A DNA stretch of 64,000 nt from Sphingobacteriales bacterium. Its GTDB lineage: Bacteria > Bacteroidota > Bacteroidia > Chitinophagales > Chitinophagaceae. Positions 1-64,000 of the stretch are shown piece after piece. The stretch is from assembly GCA_023251235.1 (NCBI GenBank), contig JAHEZE010000004.1:654-64653 (forward strand), written 5' to 3'. Numbering within the stretch: position 1 is the stretch's first letter; each line of letters starts with the position of its first letter. Both the position numbers and the translations under genes were made by a program. The notes beneath the pieces were generated by a model. The model had not been told where the DNA came from. It saw nothing but the letters and a program-made list of their open reading frames with translations, and made no database searches.

Positions 1-122
1 TTATTATACTCACATTTTAATTTGTTGTGTTTCATTTTTCCTATCCCACTTTTTTCTAATTCCCATTAATGAAATTATTTTAAGAGTCTTCTTAGATGCT
101 TTTGAAAACTTAACTTTATTGA

Positions 123-1517
123 ATGAGTAAAGTTAAGACTGCTTTCTTTTGCCAAAATTGTGGTTATGAAAGTATAAAATGGAATGGCCAATGTCCGTCA
201 TGTGGACAATGGAACACTTTTGTTGAAGAATTGATCCGGAAAGAAAGCAAATCCGATGTGAATGGCTGGCAAGATTATAAAGAAGACAGAAAAATTCATA
301 AAACAATTTCATTGAATGAAATTGTTAGTTCCGAAGAAAACAGGATTATTACAGATGACGAAGAATTAAACAGGGTTCTGGGAGGTGGCATCGTACCGGG
401 CAGTATTGTCCTGGTTGCCGGAGAACCCGGAATCGGGAAATCAACTTTATTTCTTCAGGATGGTCTGCAGTTAAAAAAAAATACAATTCTTTACATCAGT
501 GGTGAAGAAAGTGAACAGCAAATAAAAATGCGGGCTGACAGATTGAATATTCAAAATGAAAATTTTTACCTGTTGACCGAAACATCAACTCAAATCATTT
601 TCCAGGAAATAAAAAAACTAAAACCGGACCTTGTAATAGTTGATTCTATCCAGATATTACAATCTCCCTACATTGACTCATCGCCCGGAAGTGTTTCTCA
701 AATCCGGGAATGTGCTGCCGAGTTCCAGCGATTTGCAAAAGAAACCAACACACCTGTTTTTTTAATTGGCCATATTACCAAAGATGGAAGTATTGCCGGC
801 CCGAAAATCCTGGAACATATGGTTGATACTGTGTTGCAATTCGAAGGAGATCGTCATTATGCATACCGGATTTTGAGAACCCTTAAAAATCGATATGGCA
901 GTACATCTGAGCTGGGTATTTATGAAATGACTGACCAGGGCATGAAAGCTGTTACAAATCCCAGTGAGATTTTAATTACCCAAAAAGAAGATCAACTTAG
1001 CGGGATAGCAATAGCAGCAACGATTGAAGGAATACGACCATTATTAATAGAAGTGCAGGCCTTGGTTACACAATCTGTGTATGGTACCCCGCAACGCACT
1101 GTCAGTGGATTTGATTTAAGGCGGTTACAATTACTTCTTGCTGTTCTGGAAAAAAAAGGTGGATTTCATTTTGGGGTGAAAGATGTTTTCATCAACATTG
1201 CCGGAGGTTTAAAAATTGAAGACCCATCCATTGATCTTGCTGTTTTATGTGCTTTGCTATCATCCTTTGATGATGCTCCTATACCCCATCATATTTGTTT
1301 TGCAGGTGAAGTTGGACTTAGCGGAGAAATAAGAGCCGTAAATAAAATTGATCAACGAATTGCAGAAGCCGAAAAATTAGGATTTGAAAAAATCATTGTT
1401 TCAAAGTACAACCAGAAAGGATTAGGTAAACAAAAATTCAACCTGCCTGACCGGCAGGCAGGCATTGAAATTGTAACGATGGGTCAGGTAGAGGAAGTGT
1501 ACAGATATTTGTTTTAA
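123..1517 (+). CDS. radA: DNA repair protein RadA/Sms
   Basis: 464-aa ORF with an N-terminal zinc finger (CQNCGYES..CPSCGQW), Walker A GEPGIGKST, an LKNRYG motif and a C-terminal Lon-like domain. It carries an in-frame GC-rich palindrome near its 3' end. Confidence 0.95.
   Translation: MSKVKTAFFCQNCGYESIKWNGQCPSCGQWNTFVEELIRKESKSDVNGWQDYKEDRKIHKTISLNEIVSSEENRIITDDEELNRVLGGGIVPGSIVLVAGEPGIGKSTLFLQDGLQLKKNTILYISGEESEQQIKMRADRLNIQNENFYLLTETSTQIIFQEIKKLKPDLVIVDSIQILQSPYIDSSPGSVSQIRECAAEFQRFAKETNTPVFLIGHITKDGSIAGPKILEHMVDTVLQFEGDRHYAYRILRTLKNRYGSTSELGIYEMTDQGMKAVTNPSEILITQKEDQLSGIAIAATIEGIRPLLIEVQALVTQSVYGTPQRTVSGFDLRRLQLLLAVLEKKGGFHFGVKDVFINIAGGLKIEDPSIDLAVLCALLSSFDDAPIPHHICFAGEVGLSGEIRAVNKIDQRIAEAEKLGFEKIIVSKYNQKGLGKQKFNLPDRQAGIEIVTMGQVEEVYRYLF
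1442..1464. repeat. GC-rich palindromic element copy 1 (cctgcctgaccggcaggcaggca), in frame inside radA
   Basis: Read directly. The 8-bp arms CCTGCCTG/CAGGCAGG flank a 5-nt loop. It shares CAGGCAGGCA with three other copies and is translated as LPDRQAG. Confidence 0.85.
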
Positions 1518-1577
1518 ATCCTCTATCCCTAAAGCAATTGAAACCCCAATGATAGACATTCGAAAAAGCTGAAATAA

Positions 1578-2279
1578 ATGATTACAATAAAGGAAATAAA
1601 AGATTCATTTCTCCATTTAGTTTTTCCTCATGTATGTGATGGGTGTGGCAGCGATATAATTAATGAAGAAAGCTGTTTATGTTTTCGTTGTCTTGCGGCT
1701 TTACCGGAAACAAATTTTCACCTTCACAGTGGGAATCCGGTTGAAAAAATTTTCTGGGGAAGAATTCCATTGGTTAGTGCTACCGCTCAATATTATTTTA
1801 CAAAAGAATCGCTGATGCAGCATCTCATGCATCTGTTAAAATACAAAGGCAACAAAGAACTTGGATTCCAGCTGGGCCGGTTGATGGGCATTGCTTTAAA
1901 AGAAACTAACCGGTTTAATACGATTGAGGCGTTGATCCCTCTGCCCCTCTTTCCTTCAAAAGAAAAAAAACGTGGGTATAACCAGGCTACTGTTCTCTGT
2001 GAAGGTATTGCTGAAATATTCCCTTTACCTGTGCTGAAAAATGTGGTTACCCGGCCGCAACATACAGAAACCCAAACTAAAAAAGGAAGGATTGATAGAT
2101 GGAAAAATATTGAAGGCAAGTTTGAATTGATGAATCCTGCCCTGATTAAAAATAAACATGTTTTATTGGTAGATGATGTTGTCACTACCGGAGCCACACT
2201 GGAAGCCTGCGGCCAGGAATTGCTTTCATCTGATAACACAAGGTTAAGTATCGCCACACTTTGTATTGCCTCCCGTTAA
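1578..2279 (+). CDS. ComF family protein (phosphoribosyltransferase domain)
   Basis: 233 aa with N-terminal Cys pairs (CDGCG, CFRC) and a C-terminal PRPP-binding loop VLLVDDVVTTGATL. Confidence 0.85.
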   Translation: MITIKEIKDSFLHLVFPHVCDGCGSDIINEESCLCFRCLAALPETNFHLHSGNPVEKIFWGRIPLVSATAQYYFTKESLMQHLMHLLKYKGNKELGFQLGRLMGIALKETNRFNTIEALIPLPLFPSKEKKRGYNQATVLCEGIAEIFPLPVLKNVVTRPQHTETQTKKGRIDRWKNIEGKFELMNPALIKNKHVLLVDDVVTTGATLEACGQELLSSDNTRLSIATLCIASR

Positions 2280-2390
2280 TGGTTAAGAGTATAAAGAAAA
2301 AAAGATTTTATAATATAGTAGAAGGCAAAACCTGAATTTTCGTTTGTTCTCATTTCCTCCTTTGGCCTCTTAGCTTTATTTTTGGTATCA

Positions 2391-3788
2391 ATGAAAACCC
2401 CCGGAATACTTTCAATATCCATTTTTATTCTTTTTTTTTCTTGCAAAAAAGACAGCTTTATTACCAGTTCAGATGCCCGGGTAACCATTTCTGCAGATAC
2501 ATTAAAATATGATACGGTTTTTACTACAACGGGAACTATCACCCAATCTTTTAAAATAATAAATGAAAATGATCAGAAGCTTCGTTTATCATCTGTAAAG
2601 CTGATGGGCGGGAACAGTTCCTCATTTAAAATAAATGTAGACGGTATAGTCGGTCCGCAGGTATCCAATATTGATATAGAAGCAAAAGACAGTGTTTATG
2701 TTTTTGTCTCGGTTAGTATTAATCAGTCTGCAGCCAACCTTCCATTTATAATCAGGGATAGTATCGGGGTTAGTTATAACGGTAAAGACCGGCTGCTGCA
2801 ACTGGAAGCCTGGGGTCAGAATGCTCATTTTTTCCGCAATAAACATATTTCAGCAAACGAAGTTTGGAATAATGACCTGCCCTATGTTATTCTTGGTTCG
2901 CTGATTGTTGATGCAAATAAAACCCTTACCATAAATAAAGGATGCCGGGTCTTTGTTCATGCTGATGCACCGGTAATCGTTGATGGCACATTACTGATAA
3001 ATGGATTGAAAGATACCATTGACCGTGTAAATTTTCGTGGCGACAGATTAGACGATCCCTACAAGGATTTTCCGGCAGGCTGGCCGGGTATTTATTTCAG
3101 TGAAAATAGTAAGGATAATATTTTTAATTATGCAGTAATAAAAAACGCTTATCAGGCCATTGCTCTTCAGGATCCTTCACCGAATGTCAATCCTAAATTA
3201 GTATTGAATGAATGTATTATTGATAATGCTTATGATGCCGGTATTATTACCATTAACAGCAGCATCAGGGCAAGAAATTGCCTGGTGAGTAATTGTGGCA
3301 AAAACCTGGTTCTTGCCAAAGGCGGCGATTATCAATTTACTCATTGCACCGTTGCAAGTATTTCCAATAGTTATATTTTGCATCGCAATCCTGTTTTATT
3401 TGTAAGCAATTATATTCTTGTAAATAATAGCCCAATTACTGCTAACCTCAATGCTGTATTCAGTAATTGTATTTTCTGGGGTGAAAATGGACTCGTAGAT
3501 AATGAAGTAATAATAGCAAAAAGCGGCAGCACTACTTTTAATGTCAACTTCGATTATAACCTATGGAAAGTTCAAACTCCGCCTGCCAATATCATAGCTA
3601 CCCAGGTAATAAATAACATGGCACCTGAATTTGACAGTATCAATATTTCAAAGCATTATTACAATTTCAGGCTTAAAGATACTTCCCCCGCAATCAATAA
3701 AGGTACCAATGCAGGCATAACTATTGATCTTGATGGTTTAGCAAGACCAGTAGGTCTGCCGGATTTGGGATGTTATGAAAAACATTAA
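2391..3788 (+). CDS. Secreted lipoprotein with parallel beta-helix-like repeats, function unknown
   Basis: ATG at 2391 gives MKTPGILSISIFILFFSC, which has a lipobox. The body is Asn/Gly/Ile-rich and periodic, typical of right-handed beta-helix proteins. The ORF track's 2382 start is a TTG. Confidence 0.5.
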   Translation: MKTPGILSISIFILFFSCKKDSFITSSDARVTISADTLKYDTVFTTTGTITQSFKIINENDQKLRLSSVKLMGGNSSSFKINVDGIVGPQVSNIDIEAKDSVYVFVSVSINQSAANLPFIIRDSIGVSYNGKDRLLQLEAWGQNAHFFRNKHISANEVWNNDLPYVILGSLIVDANKTLTINKGCRVFVHADAPVIVDGTLLINGLKDTIDRVNFRGDRLDDPYKDFPAGWPGIYFSENSKDNIFNYAVIKNAYQAIALQDPSPNVNPKLVLNECIIDNAYDAGIITINSSIRARNCLVSNCGKNLVLAKGGDYQFTHCTVASISNSYILHRNPVLFVSNYILVNNSPITANLNAVFSNCIFWGENGLVDNEVIIAKSGSTTFNVNFDYNLWKVQTPPANIIATQVINNMAPEFDSINISKHYYNFRLKDTSPAINKGTNAGITIDLDGLARPVGLPDLGCYEKH

Positions 3789-3864
3789 GACAACCTTGAC
3801 CAAATTATGACCGATTTAGAAATGAGATTATCTTAACTTCGATGTTCTTCTAAAATATTTTTTT

Positions 3865-4380
3865 ATGAAATCACTTTTTATCACCCTAATTCTTTCAGCC
3901 ACACTTACCGGCTCTATTTATGATTTTAAAGTTCCGGGGTTGGATGGAAATCAAATTGATTTTGCCGGCTACAAAGGCAAAAAAATTATGATTGTCAATA
4001 CGGCGTCATTTTGCGGTAATACACCCCAGTATAAAGACCTCGAAGCATTATATGAAAAATATAAAGACAAGCTGGTCATTATCGGTTTTCCCGCTAATAA
4101 TTTTGGCGCACAGGAGCCGGGTACAAATGGTGAGATTAAAGAATTCTGTACAAAAAACTATGGAGTTACTTTCCCGATGGCTGAAAAAATATCAGTATTG
4201 GGAGATGATACTGCCCCTTTATATAAATACCTGAAGGATGAAGCAGCAAAAAAAGGATTGGCTGATCCTGTAAAATGGAATTTTGGAAAGTTTTTACTGG
4301 ATGAACAAGGCAACCTGATTGCCACTTTCACTCCAAAGACCCAACCGATGAGTGAAGAAATTTTAAAATATCTGAATTAA
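3865..4380 (+). CDS. Glutathione peroxidase family protein (Cys type)
   Basis: 171 aa with a signal peptide and the motifs NTASFCGNTPQY and GFPANNFGAQEPG. Confidence 0.9.
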   Translation: MKSLFITLILSATLTGSIYDFKVPGLDGNQIDFAGYKGKKIMIVNTASFCGNTPQYKDLEALYEKYKDKLVIIGFPANNFGAQEPGTNGEIKEFCTKNYGVTFPMAEKISVLGDDTAPLYKYLKDEAAKKGLADPVKWNFGKFLLDEQGNLIATFTPKTQPMSEEILKYLN

Positions 4381-4405
4381 TATTTAAGGAAAATTAAAAA
4401 TATAG

Positions 4406-4433
4406 CGGTAAGAAAATTCTTACCGTTTTTTTT
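4406..4433 (+). terminator. Rho-independent terminator after the glutathione peroxidase gene
   Basis: An 8-bp perfect stem cggtaaga/tcttaccg with loop aaat, followed by a T8 run. Confidence 0.8.
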
Positions 4434-4461
4434 GTGTCAGGAATATTTACTTTCGCCTTCC

Positions 4462-5676
4462 ATGCAGTTTGAAAAAATCATTGGCCAACAGGAAGTAAAA
4501 AAACAATTGGTTGAACTGGTGCAGCACAACCGGCTGAGCCATGCTTTGCTTTTTTTAAGCAAAGAAGGTGGCGGAGCCTTATCACTGGCATTTGCGCTGG
4601 CACAATATATTACCTGTGAAAAGGCAAACCCCAAAAAACAAACAACAAATTCCACTGCCTCACTTTTTGGTGAAGAAAATCCAAGCTCCAACATTCAACA
4701 TTCAACATTTAACAATGACGCCTGTGGTACCTGCCCTTCCTGTACCAAAGCAAACCAACTCATTCATCCCGATATTCATTTCAGTTATCCGGTAGTTACA
4801 AAAAAATCCGGCACGCCCCCATTGAGTACAGATTATATAAGTGAGTGGAGAGAGTTTGTAAAAACATCTCCTTACGCAAATGTTTATGACTGGCTACAGT
4901 TCATCGGTGCGGAAAACAAACAGGGAAATATTACGGCGAATGAATGCAATGACATCATCCACAAACTGAGCCTGAAAAGTTTTGAAAGTGAATACAAGGT
5001 TCTCATCATGTGGATGCCCGAATACCTGGGCAATGAAGGAAATAAATTGCTTAAACTGATTGAAGAGCCACCACCCAATACTTTATTTATATTGGTTGCC
5101 GAAAATGAATCATTGTTGTTGCCCACAATACTCAGCCGCTGTCAATTGATAAAAATTCCTGCCCTTGAAACAGCAGACATTGAAAATGAATTGATAGGAA
5201 AACATAATGCTGCAGCTGCAAAAGCAAGACAAATTGCTGCCACCAGCGAGGGCAATTTCCGCGAAGCATTGCAGCTTTTGGAAAATGCGGAAGAAGATTG
5301 GCAGAGCCTGCTGCGGGAATGGTTGAACTCAATAATTAAAACAGGTCCCATAGCACAAACCAAGTGGGTGGAAGAAACAAGCCGGTTGGGGCGGGAAAAG
5401 CAAAAGCAGTTTCTTCGTTACTTTAATCACTTACTGGAGCAATCAATCCGTTCAAAAATTATGGGCAGTGCCAACCTGCTTCCGGATAATGAAAAAGATT
5501 TTGCAGCCAGGCTGAACAAGCTTGCAGACATTAGTCAGCAGCAGGCAATTATAGAAGAACTGGACAAAGCCACTTATTATATTGAACGCAATGCCAACTC
5601 CAAAATCCTCTTTCATGCCCTTACCATAAAGCTTTATCATATCATTCAGGACAAAATTGTATTTTTGACAACTTGA
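4462..5676 (+). CDS. holB: DNA polymerase III delta-prime subunit
   Basis: ATG at 4462 gives MQFEKIIGQQ. It has an AAA+ clamp-loader fold with a CxxC zinc module (ACGTCPSC), LLKLIEEPP and SRC motifs. A heptamer array lies just upstream of the zinc module. Confidence 0.85.
   Translation: MQFEKIIGQQEVKKQLVELVQHNRLSHALLFLSKEGGGALSLAFALAQYITCEKANPKKQTTNSTASLFGEENPSSNIQHSTFNNDACGTCPSCTKANQLIHPDIHFSYPVVTKKSGTPPLSTDYISEWREFVKTSPYANVYDWLQFIGAENKQGNITANECNDIIHKLSLKSFESEYKVLIMWMPEYLGNEGNKLLKLIEEPPPNTLFILVAENESLLLPTILSRCQLIKIPALETADIENELIGKHNAAAAKARQIAATSEGNFREALQLLENAEEDWQSLLREWLNSIIKTGPIAQTKWVEETSRLGREKQKQFLRYFNHLLEQSIRSKIMGSANLLPDNEKDFAARLNKLADISQQQAIIEELDKATYYIERNANSKILFHALTIKLYHIIQDKIVFLTT
4689..4716 (+). 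repeat. Heptamer tandem array (CAACATT x3 plus TAACAAT) inside holB
   Basis: Read directly: caacatt caacatt caacatt taacaat. It is translated in frame as SNIQHSTFNN. Confidence 0.8.
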
Positions 5677-5688
5677 TAAGTGAGTGGG

Positions 5689-5717
5689 GATTCGTGAATG
5701 GTAAAGTAATGTGAGAG
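5689..5717 (-). repeat. Short degenerate array of the ATTCACS family (reverse orientation) just after the holB stop
   Basis: The sequence gattcgtgaatggtaaagtaatgtgagag has a reverse complement containing ccattcacgaatc, identical to the end of the mutL array at 11419-11435. Confidence 0.5.
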
Positions 5718-5799
5718 ATAATTATTGAGTCATCGTCCGTCTATATATCAAACTTTAGTTGCGTCGCACACTTCGGCACCTGTAATGCTGCTAAGCAAA

Positions 5800-5845
5800 A
5801 TGCTGAATAGCGAAAAAAACGTACAAGGGTGTGACACAACAGAAG
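5800..5845 (+). repeat. 48-nt conserved element, copy C
   Basis: atgctgaatagcgaaaaaaacgtacaagggtgtgacacaacagaag aligns along its length with copies at 40282-40328 and 52236-52283. Confidence 0.8.
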
Positions 5846-5887
5846 CAAAATAGAATTATTACTGCCGGCTTCATAATTATCCCTCCT

Positions 5888-5922
5888 CAATTATTAATTC
5901 TTAATTACTAATTTTTAATTAT
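5888..5922 (+). repeat. Heptamer tandem array (TAATTNN x5) abutting the PSP1 gene start codon
   Basis: caattat taattct taattac taatttt taattat, then ctc ATG at 5926. Confidence 0.8.
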
Positions 5923-5925
5923 CTC

Positions 5926-7170
5926 ATGGGTTGCGGCAATTGCGGTACGGATAAACCAAACGGATGTAAAAGCAACGGCGGGTGCAGCACCGGCGGATGC
6001 AACCGTATGAATGCCCATGACTGGCTGGTCAATCTTCCCGTAGCTTTTGCGGCGGATGAATGTAAAGTGATTGAAGTTAGTTTTAATCATGGCAGCCGTA
6101 AAGATTATTTCCGTAATACTACTTTGCAGCATTTAGAAAAGGGTGATCTGATTTGCCTGGAAGGAGTAAGTGGTTTTGATTTGGGTGAAGTTTCACTTAC
6201 TGGTGAAATTGTTCGCATGCAAATGAAAAAAAAGAGCATTAAAGAAGATAATGCGGAAATGAAAAAAGTGTTGCGGCTGGCCAATGATCGTGATATTGAT
6301 ACCTGGCGGCATAGTAAGAGTAGAGAAAAAGATGCGATTATTCGCAGCCGTGCCATTACAAAGCAACTGAAACTGGCGATGAAGATTAGTGAAGTGGAGA
6401 TACAGGCCGATAGCCGGAAGGCAACATTCTTTTATATTGCCGAAGGTCGTGTGGATTTTCGTGAGCTGATAAAAGTATTGGCCGGTGAATTTAAAGTGAA
6501 AGTGGAAATGCGCCAGATCGGCGCCAGGCAAGAGAGTGCAAAAGTGGGTGGTGTTGGCAGTTGCGGCCGCGAATTATGTTGCAGTACATGGCTTACTGAA
6601 TTTAAATCAGTAAATACTGCCGCCGCCCGTTATCAGAATCTTTCTATTAATCAAACAAAACTAAGTGGCCAGTGCGGACGATTGAAATGCTGTTTGAATT
6701 ATGAACTGGATACTTACTTAGATGCATTACAACACTTCCCTGATAATTGCGATACTATCCAGGTGGTAAAAGGAAATGCATACCTGGTTAAAAAAGATAT
6801 TTTCAAAAACCTGATGTGGTACACCCTGCCCGACAGCAATAAGCAATACCCACTGTCTATTGAAAGAGTGAAAAAAATAAAAAGCCTTAATGTACAGGGA
6901 GTAATTCCTGAAGAACTGGAAGCAGTTGATCTTACTACTTCAAAAAACAAGGAAGCGGAAACGGCGTTTGTAGAACTGGTTGGCCAAATAAGCTTAAATA
7001 CGTTAGAAAAGGCAGATAAAAAGAAAAGACAACAGCAACAGCAAAGACAAAGACCTTCACAACAAAAAGGTCAGCAGCAAAATCCCAATCGCCAGCAGGG
7101 CAACCAGCAAAGAGAGCAGAATCCAAGGCGACCTAATCAACAACGACCCAATCAACAAGGGAAGAAATAA
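5926..7170 (+). CDS. PSP1 domain protein (RicT/YaaT-like)
   Basis: 414 aa with a Cys-rich N-terminus (GCGNCGTDKPNGCKSNGGCSTGGC), a PSP1 core (GSCGRELCCSTWL..GQCGRLKCCLNYE) and a Q/N/R/P-rich tail. Its position after holB matches the Bacillus holB-yaaT order. Confidence 0.8.
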   Translation: MGCGNCGTDKPNGCKSNGGCSTGGCNRMNAHDWLVNLPVAFAADECKVIEVSFNHGSRKDYFRNTTLQHLEKGDLICLEGVSGFDLGEVSLTGEIVRMQMKKKSIKEDNAEMKKVLRLANDRDIDTWRHSKSREKDAIIRSRAITKQLKLAMKISEVEIQADSRKATFFYIAEGRVDFRELIKVLAGEFKVKVEMRQIGARQESAKVGGVGSCGRELCCSTWLTEFKSVNTAAARYQNLSINQTKLSGQCGRLKCCLNYELDTYLDALQHFPDNCDTIQVVKGNAYLVKKDIFKNLMWYTLPDSNKQYPLSIERVKKIKSLNVQGVIPEELEAVDLTTSKNKEAETAFVELVGQISLNTLEKADKKKRQQQQQRQRPSQQKGQQQNPNRQQGNQQREQNPRRPNQQRPNQQGKK

Positions 7171-7187
7171 AGAATTAGAAATTTGTT

Positions 7188-10076
7188 TCATTTTATCGCT
7201 TCAATAATCGCATCCTGAATCTTCCCTCTTACTTTCAGGTCGGAGAGCAAACCATTATTTCTTGTCGGATTCACTCTGTTAGAAAGAAAGATATAAACGA
7301 GATTATATTTCGGATCAACCCAAACACAGGTACCGGTATAGCCGGTATGGCCATAAGTTTGAGATGACACTAATTCAGATGGATAGGGATCTTTTCTTGT
7401 GGCATTATCTTTTTCGGGTTTATCAAAACCAAAACCGCGGCGGCTGTCTTTACTATGATAAGCTGAAAAATAGTTTATAGTTTTTTCATGTAGAAACCGT
7501 TCGCCATTCATTTCGCCGCCATTCAACAGCATTTGATACAACATAGCAAGATCATAAGCGTTGGAAAATAATCCTGCATGACCGGCTACGCCACCGAACA
7601 TACTGGCGCCTTCATCATGCACATCGCCCAGTATGGTTTGTCTGCGGAAATATTTATCTTCTTCCGTAGGAACAATGCGGTTTACAGCAAAACTGTTTCG
7701 CGGTTTAAAGCCGGTGGTTTCTAATCCCATCCTACTATAAAAAGTTTTCTGTACATATTCGTCCAGCGTCATGCCGGTTATAGCTTCTACAACTTTTCCA
7801 AGAAAAATAAAATCATTATCACTGTAAACATATTTTCCTTTTGGCCCTAGTGGACTTTGAAGTATCCGCTTAATGATTGTATCCTGCCAGTTGTTTCGCA
7901 TATACACTTTTTCAGCCACCCTGATAGTATAACCCGGTTTTTCTGTTTCGGAATAAAATCCCGGAAACTGAATTCCGGTAATGGTATCAATCGTCTCTTT
8001 ATAAAAAGGAATAAAGGGGACCAGCCCGGCCTGGTGAAGCAAAATGTCTTCAATTTTCAAGTGAGCCTTATCTGACCCCTTTGTCCATGATAAGTAATCA
8101 CCCAGAGTTTTATTCAAACTAAGCTTCCCCTGTTCATATAACTTCATTACTGAGATAGTAGTAGCAGAAATTTTGGTAACAGAAGCGAGGTCAAAAATAT
8201 TTTCAATGGATTCCGGTTTTTGTTTATCAAACGTGGTGCTGCCAAATGCTTTGTGATAAATTATTTCTCCATCTTTCGCCGCCAGCACCACGCAACCCGG
8301 AAACGCCTTTTTAGCTATGGCATCTTCAACGATTGAATCAATAGCCTGTAATTTATATTTTGACCGGGGGTGAAATGAAGTTGGAAACCTTGTGTTCATA
8401 TTGATTCCATATCCCTGCGGAAAATTGCAAACTCTGATTGGAAGCTTTCCGGATGCCCCTGTTTTTCCTTCCAGCAGGTCTGCTGCTATTTGCTGCGAAA
8501 TATTATCGTCCTGGTAACAGGCAACAAGTGCATTAGCATTACAAAAATTTGTACTTGCCAACACATTCCCAAAAATAAAAGTGATGCTGTTTGGGGTATT
8601 TAGTTTTTCCCATAATGCTATTGAAGCGTTACTGATTCCATAATTATTTGCGGGCCGGTTACTGAAATTATGAATGCCTATCACTACTGCATCATATTTA
8701 CCGGAATTGATAATTTGATAAATAGAATCTGATTTGCCGGTACTGTCTTTCCAGGAAAAAAGTAAAGTATCGGCTTTGTAATTTTCGCAGAGCCTTTTAC
8801 CAAAGTCATTTAAAGTTGTGCTGCCAATTCCAACATAAGCTATTTTCTTGCCTTCTTTCAAGGGAAGTTCAGCTTTCTCTACCGCGTTAATCAAAACTGT
8901 TATTGTTTCTTTTGCCACTTTATTTCTGATGACATCCGTTTTTGCATTAAGGTCATTGATCAGGTTAGTCGTATCAATTGGGTTCCCCTGATTTAATCCT
9001 AATTGATATTTTGCCCTCAACACTTTTTTTACTTTGGTATCAATGTCATTCCAGCTAAGCCTGTTTTCATCAATTGCTTTTTTTACCTCTTCAATTGCCC
9101 CGGGAACACTGGCGGGTAAACACAACATATCATTACCGGCAATTAATGCCTCCACCGAAATAACGCCTCCCGGAAAATATTTAGCCACTCCTTTCATCTC
9201 CAGCGCATCGGTAAAAGTGAGTCCGTTAAACCCAATATCATTTCTTAAAACTCCCGTGATGGTATTTTTTGAAATTGAAGTCGCACGATTTATGCCGGTA
9301 TCAATAGCCGGTACTGAAAGATGAGCGACCATTACACTCCCGATTCCTGCTTTTATCAATTCTCTGAAAGGCATTAATTCATTTGAATCAAGTTGAGCCC
9401 TTGTTTTACTGATCACAGGCAGATCAAGATGTGAATCCACATCCACATCACCATGACCTGGAAAATGTTTGGCGCTTGCCATGATGCCGGCATCCTGCAT
9501 ACCTTTCATGTAAGCAATTCCAAAACGAGCTACTTTGTATTTATTTTCTCCAAATGAACGAAACCCGATAACAGGATTATTTGGATTGTTGTTGATGTCC
9601 ACTACCGGAGCATAATTTACATGAATGCCCATTCTGCGGCATTGTTCGCCAACTGCAATTCCCATTTGATATACTAATTGTTCATCACTCATGGCGCCCA
9701 ATGTTAGCTGATATGGAAATTTTGCAACACTATCTAATCTCATTCCCAATCCCCATTCTCCATCGATGGTAATCATTAATGGAGTTTTGGAAATGCTTTG
9801 ATAAAAATTTGTAAGAACCGCCTGCCTGATGGGTCCGCCCTGGAAAAAACATAAAGCGCCGATATTATATTGTTGAATAAGATCGGTAACCTGTTGTACA
9901 TGGTCAGGGCCGAGATTAGAATGAGCACGGATCACCATTAACTGGGCAATTCTTTCTTCTTTGGTTAATGAGTTAAAAACACTATCTACCCATTGTTCGG
10001 CAGAAAGTTTGCTATTGTATTGTGAAAAAGAAATTGTTGAAATAAAAAATGAAGTAATTAAGAATATTTTTCCCAT
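7188..10076 (-). CDS. Fusion protein: GH3 beta-N-acetylhexosaminidase (NagZ-like) N-terminal domain plus serine beta-lactamase/PBP-like C-terminal domain
   Basis: 962 aa with a signal peptide. The GH3 motifs are KHFPGHGDVDVDSH and ITIDGEWG. The C-terminal part has LASVTK (SxxK) and a YSD (YxN-like) motif. Confidence 0.85.
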   Translation of the reverse strand: MGKIFLITSFFISTISFSQYNSKLSAEQWVDSVFNSLTKEERIAQLMVIRAHSNLGPDHVQQVTDLIQQYNIGALCFFQGGPIRQAVLTNFYQSISKTPLMITIDGEWGLGMRLDSVAKFPYQLTLGAMSDEQLVYQMGIAVGEQCRRMGIHVNYAPVVDINNNPNNPVIGFRSFGENKYKVARFGIAYMKGMQDAGIMASAKHFPGHGDVDVDSHLDLPVISKTRAQLDSNELMPFRELIKAGIGSVMVAHLSVPAIDTGINRATSISKNTITGVLRNDIGFNGLTFTDALEMKGVAKYFPGGVISVEALIAGNDMLCLPASVPGAIEEVKKAIDENRLSWNDIDTKVKKVLRAKYQLGLNQGNPIDTTNLINDLNAKTDVIRNKVAKETITVLINAVEKAELPLKEGKKIAYVGIGSTTLNDFGKRLCENYKADTLLFSWKDSTGKSDSIYQIINSGKYDAVVIGIHNFSNRPANNYGISNASIALWEKLNTPNSITFIFGNVLASTNFCNANALVACYQDDNISQQIAADLLEGKTGASGKLPIRVCNFPQGYGINMNTRFPTSFHPRSKYKLQAIDSIVEDAIAKKAFPGCVVLAAKDGEIIYHKAFGSTTFDKQKPESIENIFDLASVTKISATTISVMKLYEQGKLSLNKTLGDYLSWTKGSDKAHLKIEDILLHQAGLVPFIPFYKETIDTITGIQFPGFYSETEKPGYTIRVAEKVYMRNNWQDTIIKRILQSPLGPKGKYVYSDNDFIFLGKVVEAITGMTLDEYVQKTFYSRMGLETTGFKPRNSFAVNRIVPTEEDKYFRRQTILGDVHDEGASMFGGVAGHAGLFSNAYDLAMLYQMLLNGGEMNGERFLHEKTINYFSAYHSKDSRRGFGFDKPEKDNATRKDPYPSELVSSQTYGHTGYTGTCVWVDPKYNLVYIFLSNRVNPTRNNGLLSDLKVRGKIQDAIIEAIK

Positions 10077-10129
10077 TCAAAAAGTCTTAAGAATAATCAA
10101 CGTATTTTAGCTGCCCAAATTACGAAGAA

Positions 10130-11989
10130 TTGCCAGACAAGATTTTATTATTGCCCGATAACATTGCCAACCAGATAGCGGCCGGTGAAGTAATTCAACG
10201 GCCCGCCAGTGCGGTAAAAGAACTTTTGGAAAATGCAGTAGATGCCGGAGCTAAAGAAATCAAACTTATCATTAATGATGCAGGAAAATCTTTAGTACAG
10301 GTAATAGACAATGGCGGCGGCATGAGTGAAACAGATGCACGAATGAGTTTTGAACGTCATGCTACATCCAAGATTACTACTATTGAAGATTTATTTCATA
10401 TAAAAACAATGGGCTTCCGGGGCGAAGCGCTGGCTTCTATTGCTGCCGTGGCGCAAGTAGAATTAAAAACCAAAAGACTTGAAGACGAAACGGCGACTTA
10501 TATTGAAGTAGAAAATAGTGTTGTAAAAAAACAAGAAGTCATTGCGGCGCCAATCGGAACCAGCATTGCCATGAAGAATTTATTCTTCAATGTGCCGGCA
10601 CGAAGAAATTTTCTGAAAAGTAATAATGCAGAGATGCGTCATATCGTCGATGAATTTACAAGAGTGGCGCTGGCTTTCCCCCATATCTTTTTTTCTTTTA
10701 CAGCAAACAATCAGCAAATCTTTCACCTGGAAGCAGGAAGTATGAAACAGCGGATTCTTCAGTTGCTGGGCAATAACTATAATACAAAACTTGTTGCTGT
10801 AAAAGAAGAAACCGATTACATGAATATTTATGGTTTTGTTGGCAAACCCGAAACTGCTAAAAAGACAAGAGGTGATCAGTATTTTTTTGTCAACAACCGC
10901 TTTATTAAAAGTGCCTACCTGAATCATGCGGTAATGAATGCTTACCAGGAAATGATTACCAAAGACAGTTTCCCGACCTATGTACTTTTTATTGATCTTG
11001 ACCCACAACAGGTGGATGTAAATGTGCACCCGACCAAACAGGAAATAAAATTTGAAGATGAAAAAATTATTTATGCATTTGTACAGGCAGCGGTAAAACA
11101 TTCCCTGGCACAATTCAGCGTTACTCCTACTTTGGATTTTGAATTGGATGCTACCATTCAGCAACTGCCCTCCATTCAGCAACCATTTACTGAAGAAAAA
11201 AAATCGGCTGCTTCTTCATCTTCAATTTTCAAAGGATTTACTGAAAAACATCAGGCACATTTTATTGAGCCAACAAAGAAGAGTGAGCTGAAACACTGGA
11301 GGGAATTCTATGAGGGAGACAAGGAACAAAAAGAAAATATTCAACAATCAACAATCAATGCTCAATTTTCTAGTGAGCTTCCGGACTCTATTCACCATTC
11401 ACCATTCACCATTCACGATTTACGATTCACGAATCTTCTTCAATTACACAACCAATACATTCTTGCGCAAACAGACAATGGATTTATTCTTATCAACCAA
11501 CAACCGGCACATGAAAGAATTATCTATGAACGATTGCAGGAAGCTACTAAAGGAAAGCCCGTTGCAACACAACGAAACATGTTCCCGGTAACTTTTGAAT
11601 TGCCGCCCTCCGATGCAATTATACTGGTAGAATTAATGAATGATCTGCAGCAACTCGGCTATCTGATTGAACCCTTTGGTAAAAATACATTTGTAATACA
11701 AGGCACACCGGCTGATATGGCCCAGGGAAATGAAAAACAGGTGGTCGATTCTTTGCTGGAACAATACAAACATTTCAGTTCGGATTTGAAATTTTCCAAA
11801 AGAGAAAAATTGATCCGTTCGCTGGCATTACAGCAATCTATCAAAGCCGGAAGACAACTTGAAGAAAAAGAAATGCAGTTGTTGGTTGAAGAGTTACTTA
11901 AATGCAAACAACCTAATTCGTCACCAGATGGTAAGCCAACTTACTTAGAATTTAGGAATGAGCAATTGAGCAGGATGTTCGAAGATTGA
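10130..11989 (+). CDS. mutL: DNA mismatch repair protein MutL
   Basis: 619 aa with a GHKL ATPase N-domain (NQIAAGEVIQRPASAVKELLENAVDAG, DNGGGM) and a C-terminal dimerisation domain (QQPAHERIIYE). A TTG start at 10130 is needed to include the conserved N-terminus. The linker contains two heptamer arrays. Confidence 0.95.
   Translation: MPDKILLLPDNIANQIAAGEVIQRPASAVKELLENAVDAGAKEIKLIINDAGKSLVQVIDNGGGMSETDARMSFERHATSKITTIEDLFHIKTMGFRGEALASIAAVAQVELKTKRLEDETATYIEVENSVVKKQEVIAAPIGTSIAMKNLFFNVPARRNFLKSNNAEMRHIVDEFTRVALAFPHIFFSFTANNQQIFHLEAGSMKQRILQLLGNNYNTKLVAVKEETDYMNIYGFVGKPETAKKTRGDQYFFVNNRFIKSAYLNHAVMNAYQEMITKDSFPTYVLFIDLDPQQVDVNVHPTKQEIKFEDEKIIYAFVQAAVKHSLAQFSVTPTLDFELDATIQQLPSIQQPFTEEKKSAASSSSIFKGFTEKHQAHFIEPTKKSELKHWREFYEGDKEQKENIQQSTINAQFSSELPDSIHHSPFTIHDLRFTNLLQLHNQYILAQTDNGFILINQQPAHERIIYERLQEATKGKPVATQRNMFPVTFELPPSDAIILVELMNDLQQLGYLIEPFGKNTFVIQGTPADMAQGNEKQVVDSLLEQYKHFSSDLKFSKREKLIRSLALQQSIKAGRQLEEKEMQLLVEELLKCKQPNSSPDGKPTYLEFRNEQLSRMFED
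11338..11365 (+). repeat. Heptamer array (NNNTCAA x4) in the mutL linker
   Basis: tattcaa caatcaa caatcaa tgctcaa, translated as NIQQSTINAQ. It shares the exact 14-mer aatcaatgctcaat with the array at 31739-31752. Confidence 0.75.
11390..11438 (+). repeat. Heptamer array (ATTCACC x3, ATTCACG, ATTTACG, ATTCACG, AATCTTC) in the mutL linker
   Basis: Read directly. The six clean units total 42 nt (14 codons) and are translated as IHHSPFTIHDLRFT, immediately before the C-terminal domain. Confidence 0.9.
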
Positions 11990-12066
11990 ATTAATAATGA
12001 ATAATTAAAAATTAAGAATTGCTTCGCTGACTGAAATTGTTAATTATTAATTTTTAATTCTTAATT
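11988..12066. repeat. Inverted pair of heptamer arrays, (NAATTAA)x5 - 14-nt loop - (NTTAATT)x4, between convergent mutL and dacB
   Basis: The left arm is 11988-12022 and overlaps the mutL stop. The right arm is 12037-12066 and encodes the last residues and stop of dacB (QLRIKN*). The arms are mutually complementary, so this could be a bidirectional AT-rich terminator hairpin. Confidence 0.8.
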
Positions 12067-13381
12067 GATGTATGAATTTCTCCACCGCCCTTCTTACTGC
12101 TGTTGCAGATGCCTGATGATTATTAACTAAAGTCGAAAAAATAAGTAGCTTTCCTTTTTTAGTGTACATATATCCACTGAGAGCCACTACACCACCCAGC
12201 GTTCCGGTTTTAGCATAAATAAAACTACTATCAGATTTGTAGTAGTTGCTGATAGTTCCTTCGCCCCCGGTTGGTAAAACGACTTTGATTCTATCCATTC
12301 CAAATTCATTTTTCATTTTATCAAGGATAGAAACAAAATCCTGTGGAGTAAAAAGATTGTAACGGCTAAGTCCTGATCCATCCACCCATCTTGGTTTTTG
12401 CGGCAGATCTTTAAAATCTGTTTTAAGTAATGTATCTATAATTTTTTCATCGTTCATTACACCCAGCTTTTCATTACTCACCATCAGCAAACTTTGTTCA
12501 GCAAAAAAATTATCACTATTATGCATCATAGGTTTTAAGAGGGAGTCCGTAGATTGTGTTTTGATATAGCGGGCCGACAAATCATTTTTTTTAAATTGTT
12601 TGAAGAACAATTCATCATTCATTAACGATATAGATTTCCCAATTGTATCTGGCAACAATTCCAAAGCTGCCTTTATTCCATCGGTAACAAAAGGAACATA
12701 AAGCTCTTTATATTTTTCCTTGCTCTGAAGCAGTTCAAATACATTTTCACCAATTTTTCTTTTTACATCAAATTTTTTTGTCTCTTCAACACTTCTGAAA
12801 TTTACTTCCCAATTAATTTCAGGAACTGAATATATCGTTGTCGGTTCCTTTCCGTTTTCGCCCTCCTGCACCCATTTCAGAACATTCCCATATACTGGCA
12901 TAGGGCTTCTTTCCGCCATATAACTTTCATTGTAATCATTCCAAGACCAACCAGATCCAAGTGCTTCTGATTTCCACATGACCTCATTGATGTATATCTT
13001 CTTTTTTGACTGTTTTAAAAAATCAAATGCCGGTTGATGTTTAAAATCCGGGTGAAGAAGTGTAGGATCGCCTTCAGGTAAAATAAATAAAGCTGTATCA
13101 TTTTCTATTGTCACAAAACACTTCAAACTATCTCCCAAATATTTCATCGCAGCATAACAGGTAGGAATTTTTGTATTACTGGCAGGCACAAAATATTTAT
13201 CGCCCTGGTAATTGTACCAATATTTTCCGGTTGCCGGTTCATAAATGCTGATGCCAACATGAGCAGTGAGGAGTGAGCTGTCTTTTAATACAAGTTGTTT
13301 GGCCGACTTAGAAATTTTCTGTTGTACTGAACAGGATGTAAGAATTAATAATGAATAATTAATAATTAATAATTTTTTCAT
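12047..13381 (-). CDS. dacB: D-alanyl-D-alanine carboxypeptidase/endopeptidase (PBP4, peptidase S13)
   Basis: It has an SNTK active-site motif and KTGTL near the C-terminus. The start is probably the ATG at 13381, giving MKKLLIINYSLLILTSC with a lipobox. The ORF track's 13390 start is also an ATG. Confidence 0.8.
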   Translation of the reverse strand: MKKLLIINYSLLILTSCSVQQKISKSAKQLVLKDSSLLTAHVGISIYEPATGKYWYNYQGDKYFVPASNTKIPTCYAAMKYLGDSLKCFVTIENDTALFILPEGDPTLLHPDFKHQPAFDFLKQSKKKIYINEVMWKSEALGSGWSWNDYNESYMAERSPMPVYGNVLKWVQEGENGKEPTTIYSVPEINWEVNFRSVEETKKFDVKRKIGENVFELLQSKEKYKELYVPFVTDGIKAALELLPDTIGKSISLMNDELFFKQFKKNDLSARYIKTQSTDSLLKPMMHNSDNFFAEQSLLMVSNEKLGVMNDEKIIDTLLKTDFKDLPQKPRWVDGSGLSRYNLFTPQDFVSILDKMKNEFGMDRIKVVLPTGGEGTISNYYKSDSSFIYAKTGTLGGVVALSGYMYTKKGKLLIFSTLVNNHQASATAVRRAVEKFIHQLRIKN

Positions 13382-13413
13382 TTCCAGCATTCTTAATTTT
13401 CAATTCTTAATTA
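13343..13413. repeat. Inverted pair of heptamer arrays bracketing the dacB start codon
   Basis: (AATTAAT-like)x5 at 13343-13377 encodes the signal-peptide core. (CTTAATT/TTCAATT)x3 lies at 13392-13413. The loop at 13378-13391 holds both candidate ATGs. 13343-13374 matches 11989-12020 at 30 of 32 positions. Confidence 0.8.
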
Positions 13414-14550
13414 ACTTCTTTCCTGTGCCCGCAACCAGCGTTCAGGAATTTCATTACTGCTGGCAAGTAAATAATCTTTATAGCTGCATGCGATAAAACG
13501 TTTATCAGGAAGCTGCATCCACCAGCGGCCGGTTTTTTTGCTTTGCAGAAAAGTAGTGTCCACCTCAGCAAAAGCCATGTGGTATTCAGAAAAAGAATCT
13601 CTTTCATCCAGCTTGGCTTCTTTTCTTCCACGACTTCTGCCATCTAATAAATACCAAAGCATCTGGCTTATTTGTTTAGCAGTAAGATCATGCAGGTCAT
13701 TATCCGGGTCATAACCATAAATACCGATTGTATTTACATTCGGGCTCATACCGGCATAGCGCATCAATACACAACTTTCTTCGCCGTTAAAACCGTTTGG
13801 TGAATTTAAATTAGCCGGTGCATATGCATGTGCAAGAGCAGAAATATCAAAACTGAAAAGTTGTGAATTGCGAATCACCGGTTCCATTTCATCAATACTC
13901 TCTTTTACATGCCCCACACGAAAACAGTCGAAGCGCAGCTTATCCAATGTTTCCAGCATCCGCGGATGCACATAATAACTCTGGAAACCTATATGATTGT
14001 AATGCCTCACATAGTTTGGTTCACCTGTAAGCATTTCCATTAAAAAATTATCGCAGCGGAAATCAGAATCAAGATTCAGATCAATCAAAGCATCTACATT
14101 GGTTACTTCAACGATGGATTTGTTTGCTTCATACGCATAATACTGAGCCAGCGTAAGATCATGTGAGCCCCCAAGAAGGATTACTGTTTTTCTTTCATTG
14201 ATCAGTTCATTGATAACCGTTCTTAATGCGGCATAGGTATCAGCAAGATCAGCTCCTTTACGAAGATTGCCCAAATCTGCTATGTGAAGATCCTGGTGCC
14301 AGAAATATAACTGGTAAAACTGGCGGCGGATAGCATCCGGAGCAGCACTATATGCAAGATGATGACCATTGCCTCTTTGTTCACCACAACCGATAAAGAC
14401 GAGATCAGCCTCATCTATGTCTGGAAAGCTTTCTTCATCATGAACTTTTATATTGGAACCTATTGTACCTTCTTTAAAATCCTGGTCAAATGAAAGTTCA
14501 CCCTTATTGATGGGCGAAAGGAAGTCGGCGATGTTAAGAAAGTCGGACAT
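13411..14550 (-). CDS. Arginase/formimidoylglutamase family protein
   Basis: 379 aa. It shows a ureohydrolase-fold signature (LLGGSHDLT, and DAL.D acidic clusters). Confidence 0.65.
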   Translation of the reverse strand: MSDFLNIADFLSPINKGELSFDQDFKEGTIGSNIKVHDEESFPDIDEADLVFIGCGEQRGNGHHLAYSAAPDAIRRQFYQLYFWHQDLHIADLGNLRKGADLADTYAALRTVINELINERKTVILLGGSHDLTLAQYYAYEANKSIVEVTNVDALIDLNLDSDFRCDNFLMEMLTGEPNYVRHYNHIGFQSYYVHPRMLETLDKLRFDCFRVGHVKESIDEMEPVIRNSQLFSFDISALAHAYAPANLNSPNGFNGEESCVLMRYAGMSPNVNTIGIYGYDPDNDLHDLTAKQISQMLWYLLDGRSRGRKEAKLDERDSFSEYHMAFAEVDTTFLQSKKTGRWWMQLPDKRFIACSYKDYLLASSNEIPERWLRAQERS

Positions 14551-14632
14551 TGGTACTATTTGACAACAAACTTACAAGAAAACAGGCAGTATTTGCTTGC
14601 TTCAATTCTCATATTATGCTTATCTTGGGGTA

Positions 14633-15040
14633 TTGAAAAAAACTTTAGCATCCATATTAACAATATCATTTTTCGTAAGTACCATCATTATGCCTTACAG
14701 CAATTTTGATGACACCCGACTACTTTCTTCACTATATCGTGAAAGTCAGCAGGAAGATACTGACATGAATATTGGCGAGTTTATTTTTGAGAAACTGCTT
14801 ACCATCGGTAAACTTTTCGAGGGAAAAGAAGAAGATGCTCCAATAATTCCTTTTCATAATCAGCATACTCCTCCACAGGTGCAGATGCTTCAATCGGGAT
14901 CCTTATACTGTTTGAAAATAAATACTCCGGAGAAAGATAAAGAGCAAGTAGCTGATAAACCCACCTGCTCTTTTAGAGAAAATAAATTCTCTTTTGATTA
15001 TCATGCTATAGTTTTTCACCCGCCGGCATTAATAGCCTGA
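14633..15040 (+). CDS. Hypothetical membrane-anchored or secreted protein
   Basis: An in-frame TTG at 14633 gives (M)KKTLASILTISFFVSTIIM, which looks like a signal or anchor. I recognise no family. It lies upstream of the OM receptor/efflux cluster. The start is uncertain; the ORF track uses a TTG at 14597. Confidence 0.35.
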   Translation: MKKTLASILTISFFVSTIIMPYSNFDDTRLLSSLYRESQQEDTDMNIGEFIFEKLLTIGKLFEGKEEDAPIIPFHNQHTPPQVQMLQSGSLYCLKINTPEKDKEQVADKPTCSFRENKFSFDYHAIVFHPPALIA

Positions 15041-15104
15041 CTTTTTTAAAAAGTCCGCATGGATTAAGAAATATCAACGTCTAACTTAAATAAAAACAGA
15101 AACA

Positions 15105-15530
15105 ATGAATAAAAATATCATTGTGCTGACGCTTGCTTTTATTGTGAGCCTGTCAGTCAATTCACAATCATTAATAATTCCGGATGCAGTTACTGCCGCT
15201 TTTAAAAGCAAATTTCCAACTGCTACCAACATAAAATGGGGAAAGGAAAATGCCACCGAGTATGAAGCTGAATTTAAATTGAACAATTCAGCTGTATCGG
15301 CCAATTTCAAAACAGATGGCAGATGGGTGGAAACTGAAACTACTATTCCTGTTACTGATCTGCCAGCAGCAGTAAGTATAGCCATTAATACAAAATATCC
15401 CGGTGCAGTTATTAATAAAACTGAAAAAACAGAAATGCCCGGTAATAAAATAATTTATGAGGCAGCTATTACAATAAACGGCAAGAAAAAGGGAGTAGAG
15501 CTAAAACCTGACGGCAGTTTTATAAAATAG
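15105..15530 (+). CDS. PepSY-like (DUF2874-type) periplasmic protein
   Basis: 141 aa with a signal peptide and a repeated module (P.AV..AF..KFP.A..IKW..E...YE). Confidence 0.6.
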   Translation: MNKNIIVLTLAFIVSLSVNSQSLIIPDAVTAAFKSKFPTATNIKWGKENATEYEAEFKLNNSAVSANFKTDGRWVETETTIPVTDLPAAVSIAINTKYPGAVINKTEKTEMPGNKIIYEAAITINGKKKGVELKPDGSFIK

Positions 15531-15539
15531 CATATGAAA

Positions 15540-15576
15540 AATTGCAGGTATTCATCAACTACGGGTATCTGCAATT
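15540..15576. promoter_or_regulatory. 11-bp-arm inverted repeat (AATTGCAGGTA - N15 - TATCTGCAATT) upstream of the OM receptor gene
   Basis: Read directly. It has one G-U position and sits 14 nt before the ATG at 15590 and 10 nt after the PepSY stop. It could be an operator or a weak terminator. Confidence 0.35.
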
Positions 15577-15589
15577 AAATTTTATTATA

Positions 15590-18013
15590 ATGCAAAAAAA
15601 GTTTTTTTTCATTGCAGGTGCTTTATTCTTTTCAATGCTTGTTTTGAGCAGGGTCAGGGGTCTTGCTCAGGAAAGCGGATCTTTAGTTACAGGAATAGTA
15701 ATTGAAAAATTATCCAAACAACCGATAGAATTTGCCACCATACAATTATTGCACCCGAAGGACAGTACAATAATTAAAACATCAGTTACTGACCGTAAAG
15801 GAAAATTTTTATTGGACAAAATTTCTAAAGGCAATTTTATCCTTGTCTGTAGTTTTATTGGTTATGAAAAAATAATAATGCCGGTCACTGTGAACCAGTT
15901 GAGAGAAAATGTAGGAAGTATTGAAATTTCAATTCTGTCAAAAAACATGAATGAGGTTGTTGTAATCTCCCGTAAGTCTTTATTGAACACTTCTATTGAC
16001 AGAAAAGTTTATAATGTAACACAGGATATTATGGCCCAAAGCGGTTCGGCCAGTGATGTATTAAAAAATATTCCTTCCGTTGAAGTGGACATTGATGGAT
16101 TGGTTACTCTCAGGGGATCATCAGATGTAATGATTCTCATTAACGGACGGCCTTCGCCACTGATGGGAAAAACAAGAGCAGAAGTATTACAGCAATTACC
16201 GGCTAATTCAATTGAACGCATTGAAGTTATCACCAATCCATCCGCACGGTATAAGCCCGATGGAACTTCCGGTATAATAAATATTGTGATGAAAAAAAGT
16301 TTAAAAGGCGGGTTAAATGGATCTGCCATTGCCAATGCCGGCAACAAGGATCGGTACAATGGAAGCATGAGTTTTAACTACAAGCCGGGCAAGCTGAATC
16401 TATTCACTAATTACAGTATCCGTCAGGACAGGCGTATCAGACTAAATAATGTCAACCGGGAATACCTTGATGCCAGTGGCAATACACAAAGTTTTTACCA
16501 TGAAAGCAGTCAGTCGCCAGCAAGGCCCGTATCCAACCTGGTTACTTTGGGAGCTGATTATAACCTGAATGAACATAACAGTGTTGGTATTTCAGGAAAT
16601 TATCATGACAGAGACCAGGTAAAACATGATGTAGCAGAAAAGTTTTTTTATGATAAAAATCATCTGCTTACCATCAATTACAATCGCCTTCGTTATGATC
16701 CGGAATTTGAAAAAGAAAAAGATGCTAAACTTTACTGGCAGCATAATTTTCCAAAAGAAGATCATGAGTTGCGGATTGAATTTAATACATCTGGCTCACA
16801 TGAAGTAGAGGATAATCATTATACAAATGTTTATCGCTTTCCATTAATGCCTTCTGTATTTGACAATACATTGATAAAACAGGATAATAAACAGCAAGAA
16901 ATTACAGCTGATTATACAAACCCATTATCAGAAGATTCAAAACTGGAAGCTGGTTATAATGGTTCTTTTAACCATACCGACATGAATTTTTTTGGGGAAT
17001 ATTTTGATACAATTCAGCGTAAGTTTATGAAGGATATCATCAAGTCAAACAGGTTTAAATACAACGAATCGATACAGGCAGTGTATGCAACTTACCAGCA
17101 CAGCTCTGGCGTATTTGGTTATGAAACAGGTTTGAGATTTGAACAGGCTTTAATAAACAGTCACCTTGTAACAAAAGATTCATCAATAAAAAATCAGTAC
17201 TTCAAAGTATATCCCACTCTTCATTTTTCTTATAAATTAAAAAATGGCGAGCTGCAATTGAATTACAGTAAAAGAGTACACAGGGCAGAAGGAGATGATT
17301 TAAATCCATTTCCTGAATACCAGGATCCCAGAAATTTGCGGGCAGGAAATCCAAAATTACTTCCTGAAATAATTCATTCCATTGAGTTTGGATATAAATT
17401 GCAAAACAATCATTTTACTTTTGTGCCCGGCCTTTATTATCGTTACAAATTAAACGGATTTACTACAGTAACCTTACCTGTTAATGATACAGTATTGCTT
17501 ACAACACAACAGAACCTTTCCAATGATAAATCAACAGGACTTGAGTTTATTCTTTCTGTAAAAGCCGGTAAATTTTTAACAGCCAACCTAAGCTCCAACC
17601 TTTTTTTTAATCAGATAGATGCATCAGATTTAGGATATAGCAATAAGAAATCAATTGTTTCCATGAGTAACAATTTTAATGTAACTGCAACAATTACAAA
17701 AACCACCATGTGGCAGATAAGCAGTAACTACCGATCGGCAAGATTAACTCCGCAGGGAAAAGTATTTGGTAGTTTTGTTTTTAATACTGGTTTGAGACAG
17801 GATCTCTTTAAAAAGAAATTATCTGTAACCCTTGCCGCTTCTGATCTTTTTAATAGTTTGAAACAAAAATCAGAATTAAATACCGTGTATTTAAAACAGA
17901 TAGTCATTGGCAGAAGGGATGCAAGGATAATTTATTTAGGAATCAGCTATAGATTTGGCAAGATGGTAAAAAAACAAAGTGAAGAAAAATTCCAATTTGA
18001 TAACAATCTTTAA
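15590..18013 (+). CDS. Outer-membrane beta-barrel receptor (TonB-dependent-receptor-like, carboxypeptidase-regulatory-like N-domain)
   Basis: ATG at 15590 gives MQKKFFFIAGALFF. It has a CarboxypepD_reg-like N-domain (GIVIEKLSKQPIEFATIQL), a plug-like segment (IERIEVITNPSARY) and a long beta-barrel. Confidence 0.75.
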   Translation: MQKKFFFIAGALFFSMLVLSRVRGLAQESGSLVTGIVIEKLSKQPIEFATIQLLHPKDSTIIKTSVTDRKGKFLLDKISKGNFILVCSFIGYEKIIMPVTVNQLRENVGSIEISILSKNMNEVVVISRKSLLNTSIDRKVYNVTQDIMAQSGSASDVLKNIPSVEVDIDGLVTLRGSSDVMILINGRPSPLMGKTRAEVLQQLPANSIERIEVITNPSARYKPDGTSGIINIVMKKSLKGGLNGSAIANAGNKDRYNGSMSFNYKPGKLNLFTNYSIRQDRRIRLNNVNREYLDASGNTQSFYHESSQSPARPVSNLVTLGADYNLNEHNSVGISGNYHDRDQVKHDVAEKFFYDKNHLLTINYNRLRYDPEFEKEKDAKLYWQHNFPKEDHELRIEFNTSGSHEVEDNHYTNVYRFPLMPSVFDNTLIKQDNKQQEITADYTNPLSEDSKLEAGYNGSFNHTDMNFFGEYFDTIQRKFMKDIIKSNRFKYNESIQAVYATYQHSSGVFGYETGLRFEQALINSHLVTKDSSIKNQYFKVYPTLHFSYKLKNGELQLNYSKRVHRAEGDDLNPFPEYQDPRNLRAGNPKLLPEIIHSIEFGYKLQNNHFTFVPGLYYRYKLNGFTTVTLPVNDTVLLTTQQNLSNDKSTGLEFILSVKAGKFLTANLSSNLFFNQIDASDLGYSNKKSIVSMSNNFNVTATITKTTMWQISSNYRSARLTPQGKVFGSFVFNTGLRQDLFKKKLSVTLAASDLFNSLKQKSELNTVYLKQIVIGRRDARIIYLGISYRFGKMVKKQSEEKFQFDNNL

Positions 18014-18058
18014 TAAACATGACGAAAAACTATCTTTAATCTTTTAAAAAAAATTATT

Positions 18059-19072
18059 ATGAAAAAATCAATTATTTTATCGGTTATAATTTTCTTTGCC
18101 TCATCATCTGCATTATTATTTTCGCAAAAGGATTTTAAAATCCTCAAAACTTTTCATATACAAAGCGCAGGTGGCTGGGATTATATTGCTGTTGGCCCGG
18201 GCAATAATCGTTTATATGTTTCTCATGGCACGCAGGTAAATATTTTAGACCAAACAACCGGTGATTCAATTGGTGTTATTGAAAACACTACCGGGGTGCA
18301 TGGGATCGCATTTGATAAATCACAGAACAAAGGTTTCACCAGTAACGGACGCATTAACAATGTCACTGTTTTTAATTTAACAACCAATGCAGTGATCACT
18401 CAAATTGCTACCGGCCTGAATCCTGATGCCATTATGTATGAACCTTATACTAAAAAAATTATAACCTGTAATGGCCGCGGCAAAAATCTCAGTATAATTG
18501 ATCCGATTGAGAATAAATTGATTGATAGTGTTGATGTAGGTGGCAAGCCTGAGACTGCTGTCTCAAATGGTGCAGGCAAAGTATATGTGAACATTGAAGA
18601 TAAAAATGAAATAGTGGTGGTGGACTTAAAATCATTAAAGGTAGAAGCTCATTGGCCTCTTGCACCTGCTGAAGAACCAACCGGTCTTGCTTTTGATAAA
18701 ACAACTAACCGGCTGTTTGCAGGATGCGGAAATAAATTCCTGGCTATCGTAGATGCGGCTACTGGCAAAGTAATTCAGACACTTGCTATCGGTGATGGTT
18801 GTGACGGCGCAGGTTTCGATGCTTCTACCAAAAATATTTTTACATCAAATGGTGAAGGAACAATGTCTGTATACCATGAGAAGTCAGCAAACGAGTTTGA
18901 AAAAGTTGCCACCGTTACTACAAAAAGAGGAGCCAGAACTATTGCTGTAGATGAACAAACACATTTAATTTATCTTCCAACGGCTGATTTTGAAAAACCT
19001 GATCCTGCTGCACCAAATGCAAGACCAAAAATGATTCCGGGTACTTTCCAGGTTTTGGTAATCGGTCAGTAA
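18059..19072 (+). CDS. YncE/YVTN-like beta-propeller protein
   Basis: 337 aa with a signal peptide and repeated blade-like segments (G..P.GIAFD, GG.PE). Confidence 0.6.
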   Translation: MKKSIILSVIIFFASSSALLFSQKDFKILKTFHIQSAGGWDYIAVGPGNNRLYVSHGTQVNILDQTTGDSIGVIENTTGVHGIAFDKSQNKGFTSNGRINNVTVFNLTTNAVITQIATGLNPDAIMYEPYTKKIITCNGRGKNLSIIDPIENKLIDSVDVGGKPETAVSNGAGKVYVNIEDKNEIVVVDLKSLKVEAHWPLAPAEEPTGLAFDKTTNRLFAGCGNKFLAIVDAATGKVIQTLAIGDGCDGAGFDASTKNIFTSNGEGTMSVYHEKSANEFEKVATVTTKRGARTIAVDEQTHLIYLPTADFEKPDPAAPNARPKMIPGTFQVLVIGQ

Positions 19073-19085
19073 ATATTTTTTTCCG

Positions 19086-20336
19086 ATGTTAAACAAACCA
19101 ATGAAACTGATATTTAGTATACTATTTTTCTTTTTAATAACCACTGTTGCTTTATCACAAACAAATAAACTGGATTATTATCTTGACCAGGCTATGCAAA
19201 ACAGCCCCTTGCTGAAAGATTACCAGAATCAACAGGATTTAAACCGGCTGGACAGTTTGCGGATACTGGCTACTTATAAACCGCAGGTAACAGGCAACAG
19301 CTTCAACTTCTATGCGCCGGTTGCAAAAGGAATAGGATATGATCAGATCATCACTAACGGAGGAAATTTTTCTGCCCTGGTTGGAGTAAACAAAACAATT
19401 GTAAATAAAAAAAACATCGGAGCCCAGTTTGAAAATCTTCATTTGCAAAACCAATCAGTTGCCAACACGGCAAAAATTTCGGAGCAGGATCTAAAAAAAG
19501 CTATCACTGCACAATACATAACCACCTATGGCGATATACAGCAGTTGAATTTTAACAAAGAAGTGCAGACACTTCTTGCAAAAGAAGAGACCATCCTGAA
19601 AAAGCTGACAGAAAAAAACGTGTATAAACAGGTCGATTATCTCAGCTTCCTGGTCACACAGCAGCAACAGGAGCTGTTGATAAAACAATTGGCAATACAA
19701 TTTCAGAATGATTATGCCATGTTGAATTATTTATGCGGAATCATAGATACTACAACCGTTACACTGGAGCCTCCGGAAATAAGACTTTATCAGCAACCCG
19801 GCATCACCAATTCTGTTTTCTTTAAACAATTTGAAATTGACAGCCTGAAACTCAGCAACAGCAGAACCCTTATTGATGTTAGCTATAAACCAAAGTTCAA
19901 TTTATTTGCCGATGCTGGTTATCTTTCATCACTTGCATTAAATCCTTACAAAAATTTCGGAACCAGTTTCGGCATCAGCGCCCAGGTGCCTATTTATGAC
20001 GGCAAACAGAAGAAATTACAGTATAGCAAAATTGCTATCGCTGAAAAGAACCGATTAAATTATAAATCTTTTTTTGGCAGCCAGTATAATCAGCAGATAT
20101 CACAGCTTACTCAACAGCTCAACTCTACAGATGAGTTGATCAGGGATATTAACAACCAGTTGAAGTATTCGCAAAGCCTGATTGAGGTAAATGAAAAACT
20201 ACTGGAAGCTGGCGAAGTAAAAATTGCTGATTATATCCTTGCTCTTGGCAACTACCTGAATGCAAAGAACCTGATTACACAAAACATGGTAAACCGCTTG
20301 CAGATTATTAACCAGATCAATTACTGGAACAGATAA
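19086..20336 (+). CDS. TolC family outer-membrane efflux protein
   Basis: 416 aa with a signal peptide and coiled-coil/barrel repeat composition. It sits immediately upstream of the MFP and RND genes. Confidence 0.75.
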   Translation: MLNKPMKLIFSILFFFLITTVALSQTNKLDYYLDQAMQNSPLLKDYQNQQDLNRLDSLRILATYKPQVTGNSFNFYAPVAKGIGYDQIITNGGNFSALVGVNKTIVNKKNIGAQFENLHLQNQSVANTAKISEQDLKKAITAQYITTYGDIQQLNFNKEVQTLLAKEETILKKLTEKNVYKQVDYLSFLVTQQQQELLIKQLAIQFQNDYAMLNYLCGIIDTTTVTLEPPEIRLYQQPGITNSVFFKQFEIDSLKLSNSRTLIDVSYKPKFNLFADAGYLSSLALNPYKNFGTSFGISAQVPIYDGKQKKLQYSKIAIAEKNRLNYKSFFGSQYNQQISQLTQQLNSTDELIRDINNQLKYSQSLIEVNEKLLEAGEVKIADYILALGNYLNAKNLITQNMVNRLQIINQINYWNR

Positions 20337-20346
20337 AATTTTATGT

Positions 20347-21276
20347 ATGCAAAAGATCAGTAATCATTTATTATTTTTTTCCTTGCTGGCTTTGCTATTT
20401 ACCTCCTGCAAAAGCAAAGAAACTGAACAGGAGGAAAAAGATCCTGAAGCAAGAACACCTGTTACCGTTACTACCATCAGTAATGAACCTATGGTGGAGT
20501 ATATTGAGCTGAATGCCACTTCGGCCTTTTTGCAAAAATGGCCGGTGAGAGCAAATGCCACCGGCTATTTACAAACCGCCAATGTACAATTGAATAAATA
20601 TGTAAGCAGCGGGCAGGCATTATACTCCGTCAAAACTAAAGAAGCGGAAAGTATAGGAAACACGATTACTATTTTAGATTCGACCATTAAGTTTTCCGGT
20701 ATCAATAGTATTCATGCTGCCACCAGTGGTTTTATTTCGCAGATTGATCATCAGCCCGGTGACTATGTAATGGACGGTGAGCAATTGGCTGTTATTACTG
20801 ATACAAAAAGTTTTGTATTCCTGTTACAATTGCCTTATGAGTTAAGACCCTATATTATCAATAAAAAATCACTGGAGATGATTTTGCCTGATGGTGAAAA
20901 ATTAAATGGCATCATCAGTGGGAATATGCCGGTAATGGATGCCGGATCGCAAACTCAGAGTATTATACTTAGAGTAAATCCAACTCACCCCATCCCCGAA
21001 AACCTGATTGCTAAAGTTAGGGTGATCAAATCTTCAAAAAGTAAGGCAATCTCATTGCCGAAAACCTGTTTATTAACCGACGAAACTCAAAGCATTTTTT
21101 GGGTAATGAAAATGACAGACAGCAGTACAGCGGTTAAAGTAGTGATAAAGAAAGGTATTGAAACAAATGATAAAGTAGAGATACTTTTCCCCTTATTTAC
21201 AATAAATGATAGAATAGTATTGACCGGCAATTACGGTTTAGCGGATACCGCAAGGGTTCAAATCATTCAACAGTAG
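20347..21276 (+). CDS. Efflux RND periplasmic adaptor (membrane fusion protein), lipoprotein
   Basis: 309 aa with lipobox LFTSC. It lies between the TolC-like and RND genes, with 3-nt spacing to the RND gene. Confidence 0.7.
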   Translation: MQKISNHLLFFSLLALLFTSCKSKETEQEEKDPEARTPVTVTTISNEPMVEYIELNATSAFLQKWPVRANATGYLQTANVQLNKYVSSGQALYSVKTKEAESIGNTITILDSTIKFSGINSIHAATSGFISQIDHQPGDYVMDGEQLAVITDTKSFVFLLQLPYELRPYIINKKSLEMILPDGEKLNGIISGNMPVMDAGSQTQSIILRVNPTHPIPENLIAKVRVIKSSKSKAISLPKTCLLTDETQSIFWVMKMTDSSTAVKVVIKKGIETNDKVEILFPLFTINDRIVLTGNYGLADTARVQIIQQ

Positions 21277-21279
21277 TTC

Positions 21280-24200
21280 ATGAAACACTTTTTTCATTCG
21301 CATAAAAACCCGCTTTCAGTTGCCCTGGTACTTATTATTGCCGGCGGGTTATTTGCTTACAGTAAAATGCAGTCATCGCTTTTTCCGGAGATTACATTTC
21401 CAAAAATTAAAATTATTGCAGAGGGTGGTTTGCAACCAGTAAATAAAATGATGGTGTATGTAACCAAACCATTGGAAAATGCCATCAAGCAGATACCTGA
21501 CTTAAAAACTATCCGCAGTATTACGAGCCGTGGCAGTTGTGAAATTTCTGCTTTTATAGACTGGAAAGCCAATGTGGATTTAAGCCAGCAAAGAATTGAA
21601 GAAAAAATTGCAGAAATAAGAAATGTATTGCCAGCCGATCTTCAGATAACAGTGGAGAAGATGAATCCATCTATTCTTCCGGTAATGGGCTATACATTGG
21701 AGAGCCACGATAAATCTCCTATTGAATTAAAACAGTTGGCCCTCTATACAATAAAACCTTTTTTATCACAGGTAGATGGAGTGTCAGAGGTCCGAATTAT
21801 TGGTGGCAAACAAAAAGAATACTGGCTGCAACTGAATCTGCAAAAGATGAGTTCTCTTTCCATAACACCTGATGTTATCACGAATGCCCTCAGCCAGACT
21901 AATTTTATTAAATCCAATGGCTATTTATCTGATTACCGTTTTTTATATCTCACCGTTACTGATGCCACCGTTCATACAAAGGATGATTTGCAGAGTATTG
22001 TTGTCAGCAATAATGGGAAAAGGATTATACAATTAAAAGATATTGCAAATGTTGAAATCAAAGAAGGGATAGAGTTTATTAAGATCAATGCCAACGGGAA
22101 AGATGGTCTGCTGGTGGCAATTATTAAACAGCCCAATGCAAACCTGATAACACTGGCAAACAGTATGCAGGAAAAAATAAAAGAATTAAAATCTATTCTT
22201 CCCAAAGGAGTAACCATTCAGCCTTATTACAACCAGGCTGATTTTGTAAATGACTCCATCAAAAGCGTAAGCGACAGTTTGTGGATTGGCCTGGTATTAG
22301 CCATTATAGTAGCTATTCTTTTTCTGCGTTCATTAAAAGCCAGCACTACCATATTAATTACTATCCCCGTTATATTAGGCTTAACGTTAATGGTATTGTA
22401 TGCGATCGGGTATACATTTAATATCATGACGCTGGGTGCCATTGCCGCCTCTATCGGGTTAATTATTGATGATGCCATAGTAGTGGTAGAACAGATTCAC
22501 CGCACCCATGAAGAAAATCCGGAAGAACCGACCAAATCTTTAGTGCACAAGGCTATTCATTACCTGCTGCCTGCAATGATTGGATCTTCTTTAAGCACTA
22601 TTGTAATATTCTTCCCTTTTATTTTAATGAGTGGTGTTGCCGGTGCTTATTTTAAAGTAATGACCGATACCATGATCATTATTCTTGTTTGTTCTTTTTT
22701 TATAACATGGATTTGCTTACCTGTTATCTACCTGCTTCTTACAAAAAAGCAAAACAATGAGGTATCAAAGAAAAAAATAATAAAAGCTCATGCTGTAAAA
22801 CACCAAACCTGGGTATCTTTTTTTATAAAAAAGCCTTACCTGAGTTTTATTATTGTTACACTGTTGGCCTGGTTGATTTATTTTATAGTGCCGCAGTTAG
22901 AAACAGGTTTTTTACCGGAAATGGACGAAGGAAGCATTGTTCTGGATTATGCATCCCCTCCCGGCACTTCCTTAGAAGAAACCGACCGGATGCTGCGGGA
23001 AGCAGAAAAGATCATTACAAAAATTCCGGAGGTAGAAACCTATTCAAGAAGAACCGGTACACAGATGGGGTTTTTTATTACTGAACCCAACACCGGAGAT
23101 TACCTGATACAATTAAAAAAGAAAAGAAGCAAAACAACAGAAGAAGTAATAAATGATATACGGCAACAAATAGAAACGACACAACCTGCACTTCGTATAG
23201 ATTTTGGGCAAGTAATTGGTGATATGCTTGGCGACCTGATGAGCTCAGTGCAACCTGTTGAAGTAAAAATATTCGGAGATGATGCAAAAAAATTACAGGA
23301 ATTGGCTAAACAAGCTTCCAAAGTTGTTTCTAATGTTCAGGGAACAGCTGATGTATTTGATGGAATAGTTATTGCCGGTCCATCCGTTAGTATAGAACCC
23401 AATTTCAGCAAGCTGGCACAATTTGGTATTACACCAGCCAATCTTCAATACCAGTTGCAAACTTCCCTGGAAGGAAATGTTGTTGGCAACCTTTTAGAAA
23501 AAGAACAATTATCCAATATCCGGATCGTTTATCCCGGCAGCAGAAAATTAAGTGTGGCTGATATAAACAAACTTCAAATATTTTTACCCAATGGAAAATT
23601 GAAACCTATTACTGAATTAGCGGCTGTAACTGTTCAGTCAGGTAATGCTGAAATAGTAAGAGAAAATCTGCAAGCCATGGGAGTCATAACAGCAAGGCTG
23701 GATAATCGTGATCTTGGTAGTGTGATTAAAGACATTCAAAAAAATATACAGTCTCAAATTACATTACCGCAAGGTTACCATATTGAGTATGGCGGCGCTT
23801 ATAAAGAACAGCAGCAATCCTTCAAAGAGTTACTGATGATCCTGATTACAGCAAGCCTGCTTGTGTTTGGAGTAATTCTTTTTTTGTTTAAAGAAATTAA
23901 AGTGGCGCTTACTATACTATTCATTGCTGTATTGGGAATTTCCGGAAGCTACCTTGCCTTATACCTTACTGGCACACCACTGAATGTAGGCAGCTACACG
24001 GGTCTTATTATGATTGTGGGTATCATTGGAGAGAATGCAATATTCACTTTCTTACAATTCAGAGAATCGCTTCATGAAAAAAGCGTGGATGATTCCATTA
24101 TCTATGCTATCTCTACAAGACTACGGCCAAAATTAATGACAGCCTTGGGAGCAATTATTGCGTTGATGCCTTTAGCATTGGGTATTGGTACAGGGGCGCA

Positions 24201-24324
24201 GCTTCACCAACCCCTTGCAATTGCTGTAATTGGTGGTTTTATTATTGCGATGCCGTTGCTGCTGATTGTATTGCCAAGTATGTTGAGACTGCTTTTTAAA
24301 AACAAGCCGCTTTTACATACCTGA
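21280..24324 (+). CDS. Efflux RND transporter permease, AcrB/HAE1-like
   Basis: 1014 aa with 12-TM architecture. The TM4 motif GLIIDDAIVVVEQ is the AcrB-type DD motif rather than the CzcA D..D..E motif. Confidence 0.9.
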   Translation: MKHFFHSHKNPLSVALVLIIAGGLFAYSKMQSSLFPEITFPKIKIIAEGGLQPVNKMMVYVTKPLENAIKQIPDLKTIRSITSRGSCEISAFIDWKANVDLSQQRIEEKIAEIRNVLPADLQITVEKMNPSILPVMGYTLESHDKSPIELKQLALYTIKPFLSQVDGVSEVRIIGGKQKEYWLQLNLQKMSSLSITPDVITNALSQTNFIKSNGYLSDYRFLYLTVTDATVHTKDDLQSIVVSNNGKRIIQLKDIANVEIKEGIEFIKINANGKDGLLVAIIKQPNANLITLANSMQEKIKELKSILPKGVTIQPYYNQADFVNDSIKSVSDSLWIGLVLAIIVAILFLRSLKASTTILITIPVILGLTLMVLYAIGYTFNIMTLGAIAASIGLIIDDAIVVVEQIHRTHEENPEEPTKSLVHKAIHYLLPAMIGSSLSTIVIFFPFILMSGVAGAYFKVMTDTMIIILVCSFFITWICLPVIYLLLTKKQNNEVSKKKIIKAHAVKHQTWVSFFIKKPYLSFIIVTLLAWLIYFIVPQLETGFLPEMDEGSIVLDYASPPGTSLEETDRMLREAEKIITKIPEVETYSRRTGTQMGFFITEPNTGDYLIQLKKKRSKTTEEVINDIRQQIETTQPALRIDFGQVIGDMLGDLMSSVQPVEVKIFGDDAKKLQELAKQASKVVSNVQGTADVFDGIVIAGPSVSIEPNFSKLAQFGITPANLQYQLQTSLEGNVVGNLLEKEQLSNIRIVYPGSRKLSVADINKLQIFLPNGKLKPITELAAVTVQSGNAEIVRENLQAMGVITARLDNRDLGSVIKDIQKNIQSQITLPQGYHIEYGGAYKEQQQSFKELLMILITASLLVFGVILFLFKEIKVALTILFIAVLGISGSYLALYLTGTPLNVGSYTGLIMIVGIIGENAIFTFLQFRESLHEKSVDDSIIYAISTRLRPKLMTALGAIIALMPLALGIGTGAQLHQPLAIAVIGGFIIAMPLLLIVLPSMLRLLFKNKPLLHT

Positions 24325-24364
24325 TTCGTTTAAAGGGCTGGGTGGTCTTGCTTATCTTTGCCGC

Positions 24365-25396
24365 ATGGAGCATCTATTACAACAGATTGAAGAATACAAA
24401 AAAGAAATTGCCGCTTTTTCAGGAGCAGATGAAAAAACTATTGAAGAATTCCGCATCAAATGGCTTGGCACAAAAGGTTTGGTGAAAACCATCATGGGTG
24501 AAATGAAAAATGTGCCCAATGAAAAGAAAAAAGAGTTTGGACAGATACTAAATGAATTCAAACAATTCACCGAAGCAAAGTATGAGGAACTAAAAGCATC
24601 CCTGAACTCTGAACTCAGAACTAAGAACTCAGAACTTGATTTATCTCTTCCCGGCGATCCAATGCCGCTGGGTAGTCGTCATCCCATCAGCCTTATGACG
24701 AATAGGATTATCTCCATCTTTCAGCGATTGGGATTTGCGGTAGCCGAAGGGCCTGAGATTGAAGATGACTGGCACAATTTCACGGCGTTGAATTTACCCG
24801 AGCATCATCCTGCACGGGATATGCAGGATACATTTTATGTACAGCAAAATCCCGATTGGCTATTACGTACACATACCAGCAACATACAGATAAGGGAAAT
24901 GAAGAAAGGCAAATTGCCCATTCGTATTATTTGTCCGGGCCGTGTGTACCGCAATGAAACAGTAAGTGCAAGAAGTCATTGCTTCTTTCACCAGGTGGAA
25001 GGCTTATATATTGATGAAAATGTTTCATTCGCCGATCTGAAACAGACACTTTACTTTTTTGCCAAAGAAATGTATGGCCACGATGTAAAGATTCGTTTCC
25101 GTCCATCATATTTTCCTTTCACAGAACCCAGCGCTGAGATGGACATCAGTTGCATGCTTTGCAAAGGCGAAGGCTGTAATGTTTGCAAAAAAACCGGCTG
25201 GCTCGAAATTCTTGGCAGCGGCATGGTGCACCCGAATGTTTTATCCAACTGCGGCATTGACTCCAACAAATACACAGGTTTTGCATTTGGTATGGGTATT
25301 GAAAGACCTGCGTTATTAAAATATGGTATTAACGATATCCGATTGTTCAGTGAAAATGATATACGGTTTTTAAAACAGTTTACGAGTGCCGTTTAA
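24365..25396 (+). CDS. pheS: Phenylalanine--tRNA ligase alpha subunit
   Basis: 343 aa with class II motifs (HPARDMQDTFY, FRPSYFPFTEPSAE, GFAFGMGIER). There is a heptamer array in the N-terminal linker. Confidence 0.95.
   Translation: MEHLLQQIEEYKKEIAAFSGADEKTIEEFRIKWLGTKGLVKTIMGEMKNVPNEKKKEFGQILNEFKQFTEAKYEELKASLNSELRTKNSELDLSLPGDPMPLGSRHPISLMTNRIISIFQRLGFAVAEGPEIEDDWHNFTALNLPEHHPARDMQDTFYVQQNPDWLLRTHTSNIQIREMKKGKLPIRIICPGRVYRNETVSARSHCFFHQVEGLYIDENVSFADLKQTLYFFAKEMYGHDVKIRFRPSYFPFTEPSAEMDISCMLCKGEGCNVCKKTGWLEILGSGMVHPNVLSNCGIDSNKYTGFAFGMGIERPALLKYGINDIRLFSENDIRFLKQFTSAV
24602..24636 (+). repeat. Heptamer array (CTGAACT x2, CAGAACT, AAGAACT, CAGAACT) inside pheS
   Basis: Read directly. It is translated as LNSELRTKNSEL, between the N-terminal coiled coil and the catalytic core. 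Confidence 0.85.
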
Positions 25397-25434
25397 AATT
25401 TACTGATTAATCTCAAAACAAATTCTTATTTATT

Positions 25435-26112
25435 TCAACCTGCAGGTTTTTGTTCAATAGAGGCAACATTTGTTGTTGATTCGACGGATTTCTTTTTTTT
25501 CTGCCAACTAAAATAAGCAGCAAGCAGAAATACTATAATTGTAAGATAAATCCATGGAGTAAATTCAGCTCTTATAATATCATTGCCAAAATTCGAATTT
25601 AGTCCATCTAAATTGTTATTGCCATTGGGGGCTGTGTTAAGTTTTGAATCACTTTTGATATCTATCATTAATGCTATTAACGCAACAGATGCTAATACAC
25701 CGAACAATGATGCAATTACTGATCTGCCCTTGGTTAAAAGGGTTACAATAAATCCAAGTATCCCTAACCCAAGAGCTGCAAGGGCAAATATATTTGGCTC
25801 TCTTTTTTCCGACTTAGAATTACTAATTGTTTGATCCACTCCCATATTTCCAAAAAGAGATTGTTTTGAGTTTTTATCTTCAATTGTAAATCCTGTCGCC
25901 AATTCAAATCCTTTTACTTCCTTTATTGTCGTGCCTCCGCATTTAATATCAACAAAGGGTAATAAGAATAAAAGTACCCCGACAAGAAATGATATTGAAC
26001 CTGGCCCGAAGGAAGATCGTTTAACAGATGAAGAAACTGCAGTTACTTGTGTTTGTTGATTGGTTTCCATTTTAAAAATTTTCATTAAAGTAACTAATTC
26101 TGGTGATTTCAA
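25435..26112 (-). CDS. Hypothetical 4-TM membrane protein
   Basis: 225 aa with four hydrophobic segments and a Lys-rich C-terminal tail. I recognise no family. The start is uncertain, with alternative ATGs at 26085 and 26070. Confidence 0.4.
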   Translation of the reverse strand: MKSPELVTLMKIFKMETNQQTQVTAVSSSVKRSSFGPGSISFLVGVLLFLLPFVDIKCGGTTIKEVKGFELATGFTIEDKNSKQSLFGNMGVDQTISNSKSEKREPNIFALAALGLGILGFIVTLLTKGRSVIASLFGVLASVALIALMIDIKSDSKLNTAPNGNNNLDGLNSNFGNDIIRAEFTPWIYLTIIVFLLAAYFSWQKKKKSVESTTNVASIEQKPAG

Positions 26113-26151
26113 ACCATAACTTTATCCTTTTATATAAATGATGGGGGAAAA

Positions 26152-27000
26152 ATGATCAACAGCATCTGTGTTTGCGGGGCCGGTACTATGGGAAGGGGTA
26201 TTGCACAAGCGGCTGCAATGGCTGGTTTTTATACAACCCTGTATGAACTCAATGAAAGTGTTTTGGAAAAAGCAAAAGATTCAATTGAAAAAAGTCTACA
26301 GGCCCTTGTTGTAAAAAATAAAATACGCCTAACAGCAAAAGAAGATACACTTAATCACCTTCATTTTACCAATAAGCTTTCTGATTGTATTGCTGATGTT
26401 GTTATTGAAGCCATCTTTGAAAAACCGGAAGCAAAGATTGCACTGTTCAACCAATTGGTAGAGATCAATCACAGTGAAACCATATTTGCCAGCAATACAT
26501 CTTCATTATCCGTAACAGAAATTGCAAAAGGAGTTAAGAACCCGGAAAGAGTGATAGGGATGCATTTCTTTAATCCTGCCCCGGTGATGAAACTAGTAGA
26601 AGTAGTAAATACAGAATTTACCAATAAACAAACCACAGCAATCATATTAGAACTGGCAAAACAAATGGGCAAAACTTCAGTACACTGTAAAGACTCTCCC
26701 GGTTTTATTGTGAACCGTGTAGCAAGACCATTTTATATTGAATCCTTGCGGTTGGCAGAAGAAAAAATTGCTGATTTCTCAACCATTGATTCACTGATGG
26801 AATCAACTGGTTTTAAAATGGGTCCTTTTAAACTGATGGACCTTATTGGCAATGATGTTAACTATGCTGTAAGTTGTTCGGTGTATGACCAGCTTGGCCA
26901 GCCCGAAAGATTAAAACCATCTTCTATTCAAAAAGAAAATGTAGAAACCGGTAAACTAGGAAAAAAATCAGGCAAAGGTTATTACGATTACAACTCCTGA
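26152..27000 (+). CDS. 3-hydroxyacyl-CoA / 3-hydroxybutyryl-CoA dehydrogenase
   Basis: 282 aa with a Rossmann GAGTMGRGIA, plus NTSSLS, MHFFNPAP and SPGFIVNR motifs. Confidence 0.9.
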   Translation: MINSICVCGAGTMGRGIAQAAAMAGFYTTLYELNESVLEKAKDSIEKSLQALVVKNKIRLTAKEDTLNHLHFTNKLSDCIADVVIEAIFEKPEAKIALFNQLVEINHSETIFASNTSSLSVTEIAKGVKNPERVIGMHFFNPAPVMKLVEVVNTEFTNKQTTAIILELAKQMGKTSVHCKDSPGFIVNRVARPFYIESLRLAEEKIADFSTIDSLMESTGFKMGPFKLMDLIGNDVNYAVSCSVYDQLGQPERLKPSSIQKENVETGKLGKKSGKGYYDYNS

Positions 27001-27046
27001 TACAATTAATTCACTTCCCATAAGTTTGCAGTTAATAACTAATAAA

Positions 27047-28099
27047 ATGAATCTTCAAAACACCTTTGTAAGGGATAGGGGTCAGGTACTGGTAACAGGT
27101 GGAACCGGATTCATCGGAGCTTATATAATAAAAGAGTTAATTGAAAAAGGCTATACTGTCCGTGCAATCCGGCGCAGTAAAAAACCCGATGGCTATCGGG
27201 TTCCTTTTTTTATTGCTCCTGAAATTTTAAATAAAGTGGAATGGGTGGATGGTGATGTACTCGATGTTGTCTCCCTGGATGAGGCGATGAAAGATGTAGA
27301 TACAGTTATTCATTGTGCTGCGGTCATTTCTTTCTTTAAAAATGAAAGAAAAAATATGTACAGTGTGAATGTAGATGGAACTGCTAATATTGTAAATCTG
27401 GCGCTGGAAAATAATATAAAAAAACTAATACATATCAGTTCTATTTCAGCCCTGGGCAGAACAAAAAATGGAGATCATGTAAATGAAGAAAAGAAATGGA
27501 CGCAAAGCAAGCTTAATACCCACTATGGAATCAGCAAGTATAAAGCAGAAATGGAAGTGTGGCGGGCCATGGGTGAAGGATTAGATGCTGTCATAATAAA
27601 TCCAAGCACCGTATTAGGTTTTGGAGACTGGGACAATGGAAGTTCCGCAATATTTAAAAATATTTATACCGAATTCCCCTGGTACACTACCGGTATTAAT
27701 GGATTTGTTGATGTAGAGGATGTGGCGAAAGCAACGGTACTTTTATTGGAAAGTAAAATAACAGAAGAACGGTATATTATCAATAGTGAAAACTTAGTTT
27801 TCAAAAACTTGTTTGATATCATTGCCGGCAACTTTGGTAAAAAGTGTCCTTCCAGAGAAGCAACTCCCTTTTTAAGTGCAATTGCCTGGCGATTGGAGAA
27901 AATAAAATCTTTTTTTCTGAGAAGCAGGCCTTTGCTTACAAAAGAAACCGTAAGGATTGCTATGAGTAAAACTTTCTGGCAAAATGACAAATTACTTAAA
28001 GCTTTACCGGGTTTTACCTTTACTCCTTTGGAAAAATCCATTCAGCATATTTGCAAAAAATACGAAGAAGCCATAAAGAATATGCAACTAAATCTATAG
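27047..28099 (+). CDS. NAD-dependent epimerase/dehydratase family (extended SDR)
   Basis: ATG at 27047. It has VTGGTGFIGAYI and the catalytic YGISK (YxxxK). Confidence 0.8.
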   Translation: MNLQNTFVRDRGQVLVTGGTGFIGAYIIKELIEKGYTVRAIRRSKKPDGYRVPFFIAPEILNKVEWVDGDVLDVVSLDEAMKDVDTVIHCAAVISFFKNERKNMYSVNVDGTANIVNLALENNIKKLIHISSISALGRTKNGDHVNEEKKWTQSKLNTHYGISKYKAEMEVWRAMGEGLDAVIINPSTVLGFGDWDNGSSAIFKNIYTEFPWYTTGINGFVDVEDVAKATVLLLESKITEERYIINSENLVFKNLFDIIAGNFGKKCPSREATPFLSAIAWRLEKIKSFFLRSRPLLTKETVRIAMSKTFWQNDKLLKALPGFTFTPLEKSIQHICKKYEEAIKNMQLNL

Positions 28100-28114
28100 G
28101 AACAGTATCTTTAA

Positions 28115-29212
28115 GTGACAATACTTTATTCTGTGAAGCATCTACTTTTTTTATTTCTTTTATTATTATCCTCCTGCCTTATTTATAGTCAGTCAATTTT
28201 TACGGTAACCGGTAAAATTGTTGATTCCACCACTGGAGAAGCTCTTGCATCCGCTTCGGTATTTTGTCAGAATACTACCCAGGGTACTGCTTCTAACAAA
28301 GAAGGATCCTTTAACCTGAGCCTGAAAGAAGGTGGATATGATCTTATCATTACTTATACCGGATACAAATCACAACTGTTCCGTATTAGCCCTGAATTAA
28401 AAACACATGACCTCCTGATTTTAATGACGAAAGAAGAAAAAAGTATTGAAGAAGTAGTGATACGAAGCAGCAACGAAGTAAAAGATGGCTGGGAAAAATA
28501 TGGTCAGTTCTTTTTAGAAAATTTTATCGGCTCTACTCCTTTTGCCTCACAATGCATTTTGCAAAATCCTGAAGTTGTAAAGTTTTATTATTTCCGAAAA
28601 TCAGATAAACTGAAAGTGCTGGCGGAAGAACCCCTGATCATCTTTAATTATGCTCTCGGTTATAACCTTCGCTATAACCTGGATTCATTTCTTTTCAGGT
28701 ACAAAACAGAAATATGCAGCTATTCAGGCTTTTGTTTTTATGAAGAAATGACCGGCAGCGAAGACAGTGCAGGAACATGGAAAAATAACCGTGAAAAAGC
28801 ATACCGGGGTAGCCGTTTGCAGTTTATACATAGTTACTTTGATAGTACCCTTATTGAAAATGGATTTGTTCTGGCCGAATTAAATGAAACGGATGACACT
28901 AAGTTTAATACGATTACCGATCCTTATGATACCACTTATTATAACTCAATTGACAGCGTAGACGAAAAAGAAATTTATTTCCCAAGAAGAATCAGCATTA
29001 CCTATACAAAAAGAAATCCGGAAAATGAATACCTGAAAAAATATAAGCTGCCATTAAATATAGGCGTGCAAATATCGTATGTTGATATGCAGGATATAAT
29101 TAACATAAAACAAAATGGTTACTATTACAACCAGAAAGACTGGATCAACTATGGATACTGGAGCTGGAAAAATATAGCTGACCAGGTGCCGAATGATTAT
29201 ATGCCGGAGTAA
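28115..29212 (+). CDS. Carboxypeptidase-regulatory-like domain protein, C-terminal domain unknown
   Basis: GTG start, with an alternative GTG at 28133. It has a signal peptide and a CarboxypepD_reg-like N-domain (VTGKIVDSTTGEALASASVF). Confidence 0.55.
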   Translation: MTILYSVKHLLFLFLLLLSSCLIYSQSIFTVTGKIVDSTTGEALASASVFCQNTTQGTASNKEGSFNLSLKEGGYDLIITYTGYKSQLFRISPELKTHDLLILMTKEEKSIEEVVIRSSNEVKDGWEKYGQFFLENFIGSTPFASQCILQNPEVVKFYYFRKSDKLKVLAEEPLIIFNYALGYNLRYNLDSFLFRYKTEICSYSGFCFYEEMTGSEDSAGTWKNNREKAYRGSRLQFIHSYFDSTLIENGFVLAELNETDDTKFNTITDPYDTTYYNSIDSVDEKEIYFPRRISITYTKRNPENEYLKKYKLPLNIGVQISYVDMQDIINIKQNGYYYNQKDWINYGYWSWKNIADQVPNDYMPE

Positions 29213-29217
29213 TACAC

Positions 29218-29345
29218 GTTGAAAGGTTAAATGTCGTTTAAGAGTTTAAAGTTTTTCAAAACTGAAATTTCCTGACGGTTATATGGAATATAAAAATATA
29301 AAAACTCAACTTTAAACCTTTAAACTATTCAACCCTTAAACCTTC
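29218..29345. repeat. Inverted pair of ~8-nt-period arrays (GTTnAAAG-type, spacer, CTTTAAAC-type) between convergent genes
   Basis: The left array at 29218-29251 reads gttgaaag gttaaatgtc gtttaaga gtttaaag. The right array at 29303-29345 reads aactcaac tttaaac ctttaaac tattcaac ccttaaac cttc. The right end overlaps the lpxD stop and last codons. Confidence 0.7.
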
Positions 29346-30286
29346 TTCCCCATCACTTTATTCCACAGATCAGGAATGCGTTTTATCCAAATGAATTCTT
29401 TCATTTTTTCCCGGGCTTCCTCTACCGGTGATCCAAAATAAACTTTACCACCTTCAATTGAATCTTTCACTCCACTCTGAGCGTATACTATTGCACCTTT
29501 CCCAATCGTAAGTGTTTTACTTATCCCCACCTGCCCCCATAATATCACTTCATCTTCAATTTTTGTAGCTCCCGCAATTCCGACCTGGCCTGCAAAAAGA
29601 CAGTTTTTTCCTATTTCAGTATCATGACCAATTTGTACAAGATTGTCAATCTTGGTTCCAGCTCCGATAATTGTGTCGCCACTCACACCCCTGTCTATTG
29701 TACATCCTGCTCCAATCTCAACATAATCTTCAATAACCACTCTGCCGCAACTTTTCATTTTTTTATAATGAACATCCCGGTTGGTTTTTTTATTATAATA
29801 AAAAGCATCGCTTCCGATTACCGTCCCAGCCTGGATGATTACATTGTTCCCAAGAATACAGTGATCGAGTATAGTTACATTCGGATAGATGATACAATCT
29901 TTGCCGATAACTACATTATTTCCGATATATATATTTGGCATGATGGTGGTTCCCTCCCCTATTACGGCCGTTTCACTTATTGCTGTTAAAGATGGAGTAA
30001 ACGGACGGAAGTGATTGACCAGTTTTAAATAAGCTTCAAAAGGATCGTTCACTATCAATAAAGTTTTCCCATCCGGACACTCCGCTTTTTTATTAATAAG
30101 GATTACTGTGGCAGCAGAATGAATACATTTATCATAATACTTTGGATGATCAACAAAAACTATATCGCCCGGTTCTACCTGATGTATCTCATTAATACCG
30201 GTAGCAATTCCGGAAGTATTTCCTATGATCGTAGCTTCTGAAAATTCAGCTATCCATTTTACCGAAACCGGGTTTTTAAATTTCAT
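29336..30286 (-). CDS. lpxD: UDP-3-O-acylglucosamine N-acyltransferase
   Basis: Left-handed beta-helix hexapeptide repeats. The start is most likely the ATG at 30286 (MKFKNPVSVKWIAEF). Confidence 0.9.
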   Translation of the reverse strand: MKFKNPVSVKWIAEFSEATIIGNTSGIATGINEIHQVEPGDIVFVDHPKYYDKCIHSAATVILINKKAECPDGKTLLIVNDPFEAYLKLVNHFRPFTPSLTAISETAVIGEGTTIMPNIYIGNNVVIGKDCIIYPNVTILDHCILGNNVIIQAGTVIGSDAFYYNKKTNRDVHYKKMKSCGRVVIEDYVEIGAGCTIDRGVSGDTIIGAGTKIDNLVQIGHDTEIGKNCLFAGQVGIAGATKIEDEVILWGQVGISKTLTIGKGAIVYAQSGVKDSIEGGKVYFGSPVEEAREKMKEFIWIKRIPDLWNKVMGKKV

Positions 30287-30647
30287 AAAAATAAATTTGA
30301 CCAAAGGTAACCACCTTTGCAGAGCTATTACTTACAAATAACTGATGTGGTGACGAGTTATAATTTAATGCTTTCAATTTATTTATATTTCTTTATTCTT
30401 ATATAAACCTTGCAGAGCAACATTCTTCATTGAAGTAAGGTTTTATATTGAACGCTTTTAAAATCATGATTTAAAAAAAGTTTAATGATTGCACATTCAA
30501 TAGTTATAAAAATTATAATCCCTTATCCACAACAACAGTCAGAATGTTAATAAAAAAAATCAAAAAAATTTTTTACTTAGCAAAAATTGTTATTAATATT
30601 GTGTAGGGAAATTTATTTCCCGGTACTTACTAACCCATCCACATATT

Positions 30648-30679
30648 TCTCTCCTGGTTTTCCGGGGGAGATTTTTTTT
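30648..30679 (+). terminator. Orphan rho-independent terminator with no upstream plus-strand CDS of 60 aa or more
   Basis: A 10-bp stem (tctctcctgg / ccgggggaga, two G-U pairs) with loop tttt, followed by T8. It is preceded by the 6-bp hairpin gggaaatttatttccc at 30606-30621. Confidence 0.6.
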
Positions 30680-30810
30680 ATACCCCATCCTTTAAAGGGA
30701 TTAAAATAAACTCCCTTTCACTTTTCATTTTCAATTATTCAATGCGGCCTGTACATTCATACTATTCATTAATTTTTTACAATACCTTTACTCACCTCAA
30801 AATAAAATAC

Positions 30811-31686
30811 ATGTTGAAATCAATGACCGGATTTGGAAGAGTGGAAAAATCAGTGGGAGATAAAACCTTCCAGGTTGATATAAAATCACTGAATGGAAAA
30901 CAATTTGAACTGCAATTGAAGCTTCCGGCTTTTTTAAAACCTTTTGAATTTGAAATCCGGCGTATTCTTTCTGCAAAATTGGGTCGTGGTAATGTGGATT
31001 GTACCATCAGTCTTAAGGAAACCGGCAATGCAAAACCGGTTTCTATAAATAAGGAACTGGCAAAAGCTTATTACAAACCCCTGGCGGAATTATCGAAAGA
31101 ACTGAATCTCGATCCTTCTCATATTTTAAGTACGCTGGTTAAATTGCCAGAGGTAATTACTCCAACGGGAGAAACTCTCACCGATGAAGAATGGGATGAG
31201 TTTCAAAAAATTATCTATGCAGCTATTGAAGACTTGAATATTCATCGCCTTGACGAGGGAAAATCGTTAGAAAAAGACCTTATTTATCGTATTAGCAATA
31301 TCCGGAAACAAGAGGAAGAAATCCTGAAACTTGAACCCCTGCGCAAGCAAGCCATACGGGAAGGAATAACCAAACTTCTGGAAGAAAATGTGGGGAAAGA
31401 AAACTTTGATAAAAACCGGCTTGAACAAGAGCTAATCTATTACATAGAAAAAATTGATATCAGCGAAGAGCAGGTAAGATTAAAAAATCATTGTGATTAT
31501 TTTATTTCTGTAATGGCAGAAGCAGAAGAATCAAAAGGCAAAAAACTATCTTTTATTTTACAGGAAATTGGCCGGGAAATAAATACTACCGGTTCCAAAG
31601 CATATGATTCAACTATCCAGAAATGTGTTGTGTTAATGAAAGATGAACTGGAAAAAGCAAAGGAACAGGTGCTGAATGTGCTATAG
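30811..31686 (+). CDS. yicC: YicC/YloC family stress-induced endoribonuclease-like protein
   Basis: ATG at 30811 gives MLKSMTGFGR. The C-terminal motif is EIGREINTTGSK. Confidence 0.85.
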   Translation: MLKSMTGFGRVEKSVGDKTFQVDIKSLNGKQFELQLKLPAFLKPFEFEIRRILSAKLGRGNVDCTISLKETGNAKPVSINKELAKAYYKPLAELSKELNLDPSHILSTLVKLPEVITPTGETLTDEEWDEFQKIIYAAIEDLNIHRLDEGKSLEKDLIYRISNIRKQEEEILKLEPLRKQAIREGITKLLEENVGKENFDKNRLEQELIYYIEKIDISEEQVRLKNHCDYFISVMAEAEESKGKKLSFILQEIGREINTTGSKAYDSTIQKCVVLMKDELEKAKEQVLNVL

Positions 31687-31731
31687 ATATTCTGAGCCCT
31701 GATTAATTTTAAATAATTTAGAACAACAAAT

Positions 31732-31766
31732 TTTCAATAATCAATGCTCAATACTCAAGATTCAAT
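31732..31766 (+). repeat. Heptamer array (NNTCAAT x5) overlapping the gldH start region
   Basis: tttcaat aatcaat gctcaat actcaag attcaat. Both candidate ATGs (31744 and 31765) lie inside it. Confidence 0.8.
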
Positions 31767-32268
31767 GCTTGCCCCCCTTAAAAAGGGCGGAGGCTGGTTC
31801 ACTCTTCCAATTAAACTTCTGTGCTTTTTATTACTTATAACATACATCATTTCTTCCTGTACTACTATTGAGCTTTATGAGAAAACGATTGTCATTCCCA
31901 AAAATAAATGGAGCAGTAGTTTTAAACCTGAATTTAATTTCACCATAAAAGATACATCCACATTATACCAGGTATTTTTTGTCATCCGCCATAATGAAAA
32001 ATACAATTACAATAATATCTGGGTCAAACTGTATTCACAACCACCGGGCGATACTCTTCATAATGCAACATATGAGTTATTGCTGGCTACGAATGAAAAA
32101 GGCTGGCTGACTTCGGGAATGGATGATATATATGAGCACAGGATAAAATTGACTGATGAAATCAGGTTAAAGTCCGGAAATTATAAATTCATTATTGAAA
32201 ACATTATGAGAGAAGACCCGCTGTTGAATGTAATGAATGTGGGTTTGCGGGTAGAGAAAAAGAAATAA
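31744..32268 (+). CDS. gldH: Gliding motility lipoprotein GldH
   Basis: It has lipobox IISSC and a GldH-like core (IPKNKW..F.F.I.DT...Y.....RH...Y.Y.N.W). The start is 31744 or 31765. Confidence 0.7.
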   Translation: MLNTQDSMLAPLKKGGGWFTLPIKLLCFLLLITYIISSCTTIELYEKTIVIPKNKWSSSFKPEFNFTIKDTSTLYQVFFVIRHNEKYNYNNIWVKLYSQPPGDTLHNATYELLLATNEKGWLTSGMDDIYEHRIKLTDEIRLKSGNYKFIIENIMREDPLLNVMNVGLRVEKKK

Positions 32269-32285
32269 TCAGCTGGTAATTTATT

Positions 32286-33278
32286 ATGGCACAGATTTCA
32301 GAAAAAAAACTCCGGCTTGCCACTTATACATATTGGTTGCTGCTTTCATATATTGTTGCTGCTCTGGTCTGGTGGTTTATTTCACTTGAAGCACAGAACA
32401 TCCAGATGGCCGATTTGAAAAAAAAACAACTTTTGCTGACAATTAAAAAAGACTCTGACTCTACTCTTTATTATAAAAGGCTGGATGAAATACAAAAGGA
32501 AGCAAAGAGAAATTTCACAAAGTATATCGGTGAAGGATCTACTTTTCTTGCATTAAGCATCCTCGGCGCCCTATTCGTTTATAGATCCATAAGAAGACAA
32601 TTTCTCGTACAGCAGCAACAACAGAATTTTATGATGGCAGTAACTCATGAATTGAAAACTCCGATTGCTGTTGCTAAATTAAACCTGGAGACTCTGCTGA
32701 AACATCAACTTGATGCTGATAAACAAAAAAAAATCATCCAGATGACGCTCCAGGAAACAACAAGGCTTAACGGACTCACCAATAACATTCTTGTTTCTTC
32801 TCAACTCGAAGGGGGTGGCTATAGTTTTTCAAAAGAAGATCTTAATTTTTCCGACTTGTTTAAGGATTGTATTCTTGATTTCAAAAGCAGGTTCCCCGAA
32901 AGAATTTTTACTGAACAGTTGGAGCCGGAAATTGAAGTGCGGGGTGATGCACTCCTGCTGCAAATGATGATAAATAACCTGCTGGAAAATGCAGTTAAAT
33001 ATTCTCCAAAGGAAAAGAACATTATTTGTAAATTAAAAAGGAAAGGCCCTGACGTAATCCTGAATATTATTGATGAAGGTGACGGGATTCCGGATAAGGA
33101 AAAAGAAAAGATTTTTGAAAAATTTTACCGGATAGGTAATGAAGCAACACGAAAAGCCCATGGTACCGGCCTTGGCCTTTATCTCTGCCGGAAGATTGCC
33201 GCTGATCATAATGCCGACATTTCCGTGACAAACAATATACATTCGGGCAGTAATTTTGCCATCATTTTTCATTTATAA
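32286..33278 (+). CDS. Sensor histidine kinase
   Basis: 330 aa with two TM segments, an H-box MMAVTHELKTP, an N-box LLENAVKYSP and a G-box GTGLGLYL. Confidence 0.9.
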   Translation: MAQISEKKLRLATYTYWLLLSYIVAALVWWFISLEAQNIQMADLKKKQLLLTIKKDSDSTLYYKRLDEIQKEAKRNFTKYIGEGSTFLALSILGALFVYRSIRRQFLVQQQQQNFMMAVTHELKTPIAVAKLNLETLLKHQLDADKQKKIIQMTLQETTRLNGLTNNILVSSQLEGGGYSFSKEDLNFSDLFKDCILDFKSRFPERIFTEQLEPEIEVRGDALLLQMMINNLLENAVKYSPKEKNIICKLKRKGPDVILNIIDEGDGIPDKEKEKIFEKFYRIGNEATRKAHGTGLGLYLCRKIAADHNADISVTNNIHSGSNFAIIFHL

Positions 33279-33281
33279 TTC

Positions 33282-33992
33282 ATGAGTAAGGCAAATGCGA
33301 AAGCCTCCATATTACTGGTAGAGGATGAAGAAAATCTTCATGAAGCACTTAAATTAAACCTTGAACTGGAAGGGTATGAAGTTTCCTCAGCTTATGACGG
33401 AGCTTCCGCATTAAAAGCATTCCAGGGGGAATATTTTGATCTTATCATCCTTGATGTAATGCTTCCGGAAATGGACGGTATTAATGTTACTGAAGCTATA
33501 AGGTTATCCAATTCTGAAGTGCCCATTCTTATTCTCAGCGCAAAAAATACAAGTGCTGACAGGGTATTGGGTCTAAAAAAGGGGGCCGATGACTACCTCA
33601 CCAAGCCTTTTAATCTTGAAGAGCTTTTACTTCGTGTTCAAAAATTAATTGAAAAGAATAAAAAACTTCTGGATAAAGAAACAATTGGAAATAGCTATTC
33701 ATTCGGAAACAATACTATTGACTTCAAGGCACAGGAAGCTATAACCTGTAAAGGTGAAAAGATACAACTCAGCAAGAAAGAGGGAATGCTGCTCAAACTA
33801 CTTATTGAAAATAAAAATGAAGTAGTACCCCGGGAAAAAATATTACAGGCAGTTTGGGGATATAATGTTTATCCTACAACGAGAACCATTGACAATTTTA
33901 TACTCAACTTCCGAAAGTATTTTGAGGAAGATAGCCGCAATCCTAAATTCTTTCATTCTGTAAGAGGTGTTGGATATAAGTATACAGAATAG
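33282..33992 (+). CDS. OmpR-family response regulator
   Basis: Receiver domain (LLVEDEE, ILDVMLPEMDG, KP) plus a winged-helix C-terminal domain (VRGVGYKY). Confidence 0.9.
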   Translation: MSKANAKASILLVEDEENLHEALKLNLELEGYEVSSAYDGASALKAFQGEYFDLIILDVMLPEMDGINVTEAIRLSNSEVPILILSAKNTSADRVLGLKKGADDYLTKPFNLEELLLRVQKLIEKNKKLLDKETIGNSYSFGNNTIDFKAQEAITCKGEKIQLSKKEGMLLKLLIENKNEVVPREKILQAVWGYNVYPTTRTIDNFILNFRKYFEEDSRNPKFFHSVRGVGYKYTE

Positions 33993-33995
33993 TAC

Positions 33996-34694
33996 TTACA
34001 AATCACCCAACTGAGGCCTCATGATAATTTCTTCCACACAGGCGCCGGGTGAAAGCTGGCTGGCCGTATAAATCATTTTAGCTACATCCTCCGGTTCCAT
34101 AATCCGGTGAGCAGTGTTGTCAAAGTTGCCCCATGAATCGGTAAGCACGGCCCCGGGGGAAACTGATGTTACTTTAATATTAAAACTTTTCATTTCTTCC
34201 CGCAAATTTTTACTAAATCCCAAAACTGCGTGTTTGCTGATACTGTAAGCGCCGCCATCCTTATAAGCATGATGGGAGGCAATGGAACAAATATTGAAAA
34301 TATGCCCCGTCCTCCTTTCCATCATTTTAGGTAAAAGAATTCTTGTAAGATGATAAGCGCTGTAAAGATTTACCGCCATCTGGCTTTCCAGTAATCCTTC
34401 GGCTTCATTATAAACACTGCCGGGCTTAAAAAGACCAGCATTGTTTACTAATATATCCGGTACACATTGCCCCAGACACCATTCACCAAATTTATGGGAT
34501 TGAATTTTATCACTGAGGTCAGCTGGTCTTGCTTTTATGATTACGGAAGAATATTTCGTAGCCAACTCATCCATCGTTTTGTACAATTTCACTTCATTGC
34601 GGCTGCATAAGTAAAGATGATGACCATTGACAGCAAAAATTTCAGCAATTGCTTTTCCAATTCCTTGTGATGCTCCGGTTATAACGATATTCAT
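33996..34694 (-). CDS. Short-chain dehydrogenase/reductase
   Basis: 232 aa with TGASQGIG, NNAG and YSISK motifs. Confidence 0.85.
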   Translation of the reverse strand: MNIVITGASQGIGKAIAEIFAVNGHHLYLCSRNEVKLYKTMDELATKYSSVIIKARPADLSDKIQSHKFGEWCLGQCVPDILVNNAGLFKPGSVYNEAEGLLESQMAVNLYSAYHLTRILLPKMMERRTGHIFNICSIASHHAYKDGGAYSISKHAVLGFSKNLREEMKSFNIKVTSVSPGAVLTDSWGNFDNTAHRIMEPEDVAKMIYTASQLSPGACVEEIIMRPQLGDL

Positions 34695-34696
34695 AC

Positions 34697-34770
34697 CTAC
34701 GAATTTAGAACTACGAAGTACGAACTTTTTTCACTTCTATCCTTACTTCTTACTTCGTACTTCGTATTTT
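34697..34770. repeat. Inverted pair of heptamer arrays (NTACGAA x4 / NTACTTC-GTACTTC x4) filling a divergent intergenic region
   Basis: ctacgaa tttagaa ctacgaa gtacgaa, spacer, ttacttc ttacttc gtacttc gtatttt. tacgaagtacgaa is the exact reverse complement of ttcgtacttcgta. Confidence 0.85.
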
Positions 34771-34776
34771 GCATTT

Positions 34777-35472
34777 ATGTCTTATCGTCATCTCTTCTTC
34801 GACCTCGATCATACCCTCTGGGATTTTGAAGCTAATGCAAGGGTTACTATGCTGGAATTGTTTGACTCCCTGCAATTAAAAGATAAGGGGGTTTATGATT
34901 TTGAAAAATTTTACAGAATATATCTTGTTAACAATGAAAAACTATGGGAACATTACCGGAATGGCTTAATTAAACAGGATGAGCTTCGAATTAAACGCAT
35001 GCGTCTTTCCCTGCTCGAATTTAAAATAGCCGATGAAATGCTGGCTAATGAAATGAATGTCCGTTTTCTTGATCTGTTACCAACACGAACTATCCTCTTT
35101 CCTTATACAATTGAAATTCTTACTTATCTGTCGGATAAAAAATATGAACTGCATCTCATCACTAATGGTTTTGAAAAAACTCAAAACAGCAAGCTGAAAC
35201 ATTCGGGGTTAGGAAAATTTTTTAAGGAAGTGATCACATCAGAAGCGAGTAATAGTTTAAAGCCCAATAAAGAGATATTCGACTTTGCATTCCGGAAAAC
35301 AGGGGCTTCTAAAAAAGAAAGTATCATGCTTGGTGATAGTATTGACGTAGATATTATTGGCGCTATCAATGCCGGGATTGACCAGGTTTTTATCAATCAC
35401 CATGGCGTTGCTACTGATATAAAACCTACTTATACTGTGAATTCATTAAAAGAATTGGAAGATATTTTTTAA
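34777..35472 (+). CDS. HAD family hydrolase (YjjG-like nucleotidase type)
   Basis: ATG at 34777 gives MSYRHLFFDLDHTLWDF (DxDxT motif). The C-terminal motif is GDSIDVDIIGA. The ORF track's upstream extension to 34627 overlaps the SDR gene and the repeat. Confidence 0.85.
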   Translation: MSYRHLFFDLDHTLWDFEANARVTMLELFDSLQLKDKGVYDFEKFYRIYLVNNEKLWEHYRNGLIKQDELRIKRMRLSLLEFKIADEMLANEMNVRFLDLLPTRTILFPYTIEILTYLSDKKYELHLITNGFEKTQNSKLKHSGLGKFFKEVITSEASNSLKPNKEIFDFAFRKTGASKKESIMLGDSIDVDIIGAINAGIDQVFINHHGVATDIKPTYTVNSLKELEDIF

Positions 35473-35480
35473 TATACTAT

Positions 35481-36137
35481 TTACCACAAAGCAACCACTG
35501 TGATCCCGCCCTGGGTTTTCTCGCCAATCTTCACCTGCACTTTTGCATTTAATGGCATTAACAAATCAACCCGTGAACCGAATTTAATAAACCCCATTTC
35601 TTCTGATTGTTTTACCTGTTGCCCGGGATGAAGATAATTGACAATTCTTTTTGCCAATGCCCCGGCAATTTGTTTTACAAGAAGCTCTTTCCCGTTTTTT
35701 TTATATACAACAGTATGCCTTTCATTTTCAACAGAAGATTTCGGGTGCCAGGCCACTAAGTATTTTCCTTTATGGTATTGGCTGTAAACTATTTCACCTT
35801 TTACGGGATTCCGGTTTACATGTACATTCAATGGACTCATAAAAATTGAAACCTGGATTCTTTTGTCGGTAAAATACTCATCTGACTGTACTTCTTCAAT
35901 AGCCACCACCTTACCATCGGCAGGGGCTACAATGGCCTCCTCCTTATTTGTCAATACCCTGGCGGGTATGCGGAAAAAAGAGAAAATGAAAACCAGCAGG
36001 GAAAGTGTTAAAATAAAAATTATCCAGCTAACATCCGGAAAAGAAAAACTGATAAAGTAAAAGGAAAAGATATTGAGAACGCCAAATAGTATAGTACTCA
36101 ATGCTATGATTTTATATCCCTCCTTATGAATGGTCAT
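35481..36137 (-). CDS. psd: Phosphatidylserine decarboxylase
   Basis: ATG at 36137 gives MTIHKEGYK. It has an FGSRV processing-site-like motif and two N-terminal TM segments. Confidence 0.85.
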   Translation of the reverse strand: MTIHKEGYKIIALSTILFGVLNIFSFYFISFSFPDVSWIIFILTLSLLVFIFSFFRIPARVLTNKEEAIVAPADGKVVAIEEVQSDEYFTDKRIQVSIFMSPLNVHVNRNPVKGEIVYSQYHKGKYLVAWHPKSSVENERHTVVYKKNGKELLVKQIAGALAKRIVNYLHPGQQVKQSEEMGFIKFGSRVDLLMPLNAKVQVKIGEKTQGGITVVALW

Positions 36138-36159
36138 TGACAAATAGTTGGAGAGCAAA

Positions 36160-36188
36160 TATAAGAAAAATGGCAGGTGGCCTTGCCC
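36160..36188 (-). terminator. Possible terminator after cdsA (GGCAAGG/CCTGCC hairpin plus T-run on the minus strand)
   Basis: The minus strand reads gggcaaggccacctgcc followed by atttttctt. The stem has one bulge and resembles a degenerate copy of the CCTGCC/GGCAGG palindrome family. Confidence 0.4.
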
Positions 36189-36237
36189 AATAAAGCTTCA
36201 GTCAAGATAGCTAAGTATTGAATAAATTTATGTGTTG

Positions 36238-37125
36238 TTATTTTATAAAAAGTAATACATAGAACCAAACTGCAGGTATCGCTAAGAGCATAGAATCAAA
36301 GCGATCAAGAAAACCCCCGTGCCCCGGCATAAGGTCGCCGCTGTCTTTTACACCCGCCATTCGCTTTAGTTTGGATTCAAGCAAATCGCCAAAGGTGCCA
36401 ATAATTGAAGCAATTGCTGCTATTGTAGCCAGAAAGTAGTTAATATAATTTTCGTTTAAAGAATAAAATGTTTTCATAAATAAAAAACCAACTACAACTA
36501 TACAAAGAATTATACCCCCAATTGTTCCCTCCCATGTTTTTTTAGGTGAAATTCCCGAAAGATGTGTTTTCCCGATTAACGAGCCAACTACATAAGCCAG
36601 CGTATCATTGATCCAGATACTTGCTACTATTACAACAGGAATAAAATTACCTGCAGTAATAAATCCTGTGTCATTAATATGTACATCTATTTCCTGGTAT
36701 AAATTCATCATCAACCCCCAACTCAAAGAAATATAAAACAATCCCAAAGCAGCTGCGCCAAATTTTTTCCAATTAATTTTTTTGCCTTGGAAGATCCCCA
36801 ATACAAGGAAAACAAACCCAGCCACAGAAACCGGAAAGGAAAAATTTTCTTTAAGGCTAAAATTATTTATTTTAAATACCGGCCCGCAAAACCAGAGTAT
36901 AACAGCATAGCCCAACAGCATAAATGCAAGGCGGGTATAACGATGATAAATCGTATTATTAATTTTTTCCTGCAGGTTGAAATACTCCCACCAGCAACCA
37001 AAATGAATGATGGAAAACAAAATCAAAAAACTCCACTGATTCCACAGTAAGCCAGTCAACATTACCGCTGCAAATACGATTGCCGTCAGTGTTCTTGTTT
37101 GAAATGTTTTCCAGTTAAAGGCCAT
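36238..37125 (-). CDS. cdsA: Phosphatidate cytidylyltransferase
   Basis: 295 aa, polytopic, with SPKKTWEG and GHGGFLDRFDS motifs. Confidence 0.9.
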   Translation of the reverse strand: MAFNWKTFQTRTLTAIVFAAVMLTGLLWNQWSFLILFSIIHFGCWWEYFNLQEKINNTIYHRYTRLAFMLLGYAVILWFCGPVFKINNFSLKENFSFPVSVAGFVFLVLGIFQGKKINWKKFGAAALGLFYISLSWGLMMNLYQEIDVHINDTGFITAGNFIPVVIVASIWINDTLAYVVGSLIGKTHLSGISPKKTWEGTIGGIILCIVVVGFLFMKTFYSLNENYINYFLATIAAIASIIGTFGDLLESKLKRMAGVKDSGDLMPGHGGFLDRFDSMLLAIPAVWFYVLLFIK

Positions 37126-37166
37126 GAGAGCAGATGATAATTTATTAGTGGACAGATAATAGTTCT

Positions 37167-38120
37167 TTAAACGGAAAATGGATTATCGTTTTCAATTTTA
37201 TCTCCGGCATAAATAGTTTCATAACTGGCAGTTGATCTTTTTTTCATATTGTAAATAACAGCAGCAACCAACATGGCACTTACTAATGCCGCAATAACCT
37301 GATTGCCGGCATTGAATACAGGGGTTTCCTGGTCCGCATAAGAAGGATTGAAATAAACCATCACCACTGCAAAGCCATCATATACAAAATGCGCAAGTAT
37401 AGCGGGCCACAAACTGCCGCTGTACCAATAAATCATCCCCAACAGTATGCCAAGAATAAATCTTGGAATAAACCCATAAAATTGGAAATGAATTGCTGAA
37501 AAAAGAAATCCTGTTATTATTATTCCTATCCATACACTTTTAAACCATTTAATAAAAATCCTTTGCAATACTCCCCTGAAAAAAAGCTCTTCACCAATGC
37601 CTGCAAAACCTGCGATGAAAAGAAGATTCATCAGCAGATCTTTTACTGTATTTTTCTTTAATAAAAAAGCGACTTGTTTCGCGGCAGACTCTTCACTTTC
37701 TTTCATCCATTTACCAAGGGCAGTAGATTCAGGGATAAGCCGGTGATTAATAATTCCGGTCCATTCCACAAATGGAATTGCCACAATTAATACTGCTGCA
37801 CCTAATAAAAAATAAAGCGGAATAGATGATTTTAAACCTAAATATCTTAATGGATTTGCATCAGAGAAATAAGCAAAAAGAAAACAGGGAATAACAAATA
37901 AGCTCAGAAACTGGATCAACAGTAAACCTCTGACTATTGTGAGTGTAACAGGGCTTTCATAATCCCATTTTTCAGTATCCGCCATAGCCAGCATACTTAA
38001 GCCGGTTACTTTGGAAAGAATAAGCATGCCGACCATACTGAGTATGATAAAAGAGCCAAAAGCCAGTCCTATAAACATTAAGAATTGCGCCCATGCCGGT
38101 CTTGTTTTTAAATACATCAT
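37167..38120 (-). CDS. CPBP family intramembrane glutamic endopeptidase (CAAX protease type)
   Basis: It has EELFFRG and FSAIHF/HFVYD motifs. The likely start is the ATG at 38120. The ORF-track extension to 38183 is a TTG reading through the palindromic element. Confidence 0.8.
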   Translation of the reverse strand: MMYLKTRPAWAQFLMFIGLAFGSFIILSMVGMLILSKVTGLSMLAMADTEKWDYESPVTLTIVRGLLLIQFLSLFVIPCFLFAYFSDANPLRYLGLKSSIPLYFLLGAAVLIVAIPFVEWTGIINHRLIPESTALGKWMKESEESAAKQVAFLLKKNTVKDLLMNLLFIAGFAGIGEELFFRGVLQRIFIKWFKSVWIGIIITGFLFSAIHFQFYGFIPRFILGILLGMIYWYSGSLWPAILAHFVYDGFAVVMVYFNPSYADQETPVFNAGNQVIAALVSAMLVAAVIYNMKKRSTASYETIYAGDKIENDNPFSV

Positions 38121-38160
38121 AGTTAGTAACTCCCGTTTTTGATTTGTAAATTTGCAGGTT

Positions 38161-38182
38161 CCTGCCGAATGGCAGGCAGGCA
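38161..38182. repeat. GC-rich palindromic element copy 2 (cctgccgaatggcaggcaggca), intergenic
   Basis: Read directly, between the CPBP protease gene and dusB. Confidence 0.85.
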
Positions 38183-38190
38183 AAAGTAAT

Positions 38191-38232
38191 CATTGAAAAT
38201 TGAACATTGATAATTGTGTATTGAACATTTAA
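38191..38232 (+). repeat. Heptamer array (NATTGAA x6) abutting the dusB start codon
   Basis: cattgaa aattgaa cattgat aattgtg tattgaa catttaa, then a ATG at 38234. It is the reverse-complement family of the TCAAT arrays. Confidence 0.8.
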
Positions 38233-38233
38233 A

Positions 38234-39274
38234 ATGATAAAAATCGGTAACATATCACTTCCTGATTTCCCTTTACTCCTTGCACCTATGGAAGATGTAA
38301 GTGATCCTCCCTTCCGTTCAGTATGTAAGGATAATGGCGCCGATCTGATGTTCACAGAGTTTATCTCCAGCGAAGGGTTAATTCGTGACGCAATTAAAAG
38401 CCGAAAAAAATTGGACATATTTGAATATGAACGCCCGGTTGGCATACAAATTTTTGGCGGTGATGAAGAAAGCCTGTCGCTGGCTGCCAAAATTGTTGAT
38501 GTAACTCAACCTGATTTACTCGATATTAATTTTGGTTGCCCGGTAAAAAAAGTGGCGTTACGTGGCGCCGGTGCCGGTGTACTGAAAGATATTGACCTGA
38601 TGGTTCGTTTAACTTCGGCTGTTGTACAATCAACTTCACTGCCTGTAACTGTAAAAACAAGATTGGGCTGGGATGATAATAATAAAAACATTGAAGAGGT
38701 GGCAGAACGGCTGCAGGATGTTGGGATAAAAGCGTTGGCTATTCACGGACGTACAAGAACACAGATGTATAAAGGCGACGCCAACTGGACATTAATTGGC
38801 AAAGTAAAAAATAATCCCCGCATCACTATACCGATTTTTGGCAATGGCGATATTGATTCTCCTGAAAAAGCTTTGGAATATAAAAACCGTTATGGTGTGG
38901 ATGGTATTATGATTGGCCGTGCAGCCATTGGCTATCCATGGATATTTAATGAGATAAAACATTTTATTAAATCAGGTGAGCATTTGCCTTCACCCACTAT
39001 TGATGACCGTGTTGCTGTTTGCCGTAAACATTTATATAAAAGTGTAGAATGGAAAAACTCTGTGGTAGGCATCAACGAAATGCGAAGGCATTATGCTAAT
39101 TATTTAAAAGGATTACCCAATATAAAAGAATATAGAAACAAATTAGTTACACTAAAAACCGTTGAAGAGATTGATGAGGTGCTGAATGATATTCTGAAAA
39201 ATTACGAGGGGTTTGAATTTGAAAAAATGGCAATTGAGTTAATTAACTATCACGAAAAATGCCCGGTGGAGTAA
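38234..39274 (+). CDS. dusB: tRNA-dihydrouridine synthase
   Basis: 346 aa with LAPMEDVSD, NFGCP and TVKTRLGW motifs. Confidence 0.9.
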   Translation: MIKIGNISLPDFPLLLAPMEDVSDPPFRSVCKDNGADLMFTEFISSEGLIRDAIKSRKKLDIFEYERPVGIQIFGGDEESLSLAAKIVDVTQPDLLDINFGCPVKKVALRGAGAGVLKDIDLMVRLTSAVVQSTSLPVTVKTRLGWDDNNKNIEEVAERLQDVGIKALAIHGRTRTQMYKGDANWTLIGKVKNNPRITIPIFGNGDIDSPEKALEYKNRYGVDGIMIGRAAIGYPWIFNEIKHFIKSGEHLPSPTIDDRVAVCRKHLYKSVEWKNSVVGINEMRRHYANYLKGLPNIKEYRNKLVTLKTVEEIDEVLNDILKNYEGFEFEKMAIELINYHEKCPVE

Positions 39275-39279
39275 TTCTG

Positions 39280-39525
39280 TCAGGCATTTCCGGTTTTCAA
39301 ATTTTTTAGTAACCCATAAACAGATATAACTGTCCAGATAGCTTCCAGTATTACAAAGGGCCAGAAAATAATAAGCACAGCGGCGTAGCAACTTAAACCG
39401 CCGCCTATGAAATTCAGAAGATAAAATAGCTTCCCGTTTTCAGGAATCATTTTCATAGTATTAAAAAAATAGGCAAGCAGTACAAGACCAACGCCAATGG
39501 TGCCCATCCAGTCATTATACGTCAT
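39280..39525 (-). CDS. Small 3-TM membrane protein, unknown function
   Basis: 81 aa with three hydrophobic helices. It has a clean ATG and tight spacing to its neighbours. Confidence 0.45.
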   Translation of the reverse strand: MTYNDWMGTIGVGLVLLAYFFNTMKMIPENGKLFYLLNFIGGGLSCYAAVLIIFWPFVILEAIWTVISVYGLLKNLKTGNA

Positions 39526-39567
39526 AATTAGAAATTGATTTGAAGATATTTACAGATGAAGAAGGTT

Positions 39568-40281
39568 TTATTGTACTGTCCTCTTTACAGCATTCAATAC
39601 TTGTTTACTCAATGGAGAAACAGATGGATCAAAATAATTGATAAGTATTCCGTTTTCATTTACCAGGTACTTTGAAAAATTCCAGCTTGGTTTTTTATTG
39701 GTCCAGCCGTTTTTGGTTTTGTCTGTGAGCCACTGAAAGACCGGGTTCTGTTCCGAGCCGGGCTTTACACTGCTTTTTTTTGCAAGAGGAAAACTAACAC
39801 CATAATTTAATTTACAGAATTGTGCTATTTCTTCATCCGTCTTTTTTTCCTGTTGTTTAAAGTCATTGGCAGGAAAACCAATTACCTCCAGCCTGTCTTT
39901 ATTTTCAGAATACAATTTTTGTAATTCATCATACTGGTTGGTGAATCCACAGTCGGATGCGGTGTTTGCCAGCAATAATTTTTTCCCTTTATATTTTGAT
40001 AAGTTAACTATGCTTCCGTTATTCAATGTTATTGAGAGATCATAAATGGATTGTGGCGGTAATGCAAGAGAATCGTTTGTCAAAATTTTACTGTTCCTGC
40101 CGGTTAACCTGTTTATCCAGGTAAATGCAGGGTAAATTGTTTTTAAAACTTTTTGTCGTGTGGTCATGGTTGTATTATTACGGGTGACAACGGCTACATA
40201 ACCGCTAAAGGTGATGATTAACATGAACAAAACTATGCAGAGATTTTTAAGCAATCGGGCTAATTTACTTTTTGTCTTCAT
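39568..40281 (-). CDS. Membrane-anchored glutathione peroxidase family protein
   Basis: ATG at 40281 gives MKTKSKLARLLKNLCIVLFMLII, which looks like an anchor. The Gpx motifs are NTASDCGFTNQY and GFPANDFKQQE. Confidence 0.85.
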   Translation of the reverse strand: MKTKSKLARLLKNLCIVLFMLIITFSGYVAVVTRNNTTMTTRQKVLKTIYPAFTWINRLTGRNSKILTNDSLALPPQSIYDLSITLNNGSIVNLSKYKGKKLLLANTASDCGFTNQYDELQKLYSENKDRLEVIGFPANDFKQQEKKTDEEIAQFCKLNYGVSFPLAKKSSVKPGSEQNPVFQWLTDKTKNGWTNKKPSWNFSKYLVNENGILINYFDPSVSPLSKQVLNAVKRTVQ

Positions 40282-40328
40282 ATGTTGAATAGTATTACCG
40301 AACGTAAAAGTGAGTGACACAACAAAAG
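40282..40328 (+). repeat. 48-nt conserved element, copy A
   Basis: atgttgaatagtattaccgaacgtaaaagtgagtgacacaacaaaag. It directly abuts the gpx-like start codon (CAT|ATG). Confidence 0.8.
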
Positions 40329-40365
40329 TTGAAAAATGCGTTACAACTGATTTCAAAAAATATTT

Positions 40366-41769
40366 TTATCGTATTACCATCTTAAACAATTTCAGTTTTC
40401 CTTTGAATGGCGGGTATTTGATATCCGGATCAAACCAGGTGGGAGTTTTCATAATGGATTTTTTATGGCTGAATGTTTCGAAAGACTGCCTGCCATGATA
40501 ACTGCCTGTACCGCTGAATCCTCTGCCACCAAAAGGAAGATGATCGTTGGTGAGATGCCAGCTGCAATTATTGATACAACCGCCGCCTGCAGGAATGGCT
40601 GCCGACCATTGCTTTGCTTTTTTATCGCTACCCGTAAAAACATAAAAGGATAGAGGATTAGGATTGTTCGCAATTATTTTTAATACTTCTTCTTTTGTAG
40701 TGAAGGAAAGTATAGGTAACACCGGGCCAAATATTTCGTCTTTCATTATTGGTGAATCAGTGGAAACATTATCCAGCAATGTGGGTTCAATATAAAGTTG
40801 CTTGCTGTCATGCTTGCCACCATACACCACATTGCCGTTTGAAAGATAACTGATCACCCGGTTGAATTGTTTTTCATTGATCATACGGCCATAGTTATAG
40901 CTTGATGAAGGATCTTCTGAAAAAAATTTTGGAATGGTTTGTTTCAATTCCTGAATGAAAGCATCTTTTACTGAGTGATGAACGATCACATGATCCGGCG
41001 CTACACACATTTGTCCGCAATTGGAAAATTTTGCCAGGGCAATTCTTCTTGCTGCCACTTTAATATTGGCATCGCTTTCTACAATGCAGGGGCTCTTGCC
41101 TCCCAGTTCCAATGTCACGGGTATTAAATTCTCTGCTGCCATTTTGTAAATTATTTTTCCCACTACCGTACTGCCGGTATAAAAAATATGATCGAATACA
41201 AAGTTGTTCATCAACTGCGGGATGACAGTAACACCATCTCCTTCCATATATAAAATATAATCGGGTGAAAAATTTTCTTCAATAATTTTTTTCATGACAG
41301 CAGAAGTGGCCGGGGCAAACTCACTTGGTTTCAGTACGGCACAATTGCCGGCAGCTATTGCTCCCAACAAAGGATTCATGAGTAATTGAAATGGATAATT
41401 CCATGGACCAATAATAAGCACAACACCCATTGGCTCTTTAGTGATAAAACTCGATGAAGGCAAATTGAGTAAGTTGGTTGCTACTCTTTCGGGTTGCATC
41501 CATTCTTTCAATCCACTCATGATTGTTCTTATCTCACTAAGCACAATTCCAATTTCTGTTACCCAGGTTTCTTCCCTGCTTTTATTAAGATCTTTTTGCA
41601 GTGCATTGTAAATATCTTCTTCGTGTGCAAGTATTGCCGACTTTAGTTTTTTCAATTGCTCTTTTCTGAAAGCATAGGTTCTTGTTTCGCCGGAGTTGAA
41701 TTCTTTTCTTAACGCATCGAGGGAAGGCAAACTCATTTTATAATTTTTAGAGCCGTAATTTACAATCAT
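40366..41769 (-). CDS. Aldehyde dehydrogenase (class 3-like)
   Basis: 467 aa with ELGGKSP and the catalytic Cys context NCGQMCVAPD. The alternative ATG at 41736 (MSLPSLDALRKEF) is a more typical N-terminus. Confidence 0.9.
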   Translation of the reverse strand: MIVNYGSKNYKMSLPSLDALRKEFNSGETRTYAFRKEQLKKLKSAILAHEEDIYNALQKDLNKSREETWVTEIGIVLSEIRTIMSGLKEWMQPERVATNLLNLPSSSFITKEPMGVVLIIGPWNYPFQLLMNPLLGAIAAGNCAVLKPSEFAPATSAVMKKIIEENFSPDYILYMEGDGVTVIPQLMNNFVFDHIFYTGSTVVGKIIYKMAAENLIPVTLELGGKSPCIVESDANIKVAARRIALAKFSNCGQMCVAPDHVIVHHSVKDAFIQELKQTIPKFFSEDPSSSYNYGRMINEKQFNRVISYLSNGNVVYGGKHDSKQLYIEPTLLDNVSTDSPIMKDEIFGPVLPILSFTTKEEVLKIIANNPNPLSFYVFTGSDKKAKQWSAAIPAGGGCINNCSWHLTNDHLPFGGRGFSGTGSYHGRQSFETFSHKKSIMKTPTWFDPDIKYPPFKGKLKLFKMVIR

Positions 41770-41785
41770 TCCCTAACTTAATGCC

Positions 41786-42793
41786 ATGAACGAAACTAAA
41801 ATACGATGGGGCATTCTTGGATGCGGACGTATTGCCAAAAAATTTGCGGCTGATCTGCGATTGGTGGAAGATGCGGAACTGACTGCTGTAGCAAGTCGTA
41901 ATAAAGAAACAGCAGAGCTTTTTGCAAAAAATTTCCCCTGTAAACATGTACATGATAATTATGAATTACTGGCTGCAAATAAAGATGTAGATGTAATTTA
42001 TGTTGCCACTCCACATTCACATCATCATGAGCATGGCTTGCTTTGTTTAAAAAATAATAAAGCTGTACTCTGTGAAAAAGCATTTGCCATCAACCGCAGG
42101 CAAGCAAAAGAAATGATAGCCATTGCCCGGGAGAAAAAGGTTTTTTTAATGGAAGCTCTCTGGACTAAATTTTTGCCTCATTATAAAAAGCTACAGGAGA
42201 TCCTTGAACAAAAAACATTGGGTGATATTAAAAGTGTATTGGTAAATTTTGGATTCAAAGTTTTGCCCAACGCTCCACAAAGATTGTTTGATCCGGCCTT
42301 AGGCGGTGGTACACTTTTAGATATCGGTATTTACAATGTATTTATGGCCATGTCGGTTTTAGGAAAGCCGGATAGCATTGAAGCAACAATGGTGCCTGCT
42401 GTAACAGGTATTGATGAACAGCTTTCGGTTTTATTCAAGTATAACAATGGAGCAATGGCACAGCTCTTCTCATCATTTACAACAAATCTTCCAACACAGG
42501 CGGAAATAAATGGAACCGAAGGATGTATTACACTCACTACAAGATTCTATGAACCTTCTGCAACCATTCAGTTTTACAAACAAGTTTCGGGTGAAAGACA
42601 AACTATTCCTGTAGAAAAAGAAGGCGGCTTTGGTTACCAATATGAAGCAAGACATGTAAATGAATGCCTGAAAAAAGGATTAACTGAAAGCCCTGTGATG
42701 ACTCATGCTGATACTTTATTGTTAATAGAAACAATGGATGAGATAAGAAGGATTGCAGGAATCAGTTATCCTGCCGATAAAAAAGAGATGTGA
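41786..42793 (+). CDS. Gfo/Idh/MocA family oxidoreductase
   Basis: 335 aa with an N-terminal Rossmann WGILGCGRIA and the EKAF motif. Confidence 0.85.
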   Translation: MNETKIRWGILGCGRIAKKFAADLRLVEDAELTAVASRNKETAELFAKNFPCKHVHDNYELLAANKDVDVIYVATPHSHHHEHGLLCLKNNKAVLCEKAFAINRRQAKEMIAIAREKKVFLMEALWTKFLPHYKKLQEILEQKTLGDIKSVLVNFGFKVLPNAPQRLFDPALGGGTLLDIGIYNVFMAMSVLGKPDSIEATMVPAVTGIDEQLSVLFKYNNGAMAQLFSSFTTNLPTQAEINGTEGCITLTTRFYEPSATIQFYKQVSGERQTIPVEKEGGFGYQYEARHVNECLKKGLTESPVMTHADTLLLIETMDEIRRIAGISYPADKKEM

Positions 42794-42854
42794 TTTTAAT
42801 TTAGAAACTTACTATCATCCGTTATAAAATGACTAAAGAATATTTTAAAAAAAG

Positions 42855-44195
42855 TTAGTCTATTATTCTTTTTGATTTCAATAACGGGTTTCTCCATACA
42901 ATGATCCGCCAGATTACCTCTGCAGACAATAATGCACTCAAGGCAAACAATGCCGGGGCAAACATTTTACCGGTGGATAAAAATGCGCTGGAAAGAGCAA
43001 TACAGTATACAGAAACGGGCAATAAAATTAAAAGGCATAATCCCGCTACATTAAGTGGAATTTTATAAGGACGGTGTTCATCTGGAAGACGTATGCGAAA
43101 AACAATCAGGCTGATGAATTCTAAAAACAATGCAGCGCCATAAAGTGTAACATCAATGATGATTAAATCCCCAAAGGTCCAGAAGATCATTCCACTTACA
43201 ACCAATGAGCAAACAATAATTGACAAATAAGGAGTTTTATATTTCGGATGTAGTTCCTGAAGTTTATCCGGGAGCAAATGATCATCGGCCATTGCTTTAG
43301 GAATTCTTGATACAGATAGTAAAACTGCTGAAAATAGGCCGAAAGCACTTGCCATACCCCCGGCGGCAATAAATATTGCCAGCCATTGGCCACCCACAAT
43401 TTTTCCCAATGAAGGGAAGCCTTTTTCATTTAATTCATTAAAATCAATTCCGGAATTTTGTACTGAGATAAGAACAATAAAATAAACAACAAGCACCATA
43501 AGAAATACAATTGCTGTTGAAATAAGATAGGTTCTTACCGGCTTATTTACTTCTTCTGAATAAGTAGTAGTATTATCCCATCCCATAAAATTCCACATCA
43601 GGGTATATATACCCATTCCCAGGGAAGAATAACTAAGGTTTTTTAATGATAAAGAAGGAATGGAAATATTCCCACCATGTTGTGAAATAACCATTCCGAA
43701 AAGAAGAATAAAAGGAATTAGAATAGCAATACTCAACAATACAGATGTTCTTCCTACCTGCACAATGCCAAGAATATTAAGACCTGCTCCCAGCCAGATA
43801 AGAAACAAACAAATCGGAATTTTATATTGAGCAATTTCAGGGAAAAAGAAAGATGCATATTCTACAAATAATACCGGGTAAATAGCAAGATCAACGAAAA
43901 TAGAAAACCAGGTCCACCAGCCTTCATAAAAAGCCCAGCGGATTCCAAGGGCTCTTTTTACCCATTGATAGTAGCCGCCTGTAATCGGCATCATGCAGTT
44001 TAATTCCATCACAATAAAAATGGTGGGTAAATCCCATAAGAGAGGAGTAAGCAGTAATAAGAGAAAAGCTGCATGCTGACCGGCATAAATCATCAACGGC
44101 TCTAATCCATAAGGGCCGCCGGAAACAGTACAGAATATTACTGCTGCCAGTGTGATAATTCGCAGGCCTTTGACTGATGTAGTAGTCTTAAGCAT
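42855..44195 (-). CDS. APC superfamily amino acid permease
   Basis: 446 aa with about 12 TM segments and the N-terminal SGGPYGLE motif. Confidence 0.8.
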   Translation of the reverse strand: MLKTTTSVKGLRIITLAAVIFCTVSGGPYGLEPLMIYAGQHAAFLLLLLTPLLWDLPTIFIVMELNCMMPITGGYYQWVKRALGIRWAFYEGWWTWFSIFVDLAIYPVLFVEYASFFFPEIAQYKIPICLFLIWLGAGLNILGIVQVGRTSVLLSIAILIPFILLFGMVISQHGGNISIPSLSLKNLSYSSLGMGIYTLMWNFMGWDNTTTYSEEVNKPVRTYLISTAIVFLMVLVVYFIVLISVQNSGIDFNELNEKGFPSLGKIVGGQWLAIFIAAGGMASAFGLFSAVLLSVSRIPKAMADDHLLPDKLQELHPKYKTPYLSIIVCSLVVSGMIFWTFGDLIIIDVTLYGAALFLEFISLIVFRIRLPDEHRPYKIPLNVAGLCLLILLPVSVYCIALSSAFLSTGKMFAPALFALSALLSAEVIWRIIVWRNPLLKSKRIID

Positions 44196-44313
44196 AAAAC
44201 GGTAAAACTATTGGAATGAAATTAAAAAAAACAAAAAAATTACTTTCATCAGTAGTGTGAAGACATGGAAGGCTTAGTTGCATAAAAAAGAAATTAGGTA
44301 ATTTCGATATGCT

Positions 44314-44751
44314 ATGACGGACGAATACTTTATGATGCAGGCGCTGAAAGAAGCAAGAAAAGCTTTTGATGAAGATGAAGTGCCGGTAGGAACAGTTGTT
44401 GTGGTAAATGAAAAAATAATTGCCCGGGGTCATAACATGGTGGAACGGTTGAATGATCCAACTGCACATGCTGAAATGATTGCACTTACTTCTGCATTTA
44501 ATTTACTGGGAAGTAAATATTTACCGGAGGCTGCTTTGTATGTTACGGTAGAGCCTTGTTTTATGTGTGCCGGAGCCATGTATTGGAGTAAAATCGGGAA
44601 AGTTGTGTATGGAGCCGAAGATGAAAAAAACGGGTATAAGAAAACAGCAGGAAGCAACTGGCCATTTCATCCTAAAACAGAATTAATAAGAGGGGTGATG
44701 AAAGAAGAATGCAGCAAGCTAATGAAAGATTTTTTTAAAAATAAAAGATAG
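44314..44751 (+). CDS. tadA: tRNA adenosine(34) deaminase
   Basis: 145 aa with the zinc motifs HAEMIA and PCFMCAGA. Confidence 0.9.
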   Translation: MTDEYFMMQALKEARKAFDEDEVPVGTVVVVNEKIIARGHNMVERLNDPTAHAEMIALTSAFNLLGSKYLPEAALYVTVEPCFMCAGAMYWSKIGKVVYGAEDEKNGYKKTAGSNWPFHPKTELIRGVMKEECSKLMKDFFKNKR

Positions 44752-44754
44752 TTT

Positions 44755-45078
44755 ATGGCAAAAAGTATTTCTAAAAAAATCATTGCCACTCATCCCCAAT
44801 CAAAAAGGGAAATGAAAATTGATGCTGCAATTTATAAACCTTTTGAAGCGGCCATCATTCAAAGCTTAAAAGGAAGTAAGGCCCGCCTGCCGGACAGGCA
44901 GGCAAAAACTTTTACAGAGTTGACAGATGCTGTAGCAAAAATTATTAAAAAGAAAATACCTGATTTTAAAAAATCAATTCCCTGGTACACCATCTCTATA
45001 CTTCGTGATTTGGAATCAAGAGGTGTTGCAGAAACTTTCTTTGAAAAAGGAATAAAACTGAACCGACTGAAAAAATAA
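44755..45078 (+). CDS. Hypothetical small protein carrying an in-frame palindromic element
   Basis: 107 aa and Lys-rich. I recognise no family. It is tightly packed, 3 nt after tadA. Confidence 0.45.
   Translation: MAKSISKKIIATHPQSKREMKIDAAIYKPFEAAIIQSLKGSKARLPDRQAKTFTELTDAVAKIIKKKIPDFKKSIPWYTISILRDLESRGVAETFFEKGIKLNRLKK
44886..44904. repeat. GC-rich palindromic element copy 3 (cctgccggacaggcaggca), in frame in the hypothetical CDS
   Basis: Read directly. It is translated as LPDRQA, in the same frame relative to the element as in radA. Confidence 0.85.
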
Positions 45079-45795
45079 TTACAGAGTTTTTATTTTAATA
45101 TTCTTAAAATAAACTCCTGTATTGGCAAATCCACTGTGTGTGGCTTGTAAAGCAATATAACCTGATTTAGCTGCGCCATAAGTTTTTACATCTTTCCATT
45201 TACCCGCTGCTTTTTGTGCTTTCCATTTGTCAGATCCTAATTCATACTCCACCACTTTCTTTCCATTCAGCCAATGTTCAACATGTCCTTTGTTCACAAT
45301 TATCCTGGTCTGGTTCCATTCACCGGGATTTCTGGTAGCATCAACAGAAGCTGGTTGCATTGCATAATTAGCAGCAGTCTTTTGCCAGTCTTCAATTTTA
45401 TCAGGATATCCTTTATCATCAATCAACTGGTATTCGGGACCACTTTCATAAGTAGCTTCATTATCTTCTGTTACACGAAAGAGGATACCACTATTGGACT
45501 TCGGTGAAATTTTCCAATCAATAGCAAGCTCAAAATTTTCGTACTTGTCATTTGTGATGATATCGGGATTTTTATTTCCGGCAGGTTTCTCGCTGCATAA
45601 TGTGCCATTTTTAACTTCCCATGATGAGCCGGGAATGTTTTTATATGCTCTCCATCCCTTCGTATCTTTTCCATCAAACAATAATTTCCAGCCGTCTTTC
45701 TTTTCAGCTTTAGTAAGTTTATTGTCTTTATTATCCTGGAAAGAGTAAACCAAAACTGATGCAGCCATAAGAATAATAACAGAAAGTGTTTTCAT
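45079..45795 (-). CDS. DUF1080 (3-keto-disaccharide hydrolase-like) domain protein
   Basis: 238 aa with a signal peptide and the signatures GWKLLFDGKDTKGWR, NSGILFR, EYQLIDD and HWLNG. Confidence 0.8.
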   Translation of the reverse strand: MKTLSVIILMAASVLVYSFQDNKDNKLTKAEKKDGWKLLFDGKDTKGWRAYKNIPGSSWEVKNGTLCSEKPAGNKNPDIITNDKYENFELAIDWKISPKSNSGILFRVTEDNEATYESGPEYQLIDDKGYPDKIEDWQKTAANYAMQPASVDATRNPGEWNQTRIIVNKGHVEHWLNGKKVVEYELGSDKWKAQKAAGKWKDVKTYGAAKSGYIALQATHSGFANTGVYFKNIKIKTL

Positions 45796-45807
45796 GTAAA
45801 TGTTTTT

Positions 45808-47175
45808 TTAGTTAACAAGTTTTAAGTTGATAGGATCCCATTTCACAGCTTTGTCAGTAAAGTAACTGTCATTACATAATAATGCAGGCGCAGCGGCACG
45901 GTAACCGAACAAGGCATCTTCTGAAGAAACTTTTTTATTGCGGATACAATTGAAGAAATTATAGAAATGGTCGTAATGTGCTCCTTTGTATCCTTCTTCA
46001 GCTTTGTAAATAGTTGAACTTGGCGGAACCATTTTTTTTCTGTCGTAGACAGTTTCTATTTCTTTATTCATTTTTGTTTTTAATAAAGGATCATCTACAG
46101 CTGCATAGGATTGATTTTTTGTAAGCGTTACTTTATCCCATTCTACATTCATACTTCCTTCATTGCCTACTAAACGCAGGTATGTACTGTCTGCTGTGCC
46201 ATCTACAAAATTTACCCGGAGTGATAAATTAAATGCAGGGTGTTGTTCTGTTTCGGCATAATCAAACATACCCATTAGAATGTCCGGCACTTCACGTCCA
46301 TCTTTCCAGTATCTTAAGCCACCCATGGCCATAATTTTTTGAGGACCCTTCGAATTAGTAATAAAATGAAGACTTGAAAACAAATGCACAAACAAATCAC
46401 CTGATACACCGGTACCGTAATCCCTGTAACAACGCCAGCGGAAAAAACGTTTGGCATCGAATGGTCGGTCAGGAAATTTATTCAAAAACATTTTCCAGTC
46501 AACTGTTTTATCAGATGCATCAGCAGGAATATCATATTGCCAGGCGCCAAAGGGTGAATTACGGGCCCAGAATCCTTCTGCATAATTTAGTTTTCCAATG
46601 GCACCGGCAGCTAATAATTCTTTTGCCTTTTCATTTCCCAACGAACTCATGCCCTGGCTGCCTACCTGCATTACAACTTTATTCCGGTTTTGCGCTTCCA
46701 CCACAGCATTGCCTTCCGATACTTCATGAACCATTGGCTTTTCACAATACACTGCTTTACCACTATTCATGGCTGCCACGGAAATATCTTTATGCCAATG
46801 ATCCGGTGTGGCTACAATTACTGCATCAATATCTTTTCGCTGTAGTATTTCACGATAATCTTTGGTGGTAAAAATATCTTTCCCATAATTCTTTTTTGCC
46901 GCTTCCAGCCTTCCGTCATAAAGATCACAGGCAGCAATGATTTTTGCACCAGGAACCGACATGGCAGTATTCCCATCAGCTGTTCCCATACCCCCAGCGC
47001 CAATCACAGCTATCTGTATGTTATCATTCGGGTTATAATAATTGCGAAGTAGTCCCTCAAAATTGTCCGGCTTTCCGGTAGCCTTAATAATACCCGGAAT
47101 AGAAGAAGCTAATACGCTGCCTGCTACTTTCTGGATAAATTTCCGCCGGGAGTTACTTGTTGATTCATTGCTCAT
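45808..47175 (-). CDS. Tat-exported Gfo/Idh/MocA family oxidoreductase
   Basis: 455 aa with a twin-arginine-like N-terminus (SRRKFIQKVAGS), a Rossmann VIGAGGMG and the EKP motif. Pairing with DUF1080 is common in Bacteroidota. Confidence 0.8.
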   Translation of the reverse strand: MSNESTSNSRRKFIQKVAGSVLASSIPGIIKATGKPDNFEGLLRNYYNPNDNIQIAVIGAGGMGTADGNTAMSVPGAKIIAACDLYDGRLEAAKKNYGKDIFTTKDYREILQRKDIDAVIVATPDHWHKDISVAAMNSGKAVYCEKPMVHEVSEGNAVVEAQNRNKVVMQVGSQGMSSLGNEKAKELLAAGAIGKLNYAEGFWARNSPFGAWQYDIPADASDKTVDWKMFLNKFPDRPFDAKRFFRWRCYRDYGTGVSGDLFVHLFSSLHFITNSKGPQKIMAMGGLRYWKDGREVPDILMGMFDYAETEQHPAFNLSLRVNFVDGTADSTYLRLVGNEGSMNVEWDKVTLTKNQSYAAVDDPLLKTKMNKEIETVYDRKKMVPPSSTIYKAEEGYKGAHYDHFYNFFNCIRNKKVSSEDALFGYRAAAPALLCNDSYFTDKAVKWDPINLKLVN

Positions 47176-47335
47176 ATTTTCTGTTTTGATAAATGAGGAA
47201 GGAAGTTACAGGAAAAAATCAAAAGCCAAGAAAACAAGTCTGTAGAAAATATTATTCCATTTCTCGAAAGACTTTTGCATGGCACATCAGTTATTCAAAC
47301 GTAAATTTGTTTTCCTGATAATATAACTTCCTTAT

Positions 47336-47369
47336 CCCCTTTTCCCAAAGGGATGCCTTTGGCAAGGGG
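47336..47369 (+). promoter_or_regulatory. Stable nested hairpin 21 nt upstream of the SOD start codon
   Basis: The outer stem is cccctt/aagggg (6 bp) and the inner stem is ccaaagg/cctttgg (7 bp) with loop gatg. No T-run follows on either strand. Confidence 0.4.
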
Positions 47370-47390
47370 TTAGGGACAAAAAATTAAACT

Positions 47391-48002
47391 ATGTCTTTTA
47401 CATTATTACCCCTTCCATATGCACACGATGCACTGGAACCGCACATTGACACCACAACAATGCAAATACACCACGGCAAGCACCATCAGGCTTATGTTGA
47501 CAATCTGAATAAGGCTATTGCCGGAACTGAACATGAGAATAAAAGCCTTGAAGACCTGGTGGCACATGCTGGAAAAATTTCTGCTGCTGTCCGTAATAAC
47601 GGTGGTGGTCACTGGAACCATACATTTTTCTGGGAAAGTATGGATGAAAATGCTGGCGGCATGCCTTCTGGTAATTTGGCCAAAGCTATTCATGATGCTT
47701 TTGGTTCATTTGAATCATTCAAAGAAAAGTTTGCCAATGCCGGAATGACAAGGTTTGGTAGTGGTTGGGCATGGCTGGGTGTGGATGCCAATAAAAAACT
47801 TTGTATTTGCAGTACGCCTAACCAGGATAATCCACTCATGGATGTGGCAGAAATAAAATGTACTCCTATTCTTGGAGTGGATGTATGGGAACATGCATAC
47901 TATTTAAAATATCAAAATCGCCGGGCAGAATATTTAGGAGCTTTCTGGAATGTGGTAGATTGGAAAAAAGTGGCGGAAAGATTTGAAGCCGCTACGAAAT
48001 AA
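47391..48002 (+). CDS. Fe/Mn superoxide dismutase
   Basis: 203 aa with HHGKHH, the metal ligands DVWEHAYY and GWAWL. Confidence 0.95.
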
Positions 48003-48021
48003 ATTTTTAATTAATGATTTG

Positions 48022-48051
48022 AAACTGCCCTGGAAACGGTGCAGTTTTTTT
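48022..48051 (+). terminator. Rho-independent terminator after the SOD gene
   Basis: The stem is aaactgc..gcagttt, followed by a T7 run. Confidence 0.7.
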
Positions 48052-48118
48052 ATTTCATAATGAGAATAAGGTGCAGCAAATAAAAAACTAACTTAGGTGT
48101 CCATTTAAAATCATTTGT

Positions 48119-49045
48119 ATGATCTGGAATGTAACCGGCGGTATTGGAAATACACCACTAATAAAGCTTCAGAAAATTGTTCCTGAAAATTCAGCCGGTG
48201 TTTTTGCAAAACTGGAATGGGCCAACCCGACAGGCAGTATGAAAGATCGTATGGCCAAAGCAGTTATTGAGTCCGCTGCTGCTAAAGGAAAAATAAATCC
48301 CGGGGATACGGTAGTGGAATATACTGCCGGCACTACGGGGGTTTCGCTTGCTTTTGTTTGTGCCGCTATGGGGTATAAATTTCATGCTGTGTTTTCAGAT
48401 GCTTTCAGCGATGAAAAAAGAAGAACTATGCAGGCTTTTGGTGCACAGATTACGGATGTGAAGAGTGATAATAAAAAAATTACTGAAGCCCTGATCAAAG
48501 AAATGATTGCTACTTCAAAAAAATTAAGTGAACAATCCGGACATTGGTGGTGTGACCAATTGAACAATCATGATGCGTCGAAGGGTTATCATGCTTTGGG
48601 AGAAGAAATATGGCAGCAGATGAATGGCAAAGTGGATGCATTTGTCCATTGCGTAAGCACCGTACATTCAATTCATGGAACAACTGAAATTTTATGGCAG
48701 CATGATAAAAATATTCATATCGTGGCAGTTGAACCGGATGAATCAGCTGTATTATCAGGCAGAGCCACCGGCTCTCATAAAATTGAAGGAATTGGCATTG
48801 GTTTTATCCCACCTCTTTGGCAACCCGAAATGGTGAATGAAATAGCCACTGTAACCACCGAAGAAGCCAAAAGCATGGCAAGGAGACTGGCAAAAGAAGA
48901 AGGCATATTTGCAGGTACATCTACCGGAGCCAATGTTGTAGCGGCCTTACGAATTGCAGAAAGATTAGGTAAGGGGAAAAATGTTGTTACCATTATAGTT
49001 GACTCAGGCTTGCGTTATCTGAGTACAGATGTTTACAGGTATTAA
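48119..49045 (+). CDS. Cysteine synthase family PLP-dependent enzyme
   Basis: 308 aa with the PLP-lysine motif NPTGSMKDR and the GTSTGAN loop. Confidence 0.85.
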
Positions 49046-49272
49046 GGCACAGGATCATAGCCGCTACCACCCCAGGGATGACAACTGGAAATTCTTTTGA
49101 TCGCAAGCCACATTCCTTTCACAAGCCCATGTTTCTTTAATGCTTCTGCTGCGTAATGTGAACAGGTAGGAGTATAGCGGCACTTAGGTCCGAGTATGGG
49201 AGAAATAACCCACTGATAAATTTTTATCAATGCAATAAATGGAAGGCTAAGAATTCGTAGAAATGTTTTCAT
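49042..49272 (-). CDS. yidD: Membrane protein insertion efficiency factor YidD
   Basis: Motifs [18 protein letters not shown] and [11 protein letters not shown]. The ATG is at 49272; the ORF track's 49275 start is a TTG. Confidence 0.9.
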
Positions 49273-49669
49273 CAATCATCTTTGATAGCTTTTGTAAAGT
49301 TACCGCTACTTTATCTTTTATGAGTAGGTATGCAGGAAGCTCCTTGCCTGTATAAATAATGAAAACATTCAGTTGTTTATTTCCCGCTTTCAGTTCTTCT
49401 TTTAGTTCATTTTTTTGCAGCCGCCAGGCTTCTTTAATTAATCTTTTAATCCGGTTCCTGTCAACAGCCTTATTAAAATTCTTATTGGAAACTCCCACTC
49501 CAAATTGCAAAATGTTTTGTCTATTGTCCACTGATCTTTGACTATCGATGAGATAGAAAATTCTAAATGGCCCAACGACAAACTTCTTCCCTGCACTGAA
49601 CAATAGTTCAATTTGTTTCCGGCTCTTCAGTCTTTCATTTTTCCCAAGAGTAAATTGCCTCTTCATCAT
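49247..49669 (-). CDS. rnpA: Ribonuclease P protein component
   Basis: 140 aa and basic, with the RNR motif ([13 protein letters not shown]). It lies downstream of rpmH and overlaps yidD. Confidence 0.85.
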
Positions 49670-49670
49670 T

Positions 49671-49708
49671 TTACAAAAATAAAATAGTCCCGCTTTAACG
49701 AGACTATT
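49671..49708 (-). terminator. Hairpin plus T-rich tract between rpmH and rnpA
   Basis: The stem is aaatagtc/gactattt (8 bp) plus 2 inner bp. On the minus strand it is followed by ttatttttg. It could be an attenuator or terminator. Confidence 0.5.
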
Positions 49709-49753
49709 TACAAATATTAAAACTTCCTAAGCCCCCTTTAGGGGTTGGGGTTT

Positions 49754-49918
49754 CTATTTCGCTTTTCTTTCGTCAGAAACGGTCAATTTCGTACGGCCTT
49801 TTTTACGACGACTGGCTAGCACCTTACGGCCATTAGCAGTTTGCATACGCTTACGAAAACCATGCACTGATTTACGGCGACGCTTATGGGGCTGATAGGT
49901 TCTTTTTTTTCCTGGCAT
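49754..49918 (-). CDS. rpmH: 50S ribosomal protein L34
   Basis: It is not in the ORF track because it is under 60 aa. Manual translation gives [54 protein letters not shown], and the order is the canonical rpmH-rnpA-yidD. Confidence 0.9.
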
Positions 49919-50101
49919 AAAAATTATTTTTTCCTTTTACAAAATCCCCGTTATGAAACGGGCTTAACAAATCTTCTCAATGGGAACACCACTTCCCACT
50001 GATTGTGAAAGGACGGCAAAGGTAGGGGAACAGGCTCAGAAGTGCTAAGCAGAAATAAGAATTTTATTAATCCAACTTTTGTAATACTTCTCATTGTTCC
50101 T

Positions 50102-50123
50102 TGCCTGCCTGCCGGTAGGCAGG
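50102..50123. repeat. GC-rich palindromic element copy 4 (reverse orientation), intergenic
   Basis: The plus strand reads tgcctgcctgccggtaggcagg. The reverse complement reads cctgcctaccggcaggcaggca. Confidence 0.85.
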
Positions 50124-50166
50124 TGTCACACTCCTGTACTTCCAGAACCCTGAGCATCACTGCTTT

Positions 50167-50997
50167 TTACTTGTCCAGATCAATATGTAATGATCTTATT
50201 CCGGCACCATAAAAATCAGCAGCATGCCTGTCAAAATCTTCTGTTGAGTCGGTTGTATAAAACTCTCTGTCGCTATTCTGACTGAGGATACTTTCTATTT
50301 CAGGGTGACGATACAGGTAATTAGCAAGGCTTTTAGCCACAATCTCTCCCTGGTTTAATATTTTTATATCAGCAGGAGTATATTCTCTTATTTTATCATG
50401 CAGCAAAGGATAATGCGTACAGGCAAGCAGAATAGTATCAATAGAGGATGATTGATCAATTAACTCATTGATATATTTTTTTACAAAAAAATCTGCTCCA
50501 TGGCCTGTATACTCATCATTTTCCACCAGTGACACCCACATGGGGCAGGCTTGCTGAAAAACTTTTACTTCAGGAAAAAATTTTTCAATCTCAATCTTAT
50601 AAGAATTGGAAATAACCGTACCAGTCGTAGCTAAAATGCCTACATGTTTTGAATCAGAATAGTTGCCAATCACTTCAGTAGTGGGCCTTATTACTCCCAG
50701 TACTCTTTTTGAGGAATCTATTTTTGCAAGATCGTTTTGCTGAATGGTTCTTAGTGCCTTTGCTGATGCAGTATTACAAGCTAACACTACCAAAGGACAT
50801 CCTTTCTGAAAGAACCATTTCACACATTGCAACGTATATCGATACACTGTATCAAAAGAACGGGGACCATAAGGAGCCCGGGCATTATCACCCAGATAAA
50901 TATAATCGTACTGAGGCAGCCGGCTGACCATCTCCCGCAGAATGGTTAAGCCGCCATACCCTGAGTCGAAAATACCAATAGGAGACGTTGAAGGCAT
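50167..50997 (-). CDS. murI: Glutamate racemase
   Basis: ATG at 50997 gives MPSTSPIGIFDSGYGGL. The catalytic Cys motifs are ACNTAS and LACTHYP. Confidence 0.9.
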   Translation of the reverse strand: MPSTSPIGIFDSGYGGLTILREMVSRLPQYDYIYLGDNARAPYGPRSFDTVYRYTLQCVKWFFQKGCPLVVLACNTASAKALRTIQQNDLAKIDSSKRVLGVIRPTTEVIGNYSDSKHVGILATTGTVISNSYKIEIEKFFPEVKVFQQACPMWVSLVENDEYTGHGADFFVKKYINELIDQSSSIDTILLACTHYPLLHDKIREYTPADIKILNQGEIVAKSLANYLYRHPEIESILSQNSDREFYTTDSTEDFDRHAADFYGAGIRSLHIDLDK

Positions 50998-51066
50998 ATA
51001 CAAAAGTAAATGAGGCTGCGGCAACAAAATGCGACAGCCTCAGACAAATATTACCTTTAATAAATA

Positions 51067-51630
51067 TTATTGGTTAGTTTTTCCTGGTGTTACGGGTTTA
51101 TTGATAGTGGCAGCCGTGGGAAGTTTGACCTTAAGCTTTTCTGCTACCAATGGTAATAAATTATCAGCAGGAGGCGCTACCAACAATGCTTCCTGTGAAT
51201 AAACATATGCATACCCTTTTTCTTTAGCTACCGCACTGATTGCATCATATATTTTTTTGTAAATAGGTTCTAAAAGAGCATTTTGTTTAGCCTGTACAGC
51301 TTGCTGAGAAATTGACTGCCAGTTATTGATCTGGTAAGCATAATTAGCCAGGTCTTTTTTCAATTCATTTTTATATGATAAAGGCATTTTTGTAGTGTCA
51401 GTCTTATTCAATAAACTATCTTTAAAAGTATACATCTGGAATACACTTGCAAATTCAGTATTAATAGAATCTTGCTGATACTTTTCCAATAGCGAATCAA
51501 TTTTGCCCGTTTCCGGCATTAGTGATAACATATTATCTACGCTGATGTAGCCCATTTTGTTTTGTGCCTGAGTAGTATTACTGACTAACAGGCCTGTAGC
51601 CAACACAATAATAGCAGTGATCTTTTTCAT
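51067..51630 (-). CDS. OmpH/Skp family periplasmic chaperone
   Basis: 187 aa with a signal peptide and coiled-coil composition. It is in the bamA-skp-skp arrangement. Confidence 0.8.
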   Translation of the reverse strand: MKKITAIIVLATGLLVSNTTQAQNKMGYISVDNMLSLMPETGKIDSLLEKYQQDSINTEFASVFQMYTFKDSLLNKTDTTKMPLSYKNELKKDLANYAYQINNWQSISQQAVQAKQNALLEPIYKKIYDAISAVAKEKGYAYVYSQEALLVAPPADNLLPLVAEKLKVKLPTAATINKPVTPGKTNQ

Positions 51631-51706
51631 TTTGTTTTTTAAATTGATGTTTATTTATGAGTCTTTTTTGAAGCGCATCGTTGCCAGTTCAAAAATTTTT
51701 AACAAA

Positions 51707-52222
51707 CTAATTTTTAACCCCCAAATCTCTCAATACATCTTCGCTTTTATCCAGTTTTGGGTCGGCAAAGATAACGGTAATTCCTTCACTTTTATCTAAA
51801 ATAAAGTCATAGCTTCTTTGCACAGCCATCTTCTGTACAGCATTGTATACTTTGTCCTGAATTGGCTTTACCAGTTCCTGTCTTTTTTTAAACAGATCGC
51901 CTTCAAAACCAAAGTGTTTACGTTGTTGGTCACGCAGCTCTTTTTCTTTTACAAACAATTGAGCTTCTCTTTTCTTTTTCAGATCATCGCTCAGCATTAC
52001 CTGTTCAGCATCATAATCACGGTACATTTTATCCAGTTCGGTTTGTTGAACATCTATTTCTTTCTGCCACTGGGCAGCAATATCATCCAGTTTTTTTTGT
52101 GCCTCTTTATAATCAGGCATTTTATCCAGGATGTATTTGGTATCAATAATGGCGTACTTCTGCGCACTAACTGCAAAAGCTGAAAGCCATATGCTACAAG
52201 CTATAAGCAATACTTTTTTCAT
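51707..52222 (-). CDS. OmpH/Skp family periplasmic chaperone
   Basis: ATG at 52222 gives MKKVLLIACSIWLSAFAVSAQ. It is rich in Lys/Glu/Gln heptads. Confidence 0.8.
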   Translation of the reverse strand: MKKVLLIACSIWLSAFAVSAQKYAIIDTKYILDKMPDYKEAQKKLDDIAAQWQKEIDVQQTELDKMYRDYDAEQVMLSDDLKKKREAQLFVKEKELRDQQRKHFGFEGDLFKKRQELVKPIQDKVYNAVQKMAVQRSYDFILDKSEGITVIFADPKLDKSEDVLRDLGVKN

Positions 52223-52235
52223 ATTGAAGTGTTTT

Positions 52236-52283
52236 ATGGTGAATAGAATTACTGAACGTACAAGTGAGTGACACAACAGAAGC
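52236..52283 (+). repeat. 48-nt conserved element, copy B
   Basis: atggtgaatagaattactgaacgtacaagtgagtgacacaacagaagc, located between the bamA stop and the skp start. Confidence 0.8.
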
Positions 52284-52316
52284 TGAATTGTAACACTCAT
52301 GTTTGGTTAAAAAAAA

Positions 52317-55055
52317 TTATTCGGGTTCATAGCCTAACATAAAAGTGAATTTAGATGCAGCTTTTAATCCGCCGCCAGGTTTAAGACGATCAAATCCTAC
52401 ACCATAATCAAATCCCAATAATCCAAACATGGGAAGGAAGAAACGCATACCGATACCGGCGCTGCGACGCAGGCTGAATGGGTTATAGTCTTTGAAATTG
52501 TACCATCCATTTGCCGCTTCAAAAAATGTAAGGCCGTAAATAGTACTGCTTGGGCTGGTGGCAAATGGATACCTGAGCTCTAGCTGGTATTTATTAAATA
52601 TGGTGAAAAAATTTCTTGCCTGTGATGGATCATCTGTTGGATTTACACCCGGGTTTGAATTTTCATAAATGGGATAACCCCGATGTGCAACAATATCATA
52701 CCCTAATAATCCAAAATTGTTTGTCATACCCGCATCTCCCAATTGAAATCTTTCAAAGGGTGAAAAATCAAGTTTGCGGTTGTACCTGCCCATAAAACCA
52801 TATTTGGCAGCAAGTTTAACGATAAACTGCCTGTTTTTTTCAGCGCCGGTGGGATGACCCAAAGGAATAAACCATTCAGCATTAAATCTCCATTTGTGGT
52901 ATTCAGGATGTTTATATTTGTTATCATTGGATAAGCCAGCGTTTAATAAAGAATAAGGAGGAGTAGCCTGAACGCTTAAAAGAAAATTGGAACCACTAGT
53001 CGGGAACATTGGATTTGGGCCAGCCGAATTTCTGTTCAGTGCCATTTTAAAGCTGAAGTTGGTAGAGTTTCCGCTATCAAGACCTGCAAAAATCGGATAA
53101 TTCTGAAGTTTGTATTGGGTAAAATTGAGAGAATAAACAAGACTAAAATAGTCATCTGGCCATTTTAATTGTTTCCCTAATGAAACACCTGCACCCAGCG
53201 TTTTTAAGAAACTGGAATCGGCTCTTTGCTTGTTGAATCTTTGTGTAAAATAATCATACCCATTGGTGAATTTGCTGCTATAAAGGCTATAGGTTAATGA
53301 GTTTCTTTTCTTACCACCCAGCCATGGTTCAGTAAAAGAAGCATTATAAGAACTGTAAATTTTTCCATTGGACTGTACCCTTAAACTTAATTTTTGACCA
53401 TCTCCTGTTGGAAGAGGATCCCATGATTTTTTATTAAAAATATTTTTGATGGAGAAGTTGTTGAAGGTAACACCAAGAGTTCCTGTCAATCCAATGCCAC
53501 CACCCCAGCCGGCTGAAAGTTCTAACTGATCAGATGATTTTTCTTCTAATTTATAATTGATATCCACTGTTCCGTCTTCCGTATTGGGTACCGGGTTGAT
53601 TCCGATTGTTTCGGGATTAAAGAAATTAAGCTGTCCCAATTCACGTTGTGAACGAATAATATTGGCTCGACTGAAAAGTTCACCCGGAATAGTTCTTAAT
53701 TCGCGGCGGATAACATGTTCTTTGGTTCTTTCGTTGCCGGAAATATTCACATCTTTAATTCTTGCCTGTGGACCTTCCGCCATTCTTATTTCATGATCTA
53801 TAGTGTCGTTATACACAGCAGTTTCTATTGCATCGGCACGGAAGAAAAGATATCCATCATCCATATAAAGGCCACTGATATCACCCCCCTCTGGTGTAAG
53901 TTGTTTACCAAGTCGCTGATTCAATGTTTCAATATTATAAACATCTCCCTTCCTGATGCCCAATATGGAATTCAGAATTGAATCGGAATATTTTGTATTT
54001 CCTTTCCAGACAATATTCCCGAAATAATATTTGTGCCCTTCATTTATTTTAAAATCAATATTTACATTACCATTATAGATTGTGTATGGCCTTGCTTCTT
54101 CAATAACGGCATCACGATAACCAATAGAATTGTAATAATTCAATATTTTTTCTTTGTCTTCTTCAAATTTTTTTTCATCAAATTTTGCAGAAGATAAAAG
54201 TTTGAAACGGAACCAGGGATCCAGAAAATTTTTTGTTTTACTTAAAGACAGATACCCTTTGTCTTTCAGGTATTCTTTAAAAGTGATTCTGGGATTCGTG
54301 CCAAAAATTGTCGTGTCTTTCTTTGGATATAATGTGAACCGGCTTACTTCTTTGGTTCCTTTCAATTTCTTTTTCAGCTTCAGGTCACTAACCGATTCAT
54401 TGCCAAAAAAATTAATGTTATTTACTTTAACCTTTTGTCCTTTGTCAACTATAAATGTGAGTGAAATAGAATTGATATAGGAAGTATCTGATTTCTCTGT
54501 TATCTGAAGTTTAATATTGCGGAAGCCTTTGTCCGCATAATATTTTCTTATTACTTCATCAGCATTACGACGGGTGTTTTCTGTAACAATAGTTTGTTTG
54601 GCTAATCCGATTTTTCCCTGCAATTCTTCTTGTTCAGATTTATTTATGCCTTTAAAAAAGAAGTTTCCAAGCCGGGGTCTTTCTGTTACGTTGATTTCGA
54701 TTTCAATTTCATCTTCTAAAATCTTTATTACAAAGATCTGCACGTTAGAAAAAAGTTTTTGCCTCCATAAGTTTTGTATTGCTTTAGAAAACTCATCTCC
54801 GCCAGGATGCTGAATTTTGCTACCCACCTGTAAACCTGAAATTGAAATTACTATGGAGGAATCAAGAAAATAAATTCCTGTAGTTTTTATAGAGCTGATT
54901 GTATATTCTTTTGGCCGGGTAGCATTTTGCCAGGCTAGCAGGTTAGGGTCTAATGAAGTGGGCTTTGTGGTGTCGGATTCCTGGGCATTAACAGAAAGTA
55001 AGAAGGTAAAACCCACTATTAGCATTAAACAAAACCGGGATAAAATTCTTTGCAT
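52317..55055 (-). CDS. bamA: Outer membrane protein assembly factor BamA
   Basis: 912 aa with a signal peptide, multiple POTRA repeats and a C-terminal Omp85 barrel. Confidence 0.9.
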   Translation of the reverse strand: MQRILSRFCLMLIVGFTFLLSVNAQESDTTKPTSLDPNLLAWQNATRPKEYTISSIKTTGIYFLDSSIVISISGLQVGSKIQHPGGDEFSKAIQNLWRQKLFSNVQIFVIKILEDEIEIEINVTERPRLGNFFFKGINKSEQEELQGKIGLAKQTIVTENTRRNADEVIRKYYADKGFRNIKLQITEKSDTSYINSISLTFIVDKGQKVKVNNINFFGNESVSDLKLKKKLKGTKEVSRFTLYPKKDTTIFGTNPRITFKEYLKDKGYLSLSKTKNFLDPWFRFKLLSSAKFDEKKFEEDKEKILNYYNSIGYRDAVIEEARPYTIYNGNVNIDFKINEGHKYYFGNIVWKGNTKYSDSILNSILGIRKGDVYNIETLNQRLGKQLTPEGGDISGLYMDDGYLFFRADAIETAVYNDTIDHEIRMAEGPQARIKDVNISGNERTKEHVIRRELRTIPGELFSRANIIRSQRELGQLNFFNPETIGINPVPNTEDGTVDINYKLEEKSSDQLELSAGWGGGIGLTGTLGVTFNNFSIKNIFNKKSWDPLPTGDGQKLSLRVQSNGKIYSSYNASFTEPWLGGKKRNSLTYSLYSSKFTNGYDYFTQRFNKQRADSSFLKTLGAGVSLGKQLKWPDDYFSLVYSLNFTQYKLQNYPIFAGLDSGNSTNFSFKMALNRNSAGPNPMFPTSGSNFLLSVQATPPYSLLNAGLSNDNKYKHPEYHKWRFNAEWFIPLGHPTGAEKNRQFIVKLAAKYGFMGRYNRKLDFSPFERFQLGDAGMTNNFGLLGYDIVAHRGYPIYENSNPGVNPTDDPSQARNFFTIFNKYQLELRYPFATSPSSTIYGLTFFEAANGWYNFKDYNPFSLRRSAGIGMRFFLPMFGLLGFDYGVGFDRLKPGGGLKAASKFTFMLGYEPE

Positions 55056-55251
55056 GTTTGGTTATTCAGATCAATCAGTTATTGCCAGAAATCCAATAGG
55101 GATTACCTTTAACGGCGGCAAAATAACGGTAAATTTTTGAAGTGTTTGTTAAATAAGTTGGTTACTGTGGTTATATGGGTTAAATAAGTAACACACATTT
55201 TTTATAAACCCAGGTTGTACTCTGATAATTATAATATCATGACTCATTTAG

Positions 55252-56013
55252 CTAATGTTTTATAGGCTCTTTTTCTACCTGCTCACCGGTTTTTCCAAAC
55301 CGGCGTTCCCGTCTCTGATAATCAATAATCGCCTCATAAAGATTTTCTTTTCTGAAATCCGGCCAGCGAACATCTGTAAAATATAATTCTGCATAAGCAA
55401 GCTGGTAAAGCAGGAAATTACTGATCCGGAATTCCCCACTTGTTCTGATCATTAGTTCGGGATCCGGAAACTCGCTGGTAACAAGATGTTGCTGCAAAAT
55501 ATCCTGGTTGATTTCTTCAACCTTCAACCCTCCTCTTTTTACTTCAAACGCTATATTTTTTACAGCATTCAGCAATTCCCACCTGCCACTGTAACTCAGC
55601 GCCATAATCAGATTGAGACCTGTATTATCTTTAGTAAATTCCAGTGCTTCATTTAATTCTTTACGTGCATAATCAGGAAGCATGTTCTTATCTCCAATCA
55701 TATGTAATTTGATATTATTTTTATGCAGGCTTTCTACTTCATTTCTGATTGTGGTTACTAATAATTCCATTAGTCCCACCACTTCATATTGCGGCCTGTC
55801 CCAGTTTTCTGTAGAAAACGCATAAAGTGTAAGATATTCCACTCCCAGTTCAGCACATCCTTCTACAATATTGCGAACACTTTCTACCCCATGGAAATGA
55901 CCGAATAATCTATCCTGCCCCTGCTCCTTTGCCCAACGGCCATTTCCATCCATGATAATGGCAATATGACGTGGCAAATGACTTTTGTCTATTTGTTCTA
56001 ATAATTTCGACAT
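55252..56013 (-). CDS. uppS: Isoprenyl transferase (undecaprenyl diphosphate synthase)
   Basis: ATG at 56013 gives MSKLLEQIDKSHLPRHIAIIMDGNGRWA. It also has the motifs RTSGEFRISNFLLYQ and RRFG. Confidence 0.9.
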   Translation of the reverse strand: MSKLLEQIDKSHLPRHIAIIMDGNGRWAKEQGQDRLFGHFHGVESVRNIVEGCAELGVEYLTLYAFSTENWDRPQYEVVGLMELLVTTIRNEVESLHKNNIKLHMIGDKNMLPDYARKELNEALEFTKDNTGLNLIMALSYSGRWELLNAVKNIAFEVKRGGLKVEEINQDILQQHLVTSEFPDPELMIRTSGEFRISNFLLYQLAYAELYFTDVRWPDFRKENLYEAIIDYQRRERRFGKTGEQVEKEPIKH

Positions 56014-56261
56014 ATGATTCGGAAAAAATGAGGTATTCAAAGGTAAGAAAAACAAAGCCCCCGGCAATTTTGCTGCGGGCATCATAATATTATAACAATC
56101 CTTTACCGGCAATGAATCTGCACCGATGATATATGGTATCGGAAACAGTGGTAGTTTAAAAGAAAGAATAGCTGCCGAAAAAAATGAAAATCTAAAGCTT
56201 AAGAAGATAATTCAAACAACCTATTGATTTTTGTTAGCTTAAGTTATCAAAAATTAAATTT

Positions 56262-56291
56262 TTGAAAAATAAAATACCACCCGAAGGTGGT
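56262..56291 (-). terminator. Rho-independent terminator after the beta-barrel gene
   Basis: The minus strand reads accaccttcgggtggt (6-bp stem, tetraloop), followed by attttattttt. Confidence 0.75.
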
Positions 56292-56314
56292 TGAATAAAA
56301 AATTTATTCAATAT

Positions 56315-57166
56315 TTAATTGGCTGAAGGACATTTATAGCTCTGTAAATTAAACGATATGTAGAAAATAGCTGTAACAAACTGGTCTTTTTGTTTACTAT
56401 TACCACGCTGGCGTCCATCTGTACCAATTGGTTCACCAAACTCGTAAGATCTGTCGTGGAGTAAGAAAGCCGGTGAGGGGCTTCCATCAGGTAATGGCGG
56501 AAAAACTATAGGATTAACATAAGTTTTGCTTACATCATCAAGATAATCTGTGCCTGTTACCCTGTGAACAATTTCAAACCCTATATTTATTCTTTCATTA
56601 AAAGAATATTTAACACCTGCGCCAAAAGGAATACTATAGGACATCGACTTATAAGGTTTTCTGTCCGGATATAAAGCATTCCCTTGTCCTTCTGTATTTA
56701 ATGGACGTAAAAAATATTTTTTCCCTGTCAGTAATGCATATGGATCATAATTAAAAACGCCGACACCAAATGTTATATAAGGCGTGAAATTATACCCTGG
56801 TTCTCCTGGCATAAAACGAAAGAAATTAAAATCTCCTTGCACAGCTAATTCCAATAAATTAGAATTAAAACTCAGATTACGTTGTTGCATAAAAGTATTC
56901 TGCTTATTATAGATATCCGAGTAGCCTAACTGTGCAAAGCTGGCCTGAACTCTTACAGCAATATAATTTGCAAAATTTTTACGAAAGAAAGCGGTAGCTG
57001 CGAATTTCGGCCGATTCAAACGGGCTCGTGTATTAAGGTCGCCAAAATAATGGGCAGAACCTAAACCAACTCCAAACTCTCCTTCTTGTATAATCGACTG
57101 GGATTGACCCAAAAAAGTGGCTGGGGCAATAGCAACAGTTATTATTAAAAAAACGGTTCGAAACAT
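56315..57166 (-). CDS. Outer-membrane beta-barrel protein (DUF6089-like)
   Basis: 283 aa with a signal peptide and alternating beta-strand pattern. Its position upstream of uppS-bamA is conserved in Bacteroidota, as I recall. Confidence 0.5.
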   Translation of the reverse strand: MFRTVFLIITVAIAPATFLGQSQSIIQEGEFGVGLGSAHYFGDLNTRARLNRPKFAATAFFRKNFANYIAVRVQASFAQLGYSDIYNKQNTFMQQRNLSFNSNLLELAVQGDFNFFRFMPGEPGYNFTPYITFGVGVFNYDPYALLTGKKYFLRPLNTEGQGNALYPDRKPYKSMSYSIPFGAGVKYSFNERINIGFEIVHRVTGTDYLDDVSKTYVNPIVFPPLPDGSPSPAFLLHDRSYEFGEPIGTDGRQRGNSKQKDQFVTAIFYISFNLQSYKCPSAN

Positions 57167-57230
57167 GATTGCAAAATAAGACTTAGGACTGTTAAAACGA
57201 AAAAATGGACTTTTTCTTTTGCCGTAGCTG

Positions 57231-58109
57231 TTAATTTCTCTTGTCCAATCCCCATGTGAGTTTATTATGTAAGGTCTGGAGGAAATTATTTTCCGTGAGC
57301 CTCACGAGGTTAAGTAAAAAACTTTCTTTTTTTACTGCCAGTTGCACATTTTTGCTCACTATTTCCCTTCGGCTGTCAAGTGCACAAATGATTTGTTCCG
57401 ATCGGCTCTCTACCTCAAAAGAGATAATATTATTATCAGGTACCAATATAGGACGAACATTCAGATTATGCGGAGCAACGGCGGTAATAAGAAAACTACC
57501 TGATTCAGGAAAAACAATCGGTCCGTTACAGCTTAAAGAATATCCAGTTGATCCTGTTGGAGTGGCTACAATTAAACCATCAGCCCAATAAGTATTTAAA
57601 AATTCTCCGTTCAGATAGGTATGTATTTTTATCATAGGGGCAGTATCTCTTTTGTGAATCGAAAATTCGTTTAATGCAAAAGGAACATGACCAAACATGG
57701 AGATACTGGCGTCAAGATGTATCAGTGTCCTTTTATCAACAACAAAAGTTTGGTTTGTTAATGCTTTCACAGCATCGGCCAGCTGTTCACGTCCGATGCC
57801 GGCCAGGAACCCTAATCTTCCGAAATTGATCCCCACAATGGGAATTCCTTTATCTCTTACCAGTGTTACGGTATCCAGTAATGTTCCATCACCACCAAGA
57901 CTGATAACAAAATCGATTTCTTCAGTAAGATCCTCTGACAAGAAAAAAGTAGAAGTACCGGAAGGAAGATGAATACGGTCTTTAATCTCTTCCAAAAAAG
58001 GAAGGAAAACTATAGCGCTGATTTTTTGTTTTGCCAGTTCATCAAAAAAAAACTGAACATCACTTCGTTTATCTTCTTCTAATATCCTGCTGTAAATAGC
58101 AATCTTCAT
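57231..58109 (-). CDS. nadK: NAD kinase
   Basis: 292 aa with GGDGT, NFGRLGFL and PTGSTGYSLS motifs. Confidence 0.9.
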   Translation of the reverse strand: MKIAIYSRILEEDKRSDVQFFFDELAKQKISAIVFLPFLEEIKDRIHLPSGTSTFFLSEDLTEEIDFVISLGGDGTLLDTVTLVRDKGIPIVGINFGRLGFLAGIGREQLADAVKALTNQTFVVDKRTLIHLDASISMFGHVPFALNEFSIHKRDTAPMIKIHTYLNGEFLNTYWADGLIVATPTGSTGYSLSCNGPIVFPESGSFLITAVAPHNLNVRPILVPDNNIISFEVESRSEQIICALDSRREIVSKNVQLAVKKESFLLNLVRLTENNFLQTLHNKLTWGLDKRN

Positions 58110-58122
58110 AATTTATGCCAGG

Positions 58123-59580
58123 TCAATAGTTGGACTTTTTGTGTAAAAATAACCCGTTTTGCCCTAACTGATTAAAGCTCCATTCCAATCTCAAGGTGAA
58201 ATCATAATGAGTTAAAATATCGATGCCAACCCCCCCTGAATAGAGCATCTTATTATTGAGGCCACTAGAACCCGGTTCGGGACTGTGAAAATAGCCGGCA
58301 TTAGCAAAGGCTCTCGCATAAATATGGAATGGAATCCGGTAAGGAATTTCATCATTTTTTCTTTTTTTATGAACATAAAAACTTGCCAACTCACGGGTTA
58401 CCGTTGTTTTCAAATAACCCCCTGCCACCCCATCCACTACATAATATTCATACCCTTGCATGAAGAAATCATTATACCCCAGCAGCCGCAGATTAAAATA
58501 AGGTTGGTGAAAAGGAAGTTTTATGGTTCCTGATAATCTGGTTCCCAGGTATGTTTTGTCTGCTAACTTCCAGTTGGCTCCGCCTTTTACTGAAAGTTGC
58601 CAAAGGTTAATGATATTATTTACTCCCTTTTTGATAAAAGATACTTCAGCCAGGTAACCAGTCAAAGGGTAAGGAATATAATCCACATCAAAATAGCTCA
58701 TGTTGTAATAAAATTCAGGGTACGATATTTTATTTCTGCCATTCTTAAAATAAGAAGAATTTAATGCGACAATTGTATCATTAACTCTTTCTACAGTATA
58801 TCCGATACCAAACCGGTGCCGGGTTTTTATAGCCCTTCGGTATGTAAGCTCTGCATAAGATTTAAAAAAAGAACGTACATATTTATTAGTATCCTTAAAA
58901 AAAAGCTGCTTATTGTTCAAAGTATTGTAATTCACTTCACGGTTTTTACCCATCCCCAAACCAACATTTAACCCCCATTTCATTTTTTTATCAAAATACA
59001 ACCTGTCATAACTGGCAGATAGTTGCTTTGTGTACCCGTTTATTAACCAGATATTCAATTTGTCATTGTTGCCGGTTGCATTATTATATAATAACTTAAT
59101 TCCGTAGTTGACCCGGTTTAGTTTCGCATTATTTTCAATGAGCCATTGATTTAAATTTCTGTCAACATTTTTAAGAATCGGAACAGGGAACAGATACCAT
59201 CTTTCTTTTACTTCTACTAAAATATCTACATCATACCCTTCAATACTTTTCAGAGCAACTATTACTTCATTAAAAAGAACTGTATTCATTAACTGGCGTC
59301 TTGCATCTTCAAATCTTTTTACCAATTCAGAAAGCAGATATTGATCTCCTGTTTTAAAAGGCAGCTCACGAAGTATTAGCTTTTCTTTCGTTTTCTGATT
59401 GCCTTTGATATATATTTTTCTTATCTGGAATGGAGTGATGTCAGGATTCGTTTCGTATTTAATTCTTTGCTGTAATGTCACCGTCGCTGAATTATCAGGT
59501 TGGCCCGGTTGTGAGTACAGACTTACAGAGGTTGACAATACCAGGAGTAATAAAATATATAATTTTTTTATCCGGGGCAT
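58123..59580 (-). CDS. Omp85/BamA-TamA family outer membrane protein with a single POTRA domain
   Basis: 485 aa with a signal peptide, a POTRA segment (IRKIYIKGNQKTKEKLILRELPFKTGD) and a C-terminal barrel. Confidence 0.7.
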   Translation of the reverse strand: MPRIKKLYILLLLVLSTSVSLYSQPGQPDNSATVTLQQRIKYETNPDITPFQIRKIYIKGNQKTKEKLILRELPFKTGDQYLLSELVKRFEDARRQLMNTVLFNEVIVALKSIEGYDVDILVEVKERWYLFPVPILKNVDRNLNQWLIENNAKLNRVNYGIKLLYNNATGNNDKLNIWLINGYTKQLSASYDRLYFDKKMKWGLNVGLGMGKNREVNYNTLNNKQLFFKDTNKYVRSFFKSYAELTYRRAIKTRHRFGIGYTVERVNDTIVALNSSYFKNGRNKISYPEFYYNMSYFDVDYIPYPLTGYLAEVSFIKKGVNNIINLWQLSVKGGANWKLADKTYLGTRLSGTIKLPFHQPYFNLRLLGYNDFFMQGYEYYVVDGVAGGYLKTTVTRELASFYVHKKRKNDEIPYRIPFHIYARAFANAGYFHSPEPGSSGLNNKMLYSGGVGIDILTHYDFTLRLEWSFNQLGQNGLFLHKKSNY

Positions 59581-59655
59581 AGAATACCGCTTTTCTTAAT
59601 TGTTGTCTTTTAAAGATATGTTTTTTACAGCTTTAAATGCCGGAGAATTCAACAA

Positions 59656-60318
59656 TCAGAGCTTGAGATAATTCATCAGGTTATCGTAATTGCTGCGAAG
59701 TTCATTCTCGTAAAGCTCTTCCCCGAAATAACTTTTCACATTATACTCATACCGTTGAAAAGTAGCTACTATATCTGATAATTCAGTTTTATTCAGTTTA
59801 ATTGTCACCTGCATCATTCCGGTTTGCGGATCAGTATAAGTATTCAATTGGGTGATCCGGGCATCATTGGTTTCCACTAACCTGCTTATTTCGCCAAAGG
59901 AATAGTTTGTACTTTCCATTTCTAACACAATAAGACCCCCGGGCTCTTTTACATTCATGAAATCAGAAGCATGCTTTAATAGTTCACGGTAACTTACCAT
60001 GCCAGTCAACTCATTATTCTCACTAATTACAGGAACTATGCTCAATCTGTTTTCAACAGCTACCTGCAGGGCTTTTAAAAAATGATCATTCTCCCGAACA
60101 CAAATCATTGGAAAGCTTTCTTTCAGATCCCGGATTTCAATTGTTTCATCCGGCGCCTGCATCAGATTTTCTTCACTTACCATGCCCATAAATTTTCCAT
60201 CTTCTTCAATTGCCAGTTGTGAAACATGGCTGTCATTCATCATTTGCAGGGCATTGAAAACTTTATCTTGCAAGTGAAGTATAGGTAATGAGTGAGATAT
60301 CAGTTCCCTTGTCAGCAT
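59656..60318 (-). CDS. CBS domain pair protein
   Basis: 220 aa with two CBS-like repeats and a C-terminal small domain. Confidence 0.7.
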   Translation of the reverse strand: MLTRELISHSLPILHLQDKVFNALQMMNDSHVSQLAIEEDGKFMGMVSEENLMQAPDETIEIRDLKESFPMICVRENDHFLKALQVAVENRLSIVPVISENNELTGMVSYRELLKHASDFMNVKEPGGLIVLEMESTNYSFGEISRLVETNDARITQLNTYTDPQTGMMQVTIKLNKTELSDIVATFQRYEYNVKSYFGEELYENELRSNYDNLMNYLKL

Positions 60319-60352
60319 GGATAACGGCTTTGTTTTTTTCAGACTGCAATAC

Positions 60353-61144
60353 TTATACTACTGTTGCAGGCTCGTTTAGTTTTTTCAAAAATTTATGCAA
60401 TATGATATTGAATTCATCAGGCACCTCCATCATAGGAGCATGCCCGCATTTATCTATAAAATATAATTCACTATTAGGTATCAGTTTATTAAACTCTCTT
60501 GCCACAAAAGGTGGGGTAATGCTATCATTATTTCCCCATACTAATAACGTAGGTTGTTTTATTTGATTGAGTTCTTCACCAAGATTATTTCTGATAGCGC
60601 TTTTTGCCAATGATATTATCTTGATGGCCTTCAACCTGTTATTCACAATCCCGTATACTTCATCCACCAGGTCTTTGGTAGATGTTTTAGGATCGTAAAA
60701 AGTGAGTTCTGTTTTTCTTTTGATATATTCATAATCGCCCCGTTTGGGGTAACTATCCCCCATTCCATTCTCAAATAAACCAGAGCTGCCGGTAAGAATA
60801 AGTGATTTTATTCTTTCAGGCTGTTTTAATACATGAATTAAAGCAACATGACCCCCAAGTGAATTACCAAGCAGGTGAACATTTTTATAATCCCTGGCTT
60901 CTAAAAATTTATGAACAAACTTTGCTAAACCGCCAACCGTAGAGTGAAGTATATCCAATTCAAATAACGGCAGTATGGGCACTACTACTTTATAATGAAC
61001 CCGGAAATACTCTATTAAACCCTGAAAATTGCTAAGGGCTCCAAAAAGTCCATGTAAAAGCACCAACGTTTCTCCCTGGCCTTCTTCAATAAACCTGAAT
61101 TTATCCTGATGCCTTACCTCGTATTGCATAACTTCTTTCTGCAA
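60353..61144 (-). CDS. Alpha/beta hydrolase
   Basis: 263 aa with an HGLFG oxyanion region, the nucleophile elbow GNSLGG and a C-terminal CGHAP. Confidence 0.8.
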   Translation of the reverse strand: MQKEVMQYEVRHQDKFRFIEEGQGETLVLLHGLFGALSNFQGLIEYFRVHYKVVVPILPLFELDILHSTVGGLAKFVHKFLEARDYKNVHLLGNSLGGHVALIHVLKQPERIKSLILTGSSGLFENGMGDSYPKRGDYEYIKRKTELTFYDPKTSTKDLVDEVYGIVNNRLKAIKIISLAKSAIRNNLGEELNQIKQPTLLVWGNNDSITPPFVAREFNKLIPNSELYFIDKCGHAPMMEVPDEFNIILHKFLKKLNEPATVV

Positions 61145-61212
61145 TTAATTTTTGCTAAAATAGTTGATTTACTGCAAACTTAAAGGCTATTTGATCCTGA
61201 GTAACCCAAAAA

Positions 61213-61758
61213 TTAATTTGCCGGAGGGATCTGTTGGGAAACATTACCGAAAAAATCTTTCAGATCGTTAAACATTCCTTTAAAAAGAGGAATGATTTTA
61301 CCTACCCAGTCAATCACTTTTGGCCCAAACGGCTCAATATATTGGTAGAAGACTGACGTATTTTTCGTTTCGGGCTTTATCAGATCTATCTGATCGGCAT
61401 AAAAAAGAATAACACTGAGTATCACAATGTACAAAGCAACAAATAGTAAAATCCCGGCTAACCTGTTAATCCATCCAAGCATGGCCAACTCCACACTTTT
61501 CTGAATCAGTTTTGCTCCCAATCTTACCAATAAGACAACTACCAGGAAAATCACTGCAAAAGAAATAATAGGTAACCATTGATCAGAAATCCTAACGGCC
61601 TTACCAATATATCCTGCCACCACAGTGGACAGTTTGATGGCCGCTGCAAGACCTGCAATAAAAGCAATAACTGAAAAAACGCCAATAATCAATCCTTTCT
61701 TAAAGCCGTTAATAATTGCCCATATCACCACTACGATAAATATAATATCAATAATCAT
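61213..61758 (-). CDS. CvpA family membrane protein
   Basis: 181 aa with 4 TM segments and an N-terminus IIDIIFIVVVIWAIINGFKKGL typical of CvpA. Confidence 0.7.
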   Translation of the reverse strand: MIIDIIFIVVVIWAIINGFKKGLIIGVFSVIAFIAGLAAAIKLSTVVAGYIGKAVRISDQWLPIISFAVIFLVVVLLVRLGAKLIQKSVELAMLGWINRLAGILLFVALYIVILSVILFYADQIDLIKPETKNTSVFYQYIEPFGPKVIDWVGKIIPLFKGMFNDLKDFFGNVSQQIPPAN

Positions 61759-61824
61759 ATTGTCTCTTTACGAAGTTTAACGATGAATGTCTTTGTTTTG
61801 AGATATTTAATAATAAATATTTCG

Positions 61825-62280
61825 TTAAGCCTGTGATAATAATTCTTTAACCATCATGGATATTGTTTTACCGTCAGCTTTACCGGCAAGTCTTTTTGTG
61901 GCAGCTCCCATTACTTTACCCATGTCTGCCGGTGAAACTGCACCCAATTCTGCAATTATGGTCGACAATAACTTCTTTAACTCATCAACCGAAAGTTGCT
62001 GAGGCAGGAATTTTTCAATTATTTCAATTTCTTCCTGCTCTTTTTGAGCAAGATCTGTACGATTTTGTTTCTGATAAATTTCAAGTGAATCTTTTCGTTG
62101 TTTTACCAGCTTTTGCAAAAGTTTTATTTCATCCTCTTCTTTCAATTCTCCTCCGGCACCTTCGGATGTCTTTGCCAACAGGATGGCTGCTTTAATAGCA
62201 CGAATACTACGCAAACCTTTTTCATCTTTCGCCAGCATGGCTGTTTTCAAATCAGCCATTATTTTTTGTTCAAGGCTCAT
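61825..62280 (-). CDS. GatB/YqeY domain protein
   Basis: 151 aa with DLKTAMLAKD, a YqeY-like helical repeat and a GKADGK tail. Confidence 0.8.
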   Translation of the reverse strand: MSLEQKIMADLKTAMLAKDEKGLRSIRAIKAAILLAKTSEGAGGELKEEDEIKLLQKLVKQRKDSLEIYQKQNRTDLAQKEQEEIEIIEKFLPQQLSVDELKKLLSTIIAELGAVSPADMGKVMGAATKRLAGKADGKTISMMVKELLSQA

Positions 62281-62356
62281 AAATCGTTTTTAGTTTAAAA
62301 TTTATAATTAAATTTTCACCGATAATCCCTATTCTTTTCTTTCAGGTCATACCTGT

Positions 62357-62704
62357 TCATGCCTTACTCTCTTTCAACTGCTTTTCCCTGAATTTATGGT
62401 ATAAGTCATGGGCAAATTTTTTCATATCATCTACCACTTCTTTATGCTGGGTAGCCCGGTCATATGTATCTGCCATGGTCATCAGGGTCTGGTAAAAAAA
62501 ATCTGCCATTTCATCTACCATCATTTCCTTTGTCCACAGATCAATGCGGAGTGCTGTTTTTTCAGCTCCATCCCAAAAAGCCAGCATCATTGCTTTTGCT
62601 TTTTGGGCTTGTTTTATAGTAGAATCTGATGCGTTCCAGTAAATATTTTCCGGCACACGGTTCTCATTAAGATCCACATCAATGGTAATGGTTGATTTAT
62701 TCAT
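62357..62704 (-). CDS. gldC: Gliding motility protein GldC
   Basis: ATG at 62704 gives MNKSTITIDVDLNENRVPENIYWNASD, which is GldC-like. The ORF track's start at 62731 is a TTG. Confidence 0.7.
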   Translation of the reverse strand: MNKSTITIDVDLNENRVPENIYWNASDSTIKQAQKAKAMMLAFWDGAEKTALRIDLWTKEMMVDEMADFFYQTLMTMADTYDRATQHKEVVDDMKKFAHDLYHKFREKQLKESKA

Positions 62705-62743
62705 ATCCTCTTTTCTTAAAGTGAGGGGCAAAAGTAATTCAAA

Positions 62744-63808
62744 TCATTTTAGTGCCTTATTTATACTTTCCCATAAAAGATCAGCAGTTCGCTGAGTGGT
62801 AAAATTGCCGGCGATTGCTTTCCCCTTTTCAGATAATTGTGAATGCAGGTTTTCATCGGTATAGATACGCATCATTTTTTCACTTAACTCTTTAAAATTT
62901 CCGGAACCGGCATACAAAGCACATTCATCAGCCACTTCTTTAATAACAGAATCCTCAAAAACAATTAACGGCACTCCGCATTGCATGGCCTGTAACCCCT
63001 TAATCATGGAATCTTCATTAGTATATGGATGAATAACGGCATATGCTGAGGCTGTTATTTTTTCCATATCAGTCTGTCTATCTAAAATTTTTACATCATG
63101 CCGGTATTTATACATTTCAAAATCTTTTTTATATAATCCTGGCGGGGTTGAATAAATTAATAATTGCATATTACTTTGTTGTCTTTTTTTAAACCAGGAA
63201 AAAGCTTTCAAAATATTTATAAAGTTTTCCCTATTCTTCATCACACCCGTAAACAAAAAGAATTCTTTACTATCGCAAACTGTTTTTTTAATTTTTTCTT
63301 TCTCTCCCGTGCTTAGCGGTTCATAATTTTTCCCTGCAAATGCATAACAAACATCAACTTTCTTATCCGGCAATTGAAACTGACAGGTTATGCTGATTTT
63401 TACTTTTTCAGATAGTACAGCAATTGATTTTGCTTTTCTTAAATAGTTTGAATTCAGTTTTTCATCCTTCAATATTATCAAACAATGAGGTGTCGCAGCT
63501 GACACAGAACAATTATCATCAAATGAAACCACCACATCGGCCTTCGTCTTCTTAAGTATCAATGGAATTTTCCATTGTTTCCAGTAATTTTTCAGCCTGT
63601 TATCAGATGCCTTATTAATAATAATCCAATCAATATTTGAAGAAGAAATAAATCCGGTATCTGGCGAATTATCGGAAAGAAATAAAAATTGATTATCCGG
63701 GTGTTGCTTCGTAATCTCCTGCAACGTTTGAAAAATAAATTCCTTGCTGCTGTGGGTTAATTTTTCCGGCAGTTTTTGTAAACAAACAGCAATAATCATA
63801 ATGCGCAA
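62744..63808 (-). CDS. Glycosyltransferase (GT4/GT1-like)
   Basis: 354 aa with a C-terminal GT-B region (E.....GLQAMQCGVPLI). Confidence 0.65.
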   Translation of the reverse strand: MRIMIIAVCLQKLPEKLTHSSKEFIFQTLQEITKQHPDNQFLFLSDNSPDTGFISSSNIDWIIINKASDNRLKNYWKQWKIPLILKKTKADVVVSFDDNCSVSAATPHCLIILKDEKLNSNYLRKAKSIAVLSEKVKISITCQFQLPDKKVDVCYAFAGKNYEPLSTGEKEKIKKTVCDSKEFFLFTGVMKNRENFINILKAFSWFKKRQQSNMQLLIYSTPPGLYKKDFEMYKYRHDVKILDRQTDMEKITASAYAVIHPYTNEDSMIKGLQAMQCGVPLIVFEDSVIKEVADECALYAGSGNFKELSEKMMRIYTDENLHSQLSEKGKAIAGNFTTQRTADLLWESINKALK

Positions 63809-64000
63809 AGATAAACGCTGTGGCTTTGGTCAGGGAAAATTCAATTTCTTCACTGAATAAACGGGCAAGAACCGTTCGTAAAAAAGAAAAAATCCTCAGG
63901 CATTTTTACTTATTGATTTTTCTTATCTTATTCAGATTCTTTTCCAATTTACCCCTGCTGTTATTACAGTAAGAATTGCTTTTTATTTTCATGAATTATC

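Follow-up and report, generated by a model that had tools for sequence, protein, structure and literature searches.

The dacB gene of a soil Chitinophagaceae bacterium is bracketed by two inverted pairs of 7-nt repeat arrays. The best explanation of these pairs, with a probability of about 0.6, is that they are ordinary members of a genome- and family-wide population of heptamer hairpins located at gene boundaries, with roles at 3' ends and start codons, and not the limits of a mobile cassette. The likeliest roles would be those of a 3'-end stem-loop and of a stem flanking the start codon. The tempting reading that a repeat-bracketed gene must be a cassette is thereby removed, and the nature of the brackets in this lineage becomes apparent.

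The dacB locus and its array hairpins

The window is a 64,000-nt stretch of a 3.23-Mb genome, in which the following genes and array features are at issue.

10130-11989, plus strand: mutL, convergent with dacB; Pfam DNA_mis_repair, MutL_C and HATPase_c_3
11988-12021, plus strand: left arm of the 3' hairpin, (NAATTAA)x4.7 with one AATGAA unit; overlaps the mutL stop
12022-12034, no strand assigned: loop of the 3' hairpin, lacking conservation across species
12035-12066, plus strand: right arm of the 3' hairpin; holds the dacB stop and encodes the DacB C-terminus
12047-13390, minus strand: dacB, encoding a PBP4-type D-Ala-D-Ala carboxypeptidase/endopeptidase lipoprotein of 447 amino acids; Pfam Peptidase_S13
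13339-13377, plus strand: left arm of the 5' hairpin; its minus-strand translation is the signal-peptide hydrophobic core (KKLLIINYSLLIL)
13378-13388 (to 13391 in a 14-nt form), minus strand: loop of the 5' hairpin; second ATG at 13381, orthologous start ATG at 13390, at the loop/arm edge
13389-13413, plus strand: right arm of the 5' hairpin; occupies the entire 20-nt spacer from the arginase-family stop (13411-13413) to the dacB start
13411-14550, minus strand: arginase-family gene (Pfam Arginase, E = 2.5e-17), co-directional with dacB and directly upstream of it

DacB matches PF02113 (Peptidase_S13) at E = 3.9e-43 (Pfam) and has the SxxK, SxN and KTG active-site motifs of a PBP4-type DD-peptidase intact, as SNTK71, SDN292 and KTG394; its lipobox is LTSC, at residues 17-20. 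An Rfam search of 11500-14800 gave no known RNA family, and in the loci of relatives the only Rfam matches were sub-threshold MIR529-like ones on long hairpins, which were taken as spurious.

On re-checking the sequence, every array and repeat feature that the earlier note had claimed around dacB was found where it had been placed. TRF reports head-to-tail 7-nt tandem repeats of at least three units at all four sites (11989-12020, 12035-12066, 13339-13374 and 13389-13412, with 4.6, 4.6, 5.1 and 3.4 copies, respectively). At the 3' end of dacB 11988-12013 pairs with 12035-12060 (26 nt, 88% complementary) and at the 5' end 13339-13359 pairs with 13389-13409 (21 nt, 81% complementary), the paired arms of each hairpin being 14-29 nt apart and the whole AATTAAT-type array pairs spanning 11988-12066 and 13339-13413. 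The arrays extend into the genes, as had been described: the stop codons of mutL (TGA, 11987-11989) and of dacB (12047-12049) are both inside them, the last DacB residues, QLRIKN, are encoded by CAATTAAGAATTAAAAATTAA, the signal-peptide stretch LLIINYSLLIL is encoded by the left array of the 5' pair, and both candidate dacB ATGs (13390 and 13381) fall in the 14-nt loop 13378-13391. The 5' loop is some 18 nt shorter than those of relatives.

The direct repeat formed by 11989-12020 and 13343-13374 was confirmed at 30 of 32 identical positions, and the right arms of the two hairpins are identical at 22 of 24. An AATGAA variant unit is common to both left arms in the same register, and in the 5' left arm its G turns an in-frame TAA into TCA (Ser). 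The 21-mer that the earlier note had singled out has four matches in the window at up to three mismatches, versus 0.01 expected from shuffles, and this excess, with the confirmed coordinates, shows the array pattern to be real and non-random. Across the 3.23-Mb genome the 21-mer has 3 exact copies and 27 matches at up to three mismatches; a third exact copy of the 3' left-arm sequence, 28 nt long, is located at G000:C102:1589.

Boundary arrays and the cassette reading

Period 7 has 129 arrays of at least four copies in the whole genome, whereas periods 6 and 8 have 19 and 14, respectively, so that period 7 is over-represented, being 7-9 times commoner than either neighbor. Of the period-7 arrays 59% have a start or stop within 40 nt, versus 15% of random placements. 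An inverted partner (at least 17/21 match within 110 nt) accompanies 27 of 209 arrays and a direct partner 0 of 209. Approximately 31 heptamer-array hairpins of many unit types are present in the genome, about nine further N-terminal array sites look like signal peptides when judged by eye, and in-frame arrays occur also in the MutL linker, pheS and holB. The share of hairpins adjacent to stops (23/27) equals the ~85% expected from assumed gene-pair orientation proportions and is uninformative. Only two AATTAAT-type inverted pairs exist genome-wide, both flanking dacB, and two such pairs at one gene would be unlikely under fully independent placement.

Cassette-like gain and gene conversion between arrays were among the readings offered by the earlier note. 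Like-oriented repeats would bound an exchangeable dacB cassette, or the arrays would be homogenized by ongoing conversion, and the direct identity of corresponding arms, the lack of other AATTAAT-type hairpins in the genome and the existence of two divergent DacB allele classes within the genus all speak for recombination of this kind. Synteny nevertheless refutes cassette-like gain: mutL > dacB < arginase-family gene is the arrangement, with or without arrays, in about 20 genomes of the same genus and in other genera, while at 80 further Chitinophagaceae dacB loci mutL is in the flank in 50 and the arginase-family gene in 69. The variable gene presence between conserved flanks that marks a mobile cassette is not seen for dacB across the family. 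Of the two outcomes that the earlier note regarded as fatal to its proposal, one was observed, in that relatives have the same gene order without arrays, and the other was not, the 21-mer not being very common genome-wide.

Exchange of alleles at the arrays was considered and rejected, as sliding identity against 11 relatives places the drop in DacB identity inside the gene (12530-13130) and not at array bounds; both dacB ends are equally conserved in both allele classes. Nor is ongoing conversion between the arrays supported, because orthologous arms are closer to each other (33/34 for the 3' left arm, 35/39 or better for the 5' left arm) than are paralogous arms, and position 21 is paralogue-specific, A in the 3' arm and T in the 5' arm in all species. 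An 11/12 match to the left of both arrays (TGAGCAGGATGT and TGAACAGGATGT) was rejected as a conversion tract into mutL, since conservation of the codons for the MutL C-terminus, ...LE(R)MF (gagaggatgtt), accounts for it; even array-less species have a match of 10/12. A role for the arrays as recombination substrates is thus largely refuted already and retains hardly any credibility. The 30/32 direct repeat instead follows from the fact that both hairpins are made of one unit family in like orientation. Its likeliest origin would be one copying event in the ancestor of the genus, with independent evolution of the copies afterwards; such a single old event is made plausible by the AATGAA unit in the same register of both arms, and the coding (5') copy is the probable source because the G of AATGAA is needed only there.

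The two ends of dacB across Chitinophagaceae

At the mutL/dacB junction the hairpin arms are 92-97% identical between species (left arm 33/34 in G015 and 31/34 in G013; right arm 30/32 in both), compared with ~40% for the loop, where 5-6 of 13 positions match orthologous loops, and 74-82% for adjacent coding bins. DacB ends in ...GIREKY* in array-less relatives. Nearly all orthologous junctions with a short spacer carry a long hairpin of unrelated sequence that abuts both stops, and in several relatives the junction hairpin rewrites the last MutL codons. The 3' hairpin is most likely a shared 3'-end stem-loop of the convergent mutL and dacB transcripts, and by analogy with REP elements it may protect or punctuate transcript ends. 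Intrinsic termination is not indicated for either dacB hairpin: a terminator scan gives no site at 11988-12066 or 13339-13413, and the stems of both consist almost wholly of A-T pairs, neither arm being followed by a run of T.

At the other end of the gene, a heptamer array (at least 19/28 match at period 7) occupies the dacB signal-peptide codons in 55 of 84 unique orthologous loci, with at least five unit families represented. Control sites gave 2/37 (arginase-family 5' end), 0/31 (mutL 5' end) and 0/84 (middle of dacB). An upstream reverse-complement arm was found at 19-21 of the 84 loci, versus four direct-repeat controls, and occurs with at least five unit families regardless of the gene located upstream. 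Unit families are replaced wholesale between species at the dacB start. The 5' left arm is 34-35/39 identical in G011 and G001 and the right arm 22/25 in G015, G011 and G001. The array is old and position-stable, and its translation supplies the lipoprotein signal peptide with its hydrophobic core, a segment in which any greasy stretch is tolerated. About a quarter of species have the reverse complement of the array filling the upstream spacer, which places the dacB start codon and the charged N-region in the loop. The resulting stem probably damps dacB translation or couples dacB to the upstream gene. Control by hairpins at 3' ends and at the start of translation, also raised by the earlier note, is possible, and is the reading kept here.

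At 37 C the 5' stem has a predicted dG of -24 to -29 kcal/mol in relatives, and that of the window one of -13 kcal/mol, weakened from -29 kcal/mol at 10 C. The computed MFE fold of the window 5' region, considered as a candidate RNA thermometer or translational stem-loop, is the same at all four temperatures used. Folded over 86 nt, the window 5' hairpin has a weak z-score of -0.1, and MFE z-scores for 160-nt windows at the 84 loci, a blunt measure, are mildly negative (mean -0.5, 17% below -2). G-U and A-C mismatches on the transcribed strand number 27 and 24, respectively. This lack of a G-U excess leaves selection at the RNA level undemonstrated for the stems, the matching arms of which could come from a process acting on DNA.

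Such a process might leave the hairpins as neutral by-products, if polymerase slippage favoring units of 7 nt, together with intrastrand template switching that copies one arm of a quasi-palindrome onto the other, generated functionless arrays and partners that build up where constraint is weak, in spacers, C-terminal tails, signal-peptide cores and linkers. The mismatch balance is that of a strand-symmetric DNA process, and the wholesale turnover of unit families, the in-frame arrays in the MutL linker, pheS and holB, and the degraded 5' stem of the window are all consistent with it. This origin is a serious possibility but an unlikely one, given that the arms are more conserved than adjoining coding DNA while the loops diverge, that an array is kept at the dacB start in 55/84 species versus ~0-5% at controls, and that some hairpin is almost universal at the mutL/dacB junction. 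It is doubtful, too, and put forward as speculation, that the stem at the dacB start is itself a selected structure conserved across Chitinophagaceae, its sequence free and both arms switching unit family together; if this were true, it would constitute whole-array covariation and make heptamer arrays evolvable stem material for translational coupling or damping of a cell-wall hydrolase. Slipped-strand phase variation, whereby gain or loss of one 7-nt unit in the signal-peptide codons would frameshift dacB on or off, draws on the position of the repeat within leader-peptide codons, on 7 not being a multiple of 3, and on a 19-nt perfectly periodic tract, TAATTAATAATTAATAATT. The array is, however, short and imperfect, its frame is kept open by the fixed TAA-to-TCA change, and unit number and variant positions are equal in G000, G001, G011, G015 and G004, the coding DNA of which is ~20% diverged, rather than varying between relatives as at a contingency locus; on/off switching is accordingly very improbable.

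Comparison between species singles out the dacB leader and signal peptide, a single orthologous site at which about two-thirds of 84 Chitinophagaceae species have kept a 7-nt array while its unit changed, and where the complementary upstream arm often changed along with the signal-peptide array. These properties make the dacB start well suited as a natural system for asking if heptamer hairpins arise from selection on RNA structure or from template switching on DNA, and by what route repeats come to encode parts of signal peptides and C-terminal tails.

Comparison with known systems

The opa genes of Neisseria have (CTCTT)n in their leader-peptide codons, a long, perfect and hypervariable repeat that drives phase variation. 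In dacB a tandem repeat of non-multiple-of-3 unit likewise encodes the signal-peptide hydrophobic core, but there the array is imperfect, has few units and stays stable from one species to the next. REP/BIME and Rickettsia palindromic elements (RPEs) form hairpins and are scattered through intergenic DNA at the 3' ends of genes, and RPEs are capable of in-frame translation. The array hairpins of the dacB genome are similarly dispersed, hairpin-forming and found at gene 3' ends, but have no single conserved sequence. A REP/RAYT link was rejected: of four genomic matches to the Y1 transposase (PF01797) three are strong, and the hairpins beside these three genes are of another, G+C-containing kind, heptamer arrays being absent from their flanks.

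Period 7 is over-represented among long simple sequence repeats according to Mrazek et al. 2007, as summarized by MacGregor 2015 (PMC4679880), where TAACTGA repeats and cyanobacterial STRR form arrays a few nt upstream of start codons and heptanucleotide arrays are reported in some Bacteroidetes too. The likeness of TAACTGA and STRR to the dacB arrays lies in the period and in closeness to start codons. They differ in being direct repeats of one unit, BOGUAY having a single reported indirect repeat, and are not described there as start-codon-enclosing hairpins or as signal-peptide coding (PMC4679880).

Inverted heptamer pairs as such are already known from published work on Xanthomonas. Rehm et al. 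2015 (PMC4692102) described heptameric SSRs, (GGGAATC)n in Xanthomonas and GGGGA(T/C)T in Nostoc, with 70-75 closely spaced opposite-strand array pairs per Xanthomonas genome that are capable of forming stem-loops or cruciforms, and convergent (inverted) pairs as defined there are present at both dacB ends. Those heptamers are likewise 7-nt tandem repeats, typically of ~4 units, that lie mostly between genes and vary at some positions of the unit. Unlike them, the units of the dacB genome are A/T-rich, belong to many families and have no G-quadruplex potential, the dacB arrays overlap start and stop codons and are translated, and one orthologous dacB site bears different units in different species.

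Repeat arrays at the two ends of dacB

All of the features that an earlier note had listed at the ends of dacB (12047-13390, minus strand) are present in the window. The gene lies between the convergent mutL (plus strand) and a co-directional upstream arginase-family gene. Its product has a Peptidase_S13 match (E = 3.9e-43), SNTK, SDN and KTG motifs and a lipobox, LTSC; by its sequence, dacB is an intact PBP4-type DD-peptidase gene. Four period-7 arrays form the arms of two hairpins at its ends:

11989-12020, period-7 array, left arm of the 3' hairpin
12035-12066, period-7 array, right arm of the 3' hairpin
13339-13374, period-7 array, left arm of the 5' hairpin
13389-13412, period-7 array, right arm of the 5' hairpin

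Within the first inverted pair (26 nt, 88% complementarity) are the mutL stop (11987-11989), the dacB stop (12047-12049) and the codons for the C-terminal DacB residues QLRIKN. The second (21 nt, 81%) extends from the arginase-family stop (13411-13413) to within the dacB codons for the signal peptide (KKLLIINYSLLIL), with the candidate ATGs at 13390 and 13381 in the hairpin loop or at its edge. The left arms of the two hairpins are identical at 30/32 positions, and the right arms at 22/24. The 21-mer singled out by the note has four matches in the window at up to 3 mismatches (0.01 expected); the whole Chitinophagaceae genome of the window (3.23 Mb, 37.5% G+C, 181 contigs) holds three exact copies and 27 matches at up to 3 mismatches.

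The dacB start and its signal-peptide array

The dacB 5' junction is the most informative result. The comparison covered 260 nt around the dacB start in 84 unique orthologous loci, with at least 19/28 matching positions taken as the sign of period 7.

Loci with period 7, by gene region
dacB 5' end: 55/84
arginase-family gene 5' end: 2/37
mutL 5' end: 0/31
dacB middle: 0/84

The array keeps a constant position, in the hydrophobic-core codons immediately before the lipobox Cys, and its unit differs by species (ATTATTA, TCGTACA/TCGTACT, TTCTTAT/TTCCTTA, ACTTTTT, CTCTTAA, TTCATCA, ATTCTGT). The spacer from the upstream stop to the dacB ATG is filled by the reverse complement of the array at 19-21 of the 84 loci, against 4 for direct-repeat controls (Wilcoxon P = 9e-6); the stems are of 17-39 bp, 82-95% paired, in at least five unit families. 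This upstream arm occurs regardless of the identity of the upstream gene, which assigns the stem to the dacB start rather than to the end of its neighbour. At 37 C the stems of the relatives have predicted stabilities of -24 to -29 kcal/mol. The window's loop is about 18 nt shorter and its stem weaker, at a predicted -13 kcal/mol over 96 nt; that fold includes a CAGGA/UCCUG clamp in which the last arginase-family codons pair with those of the lipobox, and is predicted to be unchanged from 10 to 37 C.

A second widespread heptamer array, (ATTCAAT/GCTCAAT/GTTCAAT)n, abuts the dacB start upstream in many species (loci L004-L008, L010, L011, L014, L019-L021, L059, L063, L065, L071, L079-L081, L092 and L096), without a complementary partner in the signal-peptide codons. 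At L010/L049 and L101 a small G+C hairpin (cccgatagctatcggg), a motif also found elsewhere, e.g. near C166:1300 of the source genome, is inserted in the signal-peptide array and read in frame.

The mutL/dacB junction and the history of the direct repeat

Almost every orthologue with a short spacer has a long inverted repeat between the convergent stops, wholly different in sequence from species to species; among the types are G+C-rich stems (gcccctc...gggggc), cacgcaaagacgc...gcgtctttgcgtg, gagaaggagaaaaagag... and other heptamer arrays. Protein tails are repeatedly rewritten by these intergenic hairpins. The window's array changes the DacB tail from ...GIREKY* to ...QLRIKN*, and junction hairpins of several relatives rewrite the last MutL codons (MFQKPL*, MFRSPL*). 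At L003, L010, L020, L022, L073 and L079, G+C-rich hairpin elements overlap the mutL stop, and the conserved MutL C-terminus ...MFG(K/V)* is replaced by ...MFQ(K/R)PL*, ...MFRSPL*, ...MFGSPS* or ...MFQRPSS*.

The AATTAAT 3' hairpin itself is orthologous in two relatives, G015 (arms 33/34 and 30/32 identical to the window) and G013 (31/34 and 30/32), in which the loops are unrelated (5-6/13 matching) and of unequal length, and the coding bins beside the hairpin are only 74-82% identical. Such conserved arms with free loops, at a near-constant hairpin site, are the strongest evidence of a structural role. On the dacB strand the hairpin has a predicted RNA stability of -11.6 kcal/mol (z = -4.6), and on the mutL strand one of -12.9 kcal/mol (z = -1.4). 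Three observations speak against a classical terminator: the stem consists of A-T pairs alone, it is not followed by a U tract, and a terminator scan of the hairpin found nothing.

The proposal that dacB was gained as a cassette fails on synteny. The order mutL > dacB < arginase-family gene is shared by about 20 same-genus genomes and two other genera, and is kept by relatives without AATTAAT arrays, for example G011, whose 3' junction spacer is of only 8 nt; of 80 further Chitinophagaceae loci, 50 are flanked by mutL and 69 by the arginase-family gene. DacB identity within the genus falls into two classes, 76-80% and 60-66%, and because the stretch that diverges lies inside the gene (12530-13130) and the two classes are alike in how well both gene ends are conserved, the arrays are not recombination break points. 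On this evidence the cassette reading is rejected. Measured against the window, the dacB middle (about residues 87-287) has a nucleotide identity of 37-63% in five genomes of the genus and of 59-81% in another six, while the dacB ends and both neighbouring genes are about 75-90% conserved, equally in both allele classes; the middle has the look of an internal PBP4-type enzyme domain that is hypervariable or has been exchanged.

Both hairpins have the same unit family and orientation, and in both a variant AATGAA unit occupies the same register. The signal-peptide copy cannot do without the G of this unit, which turns the single in-frame TAA in each 21 nt into TCA (Ser); all species with an AATTAAT-type signal-peptide array have it. 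It has no such stop-removing role in the non-coding 3' arm, nor in a third copy of that 34-nt sequence (GAATTAATAATGAATAATTAAAAATTAATAATTG; C102:1589-1622), which lies 9 nt ahead of the start of a MIP/aquaporin-type channel gene, in its leader, and has no inverted partner. The inferred source of the non-coding copies is a copy of the coding type. The third copy is identical to the window arm over the first 28 nt, and over its full length to the orthologous dacB 3' arm of G015. This 28-mer is genus-restricted (14/21 same-genus genomes, 0/20 of other genera), and genomes carry it up to 6 times. Gene conversion between the arrays, also proposed in the note, is unsupported as an ongoing process, since position 21 is specific to each paralogue (A in the 3' arm of the source genome, G015 and G013; T in the 5' arm of the source genome, G001, G011, G015 and G004) and orthologous arms are closer to each other than paralogous arms. 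The two dacB copies have evolved separately since the presumed copying event. An extra 11/12 match in the flank was discarded as a coincidence arising from conserved MutL C-terminal codons.

Array hairpins across the genome and in other bacteria

Strong RNA-level constraint on the stems would favour G-U over A-C mismatches on the transcribed strand. In 19 orthologous 5' stems and 24 hairpins from across the genome taken together, 27 mismatches are G-U and 24 are A-C. This balance fits a strand-symmetric DNA process, e.g. slippage together with template switching at quasi-palindromes, or low statistical power may account for it. Because of it, the hairpins as a neutral by-product of such a process are kept as a rival, unlikely but still to be reckoned with, and the functional hairpin reading is retained with only moderate confidence, as unproven. 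Phase variation of the signal-peptide array is unlikely, since species with about 20% coding divergence agree stably in the number of units and in where the variants lie.

Other dispersed elements occur in the same genome. An intergenic element with GTGCGACGCAACAGAAGCTTAATAGTAGCA, without an Rfam match, has 11 copies at up to 5 mismatches (C12, C66, C70, C79, C99, C122, C131, C135, C151, C157, C166); it occupies the 180-400-nt arginase-family/dacB spacer at L004-L008, L010, L011, L014, L019 and L020, and is absent upstream of dacB in the window. Short G+C-containing palindromes (gcgttccagcggaacgc, tagcccacggtttaaaccgtgggcta, gctcctccggagc) flank each of three Y1 (IS200/RAYT-like) transposase genes, which may mark a separate REP-like system:

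C140:238-582, Y1 transposase gene
C166:719-1060, Y1 transposase gene
C6:13691-14035, Y1 transposase gene

The dacB arrays are a genome-wide habit and no local oddity. Whole-genome TRF finds 129 period-7 arrays of at least four copies, compared with 19 of period 6 and 14 of period 8, and the period-7 arrays comprise many unit families, AATTAAT being the commonest. When ORFs are called crudely, a start and/or stop codon is found within 40 nt of 59% of the 211 period-7 arrays, compared with 15% of random placements, and contact with both a start and a stop is ten times enriched. A reverse-complement partner (at least 17/21, within 110 nt) accompanies 27 of 209 merged arrays, and a direct partner at the same threshold none, for a genome total of about 31 array hairpins with diverse units. 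About nine further N-terminal array sites look, by eye, like signal peptides (e.g. MKKKIVLFYSLFLISYSLFSQ, MNKCFRRIIIINFSLLIVNYSNAQ). Inverted heptamer pairs have been published for Xanthomonas (PMC4692102), and heptamer arrays beside start codons for Beggiatoaceae, cyanobacteria and some Bacteroidetes (PMC4679880). The dacB feature belongs to a known kind, heptamer SSR hairpins, to which the comparison adds a family-wide array, stable in position and turning over in unit, at the dacB leader and signal peptide.
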